From an uncultured cyanobacterium (GTDB lineage: Bacteria > Cyanobacteriota > Cyanobacteriia > Pseudanabaenales > Pseudanabaenaceae): a stretch of 64,000 bases of DNA. The notes under the pieces were generated by a model. It ran no database searches. It was not told the origin of the DNA and saw nothing but the letters and a program-made list of their open reading frames with translations. This document shows, piece after piece, positions 1-64,000 of this stretch. A program made the translations under genes and the position numbers. Where the stretch lies: contig OY969811.1 in the NCBI GenBank assembly GCA_963703315.1, positions 1,824,001 to 1,888,000 on the forward strand, in the 5' to 3' direction. Numbering within the stretch: position 1 is the first letter of the stretch; each line of letters opens with the position of its first letter.

Positions 1-114
1 GGCTATGCAACAGGTAAACAAATGGGTGAACTCTTGCAGCGTTTAAGATGGTCAAAGCTAGATGGAGAAATTTCAACTAAAGCTGAGGCGATCGCCTATC
101 TTCAAATCCAATAA
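1..114 (+). CDS. 3' end of probable CCA tRNA nucleotidyltransferase/poly(A) polymerase family protein (partial)
   Basis: Frame 1 reads GYATGKQMGELLQRLRWSKLDGEISTKAEAIAYLQIQ*, resembling the G..G..L.......LDGEI..A C-terminus of CCA-adding enzymes; only 37 codons are visible. Confidence 0.6.
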   Translation, partial: GYATGKQMGELLQRLRWSKLDGEISTKAEAIAYLQIQ

Positions 115-196
115 TTCCCAAACCCGTAAAGTTGTACCCCTACGCAACTTTACGGGTTATTGAAACCAGCATATTGTCAGGGCAATTCATGAGTTG

Positions 197-276
197 AAAC
201 CCAAAACCAGAGCTTGTGCTGCCCACTACGCGGGCGGCACAAGCTTCTAGGTTTTAAGTTTATGCCTAGCTACTTA
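197..276. repeat. Left-truncated copy of the TAAGTAGCT-ended palindromic MITE
   Basis: Near-identical to the right part of 53404-53507 (ccaaaaccagagcttgt...gcggcacaagcttct...atgcctagctactta). Confidence 0.75.
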
Positions 277-383
277 AGTTCTAAATATTAAACATTTTGG
301 TGATTGCTATAAAATGTTAGAAGTAGCTTTCAGCGCCCATCCGTAAAGCCAATCATTACACAAAATTTTAGGACAGACATATC

Positions 384-1646
384 ATGAGAGGCGGTATCCG
401 CATCGGCAGCATTTCAGACATCCCCATATATATTGATTCATCATGGTTTCTCGTACTCGGCTTGCTAGCCGTTTGGTTGAGTGCTGCCTATACCAAGCTA
501 TCGCCATCTTTTTCTATAGGTTATGGTGCAATTACGGCAATTCTTTTCTTTTTGTCGATCGCTTTTAACAAAATTGTCCATGCTGTCATGTCTAAGGCTC
601 GTGGTGTAGAAGTCAAAGAGATTAACATTCAGTTTATTGGTGGCGGAAATACAGAAAAAGAAGCAAAAGATCCCTTTTCCGTATTTAGTATTGCGGTCTC
701 AGGTCCATTAGTGAACTTAGTTTTCAGTGTGATTGGGTTTACAGTCGCTTGGCTAATTGCAGGCGATGTCATCTTTGCAAATAATCCTAAAACAATTGGC
801 GCTTTACCTGAAAGTATTGGCAATATTCCCACCATTTGGACAATGATTTCCCTAAATTTTGCCCAAATCAACCTTATATTTACTGTATTTAGCCTCATTC
901 CTGCTTTACCCTTTGAGGGTGGTCATGTTCTCAAGGCATTAGTTTGGAAACTAACAGGCGATCGCTTTACTGGCATCCGATGGGCAGCGCGATCGGGGCA
1001 GTTTTTTGGAATCTTGATGATAGTTATTGGATCAATCATATTATTCACAAGTTTTAGCGGTCTCTTTTTGATTTTGATCGGTTGGTTCCTATTTGGTAGT
1101 GCAGGTGGCTATCTTTATCTCAACAACTTGCAACAGGCTCTGCTCGATATTAATGCGGAATCAGCGATGACCAGAGATTTTCGTCTAGTAGATGCCGATA
1201 TCTCCTTACGTGACTTTGCCGATAAATTTTTGCTAATGGAAGATAAGGATGCAAATCCCATTTATATCGCCTCATCTAATGGGCGCGATCGCGGTATTAT
1301 TTCAGCAGGAACTATTCGCAATATTGATAGCCATGAGTGGCAATCCAAATCTTTGCAAGCTCTGATCAAACCCTTAGATGAGATTGATACAGTTGATTTG
1401 CAAACCAAAATATCAAAGGTTGTCAATTTGCTTGAACAAAAACAGTTGCGTTATCTAATTGTGCGATCGCCTGTAGGATCAGTGGCAGGAGTAATTGATC
1501 GCGGTGATGTGATCAAGGCTCTAGATAGCAAGCTGCTATGGCGAATTCCTTCAGAATATGTCAAACAAATTAAAGCAGATGGAAAGTTTCCACCCAACCT
1601 TCGCTTAGTAGAAATTTGTGAACAGTTGCATGAGCAAGAGGTTTAA
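384..1646 (+). CDS. Site-2 protease (peptidase M50) family membrane protein with C-terminal CBS domains; metal motifs degenerate
   Basis: IPIYIDSSWFLV N-terminus, SGPLVN, and SLIPALPFEGG (NLxPxxPLDGG-like); HExxH appears as NKIVH; CBS-like GVIDRGDVI. Confidence 0.8.
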   Translation: MRGGIRIGSISDIPIYIDSSWFLVLGLLAVWLSAAYTKLSPSFSIGYGAITAILFFLSIAFNKIVHAVMSKARGVEVKEINIQFIGGGNTEKEAKDPFSVFSIAVSGPLVNLVFSVIGFTVAWLIAGDVIFANNPKTIGALPESIGNIPTIWTMISLNFAQINLIFTVFSLIPALPFEGGHVLKALVWKLTGDRFTGIRWAARSGQFFGILMIVIGSIILFTSFSGLFLILIGWFLFGSAGGYLYLNNLQQALLDINAESAMTRDFRLVDADISLRDFADKFLLMEDKDANPIYIASSNGRDRGIISAGTIRNIDSHEWQSKSLQALIKPLDEIDTVDLQTKISKVVNLLEQKQLRYLIVRSPVGSVAGVIDRGDVIKALDSKLLWRIPSEYVKQIKADGKFPPNLRLVEICEQLHEQEV

Positions 1647-1701
1647 TTCACTTAATTCAATTCAGAATACGAATGGCGGCGCAAAGCGCCGCCATTCGCT
1701 G

Positions 1702-3408
1702 TTAGAAGCCAACAGAATTCAAATCTTCGGAAAAGTCTTCTAAGGTCAAATTCGATGAAGATTTGTTTTCTGAAGTATTGATAGAAATCGTATCCATATT
1801 TCCCAATATGCGCTCTATAGTGATCACTCCAACATCAGTATTCAATTGGTTTACATCCTGATTGACACTAGGAGATGATACAACTTGATTCTGCTCTTCC
1901 TCTTGGATTAACTGCAACAGTTTATCCAGATTTTGCTTCGGAATTCTTGATTTAATCGTATCAATACTTTCTTCGATCTCTGTAACATCTGATTCCAAAG
2001 GGGGTGCTGGCAAATCATTGGCAAAGCTTCCAAATAAGTCATCACTGGTACTAGCGGTATCATTCAAGGGACTAGCAGACGAATTCACTGGCAAATCATT
2101 TACTTGATTGATACTTTCGCTATAATTGCTTACCGATTCAATATGTTCATTCATAAACTCATCAAATAATGAGTCAGAAAAATCAGAACTAGCAGTGATA
2201 TCATCCACTATTTGAACTGGAGTTTCTTCTTGAAAATTATCAAACAATGAATTTGCGGTAATCGATTCTAAACTTTCAACTACACTATTCACTAATGGAA
2301 CTGGTGTTTCTAGAACTGGCAATTCTGGAATTGAGGCTACTGGAACTGGGGCGGGTTCCGCTTGAAAATCATCAAATAGTGAATTTGCGGTAATCGATTC
2401 TGCTCTCTCGACAATATCATTAGTGATTTGCAGGATTGGCGCGGAAGACGCAGGAGCATCATCAAAAGTATTATCAAATAGAGAACTGATCGTAACTGAT
2501 GTTGAGGGAGAGACTGAGGCTATATTGGTATCTACATTTGTATCTACAGATTTAGCAGGAATATTTTGAGGGATGTCTGAAATTGTGGCAGGTTTAGTGT
2601 CAGCAACATCGTAAGCAGTAGATTCTGAAGTGGTTTCTGCTAAGTCTAATGTAATGCCTTGATGTTTGATCTCTGGATCATCCTCTTCTTGAGCAGGTTC
2701 TAAAAATATTTTCGTAACTAGACGGATTTTAGCTTTTTGCCATTGTTGCCCCGGCTGGAGTATGGATAGATTAGTAATCACTTGGTCGCCATGCTCATCC
2801 GTCTTGCTAGATTCCGCGATCGTGTCAAGCAGGCTGCGTAAGTTAGGATTAGAGGCGACTGCTGCAAATAAAAAGCTAGGCTTACTAATGACCTGAATCA
2901 ACTCTGTGAGTGTGGTTAAGCATCGGACAGTACCGACTTGCTCATCAGTGAAGCGCACAATAATGTCTTGATATTCTTGCAGGTTTTGCTTTATTTGAGA
3001 CAACTTCTGAACTAGGATAACTCCCTTAGGATTGCTAACAAGGTTAATGTTGTGATTTGGTTCCAAACTATTAGACTCAGGATCTGGTGATGCGGTTAGA
3101 GGCTGTTGCAGATCTTTGACTAGATTGATTTCATATTGCCAAGCTAAGTAATTATTATCAGCGCGATAGGTCAAAATTTTGACACATTTGACCTTCTCAG
3201 GTTGCAAAATAATTATGCCCCGATGAATAATTGTCACAACCGCTTTTTGATTTGGCACTTGAGCGGCTTGTAAAGAGATTTTGAGACATTCCGCTTCTAG
3301 CTCTGCCTTTGCGTGAATGCCTTTGGATGCTAGCGATCGATTGATCAAAGCAGCGATCGCTTGAGGATCACCTTGCTTTGCCAAGTCCATAACGCTTAGT
3401 TGTGTCAT
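1702..3408 (-). CDS. Hypothetical protein: cyanobacterial AKQGDPQAIA N-terminal domain, KGK-like domain, long acidic low-complexity tail
   Basis: 568-aa ORF; LQPGQQWQKAKIRL resembles the KGK-domain motif; D/E/S-rich C-terminal half. Confidence 0.6.
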   Translation of the reverse strand: MTQLSVMDLAKQGDPQAIAALINRSLASKGIHAKAELEAECLKISLQAAQVPNQKAVVTIIHRGIIILQPEKVKCVKILTYRADNNYLAWQYEINLVKDLQQPLTASPDPESNSLEPNHNINLVSNPKGVILVQKLSQIKQNLQEYQDIIVRFTDEQVGTVRCLTTLTELIQVISKPSFLFAAVASNPNLRSLLDTIAESSKTDEHGDQVITNLSILQPGQQWQKAKIRLVTKIFLEPAQEEDDPEIKHQGITLDLAETTSESTAYDVADTKPATISDIPQNIPAKSVDTNVDTNIASVSPSTSVTISSLFDNTFDDAPASSAPILQITNDIVERAESITANSLFDDFQAEPAPVPVASIPELPVLETPVPLVNSVVESLESITANSLFDNFQEETPVQIVDDITASSDFSDSLFDEFMNEHIESVSNYSESINQVNDLPVNSSASPLNDTASTSDDLFGSFANDLPAPPLESDVTEIEESIDTIKSRIPKQNLDKLLQLIQEEEQNQVVSSPSVNQDVNQLNTDVGVITIERILGNMDTISINTSENKSSSNLTLEDFSEDLNSVGF

Positions 3409-3528
3409 ACCCTATTCCCGATTGGCTATAGATTTCTCTAGCAACTTATATAGATGTCCCGCATCAATAATAATTCTCTCATTGAAAATAGCCATATTTC
3501 CAGAGTGTTGTGCAACTTTACTAATACT

Positions 3529-3622
3529 TAGGGTTCTGCGAGTTAATAGAGAACCATTTTTTAGTGACGCGGCTTAGTCTCGTCACTAAAAAATAGTTCT
3601 CTATTTTACTGTGAGTTCCTTA
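3529..3622. repeat. Palindromic MITE-like element
   Basis: Long imperfect inverted repeat aatagagaaccattttttagtgacg...cgtcactaaaaaatagttctctatt with imperfectly complementary ends. Confidence 0.6.
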
Positions 3623-3682
3623 CAGAAAAATGTAACTGATAACTTCACCAGTTTACGAATTTAGAGACAAATTTTAGCGTAA

Positions 3683-3787
3683 TAAGTAGCTGGACATAAT
3701 TAAAAAACTAGATCCAAAGCCTGTGGCGCACTCGCAGCGTGCGTCACAGGTTTTGGGATTTTATATTTAATTGCGCCCAGCTACTTA
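3683..3787. mobile_element. MITE with TAAGTAGCT...AGCTACTTA ends and central hairpin
   Basis: Terminal inverted repeats taagtagctgg/ccagctactta; central cctgtggcgcac...gtgcgtcacagg; same ends at 53404-53507. Confidence 0.75.
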
Positions 3788-3901
3788 TTACTTTGCACTA
3801 TCAACTTAAAAATAAAGAAAGGGGACGCTTTGCATCCCCTTTCTCATTAATATTTGCAGAATACTGCTTAGTAACTAATCTGCTGTCAAAATTTTGAGAA
3901 A

Positions 3902-4123
3902 TTAGTCTTCATAGAGACGACATTCAGCAGCGTCAGGATTATCATCGCAATAAACTTCGAGAGAGTTTTTGGTCTTTGCTTGCTGTTGGTGTGACGATTC
4001 TGCTTGTAATTCTTCAACTGCATCCCATGCAGCCGCACATTCCTTAGAGCCAGTACCGCTAGTTTCGCAGGTGTCTCTGGCTTGTTGTACTTCTTCTAGG
4101 ATTTTCTCTTTAATATTGCTCAT
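3902..4123 (-). CDS. cp12: Calvin cycle regulator CP12
   Basis: AWDAVEEL motif, N-terminal Cys pair and C-terminal YCDDNPDAAECRLYED. Confidence 0.97.
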   Translation of the reverse strand: MSNIKEKILEEVQQARDTCETSGTGSKECAAAWDAVEELQAESSHQQQAKTKNSLEVYCDDNPDAAECRLYED

Positions 4124-4208
4124 GTATTTTTTCTAACTATCTATAATTTAGATACTAACAGACTAAGGCTAGCTAGCCATCATGCGTCAGGAGTAGGGTA
4201 ATAATGAT

Positions 4209-5111
4209 TTAGCCAAGTCCTAGAGTCGATGGTAGCATTCCCGCTAGGATAATAAAGCCGATCCAGACATTTTGACCAAAGGCTTTTTGATATGTTTCGC
4301 TAGGAATTTCAGCTTGGTTAAGTCTATTACATTGCCATATCCATATTACTCCTGCCGTCAAGCAAGCAAAGTAGTGTGCGTAACCAAGTTTGAGTTCCCA
4401 CCCTAGCCACATCAAACATCCGAGAGCGATCGCCAAAAATATAGCGATTGCAAATGTTACATATCTTCCAAAAAAGAGGGCGCTAGAGTTAACGCCAACT
4501 TTGAGATCATCTTCGCGATCGCTCATGGCATAAATTGTGTCAAAGCCCATTGTCCATGCGATCACGGCTGTCCATAGCTCCCAAGCATAACGATCAAGTC
4601 CACCAGTAACCGCACTCCAAGGGATCAGTACCGCAAACCCCCACGCGATCGACAGCACTAGTTGCGGCACGGGAAAGAAGCGTTTGCAAGCAGGATAGAT
4701 AGCAATCACAGGTACGGCAGCAAAACATAGTCCAAAGCTCAAAGGATTGAGATAGGTCGATAGTAAGAATGCACATAGTCCTGATACTAATAAAACAGCG
4801 ATCCCCACTTGAATAGATAGAGAGCGATCGGCTAAGGGACGATTTTTAGTGCGATCGACTTGGGGATCAATATCGCGATCCCAGAGGTCATTAATTACAC
4901 AACCTGCGGCGCTAGTTGCCAAACTGCCGAGGATGACCACACCCAATAAATCAAGCGGTGGTAACTGGTGGTGTGATTTGGCGGCGGCTACCGTTGCCCA
5001 CAGTGCAGGCAACATCAAAATCAATCTGCCTGCGGGTTTATGCCAACGCAAGAGACGAACGATCTTTTGAAATGTTGATTGGTTATTAGTAATGCCTGTG
5101 GTCATAGTCAA
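4209..5111 (-). CDS. ubiA: 4-hydroxybenzoate solanesyl/polyprenyltransferase (plastoquinone synthesis, PlqA)
   Basis: NDLWDRDID..V.RTKNRPLA and DTIYAMSDREDD aspartate-rich UbiA motifs; the true start may be a few codons downstream. Confidence 0.93.
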   Translation of the reverse strand: MTMTTGITNNQSTFQKIVRLLRWHKPAGRLILMLPALWATVAAAKSHHQLPPLDLLGVVILGSLATSAAGCVINDLWDRDIDPQVDRTKNRPLADRSLSIQVGIAVLLVSGLCAFLLSTYLNPLSFGLCFAAVPVIAIYPACKRFFPVPQLVLSIAWGFAVLIPWSAVTGGLDRYAWELWTAVIAWTMGFDTIYAMSDREDDLKVGVNSSALFFGRYVTFAIAIFLAIALGCLMWLGWELKLGYAHYFACLTAGVIWIWQCNRLNQAEIPSETYQKAFGQNVWIGFIILAGMLPSTLGLG

Positions 5112-5297
5112 TGCTGATCAAGTCCTTTGGCTTAACTATAGCAAGTTCTCTCTATTTTAAAGATGGCGACACAAAGCGCTGCCATCTTTAGTTTTTAGGC
5201 AAAGTTGCTGATTACAAAAGTTTTCAGCATTGTTACAGTGGAACTTGGGCAACGAACATCTCTGTACTTACATATTGCCAAAGTATGAGGTTTTGAG

Positions 5298-5792
5298 ATG
5301 CGTCTGATTAAATCTATTTTCCAAAAATCTTGTCAGAAATTTTTAGCGATCACTTTCTTAGGTATATCGCTAGCACTGGTAAATGCCAATAATGCTGTTG
5401 CGGATAATTTAAAAGCTGGTCTAACCGATGAACTAGTGAATGATAAAACCTGTGATGGTACTGGGGGAATTCTCGCTTATGCAGAAACTAAGGATTACTC
5501 TCTTTACATTTGTTCTGATCTCAAAAATATTACCCAGCCACGCTATTACCGCAGTGTCAACAAAAATGGCACTCAGGGTGTCAAGCTGATGGCAAAAACT
5601 TATAACCCAAATCAAGGTAATTATTTCGAGTTCTATAACGGTGACTATACATATATGCTCCAGATTCCTTCAGCAAAAATCAAAAATCCTGTATTAATGG
5701 TTGAATTTCCTGATGGCTCTGGCTATGAACAAAAGATTACTCGATTTTTAATGCATGATGAGTTGCGATCGCTCGTATCCAACAAAGAATAG
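5298..5792 (+). CDS. Secreted hypothetical protein
   Basis: Signal-peptide-like N-terminus (…LALVNANNAVA), GAGG upstream, 164 aa. Confidence 0.7.
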   Translation: MRLIKSIFQKSCQKFLAITFLGISLALVNANNAVADNLKAGLTDELVNDKTCDGTGGILAYAETKDYSLYICSDLKNITQPRYYRSVNKNGTQGVKLMAKTYNPNQGNYFEFYNGDYTYMLQIPSAKIKNPVLMVEFPDGSGYEQKITRFLMHDELRSLVSNKE

Positions 5793-5845
5793 GAAAGTAG
5801 CTCTTTATGTAGCTTTTAGTTTTATGTTAATATAGGCATCCTGTT

Positions 5846-5918
5846 GGGGAATTAGCTCAGTTGGTAGAGTGCTGCGATCGCACCGCAGAGGTCAGGGGTT
5901 CGAGCCTCCTATTCTCCA
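5846..5918 (+). tRNA. tRNA-Ala (anticodon CGC)
   Basis: Acceptor stem GGGGAAT/ATTCTCC with G3:U70, D arm AGCTCAGTTGGTAGAG, anticodon arm CTGCG-ATCGCAC-CGCAG, T arm AGGGG-TTCGAGC-CTCCT; CCA not encoded. Confidence 0.97.
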
Positions 5919-5943
5919 TTTTTTTAATCGCAAGGGTAGTCCT

Positions 5944-6612
5944 ATGACTATTAGTCCCATATCTTCTACAAAAGAAATTGCTGCATTGGTTGCTAGTAAT
6001 ACAGCGATATTGCCAAATGTTAGTTGGCAAACCTATGAAGCGTTGCTGAATGATATGGGCGAACATCGTACTGCTCGTTTAGCCTACTATCATGAAGTTT
6101 TAGAAATCAAGATGCCATTAGAACTACATGAAGCTATAAATCGTATCTTAGAAAGACTAATTGTTACCTTGACCGAAGAATTAGGATTAAGCGTTAAAAG
6201 CTTTGGTTCTACAACATTTAATCGTAAGGACTTGGCAGTAGGCGTAGAGCCAGACTCTTGTTTTTATATTCAAAATGCTCACCTAGTTCGTAGATTTAAG
6301 ATTGATATATATAATGATCCAGCACCTGATTTAGTTGTTGAAGTTGATCTTTATAGCTCTAGCGATCGCAGATTTTATATCTATCAACAGTTGGGTGTGC
6401 CTGAAATTTGGAGATACAATAAAACAGGAATAAAATTTTACATTTTGCAAAATGACGAGTATCTAGAGCAGGAATACAGCCTCACTTTCCCAATTATTTC
6501 TAGCGCGATTTTAGATACTTTTTTGCAACAAGCCGATTCAATTGATGACAATCAATTAATTCGTAATTTTAGAAAATGGGTGCAACAACAGTTAAATATC
6601 GAAACAAGCTAA
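5944..6612 (+). CDS. Uma2 family (DUF820) putative endonuclease
   Basis: VSWQTYEALL, EPDSCFY, PDLVVEVD, LGVPEIW; start moved to ATG 5944 because the longer ORF overlaps the tRNA. Confidence 0.92.
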   Translation: MTISPISSTKEIAALVASNTAILPNVSWQTYEALLNDMGEHRTARLAYYHEVLEIKMPLELHEAINRILERLIVTLTEELGLSVKSFGSTTFNRKDLAVGVEPDSCFYIQNAHLVRRFKIDIYNDPAPDLVVEVDLYSSSDRRFYIYQQLGVPEIWRYNKTGIKFYILQNDEYLEQEYSLTFPIISSAILDTFLQQADSIDDNQLIRNFRKWVQQQLNIETS

Positions 6613-7655
6613 ATAGTAGATAAAAAACTAATTAGAGATTGATTTTGTTCATCAGTACCAACAGTAATGCGTAGCTTATCAGCTAGTCCTGATTGATTGA
6701 AATAGCGGACTAAAATACCAGATTCTTTAAGTTTTAAATAAATCTCTTCAGCATTACCTTTAGGTGGAGTGGCAAGCACAAAATTACCGTGTGACTCTAG
6801 TACGGTATAGTCGAGATTTTTTAAATCTTGGGAAAGCTTGGTGCGGGAAATTTTGACTTTTTCAGCATTAGCGTTTTTATAGTCTTGATCTCGAAAGGCT
6901 GCCGTACCCACAGCGATCGCCACAGCATCAATGTTATAACTATCTTTAACCTTAAATAATCCTGAAAGTAAACTAGGGTTCGCCACACCAAAACCTAAAC
7001 GTAAACCCGCAAGAGAATAGCCTTTAGATAAAGTTCGCAACACAATCACGTTGTCAAATTCTTGTACCAATGGCAAAGCCGAATATTCGGCAAAATCAGT
7101 ATAGGCTTCATCGATCGCCACAATACCTGATACTTGTCGCGCCAACTGGCGTAAATCATCAAGCGGTACGATATGTCCCGATGGACTATTGGGTGACGCA
7201 ATAAAAGTTACAGCACCATTTGCTGCCACAAGTTCATCAATGGGTAGCTGAAAATTTTCACTGTATGGTACTTCTACGGTTTCCGATGGTTGCATTGCTG
7301 CCAGAGTGCGGTAAAGCACGTAGGTGGGCATCGGGTAAACCACTTTGCGATCGCGACCTTCCGCACAAGCCCTGATCAAAATATTTAAAACATCGTCACT
7401 GCCATTACCGACAATTATCCAATCCGCAGGTACATCAAGAACATCACTTATGGCTTGACAAAATTCACGTGCAGAGGGATCGGGATAGCGCCGCAAGGAA
7501 TCGCTATCAATATTTTGTAAAGTGGCGATCGCCTTAGGTGAAGGTGGATAGGGGTTTTCGTTAGTATTTAACTTAATAACTTTAATGCCAGACTTCGGCT
7601 GTTCCCCCGGAACGTAACCAGTCATCGCATCAATAGCAGGGCGGAAGTAGCTCAT
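6609..7655 (-). CDS. hisC: Histidinol-phosphate aminotransferase
   Basis: KLNTNENPYPPSP, DEAY, RTLSKGYSLAGLRLG (PLP lysine), LRITVGT. Confidence 0.95.
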   Translation of the reverse strand: MSYFRPAIDAMTGYVPGEQPKSGIKVIKLNTNENPYPPSPKAIATLQNIDSDSLRRYPDPSAREFCQAISDVLDVPADWIIVGNGSDDVLNILIRACAEGRDRKVVYPMPTYVLYRTLAAMQPSETVEVPYSENFQLPIDELVAANGAVTFIASPNSPSGHIVPLDDLRQLARQVSGIVAIDEAYTDFAEYSALPLVQEFDNVIVLRTLSKGYSLAGLRLGFGVANPSLLSGLFKVKDSYNIDAVAIAVGTAAFRDQDYKNANAEKVKISRTKLSQDLKNLDYTVLESHGNFVLATPPKGNAEEIYLKLKESGILVRYFNQSGLADKLRITVGTDEQNQSLISFLSTI

Positions 7656-7757
7656 GGTGAGAAGTAAAAAGGTAAAAGTAAAAAGTAAAAACTTAGGTCA
7701 GGTCTACTATTGTATCGCTACATTACTTAGCAAAAAGGACGCTTTGCGCCCTTTTTG

Positions 7758-8684
7758 CTAAGTCTTATCTCGAAATATTGGCAAGACCTCGTTACAAAAA
7801 GCTTCGGTTGCTTTGGAGCGATAACGGTTGGGGTTACGGATTTGTAACAACATTCGCTTAATTACCACGCCATCAATGCGTACTTGTGTCAAAGCACCCA
7901 TCTGTAACTCTTTCTCGATCGCCGTTATCGACAAAAATGCTGCCCCTAATCCTGCCTGTACCGCATTTTTGATTGCCTCAATTGAGTTTAACTCCATCGC
8001 GATCGCTAGTTGACGTGGGTCAACTCCACTATCGAGCAAAACGCGATCAATTGCTTTACGAATCGTCGATTGCGAGTCAAGGTTAATAAATTGCAACTTA
8101 TACAACTCCTCGATTGGTAATGCCCCAACCTGAGTAAGTGGATGCGAAGTTGGTAGAATTAGCGCTAGTTCATCTTCGGCATAAGGTGTAATCTCTAAAG
8201 AATCTAGCAAATCCGCAGGAATCTCGCCCCCAATAATTGCCAAGTCTACCTGTCCATTCGCAACACTCCATGCCGTTCGCCTTGTAGAATGAACATGGAG
8301 TTGCACGGAAACTTCAGGATATTTCTTGCGAAATAATCCAATCATCTGAGGCATGAGATAGGTTCCAGTCGTTTGACTAGCACCTATAATTAGAGTCCCA
8401 CCATTAAGATTTTGCAAATCATCAATGGCGCGACAAGTTTCTTGACAAAGGCTCAAAATGCGATCGCCATAGGAAAGTAATAACTGTCCTGCCTCTGTTA
8501 ACTGCGCTCTGCGCCCCCCACGATCAAACAACGGCACATCTAGCTGTCGTTCTAGATGTTGAACTTGCAAGCTAACGGCTGGTTGGGACACATACAGGCT
8601 ATCGGCGGCGCGTTTAAAGCTACCCTCAGCAGCGATCGCCTTGAGAATGCGTAATTGGTCTAGAGTGAACGGTATGTCGATCAT
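7758..8684 (-). CDS. rbcR: LysR-family regulator, RbcR/Ycf30 type
   Basis: [37 protein letters not shown]-terminus and [10 protein letters not shown]-terminus typical of Ycf30. Confidence 0.88.
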
Positions 8685-8703
8685 AGAAGCAGCGTGAGAA
8701 AAA

Positions 8704-9804
8704 ATGAGTCGGGAGGTTATTCAAGATTTTTTGAATCTAGCGGGAGTTGTGGGAATAGCCCTCACCAACCGCCGTATGCGTCCCTATTTCTACGGACTAG
8801 ATGCCGTATTAGATAGGACTAAACAAGCATTAGGTCAAGGAGTCCTGCAAGTTGTTGAAAATGTCCCAGAAGGCTTTGAGTCCTTCGAGTTTCATTTTGC
8901 TGGTCATGTTGTCTTTATTTACAAGTTGACGCATGGTCTAGTACTGCTAGTACTGACGGATAGCGGACTGAAACTAGTTGACTATCGGCGAGGCATCACC
9001 AAAATCAAATATCTGATCGAAACAGATACATACAACACAGTCGCATACTTTAAGCTCTTATTGGGATCAGTAACCCAGCATTCTTTGCCAAATTCCAATT
9101 GGAATGCCAATACTCCACCTAAAGCAGATGCAGTCCCAATTCAAGACAAACTGGCTACAAATAGTTTGGGGGAAACTATTTCTAATCCTGATCTAGAGAC
9201 AACCGTACCGTTGTCTCAGGTTCCAGCATCTGACCAAAGAAGTGCAACTAACACTCAAATCAATAGAGTTGCTAGTACAACGGCAAACACCAATGCAAAT
9301 ACCAATACAAGCAGAACTGCCAATATCCAAACTCAACCAAATGTAACTAAGCCTCAAGCACCTCCAGCATCTGCTCCTATCTTCTCTGCCTCATCGACTG
9401 TTGCGAATAAAGTTGTTACTGACAACAAGTCTGCACAGGTTACAACTCCTTCTAAGTCAGTATCAGCGAAAACTGACACACAGGAGTATAAGTTAGATGA
9501 ACTTTTAGTCGCCTTAAACAAACTAAGCACTTTTACAACTCAGTATTTGGGCAAAGTCGTAGTTACCAACTATTGGAAATCTAGTCGTCCTGACATACCT
9601 TGGCTCGCAGAATTTGAAATCGATCGCAGTGGGCAAATATCTCATCCCAAACAAAAGGCGATCGCCTGTACCCCTGAACAACACCAACAGATTCAGTCAT
9701 GGGTAACCGCCTATATCAAACGCTGTAAACAAGTAATTCGTAATTTTGATCAAATGCTAGAGCAAGACTGTCTTGATATTCGCCAAAAACAGCTACTTCT
9801 CTAA
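8704..9804 (+). CDS. Hypothetical protein: N-terminal roadblock/longin-like domain, S/T/N/P-rich linker, C-terminal helical domain
   Basis: [12 protein letters not shown]…[25 protein letters not shown] pattern resembles the roadblock/profilin-like alpha/beta fold (inference). Confidence 0.6.
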
Positions 9805-9975
9805 CTATCTCCCCAAAACTATGGCGCACGCGGAGCGTGTGCCACAGTTTTGGAGTTGCTTTACGATGCTTAACAATTCTAAGCAATTTGGCGGGAACTA
9901 GTCTATATATACACATTAAATGGGTTAAACTGGTCTTTAATATTAAGGGGAGCGATCGCAAAGGCGAGCTAAACA

Positions 9976-10476
9976 ATGGCTAAGCGTGTAAGAATTGAGC
10001 CTATTGCCCAAATAGCAGATATTGCAACAAATGGTGCATTACTATCTGGCTTAATGGGAGATGAGCTAAGCATTTTAAAAGAATGTGGTGGTCGTGGTAT
10101 GTGCGCGACCTGTCACGTTTATATTCAGGATGGTATGTCATCTCTAAGCCCTATGGGTAAACGAGAGCAGCGCACATTAGAAGTGATCACAACCTGTAAA
10201 CCCAACTCTCGACTTGCTTGTCAAGCCAAAGTGATGGGTGAAGGAATTGTGGTCGAACTGCCTGTAGGTATGTATGTCCAATCGATTCAAGATATCGAAG
10301 CTCTGATTGGGCGACGATGTGAAAAAGCTCTACTTAGTCCGATTACTGGTCAGACTTTAGTAGAAGTTGGACAACTAATTACGCGATCAGTTGTGCGTCA
10401 ACTAGAAAATACTAATTTCAGTGTTGGTGAACAATTGGCAAATACAAAAAGAGCCGATATCTTTGAGTCAAAATAA
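9976..10476 (+). CDS. 2Fe-2S ferredoxin (adrenodoxin-type motif) with C-terminal extension, Slr0148-like
   Basis: CGGRGMCATCHV and SRLACQ. Confidence 0.9.
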   Translation: MAKRVRIEPIAQIADIATNGALLSGLMGDELSILKECGGRGMCATCHVYIQDGMSSLSPMGKREQRTLEVITTCKPNSRLACQAKVMGEGIVVELPVGMYVQSIQDIEALIGRRCEKALLSPITGQTLVEVGQLITRSVVRQLENTNFSVGEQLANTKRADIFESK

Positions 10477-10585
10477 TCAGATCATCTAGCTGAATTAAAG
10501 CCAGTTTGTGAAACGTCTATTATCCGATGCTTATTCTTGAGACTAGCTTTAAATTCAATAATTTTTTGGATAGGAGTATTTACTT

Positions 10586-11266
10586 ATGACTGTTGCTTTA
10601 GATCATCCCAATAGTGCAACCAAAGCCAAGAGAAAGAATAATCACTATAGCCTCCAAGATTTTTTCTTGCCTAATCTTGAAAAAGGTATCATCGAAGACT
10701 GGAATGGCGCTAGAAATATTCTGACCAGCGAAGACTTTATCATTGGGCTGCAAGAAGGTTTAGAAGATGAAGTCGGTGAAGCTTCGGCAGCCGTCATGTA
10801 TTCTGTCGGTTGTGAATGGGGACTACAGGATGCTTTGTTTTTTACAAAATGGTTTGAGCGAGACTTTGGACGCAGTATTCGCCAGACTAATTTACCTTTC
10901 TTGTTAGAGACTTGGTGGTGGCCCTTTACATCACAGGGATGGGGACGCTGGCAAGTGGATATGAGCGATCGCAAGCAAGGGTTTATGTTTATCAGCGTAT
11001 ACGACTCGGCAGTAGCCCGTAGTCTTGGTGATGTTGGTAAGCCCGTATGCCATTTGTATGCAGGTTTGTTTTCAGGATTTTTTACGCATCTCGTTAATAA
11101 AGAGCTAGAGTGCATCGAAATCCAATGTTATTCAATGGGTGAAAACTACTGCAAATTTCTGCTCGGTGGCAAAAATCGCATTGATGCTGCTTCTTTCTGG
11201 TTCAACGAAGGAGCAACGACTCGCGACATTGAAGGTCGGTTGCGAAATGGAGAATTTCTGAAATGA
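10586..11266 (+). CDS. V4R domain protein
   Basis: GWG motif, KPVCHLYAG, E.QCYSMG..YC metal-binding pattern. Confidence 0.9.
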   Translation: MTVALDHPNSATKAKRKNNHYSLQDFFLPNLEKGIIEDWNGARNILTSEDFIIGLQEGLEDEVGEASAAVMYSVGCEWGLQDALFFTKWFERDFGRSIRQTNLPFLLETWWWPFTSQGWGRWQVDMSDRKQGFMFISVYDSAVARSLGDVGKPVCHLYAGLFSGFFTHLVNKELECIEIQCYSMGENYCKFLLGGKNRIDAASFWFNEGATTRDIEGRLRNGEFLK

Positions 11267-11556
11267 GTAGCCCAGATTGGCGTTTGCAGACATTACGCAA
11301 TTTTTGGCAGGGTGTAAATTGGGAAAATCGGGCGATCGCGCAATTTGCCAGCGATCAACCAAATAGTAACAATGGCAAACCGCCAACGTTAAGTCTTCTG
11401 ATGTCGGTAAGGGAATATTTTCGAGCTATTTCTTGGACAGGAATTCCTGAAATTGCTGTAACCTCCCATGAGACTAAGCCCAATTCTCCCTCTATAGATG
11501 ATGCAAGCAAGGAAACCCTTGAAGACTTTCTTGACGATATTTCTAACTTCTTCTAA
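11263..11556 (+). CDS. Small hypothetical protein of the V4R cluster
   Basis: ATGA overlap with the upstream gene; internal repeat (LRNFWQGVNWE / VREYFRAISWT); acidic LEDFLDDISNFF tail. Confidence 0.75.
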   Translation: MSSPDWRLQTLRNFWQGVNWENRAIAQFASDQPNSNNGKPPTLSLLMSVREYFRAISWTGIPEIAVTSHETKPNSPSIDDASKETLEDFLDDISNFF

Positions 11557-11570
11557 CGCAAACCAGACCT

Positions 11571-12029
11571 ATGATTCCGAAGATTCAAGAGCTAATTAAC
11601 CAAGCCCAAGATCGTTATCTGGCGACGGACGAGTTGGGACTGATGGAAAACTATGTCAGTTCATTGCCCGATCGCCTCAAACTCTATAAACTAATTCGCG
11701 ATCGCGAAATTGATCTTTTGCAAACAGTTGCCGATCAAGTTCCGACAGAATTGCCTAACGTAACTGACGAAGATTTAGAAACTGGAATTAAAAGTTTAAT
11801 TTTGGTTCTGCGCTATAGCTCAATGGCAATGCTATTAAATGATGAAAATTTTTTAAAGGAAAGATTGCTTAATTGGCTAGAAGGCATGATGTCGATGCGG
11901 GATATGCGTCGTCTCAATGACACCCTCTACAAATTGCTGAACCAAGTTGTGCGTCAACAGTTTAGTCCCGCCCAAGTTGCATTAATTCAACCTTTGATTA
12001 CTGCTGCTCAAGTCACGCTCATCTACTAG
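11571..12029 (+). CDS. Phycobiliprotein/globin-like protein lacking cysteine
   Basis: LINQAQDRYLATDEL and LRYSSMAMLLND…L.WL resemble allophycocyanin-like proteins. Confidence 0.8.
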   Translation: MIPKIQELINQAQDRYLATDELGLMENYVSSLPDRLKLYKLIRDREIDLLQTVADQVPTELPNVTDEDLETGIKSLILVLRYSSMAMLLNDENFLKERLLNWLEGMMSMRDMRRLNDTLYKLLNQVVRQQFSPAQVALIQPLITAAQVTLIY

Positions 12030-12039
12030 AGACACCATC

Positions 12040-12696
12040 ATGATTTCCGTTGCCGATCTCATCAAGGAAAATCGCATCCCTGCCAACTTTTTTGACTACT
12101 ACTCCTACCTAAAAGGGGATCTCCAAATAGGACTGTTAGAAAACCGCCGAGGCGATCGCCTGATCGCAGTTCCTGAAACCTTAATCTCATCCCTTTATGC
12201 AGGATTAGCCAAGGAAACAGGACAAGCATCCAGACTAGTGTTGTTTAATTGCGGCAAATGGTGGGGCAAAAACTTTTACACGCGCTTTACAGAATCTCTT
12301 GAGGAATATTATTCACAGTCCCTTGCCGAAATGGATATGATCACCTTTATTCAAAGTTTAAAGGAATGTTGGCAAACTCATGGCTGGGGTAAGTTTGAGT
12401 TTGATCCGCAATACCAAACGCAAGGATTCGTTTTTGTCAAAACCTATAATTCTCCTTATGTCCGCGCAATAGCTGGTAATAATCAACCGACAGGGTATTT
12501 GGAAGCAGGAATTTTGACTTCATTTTTCAGTCGTTTGACAGGTCGTGAACTATTGGCTGTCCAGACTACCTGTGAGTCTTTAGGTGCTAGTAACAATCTG
12601 TATATCATCGGCTTACCCGAAAGATTACAAATCGTTGATTCACTTGTTGCGGATGGTTTAGATCACGACACAATTTTACAAAGGATTCTCAAATAA
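12040..12696 (+). CDS. V4R domain protein (second paralog)
   Basis: GLLENRRGDRLIA, CWQTHGWG, LEAGIL.SFFS.LTG, QTTCESLGA. Confidence 0.88.
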   Translation: MISVADLIKENRIPANFFDYYSYLKGDLQIGLLENRRGDRLIAVPETLISSLYAGLAKETGQASRLVLFNCGKWWGKNFYTRFTESLEEYYSQSLAEMDMITFIQSLKECWQTHGWGKFEFDPQYQTQGFVFVKTYNSPYVRAIAGNNQPTGYLEAGILTSFFSRLTGRELLAVQTTCESLGASNNLYIIGLPERLQIVDSLVADGLDHDTILQRILK

Positions 12697-12784
12697 AAAT
12701 GATCTATGCAAGGTCGCGATCGCTTTTTTGTGAGTGTAAACATTTATGCTGAAACAATTTATGTACGCTGAACTTAATCATATT

Positions 12785-12899
12785 TATAGCTATAGCCATT
12801 TTAGTTAAGACATAAAACCCAAAAGAGAGTTGCGGCGCGTAGCGCCGCAACTCTCTTTTGGGTTTTGGGTTTGTCTTAACATAACTGGCTACCGCTATA
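12785..12899. mobile_element. TATAGC-ended palindromic MITE
   Basis: tatagc…aaaacccaaaagagagttgcggcgc-gta-gcgccgcaactctcttttgggtttt…gctata; same family as 20548, 32206, 53380, 57580, 59572, 61641. Confidence 0.75.
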
Positions 12900-13061
12900 G
12901 CTTGCTACCGCTATAGCTTGCCGTTCAGCCAATCTCCATAAATTTATAACTGTGTAGGGAGGGATTAGAAAGTCCAGAAATTGGGATAATGGGAGCGTTG
13001 AGATGAAGATCCAAACATTGATTTGAGATCTCAATGAACTAATAATGCAAGGTGAATTTGT

Positions 13062-14045
13062 GTGAAGCACCAGTCATTAGATTTATCGATTAAGCTGGGT
13101 GATTACAGTTATCAAATCATTCAACAAAACTTTCAGAGGATTGTCGAACAAGAAAAAGCCATCTTTGAAGATAAAGATCCTGAACCTTTGCATCAGATGC
13201 GAGTTGGGATGCGCCGTTTGAGAACAGCTATTCAAGTATTTGGCTCTGCGATCGTCTTGCCAAAAGCTATAAGCAATTCATCCATCGGAAAGATCGCTAA
13301 AAGTTTAGGAGAAACCCGCGATTTAGATGTACTTCAACAAGAACTGATCAGCCGCTATCAGCCTTTGTTGGACAATACAGAGATACTTAAGTTTGATAAA
13401 GTTTTGAAACGTTTGCAGAAAAAACGCGATCGCAGCTTTCTCGATTTACAGAAGACACTGAATGGCAAAAGCTATTACGACTTAAAGCAGGGCATCCAAT
13501 CTTGGCTAGATCGACCCAGATATACAATGATCGGCGATTTGTCAGTTCGAGAAGTTTTGCCCGACTTGCTACTACCATTAATCTGTCAACTTTTTCTCCA
13601 CCAAGGGTGGCTGGTAGGAACAACTATTCAGTCAGAAAAAGTCACCGTGATTGCCATTGAAAATTCTGAAGAGTTGCATCAACAACTAGAGCAATTCGCT
13701 AACGATCTCCATGACCTTCGTAAAGAAATGAAAGGTATTCGCTATCAAGCGGAGTTCTTTTCAGGCTTTTATGAGGCTTCATACCTTGAGAGAATTGAGG
13801 AGTTTAAGATGATCCAAGAAATTTTGGGTCAACTTCACGATCGCGAAGTCTTGCGTCAGTTTTTAGAATCGACACTGAATGCAGATTTGGCAAAGGTATT
13901 ACCCACTGTAAACCAGACAATGGAGCAGGAGCAAATCACATTTTGGCAAATTTGGCAGCCAATCCAGCAAAATTACCTCTCCTTAGAGTTTCGCCAATCA
14001 TTGCGATCGCTACTCTCAACACCGATAGATACTGCACATTCATAA
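13062..14045 (+). CDS. CHAD domain protein (polyphosphate-binding)
   Basis: DPEPLHQMRVGMRRLR, LGETRDLDV, LHDLRK..K..RYQAE, QEILGQLHD. Confidence 0.92.
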   Translation: MKHQSLDLSIKLGDYSYQIIQQNFQRIVEQEKAIFEDKDPEPLHQMRVGMRRLRTAIQVFGSAIVLPKAISNSSIGKIAKSLGETRDLDVLQQELISRYQPLLDNTEILKFDKVLKRLQKKRDRSFLDLQKTLNGKSYYDLKQGIQSWLDRPRYTMIGDLSVREVLPDLLLPLICQLFLHQGWLVGTTIQSEKVTVIAIENSEELHQQLEQFANDLHDLRKEMKGIRYQAEFFSGFYEASYLERIEEFKMIQEILGQLHDREVLRQFLESTLNADLAKVLPTVNQTMEQEQITFWQIWQPIQQNYLSLEFRQSLRSLLSTPIDTAHS

Positions 14046-14111
14046 CTAGCGCATCAGAGACATTAAATCATTCGGAACTATCCTGCGAATATATAGATTT
14101 AGGAATCTTTT

Positions 14112-15901
14112 ATGATTAGCCAAACTTCACCAGTTAGTATCGATCCCCAGTTTTTATCAAGTCCCCATGTCATGCTATCGACTCTTCAAGCACTACGTCA
14201 GAAAGTTGAAAGCGAAGGAGCCATTACCTTTAATAAATGGCAATCAGGCATTCATCGGGCTGAATTTCTTCCAAGCGCCCTGAATCTAGCTCAATACCTT
14301 GCATTACGTCAGTATGACCTCCGCGACCTGCAATCCGCATTAATGCCTTGGGGCTTGTCCTCTTTGGGAAGGATTGAAGCAAGGGTATTACCCAATCTTG
14401 ATGCTGTGATTGCGGCGCTAGAAGTAATGTGTGGCAACTACTCCACGGAGAATTTTCACCGCCAACCACTAGAATCCTTTTTTGAAGGCAATCGTTTGCT
14501 TCTCCAGCATACCAAGGAGTTATTTGGGACAGCTTGTCCCCATCGGCGGGTCAGAATTATGGTTACATTGCCCACGGAAGCTGCAACTGACTATGAGTTA
14601 GTACGCGAAATTATCCGACGTGGCGCAAACTCTGTGCGAATTAACTGCGCCCATGACAATCCAGAAATTTGGGAATCCATGATCGCTCATGTTCGTCGAG
14701 CAGCGCAGGAGAATGGAACATCTTGTAACCCACATTCCGCTCTTATTTTACTGAAAAAAATATTTAGAAAACAAATCCTTATACAGTAAGTATTTTGGGC
14801 TTTCGTCAGAAAAATAACACTATCTTAATATTGTCAATAATGACGTACTAATAGGAGTCATTATCATTAATTTTCCAGAAAATCGCTGAAACCCTCATTG
14901 TCTCGTTGTAAATATTTTTAGGCCTCCATTACGAGCGGAATGTGGGTTGTAAAGTGATGATGGACTTAGCGGGACCCAAGATCCGTACGGGAGAAGTCCT
15001 TAAGCCACCCGATCGAAAGCGGGTATTTCGAGGGGATCGCATCTTGCTCTCGCGGTGTGTACCTAAATCTGCAAGTAAATTAGAAACGGTTGAGGCGATC
15101 GCATCACCTATAGACCAATTCCAAATTTGCTGTACGGTTCCCGAAATCCTCGATTTATTAGTAGTTGATGCACCCGTATATATTGATGATGGCAAGATTC
15201 GGACTCGTGTGGTTGATACCCAATATCGATTACCAGATGGGCAATTAGGACTGTTGCTTCAAGTAACCCATGCTAGCCCCAAAGGAGTCAAACTTCGTCC
15301 CGAAAAAGGCTTGAACTTTCCCAAAACAATTTTATCGCTCAGTCCGCTTACGGCAAAGGATTTAAGTGATTTGGATTTTGTCGCCATTCACGCAGATATG
15401 ATTGGTTACTCTTTTGTGCAGCACCCCACTGATATTGATTTACTGCAACAAGAGTTAAGTCTTCGCTTAGATGGCAGATCTCCTAGTCCTGCGATCGTGG
15501 CAAAGATTGAAACGGCGATCGCGGTTTCTAATCTTCCAGAATTAATCATCCATGCAGCGAGTAAACAATCATTTGGTGTGATGATCGCTAGAGGCGACTT
15601 AGCCGTTGAAATCGGATATCAAAGATTGACGGAGATTCAAGAAGAAATTCTTTGGATTTGCGAAGCTGCTCATGTGCCTGTAATATGGGCTACACAAGTG
15701 TTAGAAAGCTTGGTCAAAGATGGAGCGCCTTCACGCGGAGAGATGACGGATGCGGCTATGGCTGAACGCGCTGAGTGTGTGATGTTAAATAAAGGACCTT
15801 TTATTGCCGAAGCCATCACTATTCTTGATGATGTCCTAACTCGGATGGAAGCCCACCAGTCGAAAAAAACGCCCCAGTTACGAGCATTGCATTCTTGGTA
15901 A
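14112..15901 (+). pseudogene. pyk: Atypical pyruvate kinase interrupted by a MITE (fragments 14112-14728 and 14947-15901)
   Basis: IMVTLP and RINCAHD in the 5' part; MDLAGPKIRTG, AKIET, IARGDLAVE and WATQVLESL in the 3' part; removing 224 bp restores …TSC-KVMMDL… in frame. Confidence 0.9.
14729..14946. mobile_element. 218-bp non-autonomous element (MITE)
   Basis: Perfect 14-bp TIR CCCACATTCCGCTC / GAGCGGAATGTGGG flanked by direct repeat TTGTAA (14723-14728, 14947-14952); no transposase ORF. Confidence 0.93.
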
Positions 15902-15957
15902 ATGAACAGCAATTGCATCGATTTTCAGTAATCCACCTAGCTTTTGAGTAATTTATT

Positions 15958-16152
15958 ATGACTACAAAATTAATCAATATCGAAGTCGATCTTCAAAATC
16001 ACTACACAGTATCATCCCTAAATCAGGCGATTCAGGATGAATTGATTAAGTATGGAAAACCACTTAATTGGGCTGTGGTTGCTACAGACAAAGAACGTCA
16101 AAAAGTTCATGTCAGTGCGATTTACCCCTCTCATTCAGATAAATCTCAGTAA
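15958..16152 (+). CDS. Small hypothetical protein
   Basis: 64-aa ATG ORF, GKPLNWAV motif, co-oriented with pyk and followed by a hairpin. Confidence 0.65.
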   Translation: MTTKLINIEVDLQNHYTVSSLNQAIQDELIKYGKPLNWAVVATDKERQKVHVSAIYPSHSDKSQ

Positions 16153-16181
16153 TTGACTATAGCGATTACCTTAGAGTCTAC

Positions 16182-16216
16182 AAAAAAGAAACCCGCCAAA
16201 GGCGGGTTTCTTTTTA
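16182..16216. terminator. Bidirectional intrinsic terminator
   Basis: aaaaagaaacccgcc-aaa-ggcgggtttcttttt between convergent genes. Confidence 0.75.
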
Positions 16217-16708
16217 TTTTTTAGATTGTTGAGCAGACTTGACAAGTTGTTTTTGCGCTTTCCAAGCTTCAGTTAAATACCCAAAGTTTTTCTTAAACTC
16301 TTCGCCGCCCCACCAACTGCCAACCCGACCTTCATCCCAAGATGCAGAGATCGCTCCGTAACTAAGCCCTAAAACGCCAATTCCTAGAAACAACATACTT
16401 AATAAGACAACTGCTGAAGTTGGTAAATCAACTATATGTTGGCTCACGAGAATGTAGCTAATAAAAAATGTAGAGATGCCTAAACCCGTAGGGATACCAC
16501 AGAAAATTGCTGCACGCCGCACAATCCGACGATTTACCTCATCTGGGATACCCGAAGAATTAACCTTAGGTTTAGACTTGGCATCAAAATTATTCTTTTT
16601 AACATTATTCGCAGCAACAGAAGGAGCAGGAGCTTTTTTAGCTTCTTTTGCCTTCTTACTGCGATTATTTGGCTCGAAAGGAATACGTTCTGAGGTGGGT
16701 TTACTCAC
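16214..16708 (-). CDS. pam68: PAM68 family photosystem II assembly factor (DUF3464)
   Basis: IPDEVNRRIVRR, GLSYGAISASWD, GSWWG; conserved position downstream of rpsO. Confidence 0.92.
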   Translation of the reverse strand: MSKPTSERIPFEPNNRSKKAKEAKKAPAPSVAANNVKKNNFDAKSKPKVNSSGIPDEVNRRIVRRAAIFCGIPTGLGISTFFISYILVSQHIVDLPTSAVVLLSMLFLGIGVLGLSYGAISASWDEGRVGSWWGGEEFKKNFGYLTEAWKAQKQLVKSAQQSKK

Positions 16709-16729
16709 TTTTGCTCCTTGCTTTTTGGC

Positions 16730-16999
16730 TTAGCCTCTTACACCAAGACTTTGAATCAGTTGCTTGTAATGAGCGCGGTCTTGGTTACGAACATAAGCTA
16801 GTAAACGCTTACGTTGACCAATGATCTTGAGCAAACTACGGCGAGATGAGAAATCTTTAGGATGTAGCTTTAGGTGAGCGGTCAACTGGGTGACGCGCTC
16901 GGTCAACAATGCGACTTGAACATCAGAAGAACCAGTATCTGTAGGGTGCTTCTGATATTCGGAGAAAATTTCGAGCTTGCGTTCTTGCAAAAGTGCCAT
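16730..16999 (-). CDS. rpsO: 30S ribosomal protein S15
   Basis: DTGSSDVQVALLT…HLKLHPKDFSSRR. Confidence 0.98.
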   Translation of the reverse strand: MALLQERKLEIFSEYQKHPTDTGSSDVQVALLTERVTQLTAHLKLHPKDFSSRRSLLKIIGQRKRLLAYVRNQDRAHYKQLIQSLGVRG

Positions 17000-17049
17000 G
17001 ATAAAAACTTTAAACGTGTTTTGAGGTGTACGTGACTAAACTCGACAAT

Positions 17050-17235
17050 AAACGCACTTAGGAGTTATAGAGCGAGTTCCCAACCTCACGATTGGGCATT
17101 CCTAGTTATTTCCATCTCTGGGATTGCGCCACTTATCCAAAGTAGTAGATTTACGTTTGGACAGATCGACTGGCTAGGCAGTTTCCATTTCTCAGTAGTC
17201 TCTGAGTACTGTATATAGCGACTTGCGATCACTAC
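17050..17235 (-). ncRNA. ssrS: Probable 6S RNA (boundaries approximate)
   Basis: Non-coding stretch with nested complementarity (17064-17081 with 17203-17220, CCTAG/CTAGG, TATCCAAA/TTTGGACA) around a central bubble; minus-strand motifs tggcg..cccagagat and gcccaa…gggaact recall cyanobacterial 6S RNA. Confidence 0.5.
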
Positions 17236-17293
17236 TTTTCTGAAGGCGTTAGCTTTTAGACAGTCTAGCCTAACATAATTTTGGCATAAACAA

Positions 17294-17328
17294 AAAATAA
17301 GACAGTGCTAAGCACTGTCTTATTTTTT
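17294..17328 (-). terminator. Intrinsic terminator downstream of ndhP
   Basis: aaaaataagacagtgc-taa-gcactgtcttattttt. Confidence 0.65.
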
Positions 17329-17454
17329 CTAATGGGCTGAACCATTGCCATGATATTTATCGGTGTCGTAGAAACCATTACGAGTACCAAAAAACAAACA
17401 GCTAACAGTAAACACAATAGTCAAAATCGGCAGAATTACTTTGAGATCAAGCAT
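17329..17454 (-). CDS. ndhP: NDH-1L subunit NdhP (41 aa; below the ORF-track cutoff)
   Basis: Manual translation MLDLKVILPILTIVFTVSCLFFGTRNGFYDTDKYHGNGSAH*; single TM helix plus the diagnostic NGFYD.D.YHGNGSAH tail. Confidence 0.95.
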   Translation of the reverse strand: MLDLKVILPILTIVFTVSCLFFGTRNGFYDTDKYHGNGSAH

Positions 17455-17591
17455 GATTTAGAAGGTTTAGAAAAAATGACGCTAGCTTCTATATTCTAAT
17501 CACAAAAAAATATCAAAAAAGTAACCTGAAAGGGCTTTCTTAACATTTAAACCACGAAAGGCTGACGCTCAGCGTCAGCCTTTCGCAGGAA

Positions 17592-18320
17592 TTAATTACT
17601 ACTACCATCGGTGTTGTCAGCAGCACTGTCACCACTAGGACGATAACTTTGCTCAAAGGCATAGCGCACAATTTGCGAACGATTTTCCAAATTGAGCTTG
17701 GTCATAATGCTACTGAGGTGAGTCTGCACAGTACGAGGGCTGATTTGTAAACGTTTGCCAATTTCTTTGTTAGTAAAGCCTTGAACAACTTGCCAAAATA
17801 CTCGCTCTTCAGAAGGAGTAAGGGTGGTGCGAGATACAGGCGCAGTGGGCTGCTGAAATAGCCGCATATGCTCGCTGGGAGTGCGATGTGGTTCGCGCTT
17901 GTGGGGCGAGAAGAAATCTATATCCGTCTTACCAATGGTCATGCGATCGCCACTTTTTAACAAAATGGGGAAAGTGATTCTCTGACCACGCATGAAAGAA
18001 CCATTGCGACTGCCAAAATCGACTAAGTAAAAACTACCAGACTCATTGTTAGAATTGCGAGGTTTTCCATCTCCCTTCATGGAAGACTCAAAACCATCGC
18101 CCTTAGAAGCGCCAACAATTTGTAAGGTGGCATGATAGCGAGATACCCATTTATCTGTTAAGACAATTGAATTATCATAGCCTCTACCAATAGTCCAAAA
18201 ATCTGCGTTTATAAGCGGAATCATCTGTTGTCCCTCATCTGCATGAACAATCAGATAGGGGTGGGGGTGTAGAAGGGTCACTGAACCGTTAGACAACTTT
18301 GTTGTGTGCATCTCAATCAA
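17592..18320 (-). CDS. FHA domain + LuxR-type HTH regulator
   Basis: WTIGRG, VSRYHA, DFGSRNGSF (FHA); LTPSEERV…GFTNKEIG.RL.ISPRTVQTH (LuxR HTH); start uncertain. Confidence 0.88.
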   Translation of the reverse strand: MIEMHTTKLSNGSVTLLHPHPYLIVHADEGQQMIPLINADFWTIGRGYDNSIVLTDKWVSRYHATLQIVGASKGDGFESSMKGDGKPRNSNNESGSFYLVDFGSRNGSFMRGQRITFPILLKSGDRMTIGKTDIDFFSPHKREPHRTPSEHMRLFQQPTAPVSRTTLTPSEERVFWQVVQGFTNKEIGKRLQISPRTVQTHLSSIMTKLNLENRSQIVRYAFEQSYRPSGDSAADNTDGSSN

Positions 18321-18616
18321 TTGCCAATATAACCTATTTATATATTGTGAGACGTGTTTAATAAATTTTGAGTTCCTTTTTTAGATTCATGACTTTTGCT
18401 GACATATCCTGTCATTTACTCATCCTGAATTTAGATAAACCCAAATTTACAAGACTATAGAGCCTTTACCATAATTGGGATTGCGTCAATTTTTACTTAA
18501 TTACAAATAAAATTAAAACTCGAAAATCTTACTAGCAATTGCTATACTCAGCCTTAAGAACTAGCCTAAGAGTTTAAAAGTCTTAACAACGGTTCTACAA
18601 GTTTCTCTTCAAAATC

Positions 18617-19024
18617 ATGATTTGGATTGCGATCGCCACACAATTAATACTCAGCGCAGGATTGTTATGGGCAACATGGCAAGTCTGGATGCTCCGCAAT
18701 GCTCTTCAAGCAACAGTCGAAACTGTGGATGGCTGGACTGAGGCTTGTGAAAATGGTTTACAGGCATCTAATCCTGGTCTAGAAGTGGCGCGTGAGGGTG
18801 TAGGTGCTACTCGCCAGCAATACCAATTATTGCAGGCTCAGTTAGAGAAAGTCCGCAAACTACTGTCGGTGGTTGGGCGTGGTGTATCCTTTTTAGGGAG
18901 TCGTTGGCAAAAATCTCGGAAAGGTTCATCTAAGAGTTCATCACAAAATTCATCTAAGAGTTCGCCAAACTCTTTAAGTAAAAAGTCGTCAGGGAGTAAA
19001 CATAATGTCAAACGGCGCAGGTAA
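18617..19024 (+). CDS. Membrane-anchored hypothetical protein
   Basis: N-terminal TM segment and coiled coil; overlaps the next gene. Confidence 0.7.
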   Translation: MIWIAIATQLILSAGLLWATWQVWMLRNALQATVETVDGWTEACENGLQASNPGLEVAREGVGATRQQYQLLQAQLEKVRKLLSVVGRGVSFLGSRWQKSRKGSSKSSSQNSSKSSPNSLSKKSSGSKHNVKRRR

Positions 19025-19367
19025 ATTTTTGGGTGGATTGTTTATCGGTACAGCGATCGGTGCGGCTGTCGGGATACTCTTTGCACCGCGATCAGGGAAA
19101 GAAACTCGTCAAGTGTTGAAAAGATCAGCTAAAGATTTGCCTAAATTTGCTGAGGAATTGGGTACTAATGTGCAGTATCAAGCCGATCGCTTCACAGAAC
19201 AGGCTCAACGCACTATTGATGAAGCTTTAGTAAAATTGCAGGAGGCAGTCATTACAGGACAGGAAGCTAGCCGCAAGCTACAGGAAGAACTAGCACTAAA
19301 CATCAATAACTCTACTAATAGTTCATTAGTAGAAGTAGTTGATAGCGCAATTGAAGATGAAGAATAA
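19005..19367 (+). CDS. YtxH domain protein
   Basis: FLGGLFIGTAIGAAVGILFAPRSGKETR. Confidence 0.9.
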   Translation: MSNGAGKFLGGLFIGTAIGAAVGILFAPRSGKETRQVLKRSAKDLPKFAEELGTNVQYQADRFTEQAQRTIDEALVKLQEAVITGQEASRKLQEELALNINNSTNSSLVEVVDSAIEDEE

Positions 19368-19495
19368 TACCAAAACTAAAAATGGCTACGTCATATTTAG
19401 TTTTGAAAAACCTTACGGGGTTTGGTTTTTAATTCACAAAAGTGCGATCGCACTTTCGTGAATCGGTGTAATCGGTAATGTAGTTATCAGAAATT

Positions 19496-20038
19496 ATGTC
19501 AGAAGCGATCTTTTTGTTGGGTTTGTCATTTTTGTTAGTGGTCGTTTGCTTGACGATTCTTTTATTGACTGCAATTCCCGCTTTTCAGGAATTAGCAAAG
19601 GCAGCAAATAGTATCATTCGTTTAGCCGATACCTTGACGCGAGAGCTACCTGCAACCTTAGAAGCAATTAGGATGACGGGGTTAGAACTCAGTGAGTTAA
19701 GCGATGAACTTAATCAAGGTGCAAAAAGTGCTGGTGAGGCGGTCAAACAAGTTAATGATGGTATTAAAGGCGTGCGACAAAGTGCTTCTAGTGCCTCGAT
19801 CGCTACAAAAAGCGCCTTTGCTGGTATCAAAGCAGGCTTAAAATCTCTCGGTCGTCCGCGTCGCTCAAAGCGATCGCCTTCAGATTTGTACGCAGACAAT
19901 TCCCGTTCTAATAATTTATCTGCTGGTAAAGACTCAGACAACGAAATTCAGCTTGATAGCCCTAATCAAGATCAATTAATCACTCCCGATGATATGCGCT
20001 CTGAAGGATTTATGGGAGATTTAACACCTGATGATTAG
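19496..20038 (+). CDS. DUF948 (YtxG-like) membrane protein
   Basis: TM helix then LADTLTRELPATLEAIRMTGLE; adjacent to ytxH. Confidence 0.8.
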   Translation: MSEAIFLLGLSFLLVVVCLTILLLTAIPAFQELAKAANSIIRLADTLTRELPATLEAIRMTGLELSELSDELNQGAKSAGEAVKQVNDGIKGVRQSASSASIATKSAFAGIKAGLKSLGRPRRSKRSPSDLYADNSRSNNLSAGKDSDNEIQLDSPNQDQLITPDDMRSEGFMGDLTPDD

Positions 20039-20063
20039 CCTGATGATTAGAAAGATAGGCAAT

Positions 20064-20492
20064 TTACTCTTCTTGATGATTGCAGCGATCGCACAAACCA
20101 CTAACTGTTACTTCGTAGTTATCAACTTTTAAACCTGAACGAATTTGCTGGAAACCTAGCCCCTCAAATGCGTTCCAAGCAATATCCTCAATCTCCCCAC
20201 AACATTTGCATCGGAAATGATGATGAGGCTCAACCTTGGCATCATAGCGACATACCCCTTGTTCTAGTAAAACTTCACGCACTAGCCCTGCATCACGCAA
20301 AGTTTGAAGTGAGAGATACACGGTCGCCTGTGATGAAGTGGGTGCATTTTCGTTGAGATCGCTCAAGATTTGCTCAGCAGTGGGGTGATCTTGGCGATCG
20401 AGCAAATTGGCATAGACAGCAAAGCGCTGTGGCGTGACCCGCAACCCCTTAGATTTCAAGATTTGAACAACCCGATCTGCTTGCTTTTGCAT
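20064..20492 (-). CDS. perR: Fur-family peroxide regulator PerR
   Basis: GLRVTPQR, HPTAE, HHHFRCKCC, CDRC; divergent from a peroxiredoxin. Confidence 0.85.
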   Translation of the reverse strand: MQKQADRVVQILKSKGLRVTPQRFAVYANLLDRQDHPTAEQILSDLNENAPTSSQATVYLSLQTLRDAGLVREVLLEQGVCRYDAKVEPHHHFRCKCCGEIEDIAWNAFEGLGFQQIRSGLKVDNYEVTVSGLCDRCNHQEE

Positions 20493-20547
20493 ATAAACCT
20501 CCTCCTAATTCTCGCTCTAGTTTTCTAATCAAGTCTTTGCTGACTTG

Positions 20548-20662
20548 TATAGCAAAGAAAGTTTTGCTTAGGACATAAAACCAGAAGATGAGTTGCGGCG
20601 CTTCGCGCCGCAACTCACTTCTTGGGTTTTGGTTTGTACTAGCTAACTCTTACTTTGATATA
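20548..20662. mobile_element. TATAGC-ended palindromic MITE (a degenerate inverted copy follows at about 20725-20826)
   Basis: Near-identical to 57580-57695; core gagttgcggcgc-ttc-gcgccgcaactc. Confidence 0.75.
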
Positions 20663-20923
20663 CCATTTTAAAAATTTAGAAAACTAGAGCGATTTAAAAA
20701 AATTTTCCAAGTACATCTGTCCCTATCGGCATTAAGACAAATCACAACCCAATAAGCGAGGAGTGGCGCAAAGCACCGCAGCTCGTCTTCTGGTTTTGTG
20801 TCCTAAAAAAACTAGCGACAGCTATAAATAGCTTGCTTGACTATTTGTATAGCCAATATATCATCTCTATCTAGGAACTACAAATTTATTAAGGTTTTTC
20901 AAATAATTAAGTTAATCTGGTTA

Positions 20924-20954
20924 TTGACTAATTTCTAAATAAGAACTATTCTTA
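20924..20954 (+). promoter_or_regulatory. Sigma70-type promoter of prx overlapped by a Per-box-like palindrome
   Basis: TTGACT(20924)-17 bp-TATTCT(20947); inverted repeat TAAGAA-cta-TTCTTA at 20940-20954. Confidence 0.6.
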
Positions 20955-20990
20955 ATTTTGTTCAGATAAGCATTAATTCCAGAAAAAAAT

Positions 20991-21563
20991 ATGGCAGTTA
21001 TCGAAACCGTACCAAACGTTGTATTTAAGACCCGTGTACGTGATGAGTCCGTAGGTGGTCCTAACCCCTATCGTTGGGAAGATAAAACCACTCAAGATCT
21101 TTTTGCTGGTAAGAAAGTAGTAGTTTTCTCTCTACCTGGTGCATTCACTCCTACCTGCTCATCCAACCACTTACCTCGCTATGAAGAACTTTATGAGGAG
21201 TTCAAGGCATTAGGTGTTGATGCAGTTATTTGTGTATCTGTTAACGATGCTTTCGTAATGTTTAAGTGGGGCAAAGAAGTCGGTGCTAAGAATGTATTCT
21301 TGCTCCCCGATGGTGCTGGCGAATTTACCCGCAAGATGGGTATGCTCGTTGATAAGTCCAATATTGGCTTTGGTCTACGTTCTTGGCGCTATTCTATGTT
21401 TGTAAATGATAGCAAGATTGAAAAAATCTTCGTAGAACCTGGTTTTGCTGATAACTGTGCAACCGATCCTTTTGAAGTTTCCGACGCTGATACTATGTTG
21501 GCTTACTTGAAGGGTGCTGCACCTGCTGGTGTATCTGCTCCTCGCTTAGCATTTGAAGGCTAA
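20991..21563 (+). CDS. Type II peroxiredoxin (Prx5/Sll1621-like)
   Basis: [26 protein letters not shown]. Confidence 0.95.
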
Positions 21564-21627
21564 TCTCTAAAATAGAAAAGTGCGCTGAGCGCACTTTTCT
21601 ATTTTTAATAACAAAATTTAAAATGGG

Positions 21628-22638
21628 GTGGCTATGAAACTCTCTAGCAAAAATCTAAATGAACGCCTTGAGACTGTCTACGATGCGATCGTAGTCGGCG
21701 GTGGTATGGGTGGACTATCGGCAGCAATCTATCTTGCTCGCTATGGTCTGAAGTGCTTGATTGTCGAAAAAGGCAAAGGGCGATCGCTCTGGATGCAAGA
21801 TTTGCGTAACTATGTCGGACTTGACCCCACCACCCCAGGGCGCGACATTTTGAATCATGGTACAAAGACGGCTATAGATTGGGGAGCCGATCATTTACGT
21901 GGCTATGTGGAAGAAGTCGTCGATGAAGGCGAAACTTTTGCGGTGAAGGTGAAAGTTGGTAAGCAGAATAGTATTTATCCAGTATTTCGCAGCAAGTATG
22001 TAATCGCAGCTTCAGGAATCATCGACAATTTGCCTCAATTGGAAGATATGCAGAATGTCTATGATTATGCAGGCTATACGCTTCATGTCTGCATGATCTG
22101 CGATGGTTTTGATATGTGGGATCAGAAGGCAGTTTTGATTGTCAATTCAGAGTCTCAAATTGGTGCTGCCTTTGTCTTGAACTGGTTCACTCCTTATATT
22201 TCTGTTTTGACTCACGGCTTGTGTGAAGTCAGTGATGCGATGAAACAAAAGTTAGCGGAACATGGTTATCCGTTGTATGAAACGGCGATCGCTAAATTTC
22301 ATGGTGAGAATCATCATCTTAGTGGCGTGGAACTTACCGATGGCACAATTGTGGAAGCGACCACTGGTTTGGTGGGCATGGGTTCGGTTTACTTTAACCA
22401 ATACCTCAAAGGGATCGAAGGTTTGGAATGGGATGGTCAGAACTTAGTCACCAATGATATGTGTAAGACTAGCCACGATCGCATTTTTGCCCTTGGTGAT
22501 TTGAAGAAAGGCTTAAACCAAGTTTCGATCGCTGTAGCCGATGGAACCTTAGCTGCAACTCAAATCTGGCGAAATATCCGCCGTGCTAGTCCTCCTCGCA
22601 AATGGGAAGAAAACATCAAAGTTCCTACTACAGTTTAA
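21628..22638 (+). CDS. Thioredoxin-reductase-like flavoprotein (DDOR/Slr0600-like)
   Basis: VGGGMGGLSAA FAD motif, CMICDG redox motif, FALGD; no GxGxxA NADPH motif visible. Confidence 0.8.
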   Translation: MAMKLSSKNLNERLETVYDAIVVGGGMGGLSAAIYLARYGLKCLIVEKGKGRSLWMQDLRNYVGLDPTTPGRDILNHGTKTAIDWGADHLRGYVEEVVDEGETFAVKVKVGKQNSIYPVFRSKYVIAASGIIDNLPQLEDMQNVYDYAGYTLHVCMICDGFDMWDQKAVLIVNSESQIGAAFVLNWFTPYISVLTHGLCEVSDAMKQKLAEHGYPLYETAIAKFHGENHHLSGVELTDGTIVEATTGLVGMGSVYFNQYLKGIEGLEWDGQNLVTNDMCKTSHDRIFALGDLKKGLNQVSIAVADGTLAATQIWRNIRRASPPRKWEENIKVPTTV

Positions 22639-22756
22639 AAAAGAAGCCTCGCGATGCGAGGCTTCTTTTTTAGGCAGTTTTTATTTTGCCATAGGCAAAA
22701 TAAAAACTGCGTTAAAATTGGGTAAGCTGAAAGGAGTAATTGGGGCTAGATGAGCT

Positions 22757-23380
22757 ATGACCCTTGCGATCACACAAGTACAGCATCAACCTGTAAGCCT
22801 AGATGAGTTTATTGCCCGTTATGGTGGTGATAATCGCTATGAATTGATCGATGGAGAGGTGTTCAATTTGGAACCAACGGGGCAACATGAGGAAGTTGCA
22901 GCTTTGATCACGGCAAAAATCTGTGTGCAGATTGATCAATTATGTTTGCCTTGGTTTGTGTTGCAAAGGGGCTTGTTTCGTCCATCTAATGCAAGTATGA
23001 CGGCTTTTCGTCCTGATGTGATGGTTGTAGATCGGACTGAAGTTGCGAAAGAACCGCTCTGGCGAGAACAATCGATCATTACAATGGGTAGTTCAATCAA
23101 GTTTGTCGCGGAAGTTGTGAGTGGTAATTGGCAAAATGATTATGCGCGTAAGGTTGAGGATTACGCAGCTTTAGGTATTCCTGAATATTGGATTGCCGAT
23201 TATTTAGGTTTAGGCGGGATTCGACACATTGGCAAGCCTAAGCAACCTACGCTTTCGATCTGCACTTTGCTAGACGGAGAGTATGAAATTAATTTGTTTC
23301 GTGGTAATGATGCGATCGCTTCGCCCACATTTCCAAATTTGAACTTAACTGCTGGACAAATTTTGAATGCTAGGATGTGA
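22757..23380 (+). CDS. Uma2 family endonuclease
   Basis: RYELIDGE, RPDVMV, VAEVVS, DYARK..DY..LGIPEYWI. Confidence 0.92.
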   Translation: MTLAITQVQHQPVSLDEFIARYGGDNRYELIDGEVFNLEPTGQHEEVAALITAKICVQIDQLCLPWFVLQRGLFRPSNASMTAFRPDVMVVDRTEVAKEPLWREQSIITMGSSIKFVAEVVSGNWQNDYARKVEDYAALGIPEYWIADYLGLGGIRHIGKPKQPTLSICTLLDGEYEINLFRGNDAIASPTFPNLNLTAGQILNARM

Positions 23381-23474
23381 AACTATGCTTTATAGGATAC
23401 AGGCAAGGATTAAATTGTTTTCGCAATCAACTTATTATTAAGCCTATTAACTAAGGCGATTTACCAAACCCAAA

Positions 23475-24482
23475 ATGCTTAAACGATCTGAAATTTACAG
23501 ACTTGTTAATGATTACATAGGTGTATCCGAAGGATATTTAAATGGATTTTCTTACAAAACCCATACTGAGTTCTATCCTTATTATTGTGATTTAGACAAT
23601 ATTAACGTAACTGAGTATGAGCCAGCTAGTACACGAGAAAAATTTATTCGTATACTTGAAACTGCAAATCCATTAACCCAAGCTCAAATCTTGAAAGGAG
23701 TATTTAAGAAGTTTTCTGTATCGTCTTTTGAAGAACATGATAAGGAGAAAAAACAAGAGATTTATGATGAGTATCAAGAAATAATTTCAAGACTTGAGTC
23801 TTTAGGTTGCAGTATTAGTGGTGAAATTAAAAACTTGATTTTTGCTGCGAATGGTCCAAAACCTGAAATTGTTTTGTCTAATGCAACTACTAATGAGATA
23901 AAGATTGTCAAAAATGAGAATTATTGTTTGGTATATGATAGACCAATTAGTGAAAAAGGACTGCCATGGGAAGAATTAGTTAATTGGTGGTGTGACCGAG
24001 AAAATCTGAATGCTAAGACTCGTTCTAAACAGCGTCATAGTCTTTTTAATAGATTGCTAGCATCTATTGAGAATAACGAACCAGAGAAAATTTTGTTCTA
24101 TACATACTATAAATACTTCTTTGAGAACTTAGGGGATAAGCTACCAGCATTAATTCCACAAGTTTACTTACATTACGATCCTTATACTTGGAAACAACTA
24201 AACGAAATAAAAAGATTGGCAAGACAAAGAATGGATTTCTTATTGTTACTTCCTTATGGTAAAAATGTTGTGATTGAAATAGATGGTAAGCAGCACTATT
24301 CTATAAATGAACAAGTTAGTCCTTATCTTTATGCAGAGATGGTTACAGAGGATAGACGTTTAAAGCTTACTGGTTATGAGATATATAGATTTGGTGGTTA
24401 TGAATTTCTAGAGTTAGAGAAAGCACAGATAACAATAAAAGATTTTTTTAAGGATCTATTCAAGTTGCACTCTATAAGTTGA
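23475..24482 (+). CDS. AbiJ-NTD3-like protein with C-terminal PD-(D/E)xK/Vsr-like nuclease domain
   Basis: KNLIFAANGPKPEIVL, CLVYDRP, PALIPQVYLHYDP, QRMDFLLL, VIEIDGKQHY, DRRLKLTGYEIYRFGG; AT-rich and no HIP1. Confidence 0.7.
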   Translation: MLKRSEIYRLVNDYIGVSEGYLNGFSYKTHTEFYPYYCDLDNINVTEYEPASTREKFIRILETANPLTQAQILKGVFKKFSVSSFEEHDKEKKQEIYDEYQEIISRLESLGCSISGEIKNLIFAANGPKPEIVLSNATTNEIKIVKNENYCLVYDRPISEKGLPWEELVNWWCDRENLNAKTRSKQRHSLFNRLLASIENNEPEKILFYTYYKYFFENLGDKLPALIPQVYLHYDPYTWKQLNEIKRLARQRMDFLLLLPYGKNVVIEIDGKQHYSINEQVSPYLYAEMVTEDRRLKLTGYEIYRFGGYEFLELEKAQITIKDFFKDLFKLHSIS

Positions 24483-24540
24483 TTCTATCAACCTAATGCT
24501 TCTTTGCAAAATTTGACTTTTAAAGAATAGAACTGCTTTT

Positions 24541-24957
24541 ATGTATAAAGACATTGATACTTTCACTGATTCTCAAGCAACACAACTTTATGAGCTTTAT
24601 CAGCATGAATGGTGGACAAAAGGAAGAACACTAGATGATGTTCATAAGATGTTAATTAACTCCGATTACATATTCGGAATTTGTGAATCTCATTCTCAGA
24701 AACTTGTAGCATTTGCGCGTGTTGTTAGCGATCGCACCTATAGAGCGATCATCTATGACGTAATTGTGGCAGCAGATTATCGTCATCAAGGCTTAGGTTC
24801 ATTACTTATTGAGCAAATTGTGTCACATCCTGAAATATCACAGCTTGAGTGTATTCAACTATTTTGCTTGCCAGAGATGATACCTTTTTATCAAAAATTT
24901 GGATTTACTAAACCTGAAACATCTTTGTTAGTGCGCCAAAGGGTAGAAAAAAGCTAG
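24541..24957 (+). CDS. GNAT family N-acetyltransferase
   Basis: DVIVAADYRHQGLG, FYQKFGF. Confidence 0.92.
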   Translation: MYKDIDTFTDSQATQLYELYQHEWWTKGRTLDDVHKMLINSDYIFGICESHSQKLVAFARVVSDRTYRAIIYDVIVAADYRHQGLGSLLIEQIVSHPEISQLECIQLFCLPEMIPFYQKFGFTKPETSLLVRQRVEKS

Positions 24958-24983
24958 TGTATTTTGTGGATTAACCATTGCTT

Positions 24984-27494
24984 TTACTCTTCTAAAGATC
25001 CACGAGTTACACCGAGTTGATTTTGCAACTTTAACTCCTTCCAAAGCTTAGAACCAGAAATTTTGCCAGCTAAGAGTTGTTGATAACGGTTAATCGTTTC
25101 TAATACTTGCAAAGGTGACTCATTGACAAACTCTAAACGGAAATGTCGCACACCTAGTTCTAGAAAGCGTTGTACAAATTCTGCACCTGTTTGAGCAGTG
25201 CCATTAAATACCGTATTGCGACAACCTGCGTCAGCTAATAAGACGTGTTCGGCTCCTGTGCGATCGCGCAATTTCACCTCATGCTTGTCACAGGGACGAC
25301 CGCAATTAGTGTAATCAGTTCCCTCAGAGAGAAACGCGCAAAATACGCAATGCTCCATATGGAACATGGGCATATGTTGATGGATGGTAATTTCAAACCA
25401 TTGAGGAGGACATTTTTTGAGTAGGGATTCCAATTGATGGATGCTGAGATCGTAGGAAGCGGTGAGGCGTTCTAGGGGAAAAGATTGCTTGAAATAATTG
25501 GCGGTTAAAGGATTCGCGATATTAAATGAGAAATCAGCAATAATTCTTTCTTCTGCAAAAAATTGTAAATGGTCGTAATTGCGAATCAGATAACCATCGG
25601 CGTTACTAGAGCGCACTTGCTTAAGAATATAGTTCTCATTGGGTTTGGTAATGCGTGGTGGCGCAACCCAAATTTCAGGAGCATGAGCAGCTTGTCTCGC
25701 CATTTCCACCGCAGATTTATAGGATGTGGGATCTTCAAATTCGCAATAGATAGTCGCAATATCGGTAGTTAGAACTGCTTTTAATTGTTCTAAATTTCGT
25801 ACTAAAACAATCGCTTGAGGCGCAATCTCAGGACTAGATTCAGGCTTAGGCAGTAAATCAGTATAAGAATGAGAATTTAATTGCCAACGCTTCGGACTGC
25901 TGCGAAGAGTATCTAACTGCTCAACCAGTTCTCGGCGAATGCGATTTAATTCACTCACAGGAAGCATTGCTGCGCCTTGCAAATGATTGTGCAGAGTTCC
26001 CAAACAGAAAGGCGTATTTCCCAATCTTCCCAACTGTTCTGTTAAACGTTCCGTTGTTAAAGGTTTATTATTCGCTTCCTCTAACGGCATTGCGGAATCC
26101 ACTTGAGCGATATTTCCTTGACGATCGCGGGCGATCGCTGTCAAAGCCTGTCCAACTTCGCCATGAATTTCGAGGTCAATGGGACGCTGAAAGAGTATCT
26201 TTTCGCTGGTGTAGGTTTGGCGCAATTGCTTATCGAGTTCAGGATCATTGGTTTTCCAGAGGCGATCGCCTACGCGCACCCGCCGCAAATCCACATCGCG
26301 CCGCCCAAAGGTGACAAGCGTATCTTCGCCCTGCAATTCCACTGCATAGATACGTCCGCCTTCTTCGCGATCGGCAGGTTTACCCGCATCGAAAACCACA
26401 CCATCCCCCGCTTTGAGAGGAGATTGCAAGCATAGCACCACCTGTTTATCGCGCCCATCACGAATCTCGGTAATTTCGCCCAAATACACACCGCGTTTTT
26501 TGCCAAATCGGGCATGGACAAGGGCTTGATTATCGATGCCATCCAGCCAACCTGTGTATAAGCCTCGCGAAAATGCCATTTCTAACTGGTAGCGATCGCC
26601 TGCACTCACTTGATTTTCTATGCCTTGCACTACCTGATCAATGGCTTGACGATACACCTGCGTCACGCTTGCCACATATTCAGGATGCTTCAAACGTCCC
26701 TCAATTTTCAGGGATACCACTCCCGCCTCAATCAATTCTGGCAAAACCGCTAACCCCGCTAAATCTTGCGGACTAAGCAGATAACGGCGATCGCCTAAAT
26801 CCATTGGCTGACCATCGACAATCATTTCGTAGGGCATCCGACAGGCTTGGGCGCATTCACCACGATTTGCCGATCGCCCGCCCAAAGATTCACTGGTCAA
26901 ACATTGCCCCGAATAGGCGACGCACAAAGCCCCATGCACAAATACTTCTAGGGGTAGCGAAATTTGGCGATCGCCGATATGCTTTTGGATTTTGCGAATT
27001 TCGGTGATCGAGCATTCTCGCGCTAAAACCACCAAATCACAGCCCAGAGACTTGGCAAACTCCACACCTGCGCCACTAGTTACCGTCATCTGGGTTGAGC
27101 CATGAATGGGAAAATCGGGCGACAAATGGCGAATTAAGCGACATAAGCCCACATCCTGCACGATCGCTGCATCCACTCCCGCCGCAATAATCGATCGCAA
27201 ATAGGATTCCACCGAGCCTAATTCCGAAGTAAAAATCAAGGTATTGAGGGTCACATAACCCTTCACGCCGCGATGGTGCAGAAATGCCATCAACTCTGGC
27301 AAATCCGCTTCCGTAAAGTTATGCGCCCGCATCCTCGCATTAAATTTTTCTAAGCCAAAATAAATGGCATCCGCCCCATTTTCCACTGCTGCTTTTGCAC
27401 ATTCCCAAGTCCCCGCAGGTGCAAGTAGCTCAGGAGCTTTGATGGTAGGACGTGCAAGATCAGTCTCTAAAGACATTGGCTGATTAACGGGCAT
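24984..27494 (-). CDS. Peptidase U32 family protein with DUF3656 (RlhA-like rRNA hydroxylation factor)
   Basis: PELLAPAG, HGSTQM, EVFVHGALCVAYSGQC, RGECAQACR, LKIEGRLK. Confidence 0.9.
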   Translation of the reverse strand: MPVNQPMSLETDLARPTIKAPELLAPAGTWECAKAAVENGADAIYFGLEKFNARMRAHNFTEADLPELMAFLHHRGVKGYVTLNTLIFTSELGSVESYLRSIIAAGVDAAIVQDVGLCRLIRHLSPDFPIHGSTQMTVTSGAGVEFAKSLGCDLVVLARECSITEIRKIQKHIGDRQISLPLEVFVHGALCVAYSGQCLTSESLGGRSANRGECAQACRMPYEMIVDGQPMDLGDRRYLLSPQDLAGLAVLPELIEAGVVSLKIEGRLKHPEYVASVTQVYRQAIDQVVQGIENQVSAGDRYQLEMAFSRGLYTGWLDGIDNQALVHARFGKKRGVYLGEITEIRDGRDKQVVLCLQSPLKAGDGVVFDAGKPADREEGGRIYAVELQGEDTLVTFGRRDVDLRRVRVGDRLWKTNDPELDKQLRQTYTSEKILFQRPIDLEIHGEVGQALTAIARDRQGNIAQVDSAMPLEEANNKPLTTERLTEQLGRLGNTPFCLGTLHNHLQGAAMLPVSELNRIRRELVEQLDTLRSSPKRWQLNSHSYTDLLPKPESSPEIAPQAIVLVRNLEQLKAVLTTDIATIYCEFEDPTSYKSAVEMARQAAHAPEIWVAPPRITKPNENYILKQVRSSNADGYLIRNYDHLQFFAEERIIADFSFNIANPLTANYFKQSFPLERLTASYDLSIHQLESLLKKCPPQWFEITIHQHMPMFHMEHCVFCAFLSEGTDYTNCGRPCDKHEVKLRDRTGAEHVLLADAGCRNTVFNGTAQTGAEFVQRFLELGVRHFRLEFVNESPLQVLETINRYQQLLAGKISGSKLWKELKLQNQLGVTRGSLEE

Positions 27495-27559
27495 AGGAAA
27501 AATGTGGAGTGCTACTCTATTCTAGGCTAATACACAATTCTACAAACTTGTAGATTCCG

Positions 27560-28855
27560 TTAGATGGCACTCTCAATTTGGGCGATCGCTTGTTCAGGAG
27601 TCGCATTACCATAAATCACAGACATAATCGCTGGGAGATACTGATCCATCGTCAAAACATTGGTATAAATCAATTGTCTGAGCAAAGCAAAGGTAATGCG
27701 ATCGCCATTGACATCAATACTCGTTTTAAAGCGAATTTCTCCATCCGAAAAATCCATCTCAAAGTTACCCATCAATAAACAATAATTACAACGGGTTAAC
27801 AATTCTGCAAGGCTATATCTACGGTTTTCAGGAACATTCACAGGACAGACAGAATAAAATGCTATCCTTTGCTTTTCTTCTAAACTCCATGCATAACAAG
27901 CCCACTGACCATTTTCGCCCTGAAACATAGATCGAAGAACTGGTTCTCCTTCGGTCTGCACAAAATCCCAATTATCGCGTTGAAAGAAATCTACTAATGC
28001 TTCCAGTAATTGCGGTGATGGAGTATCTGCCTCATCATCTAGAGATACATTAATATCATCCAACTGATTAATTAAACCTGTAATCTCTGCTTGAAAATCT
28101 GAACTAAGCTCCTGCGATAGTACATTAGAGAATAGATTATTAGACTTCTTGGATTTTTTCTGTTTTTTTGACTTTGGAAGGTTCTGTTTTGCTTGTGGTG
28201 GCAGTTGTTGATTAATCAATTGTTTCACAAATTCAATAACTTCAGATTGGATTTCACTATTTTCACCTAAAGATATTTTCGAGAAATTTGTCTTAATTTG
28301 CTCTTCGACAAACTGATTCATGACTTCTGTCATGCGCCCATTACTAAGTGCTTCTTCACTCATGTCCGAAGGCTTGATATATGTCCAAATGGTACGATAG
28401 CCATAGATGTCAGGTTCTAGCCCCTGTGTTACTGATAAGCCCAGCCAATTTTCTGTAGACAAAAAGGAACTACTTGGTTTATTTTGACTGAGATGTTGGA
28501 AAAAACTGCTAAGTTCTTCTAGATCTGTCACTTTTGTAGCTAATTGTGAAAATAGCTCTGGCTGCAAACTCACTTGAAGAATAACATTCTGATCGGGAAC
28601 TAAGGTTTGGTGAGAAATGGGAATCCTAAATTCAGGATTAAGATTGAACAAGGCATCCGTATCTATTCTTCGATAAATTTCTGGATCAGCTTGAAGCGTT
28701 AGGTTACATTCTAATATTTCACCTTCTGTTTGAATCATGCTTAAATCTAATACTTGCAAGCTTAGGGAAGCTTGATGGGGATCAAAAAAAGTTAAATTAT
28801 TTCCCACAACATAATCAAGGATAGGAATATTTTGTGTTACAGAATCAGACATCAA
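27560..28855 (-). CDS. YbjN domain protein (type III chaperone-like fold) with large N-terminal extension
   Basis: C-terminal F.GENG.W.C, FYSVCP, GNFEMDFSDGEIRFKTSID typical of YbjN. Confidence 0.82.
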   Translation of the reverse strand: MMSDSVTQNIPILDYVVGNNLTFFDPHQASLSLQVLDLSMIQTEGEILECNLTLQADPEIYRRIDTDALFNLNPEFRIPISHQTLVPDQNVILQVSLQPELFSQLATKVTDLEELSSFFQHLSQNKPSSSFLSTENWLGLSVTQGLEPDIYGYRTIWTYIKPSDMSEEALSNGRMTEVMNQFVEEQIKTNFSKISLGENSEIQSEVIEFVKQLINQQLPPQAKQNLPKSKKQKKSKKSNNLFSNVLSQELSSDFQAEITGLINQLDDINVSLDDEADTPSPQLLEALVDFFQRDNWDFVQTEGEPVLRSMFQGENGQWACYAWSLEEKQRIAFYSVCPVNVPENRRYSLAELLTRCNYCLLMGNFEMDFSDGEIRFKTSIDVNGDRITFALLRQLIYTNVLTMDQYLPAIMSVIYGNATPEQAIAQIESAI

Positions 28856-29333
28856 TAGATTTTCCTTTTACTTGTAGGTGTCCCCATATTGCCGTACCTA
28901 CAGCCGTAACAATTGTAGACACTGCGACTATAGTAAACCTTGACCAAATTACTTGCTTGATCAAAGCTGGACTGAGTTCAGTTGCACTTTTACCGCCAAA
29001 TATCGTTGGAATATTTGTGGCAGGAACGAAGAAGATAAAAGTAGCAAATAAAGCGCCTAACGCTCCAGTTACTAACATCAAAACTAAAGCATCGGAACTA
29101 TTTAGATAAACGGATCGTGACTTTGATTTGAGATTTAGCCAAGTTGAGACTATCAATGTGGCTGGTAAAATAACCACAAGTGAAAGATAAACGTTAGCGG
29201 CTACAGAGGCGATCGCCTCAATGCTACCACCTCCAACCAGCAATCCAATCCAGCCAGCCACTACACCAATCAATAAGCCAATAAATCCTAAGGCGATCGC
29301 TTGATAGAAACCTGATTTGATAATTTGTGCCAT
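28845..29333 (-). CDS. Four-TM membrane protein (candidate immunity/accessory protein)
   Basis: Four hydrophobic segments; AGGAG RBS; 3' end overlaps the ybjN-like start. Confidence 0.75.
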   Translation of the reverse strand: MAQIIKSGFYQAIALGFIGLLIGVVAGWIGLLVGGGSIEAIASVAANVYLSLVVILPATLIVSTWLNLKSKSRSVYLNSSDALVLMLVTGALGALFATFIFFVPATNIPTIFGGKSATELSPALIKQVIWSRFTIVAVSTIVTAVGTAIWGHLQVKGKSIDV

Positions 29334-29375
29334 GCTAATGTCTCCTAACTTTTACGACCAAACCATCGGCTTCTA

Positions 29376-32129
29376 CTAGACTTTAGATCCAACTTCAGCC
29401 GCAATTTGAGCCGCATTTGCAGCTTCTATTCCAACAGATTGCTCAGCAACAATTGCATTCGGAACTTGTGCTTTGGTCGCCAATAGTTGCTCTTTAAAGT
29501 TTTCGACTGGCTGTTTAGAACCTGTAAGTTCTAGCATGAGATTCATCAGCTTACCTTTCACTCTAGCCACTACCTGTTTAACACGCTTAGCAATATTTAA
29601 AAATTTGGATTTCAGCCAGTTTTTGATTTGAGAAAATATACTTGGTTTCTTAGGAGCTTCTTCTGCCTGAAGCCCCAGTTCCTGCTCAGCTTTGCGAACA
29701 TCCTGATCAGCTTGTTCTAGTTCCCCTTCTCCTAGTTTTTTAGATTTCCCTTTTACTTTTGTAGCTTTGTCTGCTTCTCCTTCAGCCTGTGCAGCTTGTT
29801 GGGTTGCTGTCTGTGTACCCTGAGAAGCCGCTTCAACTTTGCCTAGCACCTCCGAGTTCACCTTAGATTCTGTTTCGTTCATTGCTGCTAGCGCATCTGT
29901 TTGATCTGTAACTTCAGTGGAGCTAGCATTCTGCGCTTCTCCTGCAAAATTGGCAACCATAGAGGCAGCTTGTCTAACTTCAGCAGGGGTAGAACCTGAA
30001 CCTGAGGGTCTCGATATTGCCCCTGAGCGTGAACGATTAGTCTGGATCACAGTTGTCGAATCTTTCTTCGGTTGAATTGTTGTTGAAGTGGTAGATGTCG
30101 AAGTTGGTGTAGTTGTAGATGATGGAGTAGATGTACTAGGTCTGGATGGAGTAGATGTACTAGTTGTAGTTGTAGTTGTAGGCGTTGTTGTAGTAGGTGT
30201 TGGCGTTGGTCTAGTGCTTGATAGCTGTTCATTTTCATCAGATAGAGAGCCAGTAACTGAACCACCAATATCCCCAGTCGTTGCAAATGGTTGTCCTGAT
30301 AATGTAGAAGCTAAATCGCCAATCTTGTCACCCGATAAACCTCCACTTCCTTGAGCTAGTCCACCCGAAATGACCCCAAGCAAAGCACCAAAAGCATCTC
30401 CACCATCTTTCCAAAGTTTTGCTTTAATCTTTGCTTTTTCTGCGGGATCACCTGTTGCGTTATCAAATTTTGCTAATCGGACGACATTACTACCAATTAA
30501 GACAAGTTTGAGTCCTAATACAACGGCAGACATTGCTAGTCCTACGGTTCCAGCAACACTGGCAATTGCCAACAGCACCGCACCCGCACCCGCCGCCGCC
30601 GTCAAAATTGCACCTGCAATCCCTGTTACTAAGGCGATCGAGCCTGCAATCATACCTAAATTTTTGCAAGTCAAGGCAATTCCTTCTAGGACTTGCATAA
30701 ATGTACCGAGAGGACCTGTACCAAACTTGGCGTTTTTATCTTCAGGCTTAGCTATAGTCTTATAGTCTTCAATCCATTTTGCCCAAAATCGTGGATTGAT
30801 CGGAGCTAGACCCGCGTTTAAAAGCCCCTCTCCAACGCCTAGAACACCTTTTGCTACTGGGTTAGACGGATCTGAAGCAATTCGCTCATTTATACCTCCT
30901 TCACCAAAGTAGCCATCCCTTTGGATAATATCGGCGGATTGTTTTGAAACAAGTGGTTTTGTCTGAATATTCCGATCGCTTGTATTCAATTTGCCAACTT
31001 GCTGATTAACGAGCAATTCTGGTTGAGTTTCTAAGGATTTGGGCTGAAGGCGATCGCGCTTCGTTTGGAGATTTGCTTTAATAGAGCTTGCGTCTAAAGC
31101 CAAAATGTCACCAGATAGGGTTCTTGGCTTTAATTGCAAATTTGCATCAGTTGAAGAGTTGGCAGCCGATTCTATTTGGGTTTCCCAACTTTTTTGAGGC
31201 TTAAGTTTATTAGAGCGAGCGATCTTACGAGAAATATTCTGATCGTTATTGTATTGAAAACTGGACTGAGATTTATATTTAGTTAATGCTTGGTTTGGCT
31301 TACATTGTAATGGCGATGCCCCTCCTTGCTGGACAACGTGGGTAAACTCATGAGCAATCAGCTTTTGACCTTCAACGTTGTTGGGATTATATTCACCTTT
31401 TTTAAAGAAAACATCTTGACCTGTCGTAAAAGCTCGAGCATTCAGCGATCGATTTAGAACATCTGCTTTTCCATCAGTGTGAATATTTACGCCACTAAAG
31501 TCTGCACTCATTGCATTTTCCATTTTGAGGCGCAATTGATTAGGAAGCTTTTGACCAGAGCCTCTAGCACTATTAATTGAACTCTCAACATCAGAAGATG
31601 CTTCTGTTGAATCACCATCTGATCGCCTCTGGAGCAAAGGCTTCATCTGTATTTCTTCGTCTTCCAGATCTTGTCTTTGAAGAAGAGAATCATCAGCCTT
31701 CATTTGTATTTCTTCATCTTCTTCCATGACATCTTGTCGTTGGATAGACTGCGCCTGTACAGGTGAATTAATTTGCTGAACTACTTTTGCTGCCATAGCA
31801 TCAGCTTCTTGTTCATATTTGTCATTTGGAGCGCCGACTGCTAACTTTGCTTGAAGAGATTTTGCTTGTAGAGCAGCTTGGAGCTTAGGCTTACTAGGAG
31901 TTTCTAGAATAGATGAAAATGAAGTGTTGTCTAGGTTCTGATCAAAATTGTTGACTTCCTCAAGATTAGCTTCAGGAGATATTGATTTCTCCTGTATAGA
32001 AGTTTGATTAGATTGATCTTGAAGGGCAAAAGGGCGTGACTGAAATCTTGGTTGCACGGACTGAGTTACGGGCTGAGTTGCTGTAGATGAATTGGCATAT
32101 TTTCGCATGACATAGGTTCTATTACTCAT
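29376..32129 (-). CDS. DUF4157 (eCIS core) domain protein with hydrophobic hairpin and coiled-coil C-terminus
   Basis: LQAKLAVGAPNDKYEQEAD, ADFSGVNIHTD, ARAFTTGQDVFF, LIAHEFTHVVQQ; ATG 32129 preferred over TTG 32195. Confidence 0.88.
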   Translation of the reverse strand: MSNRTYVMRKYANSSTATQPVTQSVQPRFQSRPFALQDQSNQTSIQEKSISPEANLEEVNNFDQNLDNTSFSSILETPSKPKLQAALQAKSLQAKLAVGAPNDKYEQEADAMAAKVVQQINSPVQAQSIQRQDVMEEDEEIQMKADDSLLQRQDLEDEEIQMKPLLQRRSDGDSTEASSDVESSINSARGSGQKLPNQLRLKMENAMSADFSGVNIHTDGKADVLNRSLNARAFTTGQDVFFKKGEYNPNNVEGQKLIAHEFTHVVQQGGASPLQCKPNQALTKYKSQSSFQYNNDQNISRKIARSNKLKPQKSWETQIESAANSSTDANLQLKPRTLSGDILALDASSIKANLQTKRDRLQPKSLETQPELLVNQQVGKLNTSDRNIQTKPLVSKQSADIIQRDGYFGEGGINERIASDPSNPVAKGVLGVGEGLLNAGLAPINPRFWAKWIEDYKTIAKPEDKNAKFGTGPLGTFMQVLEGIALTCKNLGMIAGSIALVTGIAGAILTAAAGAGAVLLAIASVAGTVGLAMSAVVLGLKLVLIGSNVVRLAKFDNATGDPAEKAKIKAKLWKDGGDAFGALLGVISGGLAQGSGGLSGDKIGDLASTLSGQPFATTGDIGGSVTGSLSDENEQLSSTRPTPTPTTTTPTTTTTTSTSTPSRPSTSTPSSTTTPTSTSTTSTTIQPKKDSTTVIQTNRSRSGAISRPSGSGSTPAEVRQAASMVANFAGEAQNASSTEVTDQTDALAAMNETESKVNSEVLGKVEAASQGTQTATQQAAQAEGEADKATKVKGKSKKLGEGELEQADQDVRKAEQELGLQAEEAPKKPSIFSQIKNWLKSKFLNIAKRVKQVVARVKGKLMNLMLELTGSKQPVENFKEQLLATKAQVPNAIVAEQSVGIEAANAAQIAAEVGSKV

Positions 32130-32205
32130 AGCCAGTACCTTCGTGCAAGATGATAGGTTAGTTAGAATAATATCATTGAACTTAGCTGATTTCAATTAAG
32201 TATCC

Positions 32206-32330
32206 TATAGCAAAGCAAAAGTTAGATAGTACAAATCAAAACCCAAGAAATGAGGTGCGGCGCAAAGCGCCGCACCTCATTTCTTGGGTTTTATACTAAA
32301 GCCTGTGGCGTGCGCCACAGGCTTTAGTAT
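32206..32330. repeat. Truncated TATAGC-family MITE plus an adjacent hairpin
   Basis: aaaacccaagaaatgaggtgcggcgc-aaa-gcgccgcacctcatttcttgggtttt followed by atactaaagcctgtggcg-tg-cgccacaggctttagtat. Confidence 0.7.
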
Positions 32331-32349
32331 AGGTTTAAGCTCAATTATC

Positions 32350-34671
32350 TTACGCAAATTGGCAAGTATCTTCATCGTCATTGCTATAGAAGATGGCACT
32401 TGGTTGGGTGAAGTCAGTATCTTCGGAATTGCGTGACATACCCGCCGCAGGATGTTGCATCGATCGCATTTCAAGTTGGTCGTATAAAGTCTTAACTACT
32501 TGAAGAATATAACTAGCTGACTGATCGTAGGCGGTTGGCTCATTTAGCGATCGCGCTACTTGCCAGATTGCATTCTCGGCTGTAGTTAAGGATGGATAGG
32601 CATAAAATAGCTGTCGGAGTAGTCCATCTAGTCCATGATTGCGTAGGTCTTGCCAACTATCGCGATCGGGGTTAAACGGATAATAGAGCGTCGAAAATAG
32701 TAAAATCTTAGCTCTCATAGAATTGGTAAACCGCATTAGTTCCAATCGCAAATCAAACAGATCCTCAGCAATTTTGGGGTCAAAGGGAAGTTTATTTTGG
32801 CTTTGAGTAACTTGGCTCTGAGTATCTAAGGGATTTTCATTAGTAGTCGGCTTAATAGGTGAGGCGATCGCCTCCAAACTATCTGGATAAAGGCGTTCTA
32901 ATTTACTAAGCAATAAGTTCCCAATTGCCAGATATTCCATCGGTTTAGAAACCCTTTGGACTGCTTCATTCACTAATGCCTGTAATTGTCCAAAAGTCGG
33001 CATAAAAGAGACTAATTCTTGTAATAGACCAGCCCAATTCACACTATTTAACTGGCGTAAATCGCTCTCCCAGACATCTTGATAGGTATAAAACAACAGC
33101 TTCTTGAGGCGCATTTGTTGAGCATCTGTATCAATGTCATGGGCAACCCAAGCGTAAATATCTGAGTCATCGTCAGCATAGGGGTTGATGAGTGATAACT
33201 CCTCTTCAGGAAAGCTAAGCTCTTCTGATGAGGATTCCTGACTGATCGCTTTATCTTCAATCGAATTAGTTAGCGAATTGTCTTTTATGGGTTCAAGCGG
33301 TGCAACAAGTTGTGCTGAACCAGCATTAATTACGAGATGACTAACTTGATAAGCAATCGGTGGGGGAGTGATAACTAATTGAGGAATAGGGGTGAATTGT
33401 GAAGGATTAACCGATTCTGCAACTTCCGAGATTGGTGCTTGTTGATAAAGTTTAGAAACTATATTAAAGACAGTTTTGGCAACAATTAAGTATTGGCGCT
33501 GTTTAGGTATAGCAATGGTTTTGACTGATTTGACTAAGTTCGCTTTTAGATCTTCAATGGTTGGATATTGTTGATATAAGTCTTGGAGCAATTCTATAAA
33601 ACTGAAGTTGTCTAAACGAGTCAGATCATTTTCCAAAATTCCCGTACAAACTAAACACACTAATTTCTTTGCTCTTACAGGATCTTCACTCATCTCAAAG
33701 TCATCTGAGATCTCTTCGATGAGACTTTCAATTGGACTTTTAGAAGTTGTGTCAGTATCAAGATTAGGGACTAAATCTTCAAGAAGAGATGGCGTAACGG
33801 CACTAAAAATTGTCTGGGCTTGCGATCGCAATAGTAAAGGTTGTAGTGCTTCTAATACTTCATTGGCAGATTGATAACGTTGACGGAAATCAAAGCGCAC
33901 CATTTTATCGACTATATCTGCTAATGTCGGTGTGACTTTAGCGCGATCGCGCCAGCAAAACTCACTGGTCATCGGATCTTCAGGAATCTGATTTGGCGAT
34001 AGCCCCGTTAATGCTTGCATCGCAATCATACCGATCGCATAGATGTCACTAGCAAACAAGGTTTTGCCACTATACTGCTCATTGGGCATATATCCTGGAG
34101 AGCCAATCACGAGACTAGAAGTATGTCCTAGCTGGCTAATGGGCTGTGTACTCACCTCTTTGACTGCCCCAAAATCAATTAGGACAATTTTGTGATCAAC
34201 TTCACGACGGATGAGGTTACTGGGCTTAATGTCACGATGGATTACCTGTTGACGATGCACGAAGTCAAGGGTTGGCAAAATATCAATCAGAAAGTCAATT
34301 GTGTACTGTTCACCTAAACAATGACCATTCTTGATTTCTTGGGTCAAAACATTGCCCGTAATTAATTCTTGTGCCAGAAAAAACTCTTCGTCTTCTTCAA
34401 AGTGGGCTAATAAACTGGGAATGCAGTCGTGCTTACCCAATCGATAAAGTACCTTTGCCTCTTTATCAAATAATTCTCGTGAGAGTCTTAAAATATCCGC
34501 TTGCGATGATGCAGGCTTGAGTTGCTTGATCACACAAGCAGGACGATCAGGCAAATACTGATCCTCGGCAATAAATGTTTGGCTAAAGCCGCCGCCACCA
34601 AGTTGTTTGACGATCTTATAGCGCCCAGTCAGGGTTTTACCGAGCATAATCATTTCAGCCAGTACTAACAA
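32350..34671 (-). CDS. Hanks-type Ser/Thr protein kinase with three C-terminal helical repeats
   Basis: LGGGGFSQT, CVIKQL, HRDIKPSN, DFGAVK, GSPGYMPNEQ, SDIYAIG; likely start ATG 34647. Confidence 0.93.
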   Translation of the reverse strand: MLVLAEMIMLGKTLTGRYKIVKQLGGGGFSQTFIAEDQYLPDRPACVIKQLKPASSQADILRLSRELFDKEAKVLYRLGKHDCIPSLLAHFEEDEEFFLAQELITGNVLTQEIKNGHCLGEQYTIDFLIDILPTLDFVHRQQVIHRDIKPSNLIRREVDHKIVLIDFGAVKEVSTQPISQLGHTSSLVIGSPGYMPNEQYSGKTLFASDIYAIGMIAMQALTGLSPNQIPEDPMTSEFCWRDRAKVTPTLADIVDKMVRFDFRQRYQSANEVLEALQPLLLRSQAQTIFSAVTPSLLEDLVPNLDTDTTSKSPIESLIEEISDDFEMSEDPVRAKKLVCLVCTGILENDLTRLDNFSFIELLQDLYQQYPTIEDLKANLVKSVKTIAIPKQRQYLIVAKTVFNIVSKLYQQAPISEVAESVNPSQFTPIPQLVITPPPIAYQVSHLVINAGSAQLVAPLEPIKDNSLTNSIEDKAISQESSSEELSFPEEELSLINPYADDDSDIYAWVAHDIDTDAQQMRLKKLLFYTYQDVWESDLRQLNSVNWAGLLQELVSFMPTFGQLQALVNEAVQRVSKPMEYLAIGNLLLSKLERLYPDSLEAIASPIKPTTNENPLDTQSQVTQSQNKLPFDPKIAEDLFDLRLELMRFTNSMRAKILLFSTLYYPFNPDRDSWQDLRNHGLDGLLRQLFYAYPSLTTAENAIWQVARSLNEPTAYDQSASYILQVVKTLYDQLEMRSMQHPAAGMSRNSEDTDFTQPSAIFYSNDDEDTCQFA

Positions 34672-34765
34672 TTAGAAACCAAGATCGGTGGCGTAAAGCT
34701 TTAAGTATCTTAGTTTTTAATATTTTGACATTTGATTTACTTACTAGCAAGTTAATATTCACAAA

Positions 34766-34858
34766 GTGAGTTCGATATAGCCATTTGCGCGACGCAAATG
34801 GCTAATCAAATGGCGAAAAATTGCTTCGCCATTTCTTGCTTTCGTCGAACTGACGTTA
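34766..34858. repeat. MITE-like element with GTGAGTTCGA / TCGAACTGAC ends
   Basis: Imperfect terminal inverted repeat and internal hairpin tagccatttgcg-cga-cgcaaatggcta. Confidence 0.55.
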
Positions 34859-34874
34859 AAAAGAATGACTACGG

Positions 34875-35660
34875 CTATAGGGTTGCTATACCTTCGCGAT
34901 CGCGTTCTAAGAACTGTTTGCCACAATCCTTGCAGAGATAGCGTTGCTTGTTGTGCCGATGACCATTTTTAGATAAATTGGATGAATGACAGTGCGGGCA
35001 TTTCATTACTTTCATTACTTTTCCTCCTGTTGATTCTAGATGAGGCGTGAGGTAGGCAACCACTAACGCTTTAAGTTCCTCATAGCGGGCTTGTCGCTTG
35101 CTTTCTTCGCCTCTCAAGGCTTGCAGTAGCAGAGCGTTGTAACAATGGTTCACAGTCTCCGCAAGCCGCTCACTTTTTTCCGTCGCCAGTTCTGGATTCC
35201 ACCGTTGTAAAAGAGCGCCATACTGCTGAATCAACTGTTGATTAAAGTTTTCATTAAAAAGTAAAAATATCTGGGGTGCTACAAAATACTGAAGATAGAC
35301 GACACGGGGCATCGGGTCTTGAAAATAAGTAACATGAGCCTCGACCATCCGATCCATAAATTCAGAAAAGGGACGTTGCGGATCAGCAGATTGCAAAAGC
35401 GCCCCATTAATTTTCATGACGCGCTCCATGTGACGCGCTTCTAGGGAATGAAATATAGCTAGCTTATCGGGAAAAAACTGGTACAGGGAACCGATCGCTG
35501 TCCCCGATCTTGCGGCAATCATATGCGTTGTGGCGGCTTCGTAGCCAACATCATCAAATACCTCTGCGGCGGCTTTTAAGATTTGCTCAACCCTTTGCTG
35601 GCTGCGTTTTTGTTGTGGTTTGCGGCGGAGTTGTGTTTTGAGTTGCGGTGATTCGGTCAT
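34875..35660 (-). CDS. TetR/AcrR regulator fused to an IS1 InsA-like zinc ribbon
   Basis: RRKPQQKRS…ILKAA…IGSLYQFFPDK; C-terminal MKCPHC…KNG…QRYLCKDCGKQF. Confidence 0.88.
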   Translation of the reverse strand: MTESPQLKTQLRRKPQQKRSQQRVEQILKAAAEVFDDVGYEAATTHMIAARSGTAIGSLYQFFPDKLAIFHSLEARHMERVMKINGALLQSADPQRPFSEFMDRMVEAHVTYFQDPMPRVVYLQYFVAPQIFLLFNENFNQQLIQQYGALLQRWNPELATEKSERLAETVNHCYNALLLQALRGEESKRQARYEELKALVVAYLTPHLESTGGKVMKVMKCPHCHSSNLSKNGHRHNKQRYLCKDCGKQFLERDREGIATL

Positions 35661-35693
35661 AGGTTGCTAAAAAAATATCCTCGAAATAGATGC

Positions 35694-35755
35694 TTGACAA
35701 ACATGAAAAAACTGTCGTATTTTAAATATCAAACATGAATAATTAATCACATTTT
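35694..35755 (+). promoter_or_regulatory. Promoter with two candidate TetR operators
   Basis: TTGACA at 35694; two imperfect palindromes AAACATGA-N8-TCGTATTT (35699-35722) and AAACATGA-N8-TCACATTT (35731-35754). Confidence 0.6.
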
Positions 35756-35760
35756 AACCT

Positions 35761-36708
35761 ATGTCACCGATCTTGCTTGGCGCACCTTGGTTGATTGCCC
35801 ATCGCTCAATGTTGGGAATTGACAAGCCCTACAAAGTTTCTCTGAATGGTCAGGATTATGTTCTCTGGCAAAATCAGCAGGGAGAAGTATTTGCTCTTAA
35901 TAACGTCTGTCCTCATATGCAGGCTCCGTTATCAAATGGTTGGATTTGCGAACAGCGAATTGTCTGTCCATTTCATGCCTTGGCATTTGACGGTCAGGGA
36001 CGGCTATATCAATCTGGGAAAGAATCGGCTCAGCCGCTCGCAACTCCTTTAAAGCTAGAGGTCAAAGGCGACTGTATTTGGACTTACGGAAATATGGAAG
36101 CCAAAATTCCTGTGCCTGACTTAATCGAAAAGTTGAGCGATCGCATGACTTTTCTAGGGGCTGCGGGAGAATCAAGTATTCAAGGCGAGTTTTTGCATAA
36201 TCTGCTGATTAACTACGATTACAACCATCAGAATGGCACTCATCGCGAGTTATTTGGTATTAAAGCAAATCGCATTCCTGTGTTTGAGCAGAATGGCTAT
36301 TGGGCTAAGGTTGTCCAAGAACTCGATCGCGCCGATGTTACCTTTGATGATATTCGCCGCAATCCCGCAATTCTACTGGCTCCCAAAACCTACACAGGGA
36401 TCTTGGAGTATGCTTTTCCTTCTCTAACTACCTTTAGAACTGAGTTTCCTTGGGGTGAGCTTTTGCAAGTACACGTTCTTTATCCTGAAACTGCGACCCA
36501 GACCAAAACCTTTGTGCTGGTCTATGTGAGATTCAAGAGAAAGATATATCAGCCGCTTTTGCATCAATCAATCTTGAGTGCCGTGGCGACAATTGTGGAA
36601 CAGGATTCAAATGCGATCGCCACTTCCTATCCGCGCCAGACTGCGAAGATTCGCTTACCCAACGAAGAAATTATGGCTCACGCTAGAAAACTCTATCAGG
36701 AATGGTAA
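35761..36708 (+). CDS. Rieske non-heme iron oxygenase
   Basis: CPHMQAPL…CPFH Rieske motif; DYNHQNGTH mononuclear-iron motif. Confidence 0.9.
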   Translation: MSPILLGAPWLIAHRSMLGIDKPYKVSLNGQDYVLWQNQQGEVFALNNVCPHMQAPLSNGWICEQRIVCPFHALAFDGQGRLYQSGKESAQPLATPLKLEVKGDCIWTYGNMEAKIPVPDLIEKLSDRMTFLGAAGESSIQGEFLHNLLINYDYNHQNGTHRELFGIKANRIPVFEQNGYWAKVVQELDRADVTFDDIRRNPAILLAPKTYTGILEYAFPSLTTFRTEFPWGELLQVHVLYPETATQTKTFVLVYVRFKRKIYQPLLHQSILSAVATIVEQDSNAIATSYPRQTAKIRLPNEEIMAHARKLYQEW

Positions 36709-37130
36709 GGGAATAATGCGGCGATGGTAGCTCTTAAAACCATGAACCAGAGCGCCCCCGCCGAAATCACATACAGGATAAATCTCAGGGGAATGAAGTT
36801 AAAGGAGCAATGTACAGCGCTGTGCATTGCTCGGAACAGGAAGAACCCCCAAGCCGCGACCACATACCCTGAGTCCACCTGACTTGTCTCATAGAGATAT
36901 AAGGAGATCGCATAAAAGACTATGGGTAGCTCAAACAGATTCTTCAAGTTGTCAGATGGATTCGATACTTGGAGTGGTGATACTCGTGCTAACTCTGGGG
37001 GTGTCATCAGTTTCGCATCGAGTCCATTTGAGAAGATGAACGAAAGGCGACGAGCGTACATATAGACCCACACCACCATGGTCAGAATCATGGTCGCAAT
37101 GAACGGTTGAAAGATAGCAGTCTGATTCAT
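36696..37130 (-). CDS. MAPEG family membrane protein
   Basis: SDNLKNLFELP.VFY, FRAMHSAVH. Confidence 0.85.
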   Translation of the reverse strand: MNQTAIFQPFIATMILTMVVWVYMYARRLSFIFSNGLDAKLMTPPELARVSPLQVSNPSDNLKNLFELPIVFYAISLYLYETSQVDSGYVVAAWGFFLFRAMHSAVHCSFNFIPLRFILYVISAGALWFMVLRATIAALFPYHS

Positions 37131-37136
37131 ACTCTT

Positions 37137-37640
37137 CTATTCCAGATTGTTGTCAAGGCATACTAGCAATCGTCGCAGCATCGCTATGAAAGTTTCTTTT
37201 TCATCAGCATTAGCAAACTGACTGAGTAAATCATGTTCACTTTTCAATAATTTTGGAATTACGACATCAGCCAATTTAACCCCTTTAGAGGTCAATTGTA
37301 CGATCACACTGCGGCGATCGCTAGGATCTCGCAGGCGCGTGACAATGCCATCCTGTTCTAAGCGATCGATGCGGTTAGTCGTTGCCCCTGACGAGAGCAT
37401 GAGCAAACTATATAGATCTGTCGGCTTGAGTTGATAGGGCTTTCCCTGCCGCCGTAGTGTTGTGACCACATCAAACGACCAGACACTCAACCCATATTCC
37501 GCCAGAACCATTTCGCGATGTTTTTCGAGCAGACGGGCAATCCTTAGCACTCGCCCAACTATGCCCAGTGGAGAAGTGTCTAATTGCGGTGATTCCTGCC
37601 GCCATTGCTCAAAAATGTAGTCGATTTTGTCTTGTTCCAT
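37137..37640 (-). CDS. MarR family regulator (PecS/UrtR-like)
   Basis: D.I..QW..E.P N-terminal helix, FDVVTTLRR, SSGATTNRIDRLE, DRRSV. Confidence 0.9.
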   Translation of the reverse strand: MEQDKIDYIFEQWRQESPQLDTSPLGIVGRVLRIARLLEKHREMVLAEYGLSVWSFDVVTTLRRQGKPYQLKPTDLYSLLMLSSGATTNRIDRLEQDGIVTRLRDPSDRRSVIVQLTSKGVKLADVVIPKLLKSEHDLLSQFANADEKETFIAMLRRLLVCLDNNLE

Positions 37641-37651
37641 AGGCGTAATTA

Positions 37652-37711
37652 TATCTTGATGTCGAGATAGTTGACAATTATCTTGACATCATTTATCTTG
37701 ATATAAAGACA
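37652..37711. promoter_or_regulatory. Candidate MarR operators in the divergent promoter
   Basis: TATCTT-gatgtc-GAGATA (37652-37669), TATCTT-gatata-AAGACA (37694-37711), half-site at 37679. Confidence 0.65.
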
Positions 37712-37830
37712 AATGATGTCGAAAGTTATTTTTAGTTGTTAGCGATCGCAAGTCGATCCTTAATCCATCACTCAGTTTTTAGAACAAGGCTTCTATCTAT
37801 TCCCAATCCCTCATTCACCCTTGTTTTGCC

Positions 37831-38322
37831 ATGACATCTCTTCCTTTGAAACACATACAGTCGATCGCATCGCGATATCAAATCTATTTATATTTACTAC
37901 TTGCACTCTTGAGTGGGGTACTTCTGCCCATTCAAGCTAGTTGTAATGCCCAATTAGCCCGATCTCTAAATTCTGTTCCCTTAGCGGCGGATATTTCCTA
38001 TATTGTCGGCACATTGGTTTTAGTGGTACTAATCGCGACGCAAAAATTCGGTCATCCTGATTGGTCAGCGATCGCCAAAGCCCCAAAATGGAGTCTGATC
38101 GGTGGTGTGCTAGGGACTTGGTATATCTGTTCGAGTACTTACTTCACTTCAGTTTTAGGTACTACTCTGACCTTGGGATTGGTGGTCGGCGGACAGTCCC
38201 TCGCAGGTATTATCGTCGATCATTATGGTTGGTTAGACTTGCCCAAACATCGACTCACGCGCAACCGTCGCTTTGCGATCGGTTTATTAATCGTCGCTAT
38301 CTTCTTTCTCGCACAATCTTAA
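37831..38322 (+). CDS. DMT transporter (DUF606/YdcZ)
   Basis: LPIQASCNAQL, PKWSLIGG.LG, GQ…IVDHYGW. Confidence 0.88.
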   Translation: MTSLPLKHIQSIASRYQIYLYLLLALLSGVLLPIQASCNAQLARSLNSVPLAADISYIVGTLVLVVLIATQKFGHPDWSAIAKAPKWSLIGGVLGTWYICSSTYFTSVLGTTLTLGLVVGGQSLAGIIVDHYGWLDLPKHRLTRNRRFAIGLLIVAIFFLAQS

Positions 38323-38389
38323 TAGATAGAAATAACAGCGCGAAGCGCTGTTATTTCTATCTTCAAAAAAAATGATTTAGGTAAATATT

Positions 38390-38860
38390 ATGGATATGCT
38401 CATTGCTTTGATTGGTGCGAGTTCGGGCGGTAGCTTTTTAGCGATCGGTGCAGCCGCAAATACGCGATTGCGAAAGACTTTGCAATCTTCGATTGGAGCA
38501 GCAGCAATTAATTTTGTAGTGGGTTCGCTGACTCTGACTCTCCTAATTCTATTGGGAGTTTTTGGTTCTCAAAATCTGGATCGACTACCTCAAGTTCCTT
38601 GGTGGGCATTTTTAAGCGGATTACTTGGTGCTGCCTATGTGACCTTAAATACGATTATCATTCCCAAATTGGGACTAACGACAACGGCTCTAGCTGTGGT
38701 ATGTAGCCAGATGACTGGTTCTCTGTTGATCGATCAATGGGGCTGGTTTGGAGTAACACCGCATCCGATTAGTCCTGCGAGAATTGTGGCAATTGTATTG
38801 TTATTAATTGCCGTAGCACTGACTCAATTTGATCGAGATGATCGCAGACATACCCTATGA
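38390..38860 (+). CDS. DMT transporter (DUF606/YdcZ)
   Basis: AANTRLR, PWWAFLSGLLGA, SQM..SLLIDQWGWFG. Confidence 0.88.
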   Translation: MDMLIALIGASSGGSFLAIGAAANTRLRKTLQSSIGAAAINFVVGSLTLTLLILLGVFGSQNLDRLPQVPWWAFLSGLLGAAYVTLNTIIIPKLGLTTTALAVVCSQMTGSLLIDQWGWFGVTPHPISPARIVAIVLLLIAVALTQFDRDDRRHTL

Positions 38861-40044
38861 TTTCTCCTAAAATCTCACCACCTCTTTGGATAGGCATAGC
38901 AATTTCCTTTTATGCCTTCATTGCCATTGGCATTGCCGAAGCGGGTTTAGGAGTATTACTTCCTTCTATTTTACGGGAATACAATCTTAATCCAGCAACA
39001 ATCACACTTCTATTTGTCAGTCAGATTAGTGGCTATATTCTTGCCGCCTTGACCAGTAGTGTAGTTAATAGCCGTCTGGGATTAGGAAAAATGCTTTTCT
39101 CTGCTGCCAGTATGCTGACAATGGCGCTAGGCATCTATGCTCTATCTCCCACTTGGTTGCTGATGGTGGCGGCAGGAACCCTTTTCGGCTTAGGAATTGG
39201 ACTGATTGATGCGGGTATTAATACCGCGATCGCACAAGATGATCACAGCACCCATTTAATTGGCTTGCTCCATGGATTCTATGGTATTGGCGCACTCTCA
39301 GGTGCGGCGATCGCGACGACTTTATTAGCGATCGACATGAACTGGCGACAGGTCTATGGAGTATTGGCAGGAATCGTCAGTTTATTGATGGTGAGTGTAT
39401 TCGCAGCAATTATTTATCGCTATCCATCTCTGACCAAAAGCCAAGCTGCATCCCATGCTCCCGCTTGGCAAAATCTAGGGCGATCGCTACAAACTCCCTT
39501 AGTTTGGCTCACAGGATTAATGCTGCTTATCTATGTCGGTTTAGAAGCATCAATTAGCAACTGGGCTTACATTGTCCAAGTTAGCGATCGCCAAATTCCT
39601 GCATTAGTTGCAGGGTATAGCATTAGTGCTTACTGGTTAGGCTTAACCATCGGTCGGTTTATACTCGGATATTTCTTGCGATCGCTAGGAGCCATAAAAA
39701 CGATTAGTATGTCCCTCATTCTGCTGATGATCGGGCTGTTAGCTTGGTGGCAACTACCTGAGCAGTGGATTAGTCTGCCGATGATCGGATTTGCCCTTGC
39801 GCCGATCTTTCCTGCTACCATCTGGCTAATTCCCAAACAGTTACCCGCCAGTCTAGTTCCTGCCGCCGTCAGCTTTGCAACCAGTGCTGCGAGTGTCGGT
39901 GCAGCAATGATTCCCTCTGGGGTGGGTTGGATTGCCAGTTGGTCGGGCTTAGGGATTATTCCTGTGTTGATGCTACCATTAGCGATCGCGATGATAGTTT
40001 TACATTGTGCAAATTCGCTCTATAAGAATATTCTCAAAACTTAA
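38857..40044 (+). CDS. MFS transporter
   Basis: About 12 TM segments, GLIDAGIN, LHGFYGIGA, YVGLE. Confidence 0.9.
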   Translation: MISPKISPPLWIGIAISFYAFIAIGIAEAGLGVLLPSILREYNLNPATITLLFVSQISGYILAALTSSVVNSRLGLGKMLFSAASMLTMALGIYALSPTWLLMVAAGTLFGLGIGLIDAGINTAIAQDDHSTHLIGLLHGFYGIGALSGAAIATTLLAIDMNWRQVYGVLAGIVSLLMVSVFAAIIYRYPSLTKSQAASHAPAWQNLGRSLQTPLVWLTGLMLLIYVGLEASISNWAYIVQVSDRQIPALVAGYSISAYWLGLTIGRFILGYFLRSLGAIKTISMSLILLMIGLLAWWQLPEQWISLPMIGFALAPIFPATIWLIPKQLPASLVPAAVSFATSAASVGAAMIPSGVGWIASWSGLGIIPVLMLPLAIAMIVLHCANSLYKNILKT

Positions 40045-40294
40045 TAGCTATCTCTTTTATTCCCATAGTCAATTTAGGGGTAACACTATAAAGATATTGA
40101 ATTTCCTTATTAGTTGCCACTGCTTGGGGAGGCAAAGCCGATGGAGCAGGTGTTAAATTGATGATCCAGACTGATATAGAGCCGATGAGCATGGGAAGAA
40201 AGCCTAATAACAGCAATCGTGGCGATCGCTCATGGACAGATGCAGAAGTCGGAGTTAGAGGCGACGATCGCATCCTCTGGAACTGAGGCGACAT
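40034..40294 (-). CDS. Small single-TM hypothetical protein
   Basis: 86-aa ATG ORF co-oriented with the upstream GNAT gene, one hydrophobic segment. Confidence 0.45.
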   Translation of the reverse strand: MSPQFQRMRSSPLTPTSASVHERSPRLLLLGFLPMLIGSISVWIINLTPAPSALPPQAVATNKEIQYLYSVTPKLTMGIKEIAIKF

Positions 40295-40345
40295 TGGACA
40301 ATTGCGCCAACAAAAAGGTGTATGACATTTTCCGCACTTCTAAGA

Positions 40346-41032
40346 TTAAGCCTGTGGCGATCGCATCATCATCCATAGGGGCGGTGCATCATTGGAAACT
40401 CGCAATTCATCGCGCACCACAAATCCATGTCGTTGATAGAATTTTACAGCGCGATCGGTGGAAGTAAAGAGATAGCAAATTTCACCTTGGCGATCGGCTT
40501 GTTGTAGAACGGGTTGTAATAGCAAGCTGCCAATTCCTTTGCCTTGCTTACTGGGGGATACGGCTAAACTATCTAGATACCAGTGCGGTGTTGGACAGTC
40601 ACGCAGGCGATAGGCTTCCGTTTTCGCAAATGCAGCGAGGAGTCGGCTCGTACAGATCCAGCCACTTTTTAGAAATATCTGCAAAATCAATGGAAGTGAC
40701 TGTAAAAATGACAGTGACTTTGCGTTAGGGGGCAACCAACTCGCAATTCCTGATACTTGCGGTTGACCGAACGAATCCGCAGTATCGCCATACTCTTGAT
40801 AGCTACAATAGATATGTCCTAAAGGGAAGTTATGACGTATCGTTCTGCTCAAATTATTTTCGAGGATTTCTAGGCGATCGCGCTCATTGGGTATGTGATA
40901 GCAGGTTAGGGGATCGCCCAAGAATGTGTCAGCCATCATTTTGGCAGCAATAGGGATTTGCGATTGTTGCAGCAAAATAATTTGCGGTTCTTCGGTTCTA
41001 ATAGTTTGATCGAAATTGTGAATATTCATCAA
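40346..41032 (-). CDS. GNAT family N-acetyltransferase
   Basis: HWYLDSLAVSPSKQGKGIG, FYQRHGF. Confidence 0.9.
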   Translation of the reverse strand: MMNIHNFDQTIRTEEPQIILLQQSQIPIAAKMMADTFLGDPLTCYHIPNERDRLEILENNLSRTIRHNFPLGHIYCSYQEYGDTADSFGQPQVSGIASWLPPNAKSLSFLQSLPLILQIFLKSGWICTSRLLAAFAKTEAYRLRDCPTPHWYLDSLAVSPSKQGKGIGSLLLQPVLQQADRQGEICYLFTSTDRAVKFYQRHGFVVRDELRVSNDAPPLWMMMRSPQA

Positions 41033-41166
41033 TGGAATTCCTGATCGTGTTAATTTTTGGACGAAATCTGAATCTTGCCTTGAACTTGTAAATTTGTGAA
41101 AGCAGTAACGCGGCGGCTATCCTCTGGACTCAAAAGCACTTTAACTTCAATCACGCGGCGATATTA

Positions 41167-41571
41167 TCAATAGTGGTAAATAGGTTGAGAACGACGGGGA
41201 TAGCGAGAATATCGATCGCCGTATCGATCTCCATATCGATCAGAACTTCTACAGAGCCTACGGGTTTGGCTTTCTTCTACCCATCCTGTGGCATACTTAG
41301 AGCCAAACCTACGTGTAGGTGCAGAGACTTCTAACCAGTTTCCATCTCGTCTAATTACATCTAAATTTGTGCCATTGGGATAGTCAACGATAAAGTTAAA
41401 AAAATTGTAGTTTGGATTGGCACGGATCTGAACATTGCCGCCTGCTCCTTGGGCAATAGTTTCACAGCGCCTTGCTTCGGCTTGATTACCAAAAAGTAAT
41501 AGGGAAGAGGCGATCGCCATACCTAGCAAACCAGTCTTTGGAAGAGCGTTGAGTAAAAATGAAGTGAGCAT
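41167..41571 (-). CDS. Secreted SH3b-like domain protein
   Basis: Signal peptide (…QAEA), NVQIRANP…W.EV…GWV pattern, DRYG repeats; ATG 41571 preferred. Confidence 0.7.
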   Translation of the reverse strand: MLTSFLLNALPKTGLLGMAIASSLLLFGNQAEARRCETIAQGAGGNVQIRANPNYNFFNFIVDYPNGTNLDVIRRDGNWLEVSAPTRRFGSKYATGWVEESQTRRLCRSSDRYGDRYGDRYSRYPRRSQPIYHY

Positions 41572-41625
41572 TGTTAAACCTCCTGAAATATCTTTAAATG
41601 CTTGCAAGTAGTGAATGAACAGAAA

Positions 41626-41952
41626 TTAACGAAAAGAATTAGAGCGGTGATAGTCGTAATCAGAAGCTTGATAGACAGAGTTGTATTGTTGCTGATGGAA
41701 TAGTTCTTCAATCCAGATCCTTACTTCTGCTTCAGAACCAAAGGATGCAGAACGATTAGTATTAGGATCATAGACTTCCCAATAGTCATTACCAAAGCGG
41801 TCTTGACGCTGCCAAATTTTGATTTCTGATTGAGAGTTGAAATATTCGACAAGGCGATCGCCTAATCTTCTGAGGTATTCCACGATATTGAAACGTGATG
41901 ATTGATTATGATCAGCGCTTGATTCCAGTGGTTGAGGGATGGGGGTATTCAT
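41626..41952 (-). CDS. Conserved cyanobacterial hypothetical protein
   Basis: IWQRQDRFG..YWEVYDP.T…F.SE.EVRIWIE motif. Confidence 0.75.
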   Translation of the reverse strand: MNTPIPQPLESSADHNQSSRFNIVEYLRRLGDRLVEYFNSQSEIKIWQRQDRFGNDYWEVYDPNTNRSASFGSEAEVRIWIEELFHQQQYNSVYQASDYDYHRSNSFR

Positions 41953-42394
41953 GGCGGTTATTTAGTCGTTACTTGCGAATGACTGCATACTAAAGCGATC
42001 GCTTTAGTCTCTGAATCCCCTGTTTCGTCTCAGCCGATCGACTCCCCCGATTGGATGAATCAATCGATAAAAAACACCCCGCGATCGCGGGTATTGCGAA
42101 AGCCTTGAATGAGGTGATGCTGTGGGATAGCAAATCTAAGTTGGAGACAAATTTATGCAGAGCATCGCAACTCCTGCGCTTTTTAGTCAGGCGATCGCCA
42201 AACATCCCTGTCACAATCAAAACTCTGACCTTGAAATATGCCTCAATACTTTCGTGCGTAGAGCTTTACATATTACTTCCACTGGTGAATACTCTGTAGA
42301 TACAGCCTTAGCAATTCTCGATCATGCATGGACTGCTCAAAAATTAATCTGGAGTCTCAGAGAATAAATAGAAGCAAGAATCTAAGATCCCCCG

Positions 42395-43813
42395 ATGAAT
42401 TTTTCAAAATCAAGTAAACAGGGTAAAGCCATGAGGCTCAGCCGTATCGTCAAACGCCTAGTTTCTCCAGAGAGTAATATTTCGTCAGAATTTTTAGCTT
42501 GGCGAAAACAGTTTTTCGCTGAACGCATTCAACTGATTGCTTGGACGATTTGGGCAGTTTTAATTCTAGTGACAATTTTAAACTTTACAGTTGTGATCCC
42601 TAGCCTGAACGCAACGGGCGATCCCAAATTGATGTTTAACACGGCGCGATCGCAATCTTATTTAGAAAGCTTGGTGATTCAACTTATTTGTTTTTCCCTT
42701 GGCTTAGTCATTTGCCGATCGCGTTGGGTTTATCAAAATCCTGCTAGGTGTTTTCTGCTCCTCAATGCCCTAGTGATTTTACCGACTCAGATCAATTCAT
42801 TATGGCAAGGTAAAATCAGCCTCGATTCTTCACTATGGCTAATCTATTATTCGCTACAAGCCTTTATCGTGCCAGTACATTGGCGACTGCATTTGCTTTG
42901 CCAGATTACGCCTTTAGTATATGTTTTGATTGCCTTTCTCATTGGTTTACGCGATCCCAATATTGACCTATTAGCTAATTATTTGATGACGGGAGTTTAT
43001 ACAATTGTCCTTTGTGCGATCGCTGATTCGGGAGCATTTCTGTTTGAGCGATCGCGGCGGCGGGAAATGGAGTTAAGGCAGCAGTTACGCGCTTTTATCC
43101 ATGCGGTATCCCATGATTTACGCAATCCAGTATTAGGTGCAGTGATGACTCTCAAGAGTTTTCTGAAACCTTCTGAATCAATGGCAACAATTCCAATGGA
43201 ATTACTAGAACAAATGATTGCTAGTGGTGAGCGTCAGGTCGAGTTAGTGAATACGCTTTTAGAAACCCATGCCACCGAGTTACAGGGAGTCGCCATTCAT
43301 CCACAAACTGTTTTTTTACATGAATTGGTGGCAAGTATTCTCAAGGACTTTCAGCCTTTCTTTGAGCAAGAACGTACTATTGTAAAGAATATCATCCCCC
43401 ATGATTTACCTTCTATCAATATCGATCCTTTGCAGTTTCGGCGCGTCTATGAAAACTTAATTTCTAACGCGCTCAAATACAATCGCACAGGTCTACAAAT
43501 CACTTTAGATGCGGAAACTTTTGAAAGTAAACGGCAACCTAAAAAGTTGTTAAGTAAATCCAAAAACCCAGCAATAACAACTTGGATGCGCTGCACCGTC
43601 AGCGATAACGGCATCGGTATTCCTCCTGAACAATGCGATCGCCTCTTTGATTTATACAGCCGTGGACGTGACCAAAGGAGATCGCTCAGTCTCGGATTAG
43701 GACTATATATGTGTCGCCAGATTATCTCCGCCCACGGTGGTGAAATTGGGGTGATCAGTAGCCCCGAAAAAGGTTCGACTTTTTGGTTCACAGTTCCCAT
43801 TGTCCAAAATTAG
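42395..43813 (+). CDS. Membrane-bound sensor histidine kinase
   Basis: N-terminal TM segments; HAVSHDLRNP, NLISNALKY, DNGIGI, GLGLY, GSTFWF. Confidence 0.95.
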   Translation: MNFSKSSKQGKAMRLSRIVKRLVSPESNISSEFLAWRKQFFAERIQLIAWTIWAVLILVTILNFTVVIPSLNATGDPKLMFNTARSQSYLESLVIQLICFSLGLVICRSRWVYQNPARCFLLLNALVILPTQINSLWQGKISLDSSLWLIYYSLQAFIVPVHWRLHLLCQITPLVYVLIAFLIGLRDPNIDLLANYLMTGVYTIVLCAIADSGAFLFERSRRREMELRQQLRAFIHAVSHDLRNPVLGAVMTLKSFLKPSESMATIPMELLEQMIASGERQVELVNTLLETHATELQGVAIHPQTVFLHELVASILKDFQPFFEQERTIVKNIIPHDLPSINIDPLQFRRVYENLISNALKYNRTGLQITLDAETFESKRQPKKLLSKSKNPAITTWMRCTVSDNGIGIPPEQCDRLFDLYSRGRDQRRSLSLGLGLYMCRQIISAHGGEIGVISSPEKGSTFWFTVPIVQN

Positions 43814-43836
43814 GCTAGAAATTCTTAATAATTACT

Positions 43837-44616
43837 ATGAATATCCATTCCACCAATCATCAATCTACTCACAAAAATATCCGTCTCGCATTATTTTGGG
43901 CAGTCTTAGGCGGATTCGGAACCCTTGCAGGTTTTCCCTATATCTTGTCACTCATGCCCACATCGGCAACTCCACCCGTTCCCTTGCCAATTTTGGCGAT
44001 CGCTGGCGCGGTTCAGTCGGGAGTTGTGATGTTCTTTTTAAGCTGGATTGGCTTACGTCTAGGGCGATCGCTTGGACTAGATACTCCCTTTGCCCGTGCT
44101 TTTGTCTATGGTGCAAAATTACCCAAAGTCTCAAAAATAGGACTAAGACTATCTCTAGTTAGTGGCATACTCGGCGGCGCAATTTTAGTGATTCTCGCTT
44201 TATTATTCCAGCCTCTCATGCCACAGACATCTACATCCGCTTCCTTAAATATCGATCTCTGGAAACGATTGTTGGCGGCTTTTTATGGTGGAATTACAGA
44301 AGAGATTCTCCTGCGATTATTTTTAATGACGCTGATTACTTGGATACTTTGGAAAAGTGGTTTGAGAACGAAAAATCATTCTACAAAATTAGCTTTCTGG
44401 ATCGCGATCGCGGCGGCGGCTTTAATCTTTGCGATCGCCCATTTACCAGTTGCCATAACCATCTGGACATTAACCCCGATTGTAATTATCCGCACGCTTT
44501 TACTAAATTCCCTGTTAGGCGTTGCCTTTGGCTATCTCTACTGGCGCTGGGGATTGGAATATGCAATTTTCTCTCACTTTCTCGCTGGGCTAGTTTTGCA
44601 TGGCATCGGTGGATAA
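43837..44616 (+). CDS. CPBP/Abi (CAAX) intramembrane metalloprotease family protein
   Basis: ITEEILLR, FAIAH, AIFSHF. Confidence 0.9.
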   Translation: MNIHSTNHQSTHKNIRLALFWAVLGGFGTLAGFPYILSLMPTSATPPVPLPILAIAGAVQSGVVMFFLSWIGLRLGRSLGLDTPFARAFVYGAKLPKVSKIGLRLSLVSGILGGAILVILALLFQPLMPQTSTSASLNIDLWKRLLAAFYGGITEEILLRLFLMTLITWILWKSGLRTKNHSTKLAFWIAIAAAALIFAIAHLPVAITIWTLTPIVIIRTLLLNSLLGVAFGYLYWRWGLEYAIFSHFLAGLVLHGIGG

Positions 44617-44865
44617 TTATGTATGGTAGGCGATCATGGAATCATCTTCTGTAAACTGCTCGATCGCTTCTAGCATTCCCTCTGAGTATGGCTCTAAGAT
44701 AGTAGTGCAAACGTGAAGTTCAGCTAGGGCATTACAGAACTCATCGGAGTCTGGACTCGTTGTTTCGAGAATGTTAATGGCTGCAATGGCGCGTTTTAGT
44801 TGGGGTTGGTATTCTGCCATGTGACGCTTGAGGCGATCAATTGGTTGTTTATAAGTTGTGTTCAT
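44617..44865 (-). CDS. Small acidic hypothetical protein (downstream gene of a TA-like pair)
   Basis: 82 aa, ATGA overlap with 44862-45056. Confidence 0.7.
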   Translation of the reverse strand: MNTTYKQPIDRLKRHMAEYQPQLKRAIAAINILETTSPDSDEFCNALAELHVCTTILEPYSEGMLEAIEQFTEDDSMIAYHT

Positions 44866-45056
44866 CTTTTGAGTCTCCTTTCTAGTTTTGCGATTTGGTT
44901 ATGACAGTTTGCTACGGTTTTCTCCCAGTGGGCAATTAACCCTAAATCTTGATTTTCAATTGGCTTTTCTCTTTCTTTTGCCAGTTTTTGTAAATGTTCT
45001 TCAAGTGCTTTGTATTGTCCTTCTAATTGAATGCGGTACTTTTTGTTGTCAGTCAT
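44862..45056 (-). CDS. Small basic helical hypothetical protein (upstream gene of a TA-like pair)
   Basis: 64 aa, EEHLQKL…HWEK motif, coupled to the downstream gene. Confidence 0.7.
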   Translation of the reverse strand: MTDNKKYRIQLEGQYKALEEHLQKLAKEREKPIENQDLGLIAHWEKTVANCHNQIAKLERRLKR

Positions 45057-45112
45057 TACTTCTGGTGTAGAATTTTAAAGTTTTTCAAACCTGCTTGTGG
45101 TGAAATCGCCAT

Positions 45113-45180
45113 GATGATCATCCTCTTATCGTAGTTACATTTTATATCGCTGATCGCTAAATCTACATAGCAATCTCGTC
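45113..45180. repeat. Spacer repeat A, copy 1 (copy 2 at 45840-45912)
   Basis: gatgatcatcctcttatcgt.gtta.attttatatcgc.gatc.ctaaatctacat shared by both copies. Confidence 0.9.
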
Positions 45181-45190
45181 CACGTTATTT

Positions 45191-45559
45191 TTACTGATCG
45201 CGTTGCTGATAAATACGGATACGTCCACGCTGAATTATCCAGAGATTTCCTGTGATGTTCTCACGCTCTAATCCTCCGATTAGAGTCTGAATAGCGTCAG
45301 TCAAATCATCTATTGTGGCTCTATTAGGAAGTCTTAACACAGCAATCCCTTTGTATTCAGATGGAATGTATTGTAGAGGATTACTAAAATCTAGATCTAG
45401 AGTAACAAGGCAGCGATCTTCTGCTTGGCAAACTTTGATGACAGTTGGATCGGATGCTGATGTTAGTCCTTGTTCAAGTACTGTAGAAACATCGTAACCT
45501 GCTTGTTTTAGTTGATTGATTCCTCTTTGACCAATATTCTCGTCTAGTTTAAATTTCAT
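45191..45559 (-). CDS. DUF5615 PIN-like toxin (VapC45 type)
   Basis: MKFKLDENI, ASD, LVTLDLDF. Confidence 0.9.
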   Translation of the reverse strand: MKFKLDENIGQRGINQLKQAGYDVSTVLEQGLTSASDPTVIKVCQAEDRCLVTLDLDFSNPLQYIPSEYKGIAVLRLPNRATIDDLTDAIQTLIGGLERENITGNLWIIQRGRIRIYQQRDQ

Positions 45560-45804
45560 GCTGATTGCTCGATGGGAATATCAATATAACGATCGCTTGA
45601 CATGGCAGCTCCATAGGCAATGCAAGCATAAATGTCTTCTGGTTGTAGTTGGGGATATTCTTCTAGGATTTCAGGAATGCTAGTGCCACTGGCTAGAAAG
45701 TCGAGAATTAGGGATACCCAAATGCGATGTCCACGAATACAGGGTTTTCCAAAACAGATATTAGGATTAATTGAGATTCGGTTTAATAGTTCTTTTTGTT
45801 TCAT
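45556..45804 (-). CDS. DUF433 antitoxin (VapB45 type)
   Basis: ISINPNICFGKPCIRGHRI.V…EYPQL..EDI.AC. Confidence 0.93.
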   Translation of the reverse strand: MKQKELLNRISINPNICFGKPCIRGHRIWVSLILDFLASGTSIPEILEEYPQLQPEDIYACIAYGAAMSSDRYIDIPIEQSA

Positions 45805-45896
45805 AACTTTATTTTGGGATTATTCTAGACATCTAATGCGATGATCATCCTCTTATCGTGGTTATATTTTATATCGCCGATCTCTAAATCTACATG

Positions 45897-46062
45897 GCGA
45901 TCGCTTCTCGTCAAACCTAAACAAAACCCAATCATCGCGTTGGTACTAAACAATCGGCGATCGCCCATTACTTGAGGATGCTGATTATGATCGGTGATCG
46001 CTGTCAATGTTACAGAAAATTGCTGACGCTCTCAATCAAAAGGTTGAGATTAAGTTTTCAGC
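45897..46062 (+). repeat. Spacer repeat B, copy 1; decayed XRE/HigA-type HTH fragment
   Basis: Matches 46972-47126; translates with a frameshift and stop as VGTKQSAIA/LEDADYD.*SLSMLQKIADALNQKVEIKF. Confidence 0.85.
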
Positions 46063-46272
46063 GATCGCGCCTTGAGACGGGTTTGGTATAGTCTCTGTAA
46101 CCTGCATTTTTACATGATCGATCCCATCCCCAAGTGCTGCGATCAGTTTAGTTCTGCCATTCATTACGTCATCCCAACCTCGCCGAAAACTTTCTATCGC
46201 AGGTTCAAGTTCCTGTGAGGTTTTTTGTGAAGGTAGATTTTGAGATTTTTGTTGAATTGGCGGTTTGTGCAT
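46036..46272 (-). pseudogene. Probable antitoxin remnant
   Basis: ESFRRGWDDVMNGRT resembles small antitoxin C-termini; ORF runs into repeat B and has no partner. Confidence 0.4.
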
Positions 46273-46290
46273 TTTGTTGCTTCCTAATAG

Positions 46291-46710
46291 TTATTTTAAA
46301 ATCAAATTCTGGAAATGTTGGTATGAAATAATTTCTACACCTTGAAAAGGGTTTAATATCAACAAATCTGCATCACCTGTGACTAGGTAATTTGCATGAC
46401 CTGATACGGCTAAATCCAAGAGGAAATTATCTTTTGCGTCTCGACAATCTTCAAAATGATGAGTAATTTCAATCAATTCAACTTTTTCATAGAGAAGTGT
46501 CACTAAATCTTCAATGGCGATTTCTGAAAAGTATTTTTTAAATTTTGGACGTTTCAAAACTTTAATTAATTCGCCAAATAGGTCATCGCTAAATAGAACG
46601 ATTACTCGATCGCTAATAATGGCTTGGCTCAGACCTGTAAGTGATTTGCCAATGAGAAAGCTAATCCAAATATTCGTGTCGATAACAAGGCGAAGTGGAT
46701 TACCTTGCAT
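46291..46710 (-). CDS. PIN-domain toxin
   Basis: VIDTNIWIS, CRDAKDNFLLDLA, LVTGDADLL. Confidence 0.92.
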   Translation of the reverse strand: MQGNPLRLVIDTNIWISFLIGKSLTGLSQAIISDRVIVLFSDDLFGELIKVLKRPKFKKYFSEIAIEDLVTLLYEKVELIEITHHFEDCRDAKDNFLLDLAVSGHANYLVTGDADLLILNPFQGVEIISYQHFQNLILK

Positions 46711-46918
46711 GATAATTTGCTTGCCTTACGGCTTCAACTTCTTGAGTAATATCTTCTAAACTTAGCTCATCAGTTTGTACTGAACTTAAAAATTTATTGA
46801 ATCTCACTGAAAATGTGTCTTTTTCGAGCAACTGTAATAATTCGAGCTTTTCTTGTAGGTTGCATTGCGAAATTACTGTTTTAAGTTGAGAAAAGTCTAT
46901 GGAGATGGACACATTCAT
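46700..46918 (-). CDS. Antitoxin partner of the PIN toxin (VapB15-like)
   Basis: LSLEDITQEVEAVR C-terminal motif; overlaps the toxin start; ATG 46918 preferred. Confidence 0.75.
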   Translation of the reverse strand: MNVSISIDFSQLKTVISQCNLQEKLELLQLLEKDTFSVRFNKFLSSVQTDELSLEDITQEVEAVRQANYHAR

Positions 46919-46971
46919 TTTTGCCGTCCTACAAAAAATCATTAGCATTTGGATACTGCTAACATTGTACA

Positions 46972-47126
46972 GCGATCGCCTCTAGTCAAACCCAATCATC
47001 TCGTTGGTACTAAACAATCGGCGATCGCCCATTACTTGAGGATGCTCATTGTGATGGGCGATCGCTATCAATGTTAAAGAAAATTGCTGACGTTCTCAAT
47101 CAAAAAGTTGAGATTAAGTTTTCAGC
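46972..47126 (+). repeat. Spacer repeat B, copy 2
   Basis: Begins at a HIP1 site; high identity to 45897-46062. Confidence 0.85.
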
Positions 47127-47195
47127 AGTTATACTAAAACAATTTTAAGTTACACTAAAGCAATATACAATGGTCAGCTTTAGGCATTTATACAT

Positions 47196-47387
47196 ATGTC
47201 AATCAAATCTGTGAAAGTTGTAAACATATCGAATCTAAAAAAGTTAGAACTCTCAATTAATGATGAAGCGAAAGTTCTAAAAGTCGAAGGGTTTATCAGG
47301 GGAGAGAGAGTTTGGACACATCTTCTATCTTATCCAATATCTGAGGATGAGGCTTTAGAAAAGTTCAAGAACAATTTTGAGAGCTAA
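47196..47387 (+). CDS. Small hypothetical protein
   Basis: 63-aa ATG ORF in an AT-rich block, 17 bp from the next ORF. Confidence 0.5.
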   Translation: MSIKSVKVVNISNLKKLELSINDEAKVLKVEGFIRGERVWTHLLSYPISEDEALEKFKNNFES

Positions 47388-47404
47388 AAATCTTCTGCAA
47401 GCGT

Positions 47405-47686
47405 ATGTTAGAAATATTTTCCGCTTTAACTGGGATAGTAATCCCAGCTTTGATTGCAATAGGAATTCTTGGACTTGCGTTTATTATCTGGATTGTAATA
47501 CCTCTAATAATAGAAGATCCAAAAACTTGTATTAAGTCGGCTGTCCCTTTTATATGGATTGCTTCAGTAATTTATTATCTTGTTGTCTATGGAAGTTCTA
47601 TGCTGACAAGTGCTTCATCTTTTATGGGGTTTCTAGCGATTTTTTTTGGTGGAGCTTTCATAGTATCTTGGCTTGATGATTGGTAA
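47405..47686 (+). CDS. Small three-TM membrane protein
   Basis: 93 aa, three hydrophobic segments. Confidence 0.6.
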   Translation: MLEIFSALTGIVIPALIAIGILGLAFIIWIVIPLIIEDPKTCIKSAVPFIWIASVIYYLVVYGSSMLTSASSFMGFLAIFFGGAFIVSWLDDW

Positions 47687-47774
47687 TGGAATTTAGCAAC
47701 AGAGAAATTAAACGATTGTATAGACTGATCTTGATCATACTCTTATCTTAGTTATATTTTGCGATACACTAGCT

Positions 47775-48443
47775 TCAGTCTTTGTTCGTAAGAGAGTTTG
47801 GCTTAATATCATATTTATATCTAGCCATAAAACTTTGAACATTTTTATAATCAAAATATTCAATATATTCCCAAGTAGTTTGATAAAATTCAGGCAGTTT
47901 TTTATTACTATTTTTATTGCCAATTATATTAAGCCAGTATTTTAGATAAGGCTCAAAATCACTTTTATCTAATAACCCAGATTCAATAGAAGCTTCAAAT
48001 CTCCCTAAATAGTCAAAGAAGATATCAAAATAATCTCTAATCAAAGATTGACGAGGTGAAAAGTCTCCTTCTCTAGTTGCTCTCAGAGATAGACATAATT
48101 CACTATTTATATTGTCATTATCTAACTCGAATTTTATACCTTTTGAAAGTTGTATAGCTCGAATATCCCAATCAAGCATCATCATTACTTTTTGAACTGC
48201 TAGGTCTGATCTAAACTCTTTGATTTCTCTAGCTGCGAATTCAGATCTTTTCCATTTTTGCTCTTTTTCATATTGCTCACTACCTCTCCAAAAAAGAAAA
48301 AAACCAATGATTGGGGTAATAACACTAACCACTTCTTTGATTAAGATAATTAAATCTTTGTTCTGCTCAGGGAAGTAAAAAATTACAGTGATCGTAACTA
48401 TTATTAGTAAAAAAATAATTATATAAGTATATTTGTTCAACAT
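47775..48443 (-). CDS. Membrane-anchored hypothetical protein
   Basis: Two N-terminal TM segments and a helical soluble domain; 222-aa open frame in very AT-rich DNA. Confidence 0.7.
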   Translation of the reverse strand: MLNKYTYIIIFLLIIVTITVIFYFPEQNKDLIILIKEVVSVITPIIGFFLFWRGSEQYEKEQKWKRSEFAAREIKEFRSDLAVQKVMMMLDWDIRAIQLSKGIKFELDNDNINSELCLSLRATREGDFSPRQSLIRDYFDIFFDYLGRFEASIESGLLDKSDFEPYLKYWLNIIGNKNSNKKLPEFYQTTWEYIEYFDYKNVQSFMARYKYDIKPNSLTNKD

Positions 48444-48511
48444 AAAAAAGTAAATTTTAGTTGTGGTTTATATTAATTGCTTTGGTAAGGTAATTTTATT
48501 TTTGAGAAAAT

Positions 48512-48949
48512 CTAAAATCTATTAAGTAGCTCTCTTTTTTTTTGCTCAAATTCTTGCTGAGTTATTAATCCTTCTTTCATTAGCTCGCCAAGTTGTCTAA
48601 TTTGATTAGGAATATCTATATTGTTTGAAGCTTCTAGATAAACGGTTTGACCTTCAATGAAAGATTTTTGTTCAATACCAATCAACCATTCAAAAGCATC
48701 ACTCATAGCAGAAAAAGATCCCCAAGCCTTCCTAATGTCATGAGGATCAAGTAATCTGCAATGACCTGTTAGCTTGTTTTTTTGTAATCGCCAACCTTCA
48801 TATGAAGTAATTGTGTCCCAGAAAACTTTACCACCCATAGTAGGAGATTCTACATTTGGCATAGAGCCTATATATTCGCAGAATTTGCCAATAACTTGGG
48901 GATTAGCAACTAATGTAATAAGTCCTTTTTGTAGCATCTTAAATTTCAA
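48512..48949 (-). CDS. SHOCT domain protein
   Basis: C-terminal QIRQLGELMKEGLITQQEFEQKKRELL; start uncertain. Confidence 0.8.
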   Translation of the reverse strand: MKFKMLQKGLITLVANPQVIGKFCEYIGSMPNVESPTMGGKVFWDTITSYEGWRLQKNKLTGHCRLLDPHDIRKAWGSFSAMSDAFEWLIGIEQKSFIEGQTVYLEASNNIDIPNQIRQLGELMKEGLITQQEFEQKKRELLNRF

Positions 48950-49203
48950 ACTCCTAAAACAATAAATGGATATTGATTATTGCCAACTTTTTTGTTGTGA
49001 ACTTTTCTTACTTCGTAAAATTTGTGAAATCGAATAAATTTCATAGTACTAGATACTTTGAGTAAAACAAGCAGCTTAACAAAAATAATAAATTAAACTG
49101 ATTTTTAGACAAATATATTTTTCTGGAATCAATACACAATAAGTAATTGGCTATTTTTAGCTAATGTTTGCAGCGATTTAGTCAGGCGATCGCCTAAACA
49201 TTA

Positions 49204-49458
49204 TTACTTCCCAATGAGACGTTCATACTCAGCGTGCGTACCAATCCAAAACCAAGAAATTCCCTTCTCAACCTCAATTCCCACTGCCCGATATTCCTTA
49301 CTAATTCTTACTGACCAATACTTCCCAACTCTCTTTAAGTGCAAAGATGGATGCGATGGATTAGTTTTGAGTAACTCATAACTTTGATCGGCAATCTCTT
49401 GAATAGTTTCAGGTAAAGCTTTGTAATATCCCCAAAATCGTCTGGTTGTGAAGTGCAT
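49204..49458 (-). CDS. RelE/ParE-like toxin
   Basis: LKTNPSHPSLH.K, WSVRI…YRA, WFWIGTHAEYE; ATG overlaps the antitoxin stop (TAATG). Confidence 0.9.
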   Translation of the reverse strand: MHFTTRRFWGYYKALPETIQEIADQSYELLKTNPSHPSLHLKRVGKYWSVRISKEYRAVGIEVEKGISWFWIGTHAEYERLIGK

Positions 49459-49655
49459 TAGATTTGCTTGCAAAATCCATTTTCAAAATCCTCAATCGCT
49501 TCCTGTGCTAAAAAATCTAACTTCCCCGACTCAATATCACTCTCTAACTGTTCATCCCAACGTTGATAATCTAAATCCAACAGCCAATCAATAACTTTAC
49601 GAAATTCGTTAGGAGGAAGTTCTAATATAGCCGACTCAATTTGTTGAATAGTCAT
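49458..49655 (-). CDS. Antitoxin of the RelE-like toxin
   Basis: IESAILELP…WDEQLESD..SGKLD.LA.EA. Confidence 0.85.
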   Translation of the reverse strand: MTIQQIESAILELPPNEFRKVIDWLLDLDYQRWDEQLESDIESGKLDFLAQEAIEDFENGFCKQI

Positions 49656-49776
49656 CGTTTTAGATTTCTATAGAAAATAATTGTTTGCGCTGGTTAATTT
49701 GAGCGATCGCCAATCAATTGTAGCACTTTAATATTTTAGCTAATATTCGTAGCGATTAACATGGCATCGGCGGCAG

Positions 49777-50457
49777 TTAGCCCACTAAACCCGATCGCAA
49801 TGCTAATACTGCCGCTTGCACGCGATCGTTGACCAATAGCTTATTCATAATGCCGCGCACATAGGTCTTTACCGTATGTTCACTCAAATATAAAGCCTTG
49901 GCAATTTCTGGATTGCTGTAACCTTCAACGATCAAACGCAATACTTCCATTTCTCGATCTGAGAGCGTTCCCTGTGGAATTTGTGGTGTGTTTTTTGATG
50001 TAGGCGTGGCAATCTTGACCTGATCCACCACCAACTGAGCAATCTGAGCATCCAAATATGTCGCTCCCTCATGTACGACAGAGATCGCTTTCATTAGCTG
50101 CTCCACACTCGTACCCTTGACACAGTATCCATCCGCACCACTAGACAACGCCGCAAATACTTCCGTCCGTTCTGTATGCGATGTCAGCATGATCACCTTC
50201 ATCTGGGGCAGCACTTGCTTAATCTGTTGGGTTGCAGCAATCCCATCTAAGTGAGGCATTCCCACATCCATCAGCACCACATCTGGAAGCAGACTCGCTG
50301 CGGATTCAATCCCACCATAGCCGTCTTCAGCAATACCGACTATTTCAAACTGAGTATTAGCTCCCAGCAAATGTTTTAACCCGACCCGCACCATCGGATC
50401 ATCTTCGACAACTAGCAGTTTAATTTTTATTGATTCTAATGTTGATTGTTCACTCAT
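49777..50457 (-). CDS. NarL/LuxR family response regulator
   Basis: VVEDD, MDVGMP, K; LSDREMEVL…SN.EIA..L.LS..TVK. Confidence 0.95.
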   Translation of the reverse strand: MSEQSTLESIKIKLLVVEDDPMVRVGLKHLLGANTQFEIVGIAEDGYGGIESAASLLPDVVLMDVGMPHLDGIAATQQIKQVLPQMKVIMLTSHTERTEVFAALSSGADGYCVKGTSVEQLMKAISVVHEGATYLDAQIAQLVVDQVKIATPTSKNTPQIPQGTLSDREMEVLRLIVEGYSNPEIAKALYLSEHTVKTYVRGIMNKLLVNDRVQAAVLALRSGLVG

Positions 50458-50559
50458 ATTGCTAGTTCATAATATATGGCTAGGATGTAGCACATTTAAC
50501 TCTAGATATTTTAGGCTTCGTATCACCATATCTACTAAATACCATGAGATTGAATTGAG

Positions 50560-51189
50560 ATGAATATTAATTTTGATAACGCCCAATGGATTAATCAGCC
50601 GCAACACTTCACCATCGGTCATGAGTCAATCACAATTACCACTGAACCTCATACTGACTTTTGGCAACGTACTTATTATGGATTTCAGCATGATAATGCT
50701 CCTGCACTTTTACTAACCAGCGATCGCAATTTTTCATTTACCACTAGAGTTTCCTTTAATTACCAAGCGAGATTTGATCAGACTGGTGTCATAATTTACA
50801 TGGATCGTGATAATTGGTTTAAGGCTTCCATTGAGTACGAAAATACTGATATGTCACGTCTAGGCAGTGTCGTCACTAATCAAGGCTATTCCGATTGGGC
50901 AACCACAGATATTTCAACAATTAGTTCCATTTGGTATCGTCTGAGCCGCCGAGGTGCTGATTTCTTGATTGAACATTCACTCAATGGAACAGACTTTAAG
51001 CAAATGCGAATTTTCCATCTATCTGCCCTTGGGGATACGGATGCGACTGTTGCTAAACTTGCGCCCACAGCTATACTCGCTCAATCAGTACGATTTGGTG
51101 TCTATGCCTGTAGTCCTCTTGACTCTTCTTTTATGGCTATATTTGAGTATTTGAGCCTTACTGATTCCCTATGGATGGCGCATGAATAG
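50560..51189 (+). CDS. DUF1349 domain protein
   Basis: TDFWQRTYYGF, FDQTG, WFKASIE, GVYACSP. Confidence 0.88.
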   Translation: MNINFDNAQWINQPQHFTIGHESITITTEPHTDFWQRTYYGFQHDNAPALLLTSDRNFSFTTRVSFNYQARFDQTGVIIYMDRDNWFKASIEYENTDMSRLGSVVTNQGYSDWATTDISTISSIWYRLSRRGADFLIEHSLNGTDFKQMRIFHLSALGDTDATVAKLAPTAILAQSVRFGVYACSPLDSSFMAIFEYLSLTDSLWMAHE

Positions 51190-51313
51190 GCTATTTTAGG
51201 CGATCGCTTAAGTAGCTATCAGAGCAAAAAACTGTGGCGCACACGTAGCGTGCGCCACAGTTTTTTGGGTTTGTACTAACCAACTCCTGCTTTGCTATAT
51301 GCAACGCTAAAAT

Positions 51314-53284
51314 TTATGCACCTTCGCGCAATTTATCAAGAATCGAACGATCTTCTAAAGTAGAAGTGTCGCTGGTGATTTCTTGACCAGAGGCAAGCGA
51401 TCGCAATAGGCGGCGCATAATTTTACCTGATCGAGTTTTCGGTAAAGCTTCCGCAAAGCGAATTTCACTAGGACGGGCGATCGCGCCAATTTCGGCAACA
51501 ACGTGTTTTTTTAGTTCTTTCGATAGCTCTTCACTCGGTTGGCGATCGCCTTCGAGAATCACAAAGGCAAAGATATCTTCACCCTTGACTTCATCGGGCT
51601 TACCGACTACTGCCGCTTCCGCCACCGCAGGATGGGAAACTAGCGCTGATTCGATTTCCATTGTGCCTAAACGGTGTCCAGCCACGTTGATCACATCATC
51701 CACGCGACCCATGACCCAGTAATAGCCATCTTCATCTTTGCGAGCGCCATCTCCTGCAAAATAAACATATTTTCCATCTTTTGGTGGAATATGCTCCCAA
51801 TAGCTTTTACGAAATCTTTCGGGATCGCCGTAAACTGTTCGCATCATCCCTGGCCAAGGATGTCGTACTACTAAATAGCCTCCTGCGTTAGATTCAGCAG
51901 ATTCCCCATCTAGATCGACGATATCAGGAAGAATGCCAGGGAATGGCAGGGTCGCTGAACCTGGTTTAGTGGGAATTGCCCCTGGGAGAGCCGTAATCAT
52001 GATGCCGCCTGTTTCTGTTTGCCACCATGTATCGACAATTGGGCAACGGCTACCACCGATAACACGGTGATACCACATCCATGCTTCAGGATTAATCGGC
52101 TCACCAACAGTTCCCAATAGGCGGAGTGAAGTCAAATCACGAGTATTGGGATGATGTTCTCCCATTTTGATAAAGGAACGAATTGCGGTCGGTGCAGTAT
52201 AGAAAACTGTTACTTGATACTTCTCAATCACATCCCAGAAACAACCAAGATTAGAAGCTCTCGGCGCTCCTTCATACATTAATGTGGTTGCACCATTAGA
52301 AAGTGGACCATAAACAATGTAACTATGTCCCGTAATCCAGCCCACATCGGCGGTACACCAATAGACATCGGTATCCTTGAGATCAAAAATCCATTTAGTA
52401 GTGATATGGCTATAGAGGTTATAGCCTGCGGTGGTATGCACAACTCCCTTCGGTTTGCCTGTGCTACCTGAAGTATAGAGAACGAAGAGCATATCTTCGC
52501 TTTCCATTGGTTCGGCTTCGCATTTGGCAGAAACCCCTTGTTGCAAGTCATGCCACCAATGATCGCGACCTGCGCTCATCTGGATATTTTGACCTGTACG
52601 CATGACAACTAATACATCAGTAACGGTCGGTACGGCTCCATTGGCGATCGCCTTATCTACTTGTTCCTTTAGAGGCACAATCACATCTTTGCGCCAGCCT
52701 CCATCCGCAGTGATCACCAATTTGGCTTCGGCATCAACTAGGCGATCGCGCAAAGCTTCCGCACTAAATCCACCAAAAACTACACCATGCACCGCACCGA
52801 TTCTGGCACAGGCAAGCATCGCGATCGCCGCTTCAGGAATCATCGGCATATAAATCCCAACGCGATCGCCTTTGGTGACTCCTAGTTGTTTAAGCGCATT
52901 AGCAAATTGACAAACTTCACGATGGAGTTGAGCATAAGTTAGTGTGCGCGAGTCACCATTTTCACCTTCCCAAATCAGAGCCGCTTTATTTTTGCGCCAA
53001 GTAGTTAAGTGGCGATCGAGGCAGTTATAGGAAATATTAATTTTGCCACCATCAAACCATTTCACCGATGGTGGTTGCCAATCGAGAACGGTATGCCATT
53101 TCTCAAACCAATCTAGTTCTTTATCGGCAAGGTCTGCCCAAAATGCGGCAGGATCAGCGGCGGCGCGATCGTAGATTTGTTGATATTCTTCTAGACTCTT
53201 AATGTGAGCCGCTTGTGAGAACTCCGCCGATGGCTCAAACAAGCGCTTTTCATTTAAAACAGATTCAATCGTAGGTTGAGACAT
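51314..53284 (-). CDS. acs: Acetyl-CoA synthetase
   Basis: [40 protein letters not shown]. Confidence 0.97.
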
Positions 53285-53379
53285 AGGTTTTATAAAAATT
53301 ATAAAGATTGAGAATTATTAAATTGTGCTTGATTGTTAGGATTAGTCAGCGTTGCTATTTTACCGTTACTCATCTTACC

Positions 53380-53568
53380 TATAGCAAAGCAAAAGTTAGA
53401 TAATAAGTAGCTCAGCATAGTTAAAAACCAAAACCAGAGCTTGTACCGCCCGCTACGCAGGCGGCACAAGCTTCTTGGTTTTAAGTTTACTTATGCCTAG
53501 CTACTTATAAATCAAAACCCAAGAAGTGAGTTGTGGCGCTTCGCGCCACAACTCACTTCTTGGGTTTG
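53380..53568. mobile_element. TATAGC-family MITE interrupted by a TAAGTAGCT-family MITE (53404-53507)
   Basis: Removing 53404-53507 gives tatagcaaagcaaaagttagata..taaatcaaaacccaagaa, matching the copy at 32206. Confidence 0.8.
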
Positions 53569-53675
53569 ATGGCGGCGCGAAGCGCCGTTATCAAACTTTT
53601 ATAGTGTCTTTAGAATGAGGGCGACTTTCGGTTAAACTGCTTGATTATTCGTAATGAGTTTTATAGTCAGACTCA

Positions 53676-56288
53676 GTGATTTCAATGAGTTTAGGGATAC
53701 CATCATTGCAAAAATGGCTAAAACCAAAACGGATAGCCATTTTAGAAGCTTGTTTAATTGGTTTAGTAGCGGGCTTAGCTGGGGTCATTCTAAAATATGG
53801 CATTGGTTGGGTTGGTGGTTGGCGGATTCAAATCTCTAACGATTTGCCCGCTTGGTTTGCCTTACCTGTGATTGGTTTAACTGGCGGCTTTTTATCAGGT
53901 TTTCTCATTGAACAGTTTGCAACTGAAGCTTCAGGCAGTGGTATTCCCCAAGTCAAGGCAGCCCTGAGTTACGTTCCCATTGCTCTTAATTTACGGGTGG
54001 CGGTTGTCAAGCTGGCTAGCACGATCTTGGCACTTGGGTCTGGACTTGCCCTCGGTCGTCAGGGACCAACAGTCCAAATTGGGGCAGCGATCGCGGGACA
54101 AGTGAGCCAATGGATTCCGACTTCGCCCGAATATCAGCGTCAATTGATTGCCGCAGGAGCCGCCGCAGGACTTGCCGCAGGATTTAATGCCCCGATCGCA
54201 GGAGTGTTATTTGTCATCGAAGAACTACTGCATGATGTCTCTAGTTTGACTTTAGGAACTGCCATTATTGCTTCATTTATTGGTGGTGTGGTTTCTCTCA
54301 TTTTGGGAGGTCAAACCCTCCATTCAACTATTCCGACAATCCAATTTACAGCCCAAGAAATTCCTTTTTTACTATTGCTAGGTCTGCTCGTAGGTTATTT
54401 TGGAGCATTTTTTAATCATAGTGTTATCGCTGTCACCAAATGGAATCGAAACACCTTTAAAATCGGTCTAGCATGGCGAATTGCGATCGCAGGTTGTTTG
54501 TCGGGAATTGCGATCGCGATGTTACCCAGTGATTTTCGTGATAGCTCAGGTTTACAACTATTCTTGGCAATGGGACAGTCTGACTGGCAAATTACGGCAG
54601 GAACCTTTGCGGTACGATTTATCCTGACCTTAATTGCCTGTAGTGCCGAGACTTCGGGAGGATTATTTGTGCCTAGTCTAATCTTAGGAGCAGCACTCGG
54701 TTCACTAGTAGGCAATTTAGAACATTCGCTGCTAGGTGTAGGGACACTCGCAACCTATGCACTTTCGGGAATGGGAGCCTTTTTTGGAGCAGTTGCTAAA
54801 GTTCCGATTACGGCTTTTGTCATCGTTTTTGAAATTACGCGAGATTTTAATATCATTCTGCCCTTGATGATTACGAGTGTAGTCGCCTATCTCTACACCG
54901 AGAAATATGCTCCTGGATCTTTGTACACTCATTTATTGGAACTAAAGGGAATTCATTTACAAACAGAAGTAGTGACGGATGGATTATGGGATGGACTGCG
55001 CTCTGTGGATGTGATGCAGCGACAGGTAGAGACGCTTTCCAGCCAGATCACTGTCAATGAAGCGATGCAAACCTTTGTGAAATCTCATCATCGGGGGTTT
55101 CCAGTGGTAACCAATGATCGTTTAGTGGGAATTATCACGCAAACCGATATTGTCAAGGTCCAAGAGCGTAATCTGTCAGGAGACATCTCCATTGACCAAA
55201 TCATGACCCCGAAACCAATTACGGTCAGCCCTGAAGAGAGTCTTGCTCAAGTTCTCTATTTGCTCTCTTACTATAAACTCTCTCGCTTACCCGTAGTCGA
55301 TCGCCATAAACTTGTCGGCATTATCACTCGCAGTGATATTTTACGCGCTCAATCAAAAAGATTACGCCGAGTTAGTTCTCAAATCAGCAAACCTTCTTAT
55401 CTTGTTTATCAAAGTCGTGGTACTGCCACAGGTAAAGGAAGACTGCTCTTGCCTCTCAGCAATCCTGAAACCGCCCTTTACTTAACTGAGATGGCATTGG
55501 CGATCGCTGACAAACAAAACTATGAATTAGAATGTCTCCATATCATTACGATTCCTCAACACCTTACACCATCAGAAACATCTGTTGATTTAAATCAGAG
55601 CTTGCAACTCTTTGAGCAAGTTACAAATGCACTCAGAAATCGACAAGTTTCTGTGCATACACAGGTACGAGTAGCCCATGATGCAGGTCAAGCCATTTTA
55701 GAAGTATCTAATGATCGCCAGATTGATTTGCTATTAATCGGATGGCATGGTAAGTCAAAATCTCCTGAGCGCATATTTGGTGACACAGTGGATACAGTGG
55801 TAAAGCAAGTAAAATGTGCGGTAATGCTGGTCAAATTTAGCGATCGCTTACAAAAAGCTAATCCATTTAACCAAGAATTTAAAAAACCTCAGATTTCCTT
55901 TGATCGTTGGCTCATCCCTATTGCTGGGGGACCAAATACTGAAAATGCACTGCGATTTCTTCCTGCCTTGATGACTTTATCTCCCTATCCTGAAATCTAT
56001 CTCTGTCAGATTTTTTCTCCTAGTGATCAGAAATATAAAACTAACCAGTTAGATAAATATGCAGATTTTTTATATGAATCCCTCCGTTTTTCTGTTGGTA
56101 CAATTGCGATTTGTGCTAAATCAATTGCCGATGCGATCGTTGATTTAGCAAATCAGCAGCGCAGTGATGTGATTATGCTCGGAGCTAGCCATGAAGGGGT
56201 GTTTCAAAAGATTTTGCATGGCAATATTCCCGAAGCGATCGCCCGAAATAGTAATAGAACCATCATCATCTTTCGCAAAGCGCTATAA
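53676..56288 (+). CDS. ClC (EriC-like) chloride channel/transporter with CBS pair and universal-stress domains
   Basis: GSGIP, GRQGP, AAGFNAPIAG, GGLFVP; CBS (GFPVV, GIITRSD); USP-like C-terminus. Confidence 0.93.
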   Translation: MISMSLGIPSLQKWLKPKRIAILEACLIGLVAGLAGVILKYGIGWVGGWRIQISNDLPAWFALPVIGLTGGFLSGFLIEQFATEASGSGIPQVKAALSYVPIALNLRVAVVKLASTILALGSGLALGRQGPTVQIGAAIAGQVSQWIPTSPEYQRQLIAAGAAAGLAAGFNAPIAGVLFVIEELLHDVSSLTLGTAIIASFIGGVVSLILGGQTLHSTIPTIQFTAQEIPFLLLLGLLVGYFGAFFNHSVIAVTKWNRNTFKIGLAWRIAIAGCLSGIAIAMLPSDFRDSSGLQLFLAMGQSDWQITAGTFAVRFILTLIACSAETSGGLFVPSLILGAALGSLVGNLEHSLLGVGTLATYALSGMGAFFGAVAKVPITAFVIVFEITRDFNIILPLMITSVVAYLYTEKYAPGSLYTHLLELKGIHLQTEVVTDGLWDGLRSVDVMQRQVETLSSQITVNEAMQTFVKSHHRGFPVVTNDRLVGIITQTDIVKVQERNLSGDISIDQIMTPKPITVSPEESLAQVLYLLSYYKLSRLPVVDRHKLVGIITRSDILRAQSKRLRRVSSQISKPSYLVYQSRGTATGKGRLLLPLSNPETALYLTEMALAIADKQNYELECLHIITIPQHLTPSETSVDLNQSLQLFEQVTNALRNRQVSVHTQVRVAHDAGQAILEVSNDRQIDLLLIGWHGKSKSPERIFGDTVDTVVKQVKCAVMLVKFSDRLQKANPFNQEFKKPQISFDRWLIPIAGGPNTENALRFLPALMTLSPYPEIYLCQIFSPSDQKYKTNQLDKYADFLYESLRFSVGTIAICAKSIADAIVDLANQQRSDVIMLGASHEGVFQKILHGNIPEAIARNSNRTIIIFRKAL

Positions 56289-57398
56289 ATCCATCATTTT
56301 CAAATATTCTGCTACTGCATTCTCTACAGTGAAATCATAAGCACGCTGTATCAGCAACTTTCGGTCAATGGGATTACTAAGCGCCTTTTCCATTGCATCA
56401 GCTAACTCTTGGATATCACCAGTATTGACTAGCCACCCATATTTATTAGCCCCTAAAATCTCATTAGGTCCATGGGGACAATTTGTTGAAATCACTTGAC
56501 AACCACAAGCTAAAGCCTCAATTAAAACAGTTGGCAAGGCTTCAAAACGCGAAGAAAGAACCAAAGCTGAAGCCTTAGTCATATAAGCATAAGGATTATC
56601 AGTAAATCCCAATAAAGATACATCCGATTCTAATTGCAAATTAAAAACTTCAGATTCCAAGCGCTGACGTTCTGCTCCTTCACCTAAAATTATTAATCTA
56701 GCAATGTGCTTTTGGCGAAAAATAGCAAAGGCTTTAATCAGTGTTAAAAAATCTTTTTGAGGTGCTAGTCTACCAACTGCTAAAAAGACTGGGGGCTGAC
56801 CAGTTTGTAGCCAAGGATGCTCAATATTTGCTTGAGACTTAGCAACTATATTGTTATCAATAACGGGATTATAAAGCACCTTAACTGTTCCAGATCTCAT
56901 CTTTAAATGCTTCTCTAACTCTGTTGCTAATCCTTGAGAAACCCCTGCAACAACATCAGCTTTAGGATAAAAAAAACGCCTCAATAAATTTATCAAATTA
57001 ATCTTGTTTTCAATATTATCTTGAAAATCAACTTCTAATGAATTAAATGCAATATGTTCTACTAAAAGAATGCGTAAAGGAATAAAAGCTAAAAATTTAG
57101 CAATTATAGCAATAACATTAAACTGTACTAATTGAGAAATCAAAATAGATGGTTTTTCTTTTCGGAGATAACCTACTAGAGGAAATACACGTCTGAGCCT
57201 AGAATTAGCAGATAATTCAATAATTCTTACTTCGGGTGGGACTTCATTTAGAAAATGACCTTGTTTCTCAAAAACCACTAAGTCTATTGATATAGGATAT
57301 TTAACAAGTCCTTTAAGTAAATTGACAACTACTCTCTCCACCCCCCCGCTATCAACATTGTGTAGTAAAAAAGCAATTTTAGGGATTTTTTCAGTCAT
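56283..57398 (-). CDS. Glycosyltransferase family 4
   Basis: GGVERV, VGRLAPQK, SSRFEALPTVLIEALACG; ATG 57398 preferred. Confidence 0.92.
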   Translation of the reverse strand: MTEKIPKIAFLLHNVDSGGVERVVVNLLKGLVKYPISIDLVVFEKQGHFLNEVPPEVRIIELSANSRLRRVFPLVGYLRKEKPSILISQLVQFNVIAIIAKFLAFIPLRILLVEHIAFNSLEVDFQDNIENKINLINLLRRFFYPKADVVAGVSQGLATELEKHLKMRSGTVKVLYNPVIDNNIVAKSQANIEHPWLQTGQPPVFLAVGRLAPQKDFLTLIKAFAIFRQKHIARLIILGEGAERQRLESEVFNLQLESDVSLLGFTDNPYAYMTKASALVLSSRFEALPTVLIEALACGCQVISTNCPHGPNEILGANKYGWLVNTGDIQELADAMEKALSNPIDRKLLIQRAYDFTVENAVAEYLKMMDL

Positions 57399-57579
57399 AA
57401 AATTTGTAACTATAAGTAGCAATACAAATCAATTTTGCATTAGTCTATTCTTCTTATATTATCTTGGAAAAGACTTGTTTCATATAGGCTTTTTCAAGCA
57501 AGTTAGGCAAACAAGATTTTTATCTACTGAGTGAATATACTTATGCTAATAAAATATAATTCTTGAAAATTACAGTAGC

Positions 57580-57695
57580 TATAGCAAAGCAAGTTTTGCT
57601 TAGGAAATAAAACCCAAGAAACGAATTGCGGCGCGAAGCGCCGCAACTCGTTTCTTGGGTTTTGGTTTGTACTAGCTAACTCTTTTTTTGCTATA
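57580..57695. mobile_element. Complete TATAGC-family palindromic MITE (116 bp)
   Basis: Ends TATAGCAAA / TTTGCTATA; core aaaacccaagaaacgaattgcggcgc-gaa-gcgccgcaactcgtttcttgggtttt. Confidence 0.8.
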
Positions 57696-57708
57696 TTACC
57701 TAAGATAT

Positions 57709-57939
57709 TTAGGATTTATAGTTCCGCCCGATCGCAATTTGATATGTCTTTAATGGCACACCAAATCGAGAGATATTCACTTTGCTGACAGGTATCACTT
57801 GATCAAAATGGGCGATCGCTACATTGGTGAGGGGATAACATTGATCAGAGATGAGGACTGCATTTTTGCCATTTTGTTTAGCGGCATTCTGCAAATTCCA
57901 AATCGTAAACTGATGGATTAATAGGCATAGTTGTAGCAC
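57709..57939 (-). pseudogene. Possible C-terminal remnant of an ArnT/GT39-type glycosyltransferase
   Basis: QFTIW…GKNAVLISD…F…I.RFG…..Y pattern recalled from cyanobacterial GT39 C-termini; no upstream body. Confidence 0.3.
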
Positions 57940-57994
57940 TTTCCTTAGTCAACAAAAGCATGGGCAATTCATAAATTACCCATGCTTTTGTTGG

Positions 57995-58831
57995 CTAAGT
58001 TTGGGAAGGAATAAATTGATAGCGCAAAAACAACTCGGACTCATGATGGTATAGCGATCGCAAGGTGAGCTTAGGTAAATCACCACCACCAAAACCATAT
58101 CCTGAGCCGCTAATAACCGTCATGTTATCCAAACCTCCAACGATATGCGGTGACAAAGTGAGAAATAATTCATCGGCAAATCCTTGAGAAATCAGCGAAT
58201 AGTTTAACGCGGGACCACCTTCAACTAGAAGCCGTTTAATTTTCAACTTCTCAAATAGAACTTGCAATACTTGTCTTAAATCAATTTGATGATCTTGAGT
58301 TGGGAATCGAAAAATCTGTGCTTTTTCTTCTAGCCATGCTGCAACAGGAGTATCTTCTCCAAGTAATACGACTCGAAAATCTTTGCCAGCATCCCAAAAC
58401 CGATGATCGCTAGGTAAGTCACCTGAATTGGTGATGACGATACCGAGGGGCTGGGATTGCGGAAAATTTTTGTGGCGCTCTTCTAATAATTCGGTTGGTA
58501 CGGTAGGAATAAAAGCATCTTGACGCAGCGTTGTTCCCCCTGCTAAAACGGCATCAAATTGCGATCGCAACCGCTTCATTAAAAGGCGATCGGGACGTGA
58601 TCCTAATCCTGTGAGTTTGCCCTTGTAGGTTGTGGCTTTACCGTCAACACTGGAAACCATATTGAAGGCAATATATGGACGCTTGGCAGGCTGATCGAGT
58701 TCATTAACAAACTCGACACCTTCAGTCGGAAATGCTAATTCTTCAAAGTTGTAAATGCGATCACTGCGATCATTATTACGATCATCAGCGCGATCGCGTG
58801 ACGAGTACAAACTGTTATACATAAACCCCAA
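57995..58831 (-). CDS. RibD C-terminal (reductase-only) domain protein
   Basis: NMVSSVDGK, LRSQFDAVLAGGTTLR.D, LLVEGGP, DELFLTLSP. Confidence 0.88.
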   Translation of the reverse strand: MGFMYNSLYSSRDRADDRNNDRSDRIYNFEELAFPTEGVEFVNELDQPAKRPYIAFNMVSSVDGKATTYKGKLTGLGSRPDRLLMKRLRSQFDAVLAGGTTLRQDAFIPTVPTELLEERHKNFPQSQPLGIVITNSGDLPSDHRFWDAGKDFRVVLLGEDTPVAAWLEEKAQIFRFPTQDHQIDLRQVLQVLFEKLKIKRLLVEGGPALNYSLISQGFADELFLTLSPHIVGGLDNMTVISGSGYGFGGGDLPKLTLRSLYHHESELFLRYQFIPSQT

Positions 58832-58883
58832 CTAGTAATTTAATATTTGGTAGCGTGGCTTTGCCGCGCTACCAAATATTTAG

Positions 58884-59441
58884 TTATTGTTTGACCAATT
58901 TCACAGGCTGACCATCAGCTTGCAATTCTTTGCCATCGGCGGACAATGTATAGGGTTGTTCGGGGGGAGCTTGAGGTGGTTTTTCACCGTTAACAGATTC
59001 AACTTGAGAGACCACCTTGCCATCTTTGATTGTAATCTTGCCAGTAGTCTTAATTTCTTGGACTTCATCCTTGGTGGAAACAGCTTTGAGCGTAGCTTCA
59101 AATGTACCTTCAGGTTTAATTGTCCATTTACCTGTCACAGATTTAACGCCTTCTTTCTCAGCGTCAGCTAAAACTTTAGGATCTAAAACAACTTTATATT
59201 CGCCTGCAACTTTATCAAGGCTAGCGGTACTACTGCCCTTAGTTGTAGCGGTTTCAGTAGGCTTGGCAGAAGGGGATGCAGATGTGGAAGGAGATGCAGA
59301 TGCGGTGGGTGCTGCGGTTGTTTTTGTAGCAGTCTCTGTTGGTGAAGGTGTTTGTTGACAAGCGGACACAACGGCAACGCAACTAACAGCGATCGCTGCT
59401 AGTAGACTTTGCTTTAAGGAATAGTTGAGAGATTTTTTCAC
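58884..59441 (-). CDS. Lipoprotein
   Basis: Lipobox VSAC, T/S/P-rich linker, beta-rich C-terminal domain. Confidence 0.8.
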   Translation of the reverse strand: MKKSLNYSLKQSLLAAIAVSCVAVVSACQQTPSPTETATKTTAAPTASASPSTSASPSAKPTETATTKGSSTASLDKVAGEYKVVLDPKVLADAEKEGVKSVTGKWTIKPEGTFEATLKAVSTKDEVQEIKTTGKITIKDGKVVSQVESVNGEKPPQAPPEQPYTLSADGKELQADGQPVKLVKQ

Positions 59442-59585
59442 GATTAATTTAGGGAGATAAGTGACAATAAGGAACAGATCAGAGGTTAAGCCTTGAGCGA
59501 CCTGAATATATGCAAGATACTCTCAAGATACTCTAGGTAATTATTCTTAATAAACCTCTTGCATCATAACCTATAGGTATTGTTA

Positions 59586-59640
59586 TAAAAACCAAACAGA
59601 GAGTTGCGGCGCGATGCGCCGCAACTCTCTGTTTGGTTTT
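59586..59640. repeat. Palindromic REP/MITE core
   Basis: aaaaccaaacagagagttgcggcgc-gat-gcgccgcaactctctgtttggtttt. Confidence 0.75.
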
Positions 59641-59724
59641 CATTCTACTTTCTCTATGCTAGAGGCTGCTAGCCGCTATATACTGTTCTTCTAGATAAAT
59701 AATTTTTGAATCTTATTTCAACCG

Positions 59725-60282
59725 ATGGTAACTATAAAATCTCAATCCAATGTTCTGCGATATGACATTGTCGGGTCACGGCGCTTTAGTAACTACGGCT
59801 TTGCGGTGATTGTTGCCATAGGTGCGTTGGGCTTTTTGCTAGCAGGTATCTCCAGCTTTTTGAAAGTTAACCTGCTGCCCTTTTCCGAACCCTTGCAACT
59901 AGATTTTGTGCCTCAAGGTTTAGCACTTTCCTTTTATGGAGTTGCTGGCACTCTGCTAGAACTGTATCTGCTTTATGTCATTGCGACCGATTATGGCAGT
60001 GGCTACAACGAGTTCGATCTCAATAATGGCAAAGTCACAATTTTTCGGCGTGGTCGTAGCCAAGATAAAAATATTGAATTTACTTACAAGATTGCTGATG
60101 TCCAAGCAGTGCGGGTAGAAATTCGTAATGGTCTAAGTCCCAAGCGATCGCTCTATTTGCGTGTTAAGGGTAGAGGCGATCTACCCCTATCTGAAGTTGG
60201 TCAACCAATCTCCTTAACTGCCCTCGAAGATCGGGCTGCGGAAATTGCGAAATTTTTAGCAGTACCATTAGAAGGATTATAA
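59725..60282 (+). CDS. ycf4: Photosystem I assembly protein Ycf4
   Basis: GSRRFSNY, FVPQGL, GSGYNEF, AAEIAKFLAVPLEG. Confidence 0.96.
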   Translation: MVTIKSQSNVLRYDIVGSRRFSNYGFAVIVAIGALGFLLAGISSFLKVNLLPFSEPLQLDFVPQGLALSFYGVAGTLLELYLLYVIATDYGSGYNEFDLNNGKVTIFRRGRSQDKNIEFTYKIADVQAVRVEIRNGLSPKRSLYLRVKGRGDLPLSEVGQPISLTALEDRAAEIAKFLAVPLEGL

Positions 60283-60332
60283 GTATTCAAAGACAAAAAA
60301 GCCCTGAAGGGCTTTTTTGTCTTTGAATACTT
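60282..60332. terminator. Long perfect hairpin after ycf4
   Basis: aagtattcaaagacaaaaaagccc-tgaa-gggcttttttgtctttgaatactt. Confidence 0.65.
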
Positions 60333-60364
60333 ACTATTAGTATCGAAATTATTAAGGGTTAAAA

Positions 60365-61138
60365 ATGTTGCGTTGGATTTTTAGTTGTTTTTTGGCAGTT
60401 ACTATGCTGCTCACCAGTTGTAGCAATAGCAGTAATGTTTCTGCAAGTGCATCACCGACTGCATCTGGCTCTCCGACTAGCTCGGCATCACCCACAGCTA
60501 GCAGTAAGTCACCGAAGCCGAGTGCTGAAACTACTAAACCCGCTAGCCCCCAAGATCCTCTACAAGCGGCTCTAGCTAAGTTTGTGCAACTTAAAGGTAC
60601 TGCTACAGTTGAGTTAAAACTAAAATCGGGAACGGTGAAGATTGAGCTTGATGGCAATAATGCACCGCTTACCGCAGGTAATTTTGCCGACTTGGTCAAA
60701 CGTGGTGTTTACAACGGCTTAACTTTTCATCGTGTGGTAAAGGAGCCAACTCCCTTTGTCGCTCAAGGTGGCGATCCACTCGGTAATGGCACTGGTAACT
60801 TTGTCGATCCCGTAACATCACAACCCCGTTATATCCCTCTCGAAATTCTGCCCGAGGGCGAAAAGAAGCCTGTCTATGGCGAAATTTTACCGCCCACTCA
60901 AAAGCCAAAACTGCGTCACAATAAAGGTGCGATCGCGATGGCGCGATCGCAGTCTCCTAACTCCGCATCAAGCCAGTTTTATTTTGCTCTTGATGACATT
61001 TACTTTCTCGATGGTTCCTATGCTGTTTTTGGCTATGTGACTGAAGGGATGGAATTAGTTGAAAAAATTCAACCTAGCGATCGCATTGAGTCCATGACCA
61101 TCATCAAAGGTGAAGAAAATCTCAAGCAACCTAAATAA
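60365..61138 (+). CDS. Cyclophilin-type peptidyl-prolyl isomerase (lipoprotein)
   Basis: Lipobox LTSC; APLTAGNF, FHRVV, QGGDP, AMARS, SQFY, YAVFG. Confidence 0.95.
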   Translation: MLRWIFSCFLAVTMLLTSCSNSSNVSASASPTASGSPTSSASPTASSKSPKPSAETTKPASPQDPLQAALAKFVQLKGTATVELKLKSGTVKIELDGNNAPLTAGNFADLVKRGVYNGLTFHRVVKEPTPFVAQGGDPLGNGTGNFVDPVTSQPRYIPLEILPEGEKKPVYGEILPPTQKPKLRHNKGAIAMARSQSPNSASSQFYFALDDIYFLDGSYAVFGYVTEGMELVEKIQPSDRIESMTIIKGEENLKQPK

Positions 61139-61185
61139 ATCCAAAAAAGAATTGCGGCGCGAAGCGCCGCAATTCTTTTTTGGAT

Positions 61186-61572
61186 TTATCTGACGCGAAT
61201 AATCCTTTTTTCGACAATGTAGCGATCGCCTCTATAAACATTAAAAGGATCATAAACAGTTGATCGAATTGTGGAATAGGGATTTTGGCGAGGTGCTACC
61301 ACCCGATTCCAAGAATTACCATAGGAAGATGATGGATATACCTCACGTACGACAACTGAGGAATTGACATTACGGTTATAGCCGTAATTATTAGGATAGT
61401 TGGGATAAGCGTGACGATAGGGGTTAGAGCGATAGGAGTCGCGATAGGAATCATAATTTCTATAGGTTGGAGTCGAGCCAAATCGGATATTGATCGATAC
61501 ATCAGCCAGTGCCGATCCTACAAATGTACTCATTGCCCCAAGCGCGGCGATCGCTGCAATTATTGTTTTCAT
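61186..61572 (-). CDS. Secreted Tyr/Arg/Asn-rich hypothetical protein
   Basis: Signal peptide ending ALA; AAGGAG upstream. Confidence 0.75.
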   Translation of the reverse strand: MKTIIAAIAALGAMSTFVGSALADVSINIRFGSTPTYRNYDSYRDSYRSNPYRHAYPNYPNNYGYNRNVNSSVVVREVYPSSSYGNSWNRVVAPRQNPYSTIRSTVYDPFNVYRGDRYIVEKRIIRVR

Positions 61573-61640
61573 AATAGGAATGCTCCTTGAGATTGATATT
61601 CACAACATGAAGCCGCCCACCTTTACTTTAACCTATCTCT

Positions 61641-61735
61641 TATAGCAAAGAAAGTTTTGCTTAGGACACAAAACTAGAAGGCGAGTGGCGGCGCTCCGCG
61701 CCGCCACTCGCTTCTTGGGTTTTAGTTGGTACTAC
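61641..61735. repeat. TATAGC-family MITE (right end degenerate)
   Basis: tatagcaaagaaagttttgcttaggac as at 20548; hairpin gcgagtggcggcgc-tcc-gcgccgccactcgc. Confidence 0.7.
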
Positions 61736-61772
61736 CAATAAAAAACCAAAACAGAGTATGCAGTAAAGCTAT

Positions 61773-62258
61773 TTATTGAGTGAACTTTTGTCTCAGGGCG
61801 ATCGCTACTTCGGGCGTAACCAGATGTCCAATTTCGCCACCAAAACGAGCGATTTCCCGCACCACGCTACTGCTTAAAAAACTATATTCATTGGAAGTAG
61901 ATAGAAAAACTGTCTCGATATCATTCGCTAAAGTTTTATTGGTATGTGCCATTTGCAATTCCAACTCAAAGTCAGAAACTGCCCGTAAACCTCTGATTAA
62001 AACCTGTGCTTGCTTGAGATGAGCATAGGTAACGGTTAGCCCTGTGAAAGTGTCCACATCGACATTATCTAGATGCTGTGTTGCTTCTCGAATCTGAAGC
62101 ATCCGTTCCTCCATCGTAAATAGAGGCGTTTTGTTCGGATTGCGTAAAACCGCGACAATTACCCGATCAAATAGATGACTACCGCGCTTAATAATATCGA
62201 GATGACCAAAGGTAATGGGATCGAAACTACCTGGATAAATGGCAATCAATGCAGTCAC
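61773..62258 (-). CDS. coaD: Phosphopantetheine adenylyltransferase
   Basis: [33 protein letters not shown]; start GTG 62258 or TTG 62249. Confidence 0.96.
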
Positions 62259-62409
62259 CGACTCGCTACAACAGAGAGCGATTATAACAGTGACAGCTTT
62301 AAACATAAACCACGCGGAGCGTGGTTTATACCAATGCGAGAAAAATCAAAAACCAAATAAATGGAGGCGGCGCTTTGCGCCGCCTCCATTTATTTGAGTT
62401 TAAAGACTA

Positions 62410-63542
62410 TAGGACTTACGCATTGACAAAATAGTAAAGATATGATGATTGTAAAGCAAGCGTTTATCTGATGGTGTTGGAGTGAGAGAACAGTCAAAAC
62501 CCTCAACAGCTAAGTGTAATTGCAACCTCTACACTTTATATTTGCTGGCTGAACCAAAGTATGTGAGTTGTCTGCGCCTAGCGGAGATCATGTCAGAGTT
62601 GAGTCACGACAGTGTGAACCGTTTTTTATTGCGGGAAAATTACACACCCCAAGACTTGTTTGACGAGGTGAAAGGGGAACTTATTTTTGAAGGAGGAACA
62701 GCGAGTATTGATGATAGTGTCGTGGATAAGCCTTACCGTGACCTCAAAAGAACAGAGTTATTGGGATACTTTTGGTCAGGGAAACACAAACGAACCGTTA
62801 AGGGTCTCAACCTGATTACCTTGTATTACACCGATATAGCAGGAAACGCATATCCAGTGAACTTTCGGATTTATGATAAACAGGAGGGCAAGACTAAAAA
62901 CGACTATTTTTTAGAGATGATGAGACAAATCCGAGACTGGGGTCTGAAGCCGAATTGGGTGACGGGTGATAGTTGGTATGCAAGTCTTGAGAATCTGAAA
63001 TTCCTCAGAAACGAGGGGGTAGGTTTTCTAGTTGGAGTTGCCAACAATCGTAAAGTTTCTCAAGAACAAGGCAAAGAAGTTCAGATACAAACCTTGGAGA
63101 TTACTGATAGTGGGTTAGTGGTCTATCTCAAAGAATTCGGCTGGGTCAAGGTGTTTCGTCAGGACTTCAAAAACGAAGCTCGATATTACATCCTTCACCT
63201 CCAAGATTTAGAAGCACTCAAACAACTCACTCGCATAGAGTTCAAACAAGTCCATGACAGACATTGGCAAATTGAATGTTTCCACAGGGTTATCAAGCAA
63301 GTTTGTAATATTGAGCGCTTTCAGGTCAGGGATACACAAGCGATTCGTAATCATTTCTTTTGCTCCCTCCGTGCTTTTGCCAAGTTACAAAAGATGCGAA
63401 TTGATGGCTTAATCGATAATTTGTATCAGGTATCGAGGGATTTATTTATACCTGTCATTCGTCAATTTATCTTGGAAAATCTCACACAATCTGTCTCAGT
63501 TTGACTTCATATCTCGCTATTTCTGTCAATGCGTAAGTCCTA
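62410..63542 (+). mobile_element. IS701-like insertion sequence (1133 bp)
   Basis: Perfect 19-bp TIR TAGGACTTACGCATTGACA / TGTCAATGCGTAAGTCCTA; 5-bp target duplication GACTA (62405-62409, 63543-63547). Confidence 0.92.
62482..63504 (+). CDS. DDE transposase, IS701-like
   Basis: SHDSVNRFL, IDDSVVDKPY, GDSWYA, WQIECFHRVIKQ. Confidence 0.92.
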   Translation: MREQSKPSTAKCNCNLYTLYLLAEPKYVSCLRLAEIMSELSHDSVNRFLLRENYTPQDLFDEVKGELIFEGGTASIDDSVVDKPYRDLKRTELLGYFWSGKHKRTVKGLNLITLYYTDIAGNAYPVNFRIYDKQEGKTKNDYFLEMMRQIRDWGLKPNWVTGDSWYASLENLKFLRNEGVGFLVGVANNRKVSQEQGKEVQIQTLEITDSGLVVYLKEFGWVKVFRQDFKNEARYYILHLQDLEALKQLTRIEFKQVHDRHWQIECFHRVIKQVCNIERFQVRDTQAIRNHFFCSLRAFAKLQKMRIDGLIDNLYQVSRDLFIPVIRQFILENLTQSVSV

Positions 63543-64000
63543 GACTACTAGAACCTAGATATTTACCGATCGCTGGTGAATAAATTTCATAGATCATCGT
63601 GATTGGTTCGCCCCCATGCCATAGCAAATAATGTCTGCCCCAATAGGTATCGATCTCTGGATAACCAAAGGCATCAGCGAGGTTAGGACTCCGTCCTTTA
63701 TAAATACCCTTAAGATCCCGATAAAGCTCGGTATATTTTTGATTAAGGCTGACCCAAATGGGCAAAGATGGATCTTTAAGATATTTTTGCATCGTTGCCT
63801 CTGACCACCAAGATGTCGCATGGGAGAAGATTTCACCCGTTTGCTGCGATCGCAAAAAGATTTGACGGCGAATCCGAGGCGCAGCGATCGCTGAAATATC
63901 CGATGGAGCGTTGTCATCATCATCGCCAATGGGAGTCATCGCCACCACATCCACTGATATTTCTGATTGTGTTAATAGCTGCAAATGGCGGGTTGGTGCG
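63526..64000 (-). CDS. ubiC: Chorismate pyruvate-lyase (cyanobacterial UbiC/Ycf21, DUF98), 5' end outside the window
   Basis: PTRHLQLLT, RRQIFLR, ATSWW, ELYRD, WGRHYLLWH..P.T.IYE.YSP. Confidence 0.88.
   Translation of the reverse strand, partial: APTRHLQLLTQSEISVDVVAMTPIGDDDDNAPSDISAIAAPRIRRQIFLRSQQTGEIFSHATSWWSEATMQKYLKDPSLPIWVSLNQKYTELYRDLKGIYKGRSPNLADAFGYPEIDTYWGRHYLLWHGGEPITMIYEIYSPAIGKYLGSSSLGLTH

Follow-up and report, generated by a model that had tools for sequence, protein, structure and literature searches.

A cyanobacterial copy of the BBAG/slr0144-0149 cluster with an additional roadblock-fold first gene, a possible exchangeable input to tetrapyrrole and redox signalling

The closest described relatives of the locus analysed here are the BBAG and pre-PcyA (pre-1, pre-3) clusters, whose published core comprises genes for an Fe-S protein, two V4R proteins (one of each clade) and a phycobiliprotein-like globin (Rockwell, Martin, Lagarias 2023, PMC10151467). 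According to the same work, this core originates in pre-PcyA bilin-biosynthesis clusters, an origin that the initial annotation of this DNA overlooked, and the cyanobacterial BBAG form has neither bilin reductase nor haem oxygenase. In Synechocystis, the counterpart is the slr0144-slr0152 (pap) operon; Slr0144-0149 are reported to co-purify (PMC9880817), and a link between the kinase SpkG and Fd5 has been described (PMC11863333). Published work ties the cluster to bilin pigments and to the maintenance of photosystems.

The window, a stretch of 64,000 nucleotides from an uncultured cyanobacterium, holds six open reading frames at positions 8704-12696, all on the plus strand. The features of the locus are as follows.

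7758..8684, minus strand: divergent LysR regulator, with 19 bp between its start codon and that of the lead gene
8704..9804, plus strand: lead gene, 366 aa, with a roadblock-fold N-domain, a disordered linker and a helical C-domain without a name
8704..9069, plus strand: roadblock/MglB-like domain, residues 1-122, with one additional C-terminal helix
9073..9480, plus strand: low-complexity Thr/Asn/Pro/Ser linker, residues 124-259, pLDDT below 50, low conservation
9481..9801, plus strand: conserved helical C-domain with a YLG helix hairpin, W333 and C341, pLDDT 95.6
9976..10476, plus strand: ferredoxin gene, 166 aa, 2Fe-2S, Slr0148/Fed5 type, PF00111
10586..11266, plus strand: V4R A, 226 aa, Slr0144 operon position, PF02830 E 6e-22
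11263..11556, plus strand: small Trp-motif protein, 97 aa, its position between V4R A and globin conserved
11571..12029, plus strand: globin of phycobiliprotein fold, cyanobacterial BBAG type, 152 aa, PF00502 E 9e-9
12040..12696, plus strand: V4R B, 218 aa, Slr0147 position, PF02830 E 2e-9
12817..12863, no strand assigned: long inverted repeat without mismatches, downstream of V4R B; either terminator-like or a repeat element

As the initial annotation stated, the six genes are co-oriented and the last four stand close together: the successive gaps measure 171, 109, -4, 14 and 10 bp. Its suggestion of kinship with the slr0144-slr0152 operon is likewise supported, both by Pfam content (Fer2 at E 8e-7, V4R twice and Phycobilisome, all above cut-off) and by gene order. 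The order V4R A, small protein, globin, V4R B is that of the pap operon, and both loci include a Fed5-type ferredoxin, although in the window the ferredoxin lies ahead of V4R A, and the second globin, Fed4, TPR protein and kinase of the pap operon are missing. An SpkG-like kinase and a second globin are encoded elsewhere in the host genome, outside this cluster. The cluster neighbours are LysR and CHAD genes, LysR being a conserved divergent neighbour in cyanobacteria; as in the published cyanobacterial form, the cluster contains no bilin reductase or haem oxygenase. The ferredoxin, the two V4Rs, the small Trp-motif protein and the globin are the published BBAG/slr0144-0149 cluster, and the new part is the lead gene. 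The main text of PMC10151467 mentions neither a roadblock gene nor any other lead gene, and a Pfam/NCBIfam search returned no significant family for either the lead gene or the 97-aa gene. At the pap-order loci examined (L071, L074) no C-domain gene lies inside the operon; pap-type genomes carry a pentapeptide-fused copy of the C-domain elsewhere. A promoter scan stayed at chance level (9 vs 9.4). Contigs of relatives appear in three runs from a single freshwater metatranscriptome study. Some extend from the ferredoxin over V4R A to the small gene, or cover globin and V4R B together, but because one of them also bridges the divergent LysR-lead junction they do not establish co-transcription.

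The core proteins have distinctive features. The ferredoxin shares 42-68% identity with its cluster counterparts in other cyanobacteria and in myxobacteria, its four cysteines are kept in 29/29 aligned sequences, and its C-terminal module (10273-10419) resembles RNA polymerase beta/beta' inserts (PDB profile match, E 1.5e-6). V4R A and V4R B share about 24% identity and each groups with its own orthologue set, so there is one per clade. In alignments of 22 sequences, C155, E178, C181 and C189 of V4R A are invariant and form a putative Zn site, whose residues are not conserved in V4R B. V4R A also has a Trp-rich motif, both GxxxG helices and a weak, below-cut-off match to BchJ. Among solved structures its profile is closest by sequence to PoxR and MopR (E 4e-4 and 4e-3). 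The Cys/Glu/Cys/Cys site is shared with PoxR/MopR/DmpR; unlike these, the window V4Rs are stand-alone, without AAA+ and HTH, and form two divergent paralogues. The window globin has no cysteine anywhere, hence no CXRD motif for covalent bilin attachment such as is used by BBAG-1 and BBAG-3, whereas the globin of the host genome's second cluster has the motif. Bilin binding by a cysteine-independent motif is known for BBAG-2, itself without CXRD.

The lead N-domain had initially been described as roadblock/longin-like. The roadblock part of that description stands, and the longin part fits less well. In the proposed structural check, roadblock proteins were the best matches, both by Foldseek (E 5e-4) and by structural alignment (Asgard roadblock 9jue, Z 11.3, rmsd 3.0, 108 aligned; MglB 6hjm, Z 11.0, rmsd 3.1, 109 aligned). 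Longin rows scored Z 7-9, below the roadblocks, with alignments from residue 10-14 at Z 7-8.6; a TRAPP longin stood at rank 47 (Z 7.2). The predicted secondary structure is helix-strand-strand-helix-strand-strand-strand-helix-helix. The N-terminal helix and five strands are those of roadblock/LC7 proteins (MglB, Asgard roadblocks, LAMTOR/Ragulator; Z 9.4-11.3), whereas the longin type begins with a strand; the two C-terminal helices do recall the longin type. As modelled, the domain looks more like the roadblock than the longin type. It differs from typical roadblock/LC7 proteins in its additional C-terminal helix, its fusion to the C-domain, the absence of a PF03259 match at E<=1 and the lack of a GTPase found next to it. 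PF03259 detected only MglB in the host genome, elsewhere; next to MglB-MglA there lies a gene for a 152-aa protein (C1:1355042-1355497). The best ESM Atlas scores, 0.85 for the N-domain and 0.84 for the C-domain, fell short of 0.9; the Robl_LC7 cluster ranked 20th, at 0.81, gives no more than a lead.

The C-domain comprises 105 residues and is helical. Structural comparison gave a best Z of 5.3, Foldseek no match at E<=0.001, and the structure search no DNA-binding fold. Resemblance to H-NOX was considered and rejected: five entries aligned over the H-NOX N-terminal 70-80 residues at Z 3.9-4.8, which is noise level, and sequence comparison gave no support. This conserved domain had been passed over in the initial annotation. 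The constant piece of the lead family is the C-domain, not the roadblock. It is present in 109/115 full-length N-domain representatives, joined by a linker that differs in length among homologues, and it also occurs behind alternative N-termini, namely a pseudo-receiver, pentapeptide repeats or a helical domain. In a tree whose midpoint root falls beside the myxobacterial rows, the receiver forms and the pentapeptide forms each make up one group lying within the roadblock forms; the tree is built on 110 columns, leaves many forks open and has biased myxobacterial rows.

Co-occurrence of the lead and V4R genes elsewhere, which the initial annotation had made a test of its idea, is supported. 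The C-domain was found in 37/301 cyanobacterial genomes, 36 of which also have V4R A, against one of 244 V4R-negative genomes, counts that include kin genomes and are not independent; by family, the figures are 16/20 vs 1/20. No C-domain was detected in 21/57 V4R-positive genomes; 13 of these 21 belong to a single family, and the 5 non-photosynthetic relatives are all among them. The roadblock+C gene adjoins the ferredoxin in 9/10 other cyanobacteria and, in split clusters (G017, G247), remains with the ferredoxin and not with the V4Rs; in pentapeptide-type clusters the lead gene instead precedes V4R A. In myxobacteria, the C-domain gene lies immediately upstream of the ferredoxin in 6/6 clusters. 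Haem oxygenase is encoded in three of these clusters, accompanied in two of them by bilin reductase. In a Polyangiaceae MAG the six-gene order is identical to that of the window, so the arrangement is not due to chance, and its roadblock is matched at E 1.2e-7 by a profile built from cyanobacteria only. The N-regions of five other myxobacterial homologues matched the roadblock profile no better than shuffles did; these regions and the L045 upstream gene look plausibly roadblock-like by eye, and the likeness was rejected because shuffles score equally. Of 141 matches to the C-domain profile at longer length, 120 were listed; those with names were all cyanobacterial, and the listing did not extend to pre-1 clusters, whose phyla lie outside the sample.

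The window holds a copy of the BBAG/slr0144-0149 cluster, as membership, folds and linkage show. We propose, at about even confidence, that this copy has retained the ancestral first gene, and that the lead protein is an adaptor with a swappable input in a tetrapyrrole/redox signalling module. The core would then be a sensing module rather than an enzyme pathway. V4R A, with its Zn site and PoxR/MopR-like pocket, would pair with V4R B and take up a hydrophobic ligand, for which a bilin or another tetrapyrrole is plausible. Non-covalent binding or a scaffold role may fall to the globin, which lacks Cys, and to the small Trp-motif protein. As for the ferredoxin with its extension, it could serve as a redox and phosphorylation node; its Synechocystis counterpart needs SpkG for phosphorylation. 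The lead protein would be accessory, its constant C-domain docking on a core protein, of which the ferredoxin is the likeliest to judge from gene order, with the long flexible linker tethering the input domain. The roadblock would represent the oldest input, acting in dimerisation or in binding an NTPase or other partner, and would have been exchanged in several lineages for a pseudo-receiver, pentapeptide repeats or a helical domain. The signalling flavour noted initially fits the domains and neighbours seen across loci: pseudo-receiver, EAL, kinase and sigma-54.

Alternatively, the core might deliver or modify tetrapyrroles as photosystems are assembled and repaired; the ferredoxin would then donate electrons, and the lead protein would be a structural tether instead of a signal input. 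Published work implicates the operon in PSI/PSII assembly and repair and places it at thylakoids, the core descends from clusters that encode haem oxygenase and a bilin reductase, and the faint BchJ similarity of V4R A points the same way. However, the source notes that these roles may belong to the adjacent slr0150-0152, which are missing from the window, and fed5 is reported to be dispensable. Moreover, many cyanobacteria have lost the cluster while non-phototrophs have it, the window globin is Cys-less and signalling domains are among the swapped N-termini. We regard this explanation as rather unlikely.

Less probable still is a co-inherited regulator acting in parallel, through a kinase or through transcription with LysR or sigma-54 activators, and making no contact with the core. 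Only 21/58 C-domain copies (in 16/37 genomes) lie within 5 kb of V4R A, leaving two thirds unlinked; the sole V4R-negative genome with a C-domain keeps the gene beside an SpkG-like kinase fragment; and a divergent LysR gene is found in cyanobacteria, and sigma-54 activators upstream of the myxobacterial clusters. This is countered by myxobacterial lead and ferredoxin genes that overlap or abut, by the near-confinement of the C-domain to V4R-positive genomes and by the lack of a detected DNA-binding fold.

The initial proposal of a TRAPP-like assembly fares poorly, and we give it very little probability. Spelled out, the roadblock would pack on a V4R A/B dimer in the way that longin subunits pack on Bet3-type ones, and the resulting platform would regulate membrane traffic, perhaps at thylakoids, or a small GTPase. 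V4R-Bet3 homology was already published (PMC2253512, PMC10933270), and the window shares both the V4R/Bet3 and the roadblock/longin superfolds with the TRAPP core and Asgard TRAPPC3 (PMC10933270). The confirmed roadblock fold, the scores of the longin rows and the GxxxG helices of V4R A would also fit, as would the reported absence of V4R genes from most thylakoid-less Gloeobacterales (bioRxiv 2025.11.06.686923). However, the topology is closer to that of a roadblock than of a longin, and at the sequence level the V4R A profile retrieved PoxR, MopR, MJ1460 and CapR and no Bet3/TRAPPC3 among 10 matches at E<=10. The single roadblock is exchangeable for unrelated domains, its N-domain occurring in 11/301 genomes vs 57/301 for the V4R gene. 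In split clusters the lead gene follows the ferredoxin, and the identical gene order is found in a myxobacterium, an organism without thylakoids. A motif scan and phmmer, both of low sensitivity, found no small GTPase beside the cluster at 65 loci; the scan negative is weak because it missed the host genome's own MglA-like and Rab-like proteins, which are unlinked to the cluster and could be counted in favour of the proposal. Equally slight is the chance that a pre-cyanobacterial Bet3-fold and roadblock platform couples a bilin/redox signal to one of these unlinked GTPases, with the C-domain clamping the ferredoxin. The platform reading likens the C-domain, weakly, to the H-NOX distal subdomain.

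Overall, the lead gene looks like an overlooked regulatory input and not like part of a bacterial vesicle-trafficking (TRAPP) complex, and the present evidence has no bearing on the origin of TRAPP. The C-domain, small, well-folded and without a clear known structure, offers a handle as bait or deletion target. The BBAG/pap cluster is located at the origin of phycocyanobilin synthesis and of phycobiliproteins, and a further ancient member with exchangeable inputs argues that the cluster is regulated by a signalling module, or is itself one.

The six plus-strand open reading frames of the cluster are present in the window where the initial annotation had placed them:

8704-9804, +, lead gene (366 aa)
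9976-10476, +, ferredoxin
10586-11266, +, V4R A
11263-11556, +, small gene (97 aa)
11571-12029, +, globin
12040-12696, +, V4R B

The intergenic gaps are, from 5′ to 3′, 171, 109, −4, 14 and 10 bp. Pfam matches above cut-off were obtained for the 2Fe-2S ferredoxin, both V4R proteins and the phycobiliprotein-fold globin; the lead and 97-aa genes have no significant family match in Pfam. A LysR gene diverges from the lead gene, and is visible in eight and probable in a ninth of the ten other cyanobacteria bearing the lead protein's N-domain. Since only 19 bp separate the two start codons (window 8684-8704; the spacing recurs in a congeneric genome), their promoters must overlap coding DNA. Downstream, a pyruvate-kinase-like gene (14112-15901) appears, from its translations, to be split into ORFs 14112-14789 and 14942-15901. 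In six other loci (L013, L014, L015, L016, L018 and L021), a run of Ser/Thr kinase, NnrU-family and thioredoxin genes is conserved 3′ of V4R B and sometimes continues into ndh genes; in the window's genome the kinase counterpart is located elsewhere.

PMC10151467 describes a type of cyanobacterial cluster, exemplified by slr0144-0149, that joins the gene of an Fe-S protein to two V4R genes and that of a bilin-biosynthesis-associated globin (BBAG), and derives it from pre-PcyA clusters of heterotrophs. Other papers report co-purification of Slr0144-0149 and a thylakoid location (PMC9880817), list the conserved gene order, including one unnamed hypothetical gene, and find fed5 dispensable (PMC4284462), and link Fd5 phosphorylation to SpkG (PMC11863333). 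A whole-word search of open-access text found no paper joining V4R, roadblock and globin, and none on the lead gene was recognisable by title or start of abstract among the papers listed. The word "roadblock" is absent from the main text of PMC10151467 and PMC13446030; subscription papers, figures and the Rockwell supplement may show the gene without naming it.

The lead protein, whose named close homologues are Pseudanabaena proteins, was modelled from 69 sequences as a folded domain (residues 1-122), a disordered linker (124-259) and a second domain (about 260-366). The best Foldseek match of the N-domain is a Thorarchaeota roadblock (E 5e-4), followed by LAMTOR and MglB. The "roadblock/longin-like" label of the initial annotation is better supported in its first half: the N-domain superposes on an Asgard roadblock with Z 11.3 (rmsd 3.0, 108 aligned) and on Myxococcus MglB with Z 11.0, whereas longin-type structures rank lower (Mon1-Ccz1 9.2, AP-3 sigma 8.6, TRAPP core 7.2 at rank 47). 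The C-domain fold is predicted confidently (pLDDT 95.6) and has no clear structural relative, the best Z being 5.3, with nothing in Foldseek at E ≤ 0.001.

It is the C-domain that is the more widespread. When 301 genomes of the phylum were searched, 11 gave a match to a single N-domain query and 37 a strong match to the C-domain, one marginal partial match being left out. Among 1.84 billion representatives the N-domain profile gave 145 matches; 115 of the 141 further ones are at least 200 aa long, and 109 of these 115 also bear the C-domain. In nine of the ten other N-domain genomes the lead gene adjoins the ferredoxin (one copy is interrupted by a stop), with the V4R genes contiguous in six, about 9 kb away in one and elsewhere in three. 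The expected co-occurrence with V4R genes elsewhere was borne out: V4R A, present in 57 of 301 genomes, occurs in 36 of the 37 C-domain genomes, and the C-domain in only one of 244 V4R-negative genomes (by family, 16/20 versus 1/20; kin genomes are not independent). An obligate role of the C-domain is nevertheless disfavoured, because no C-domain was seen in 21 of the 57 V4R-positive genomes, and because V4R A is found within 5 kb of just 21 of the 58 C-domain copies. The 21 genomes that showed no C-domain include 13 of one family and five non-photosynthetic relatives with bilin reductase in their clusters.

Other C-domain copies replace the roadblock by a receiver-like domain, pentapeptide repeats or a helical domain. 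The receiver-like domain matches Pfam below cut-off and has Gly at what we take to be the phospho-Asp position. The window's genome itself holds a second cluster (G000:C1:1099587-1104186; L012:4588-9187), in which a pseudo-receiver form of the C-domain gene is flanked by two ferredoxins, beside a V4R pair and a globin that retains the cysteine of CXRD, the motif for covalent bilin attachment. A further variant (L041:4413-7344) has a receiver-C-domain gene together with an EAL phosphodiesterase-like gene and a fusion of receiver and ferredoxin; the combination hints at a connection with c-di-GMP.

The association appears old. With a cyanobacteria-only profile, a GC-rich match (E 1.2e-7) was found in a Polyangiaceae MAG whose order is that of the window (lead, ferredoxin, V4R A, small gene, globin, V4R B), its lead gene overlapping the ferredoxin start. 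Strong V4R A matches occur in 5 of 351 genomes of that phylum, in six clusters, and in all six a C-domain gene (E 8e-4 to 3e-14, with a profile that may contain a relative of the first MAG and none of the other five) immediately precedes the ferredoxin; a seventh locus, lacking upstream DNA, lies outside this count. Bilin reductase and haem oxygenase neighbour two of these clusters and haem oxygenase a third; a Ser/Thr kinase stands beside three. The N-regions of the other five homologues match the roadblock profile no better than shuffles, so the roadblock is demonstrated in one myxobacterial lineage only. In a C-domain tree (39 rows, midpoint root, many forks open), the receiver forms make up a single group (100/99) among roadblock forms, as do the pentapeptide forms (91/80), and myxobacteria are set apart (84/92). 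This fits, without proving, a lead protein of roadblock plus C-domain that came into cyanobacteria along with the cluster.

The initial annotation had also suggested, as speculation, that the roadblock and V4R genes may specify a TRAPP-like (Bet3 plus longin) signalling complex. V4R-Bet3 homology is indeed published (PMC2253512 and PMC10933270), and the window's genome has a Rab-like GTPase and a pair resembling MglB and MglA, both more than 450 kb from the cluster. We consider such a complex very improbable, because the roadblock is exchangeable among C-domain proteins and follows the ferredoxin when clusters split. Two weak tests found no small GTPase near the cluster in 65 loci. Among solved structures the V4R A profile matched PoxR (E 4e-4), MopR, MJ1460 and CapR, with Bet3/TRAPPC3 not among the matches. 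In the alignment V4R A has invariant C155, E178, C181 and C189, a site that V4R B lacks.

Elsewhere in the genome (G000:C1:1354448-1357565; L077:4449-7566), genes for a protoglobin, a 152-aa protein without Pfam family, an MglB roadblock, an MglA-like GTPase and a DUF4388 protein stand in a row. The 152-aa protein was found in 43 of 201 cyanobacterial genomes; of 20 short loci examined, 18 have MglB beside it and 13 have MglA. It aligns weakly with V4R B over its length (E 0.002-0.006 at a probability of 6%, against E ≥ 0.37 for controls). Were it of V4R/Bet3 fold, this locus would suit "Bet3 fold + roadblock + GTPase" better than the window does.

As to the cluster parts, the ferredoxin carries a C-terminal extension (window 10273-10419), kept in all aligned cluster ferredoxins, that resembles inserts of RNA polymerase β′ and β (best E 1.5e-6; 9 of 11 PDB matches are RNAP subunits). 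The window globin has no cysteine at all, which rules out covalent attachment of a bilin through the CXRD site in this protein. Two stand-alone BBAG-like globins are encoded in the same genome, at L023:4544-5029 and L024:5058-5528; one is divergent from an NB-ARC gene and the other precedes genes for a phycobilisome linker and a regulator of the Crp type.

Alongside the observed folds, linkage and domain exchange, we infer docking, a ligand and an output. The most likely reading, to which we give about even odds, is that the core five make up a complex sensing a ligand and redox state, with the lead protein as accessory adaptor. The C-domain would dock on this complex, probably on the ferredoxin, and the lead protein would thereby bring its tethered input domain to the core. 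The core of the cluster is already known; the window represents a new variant of it, with an ancient member, the lead gene, that has apparently been overlooked.
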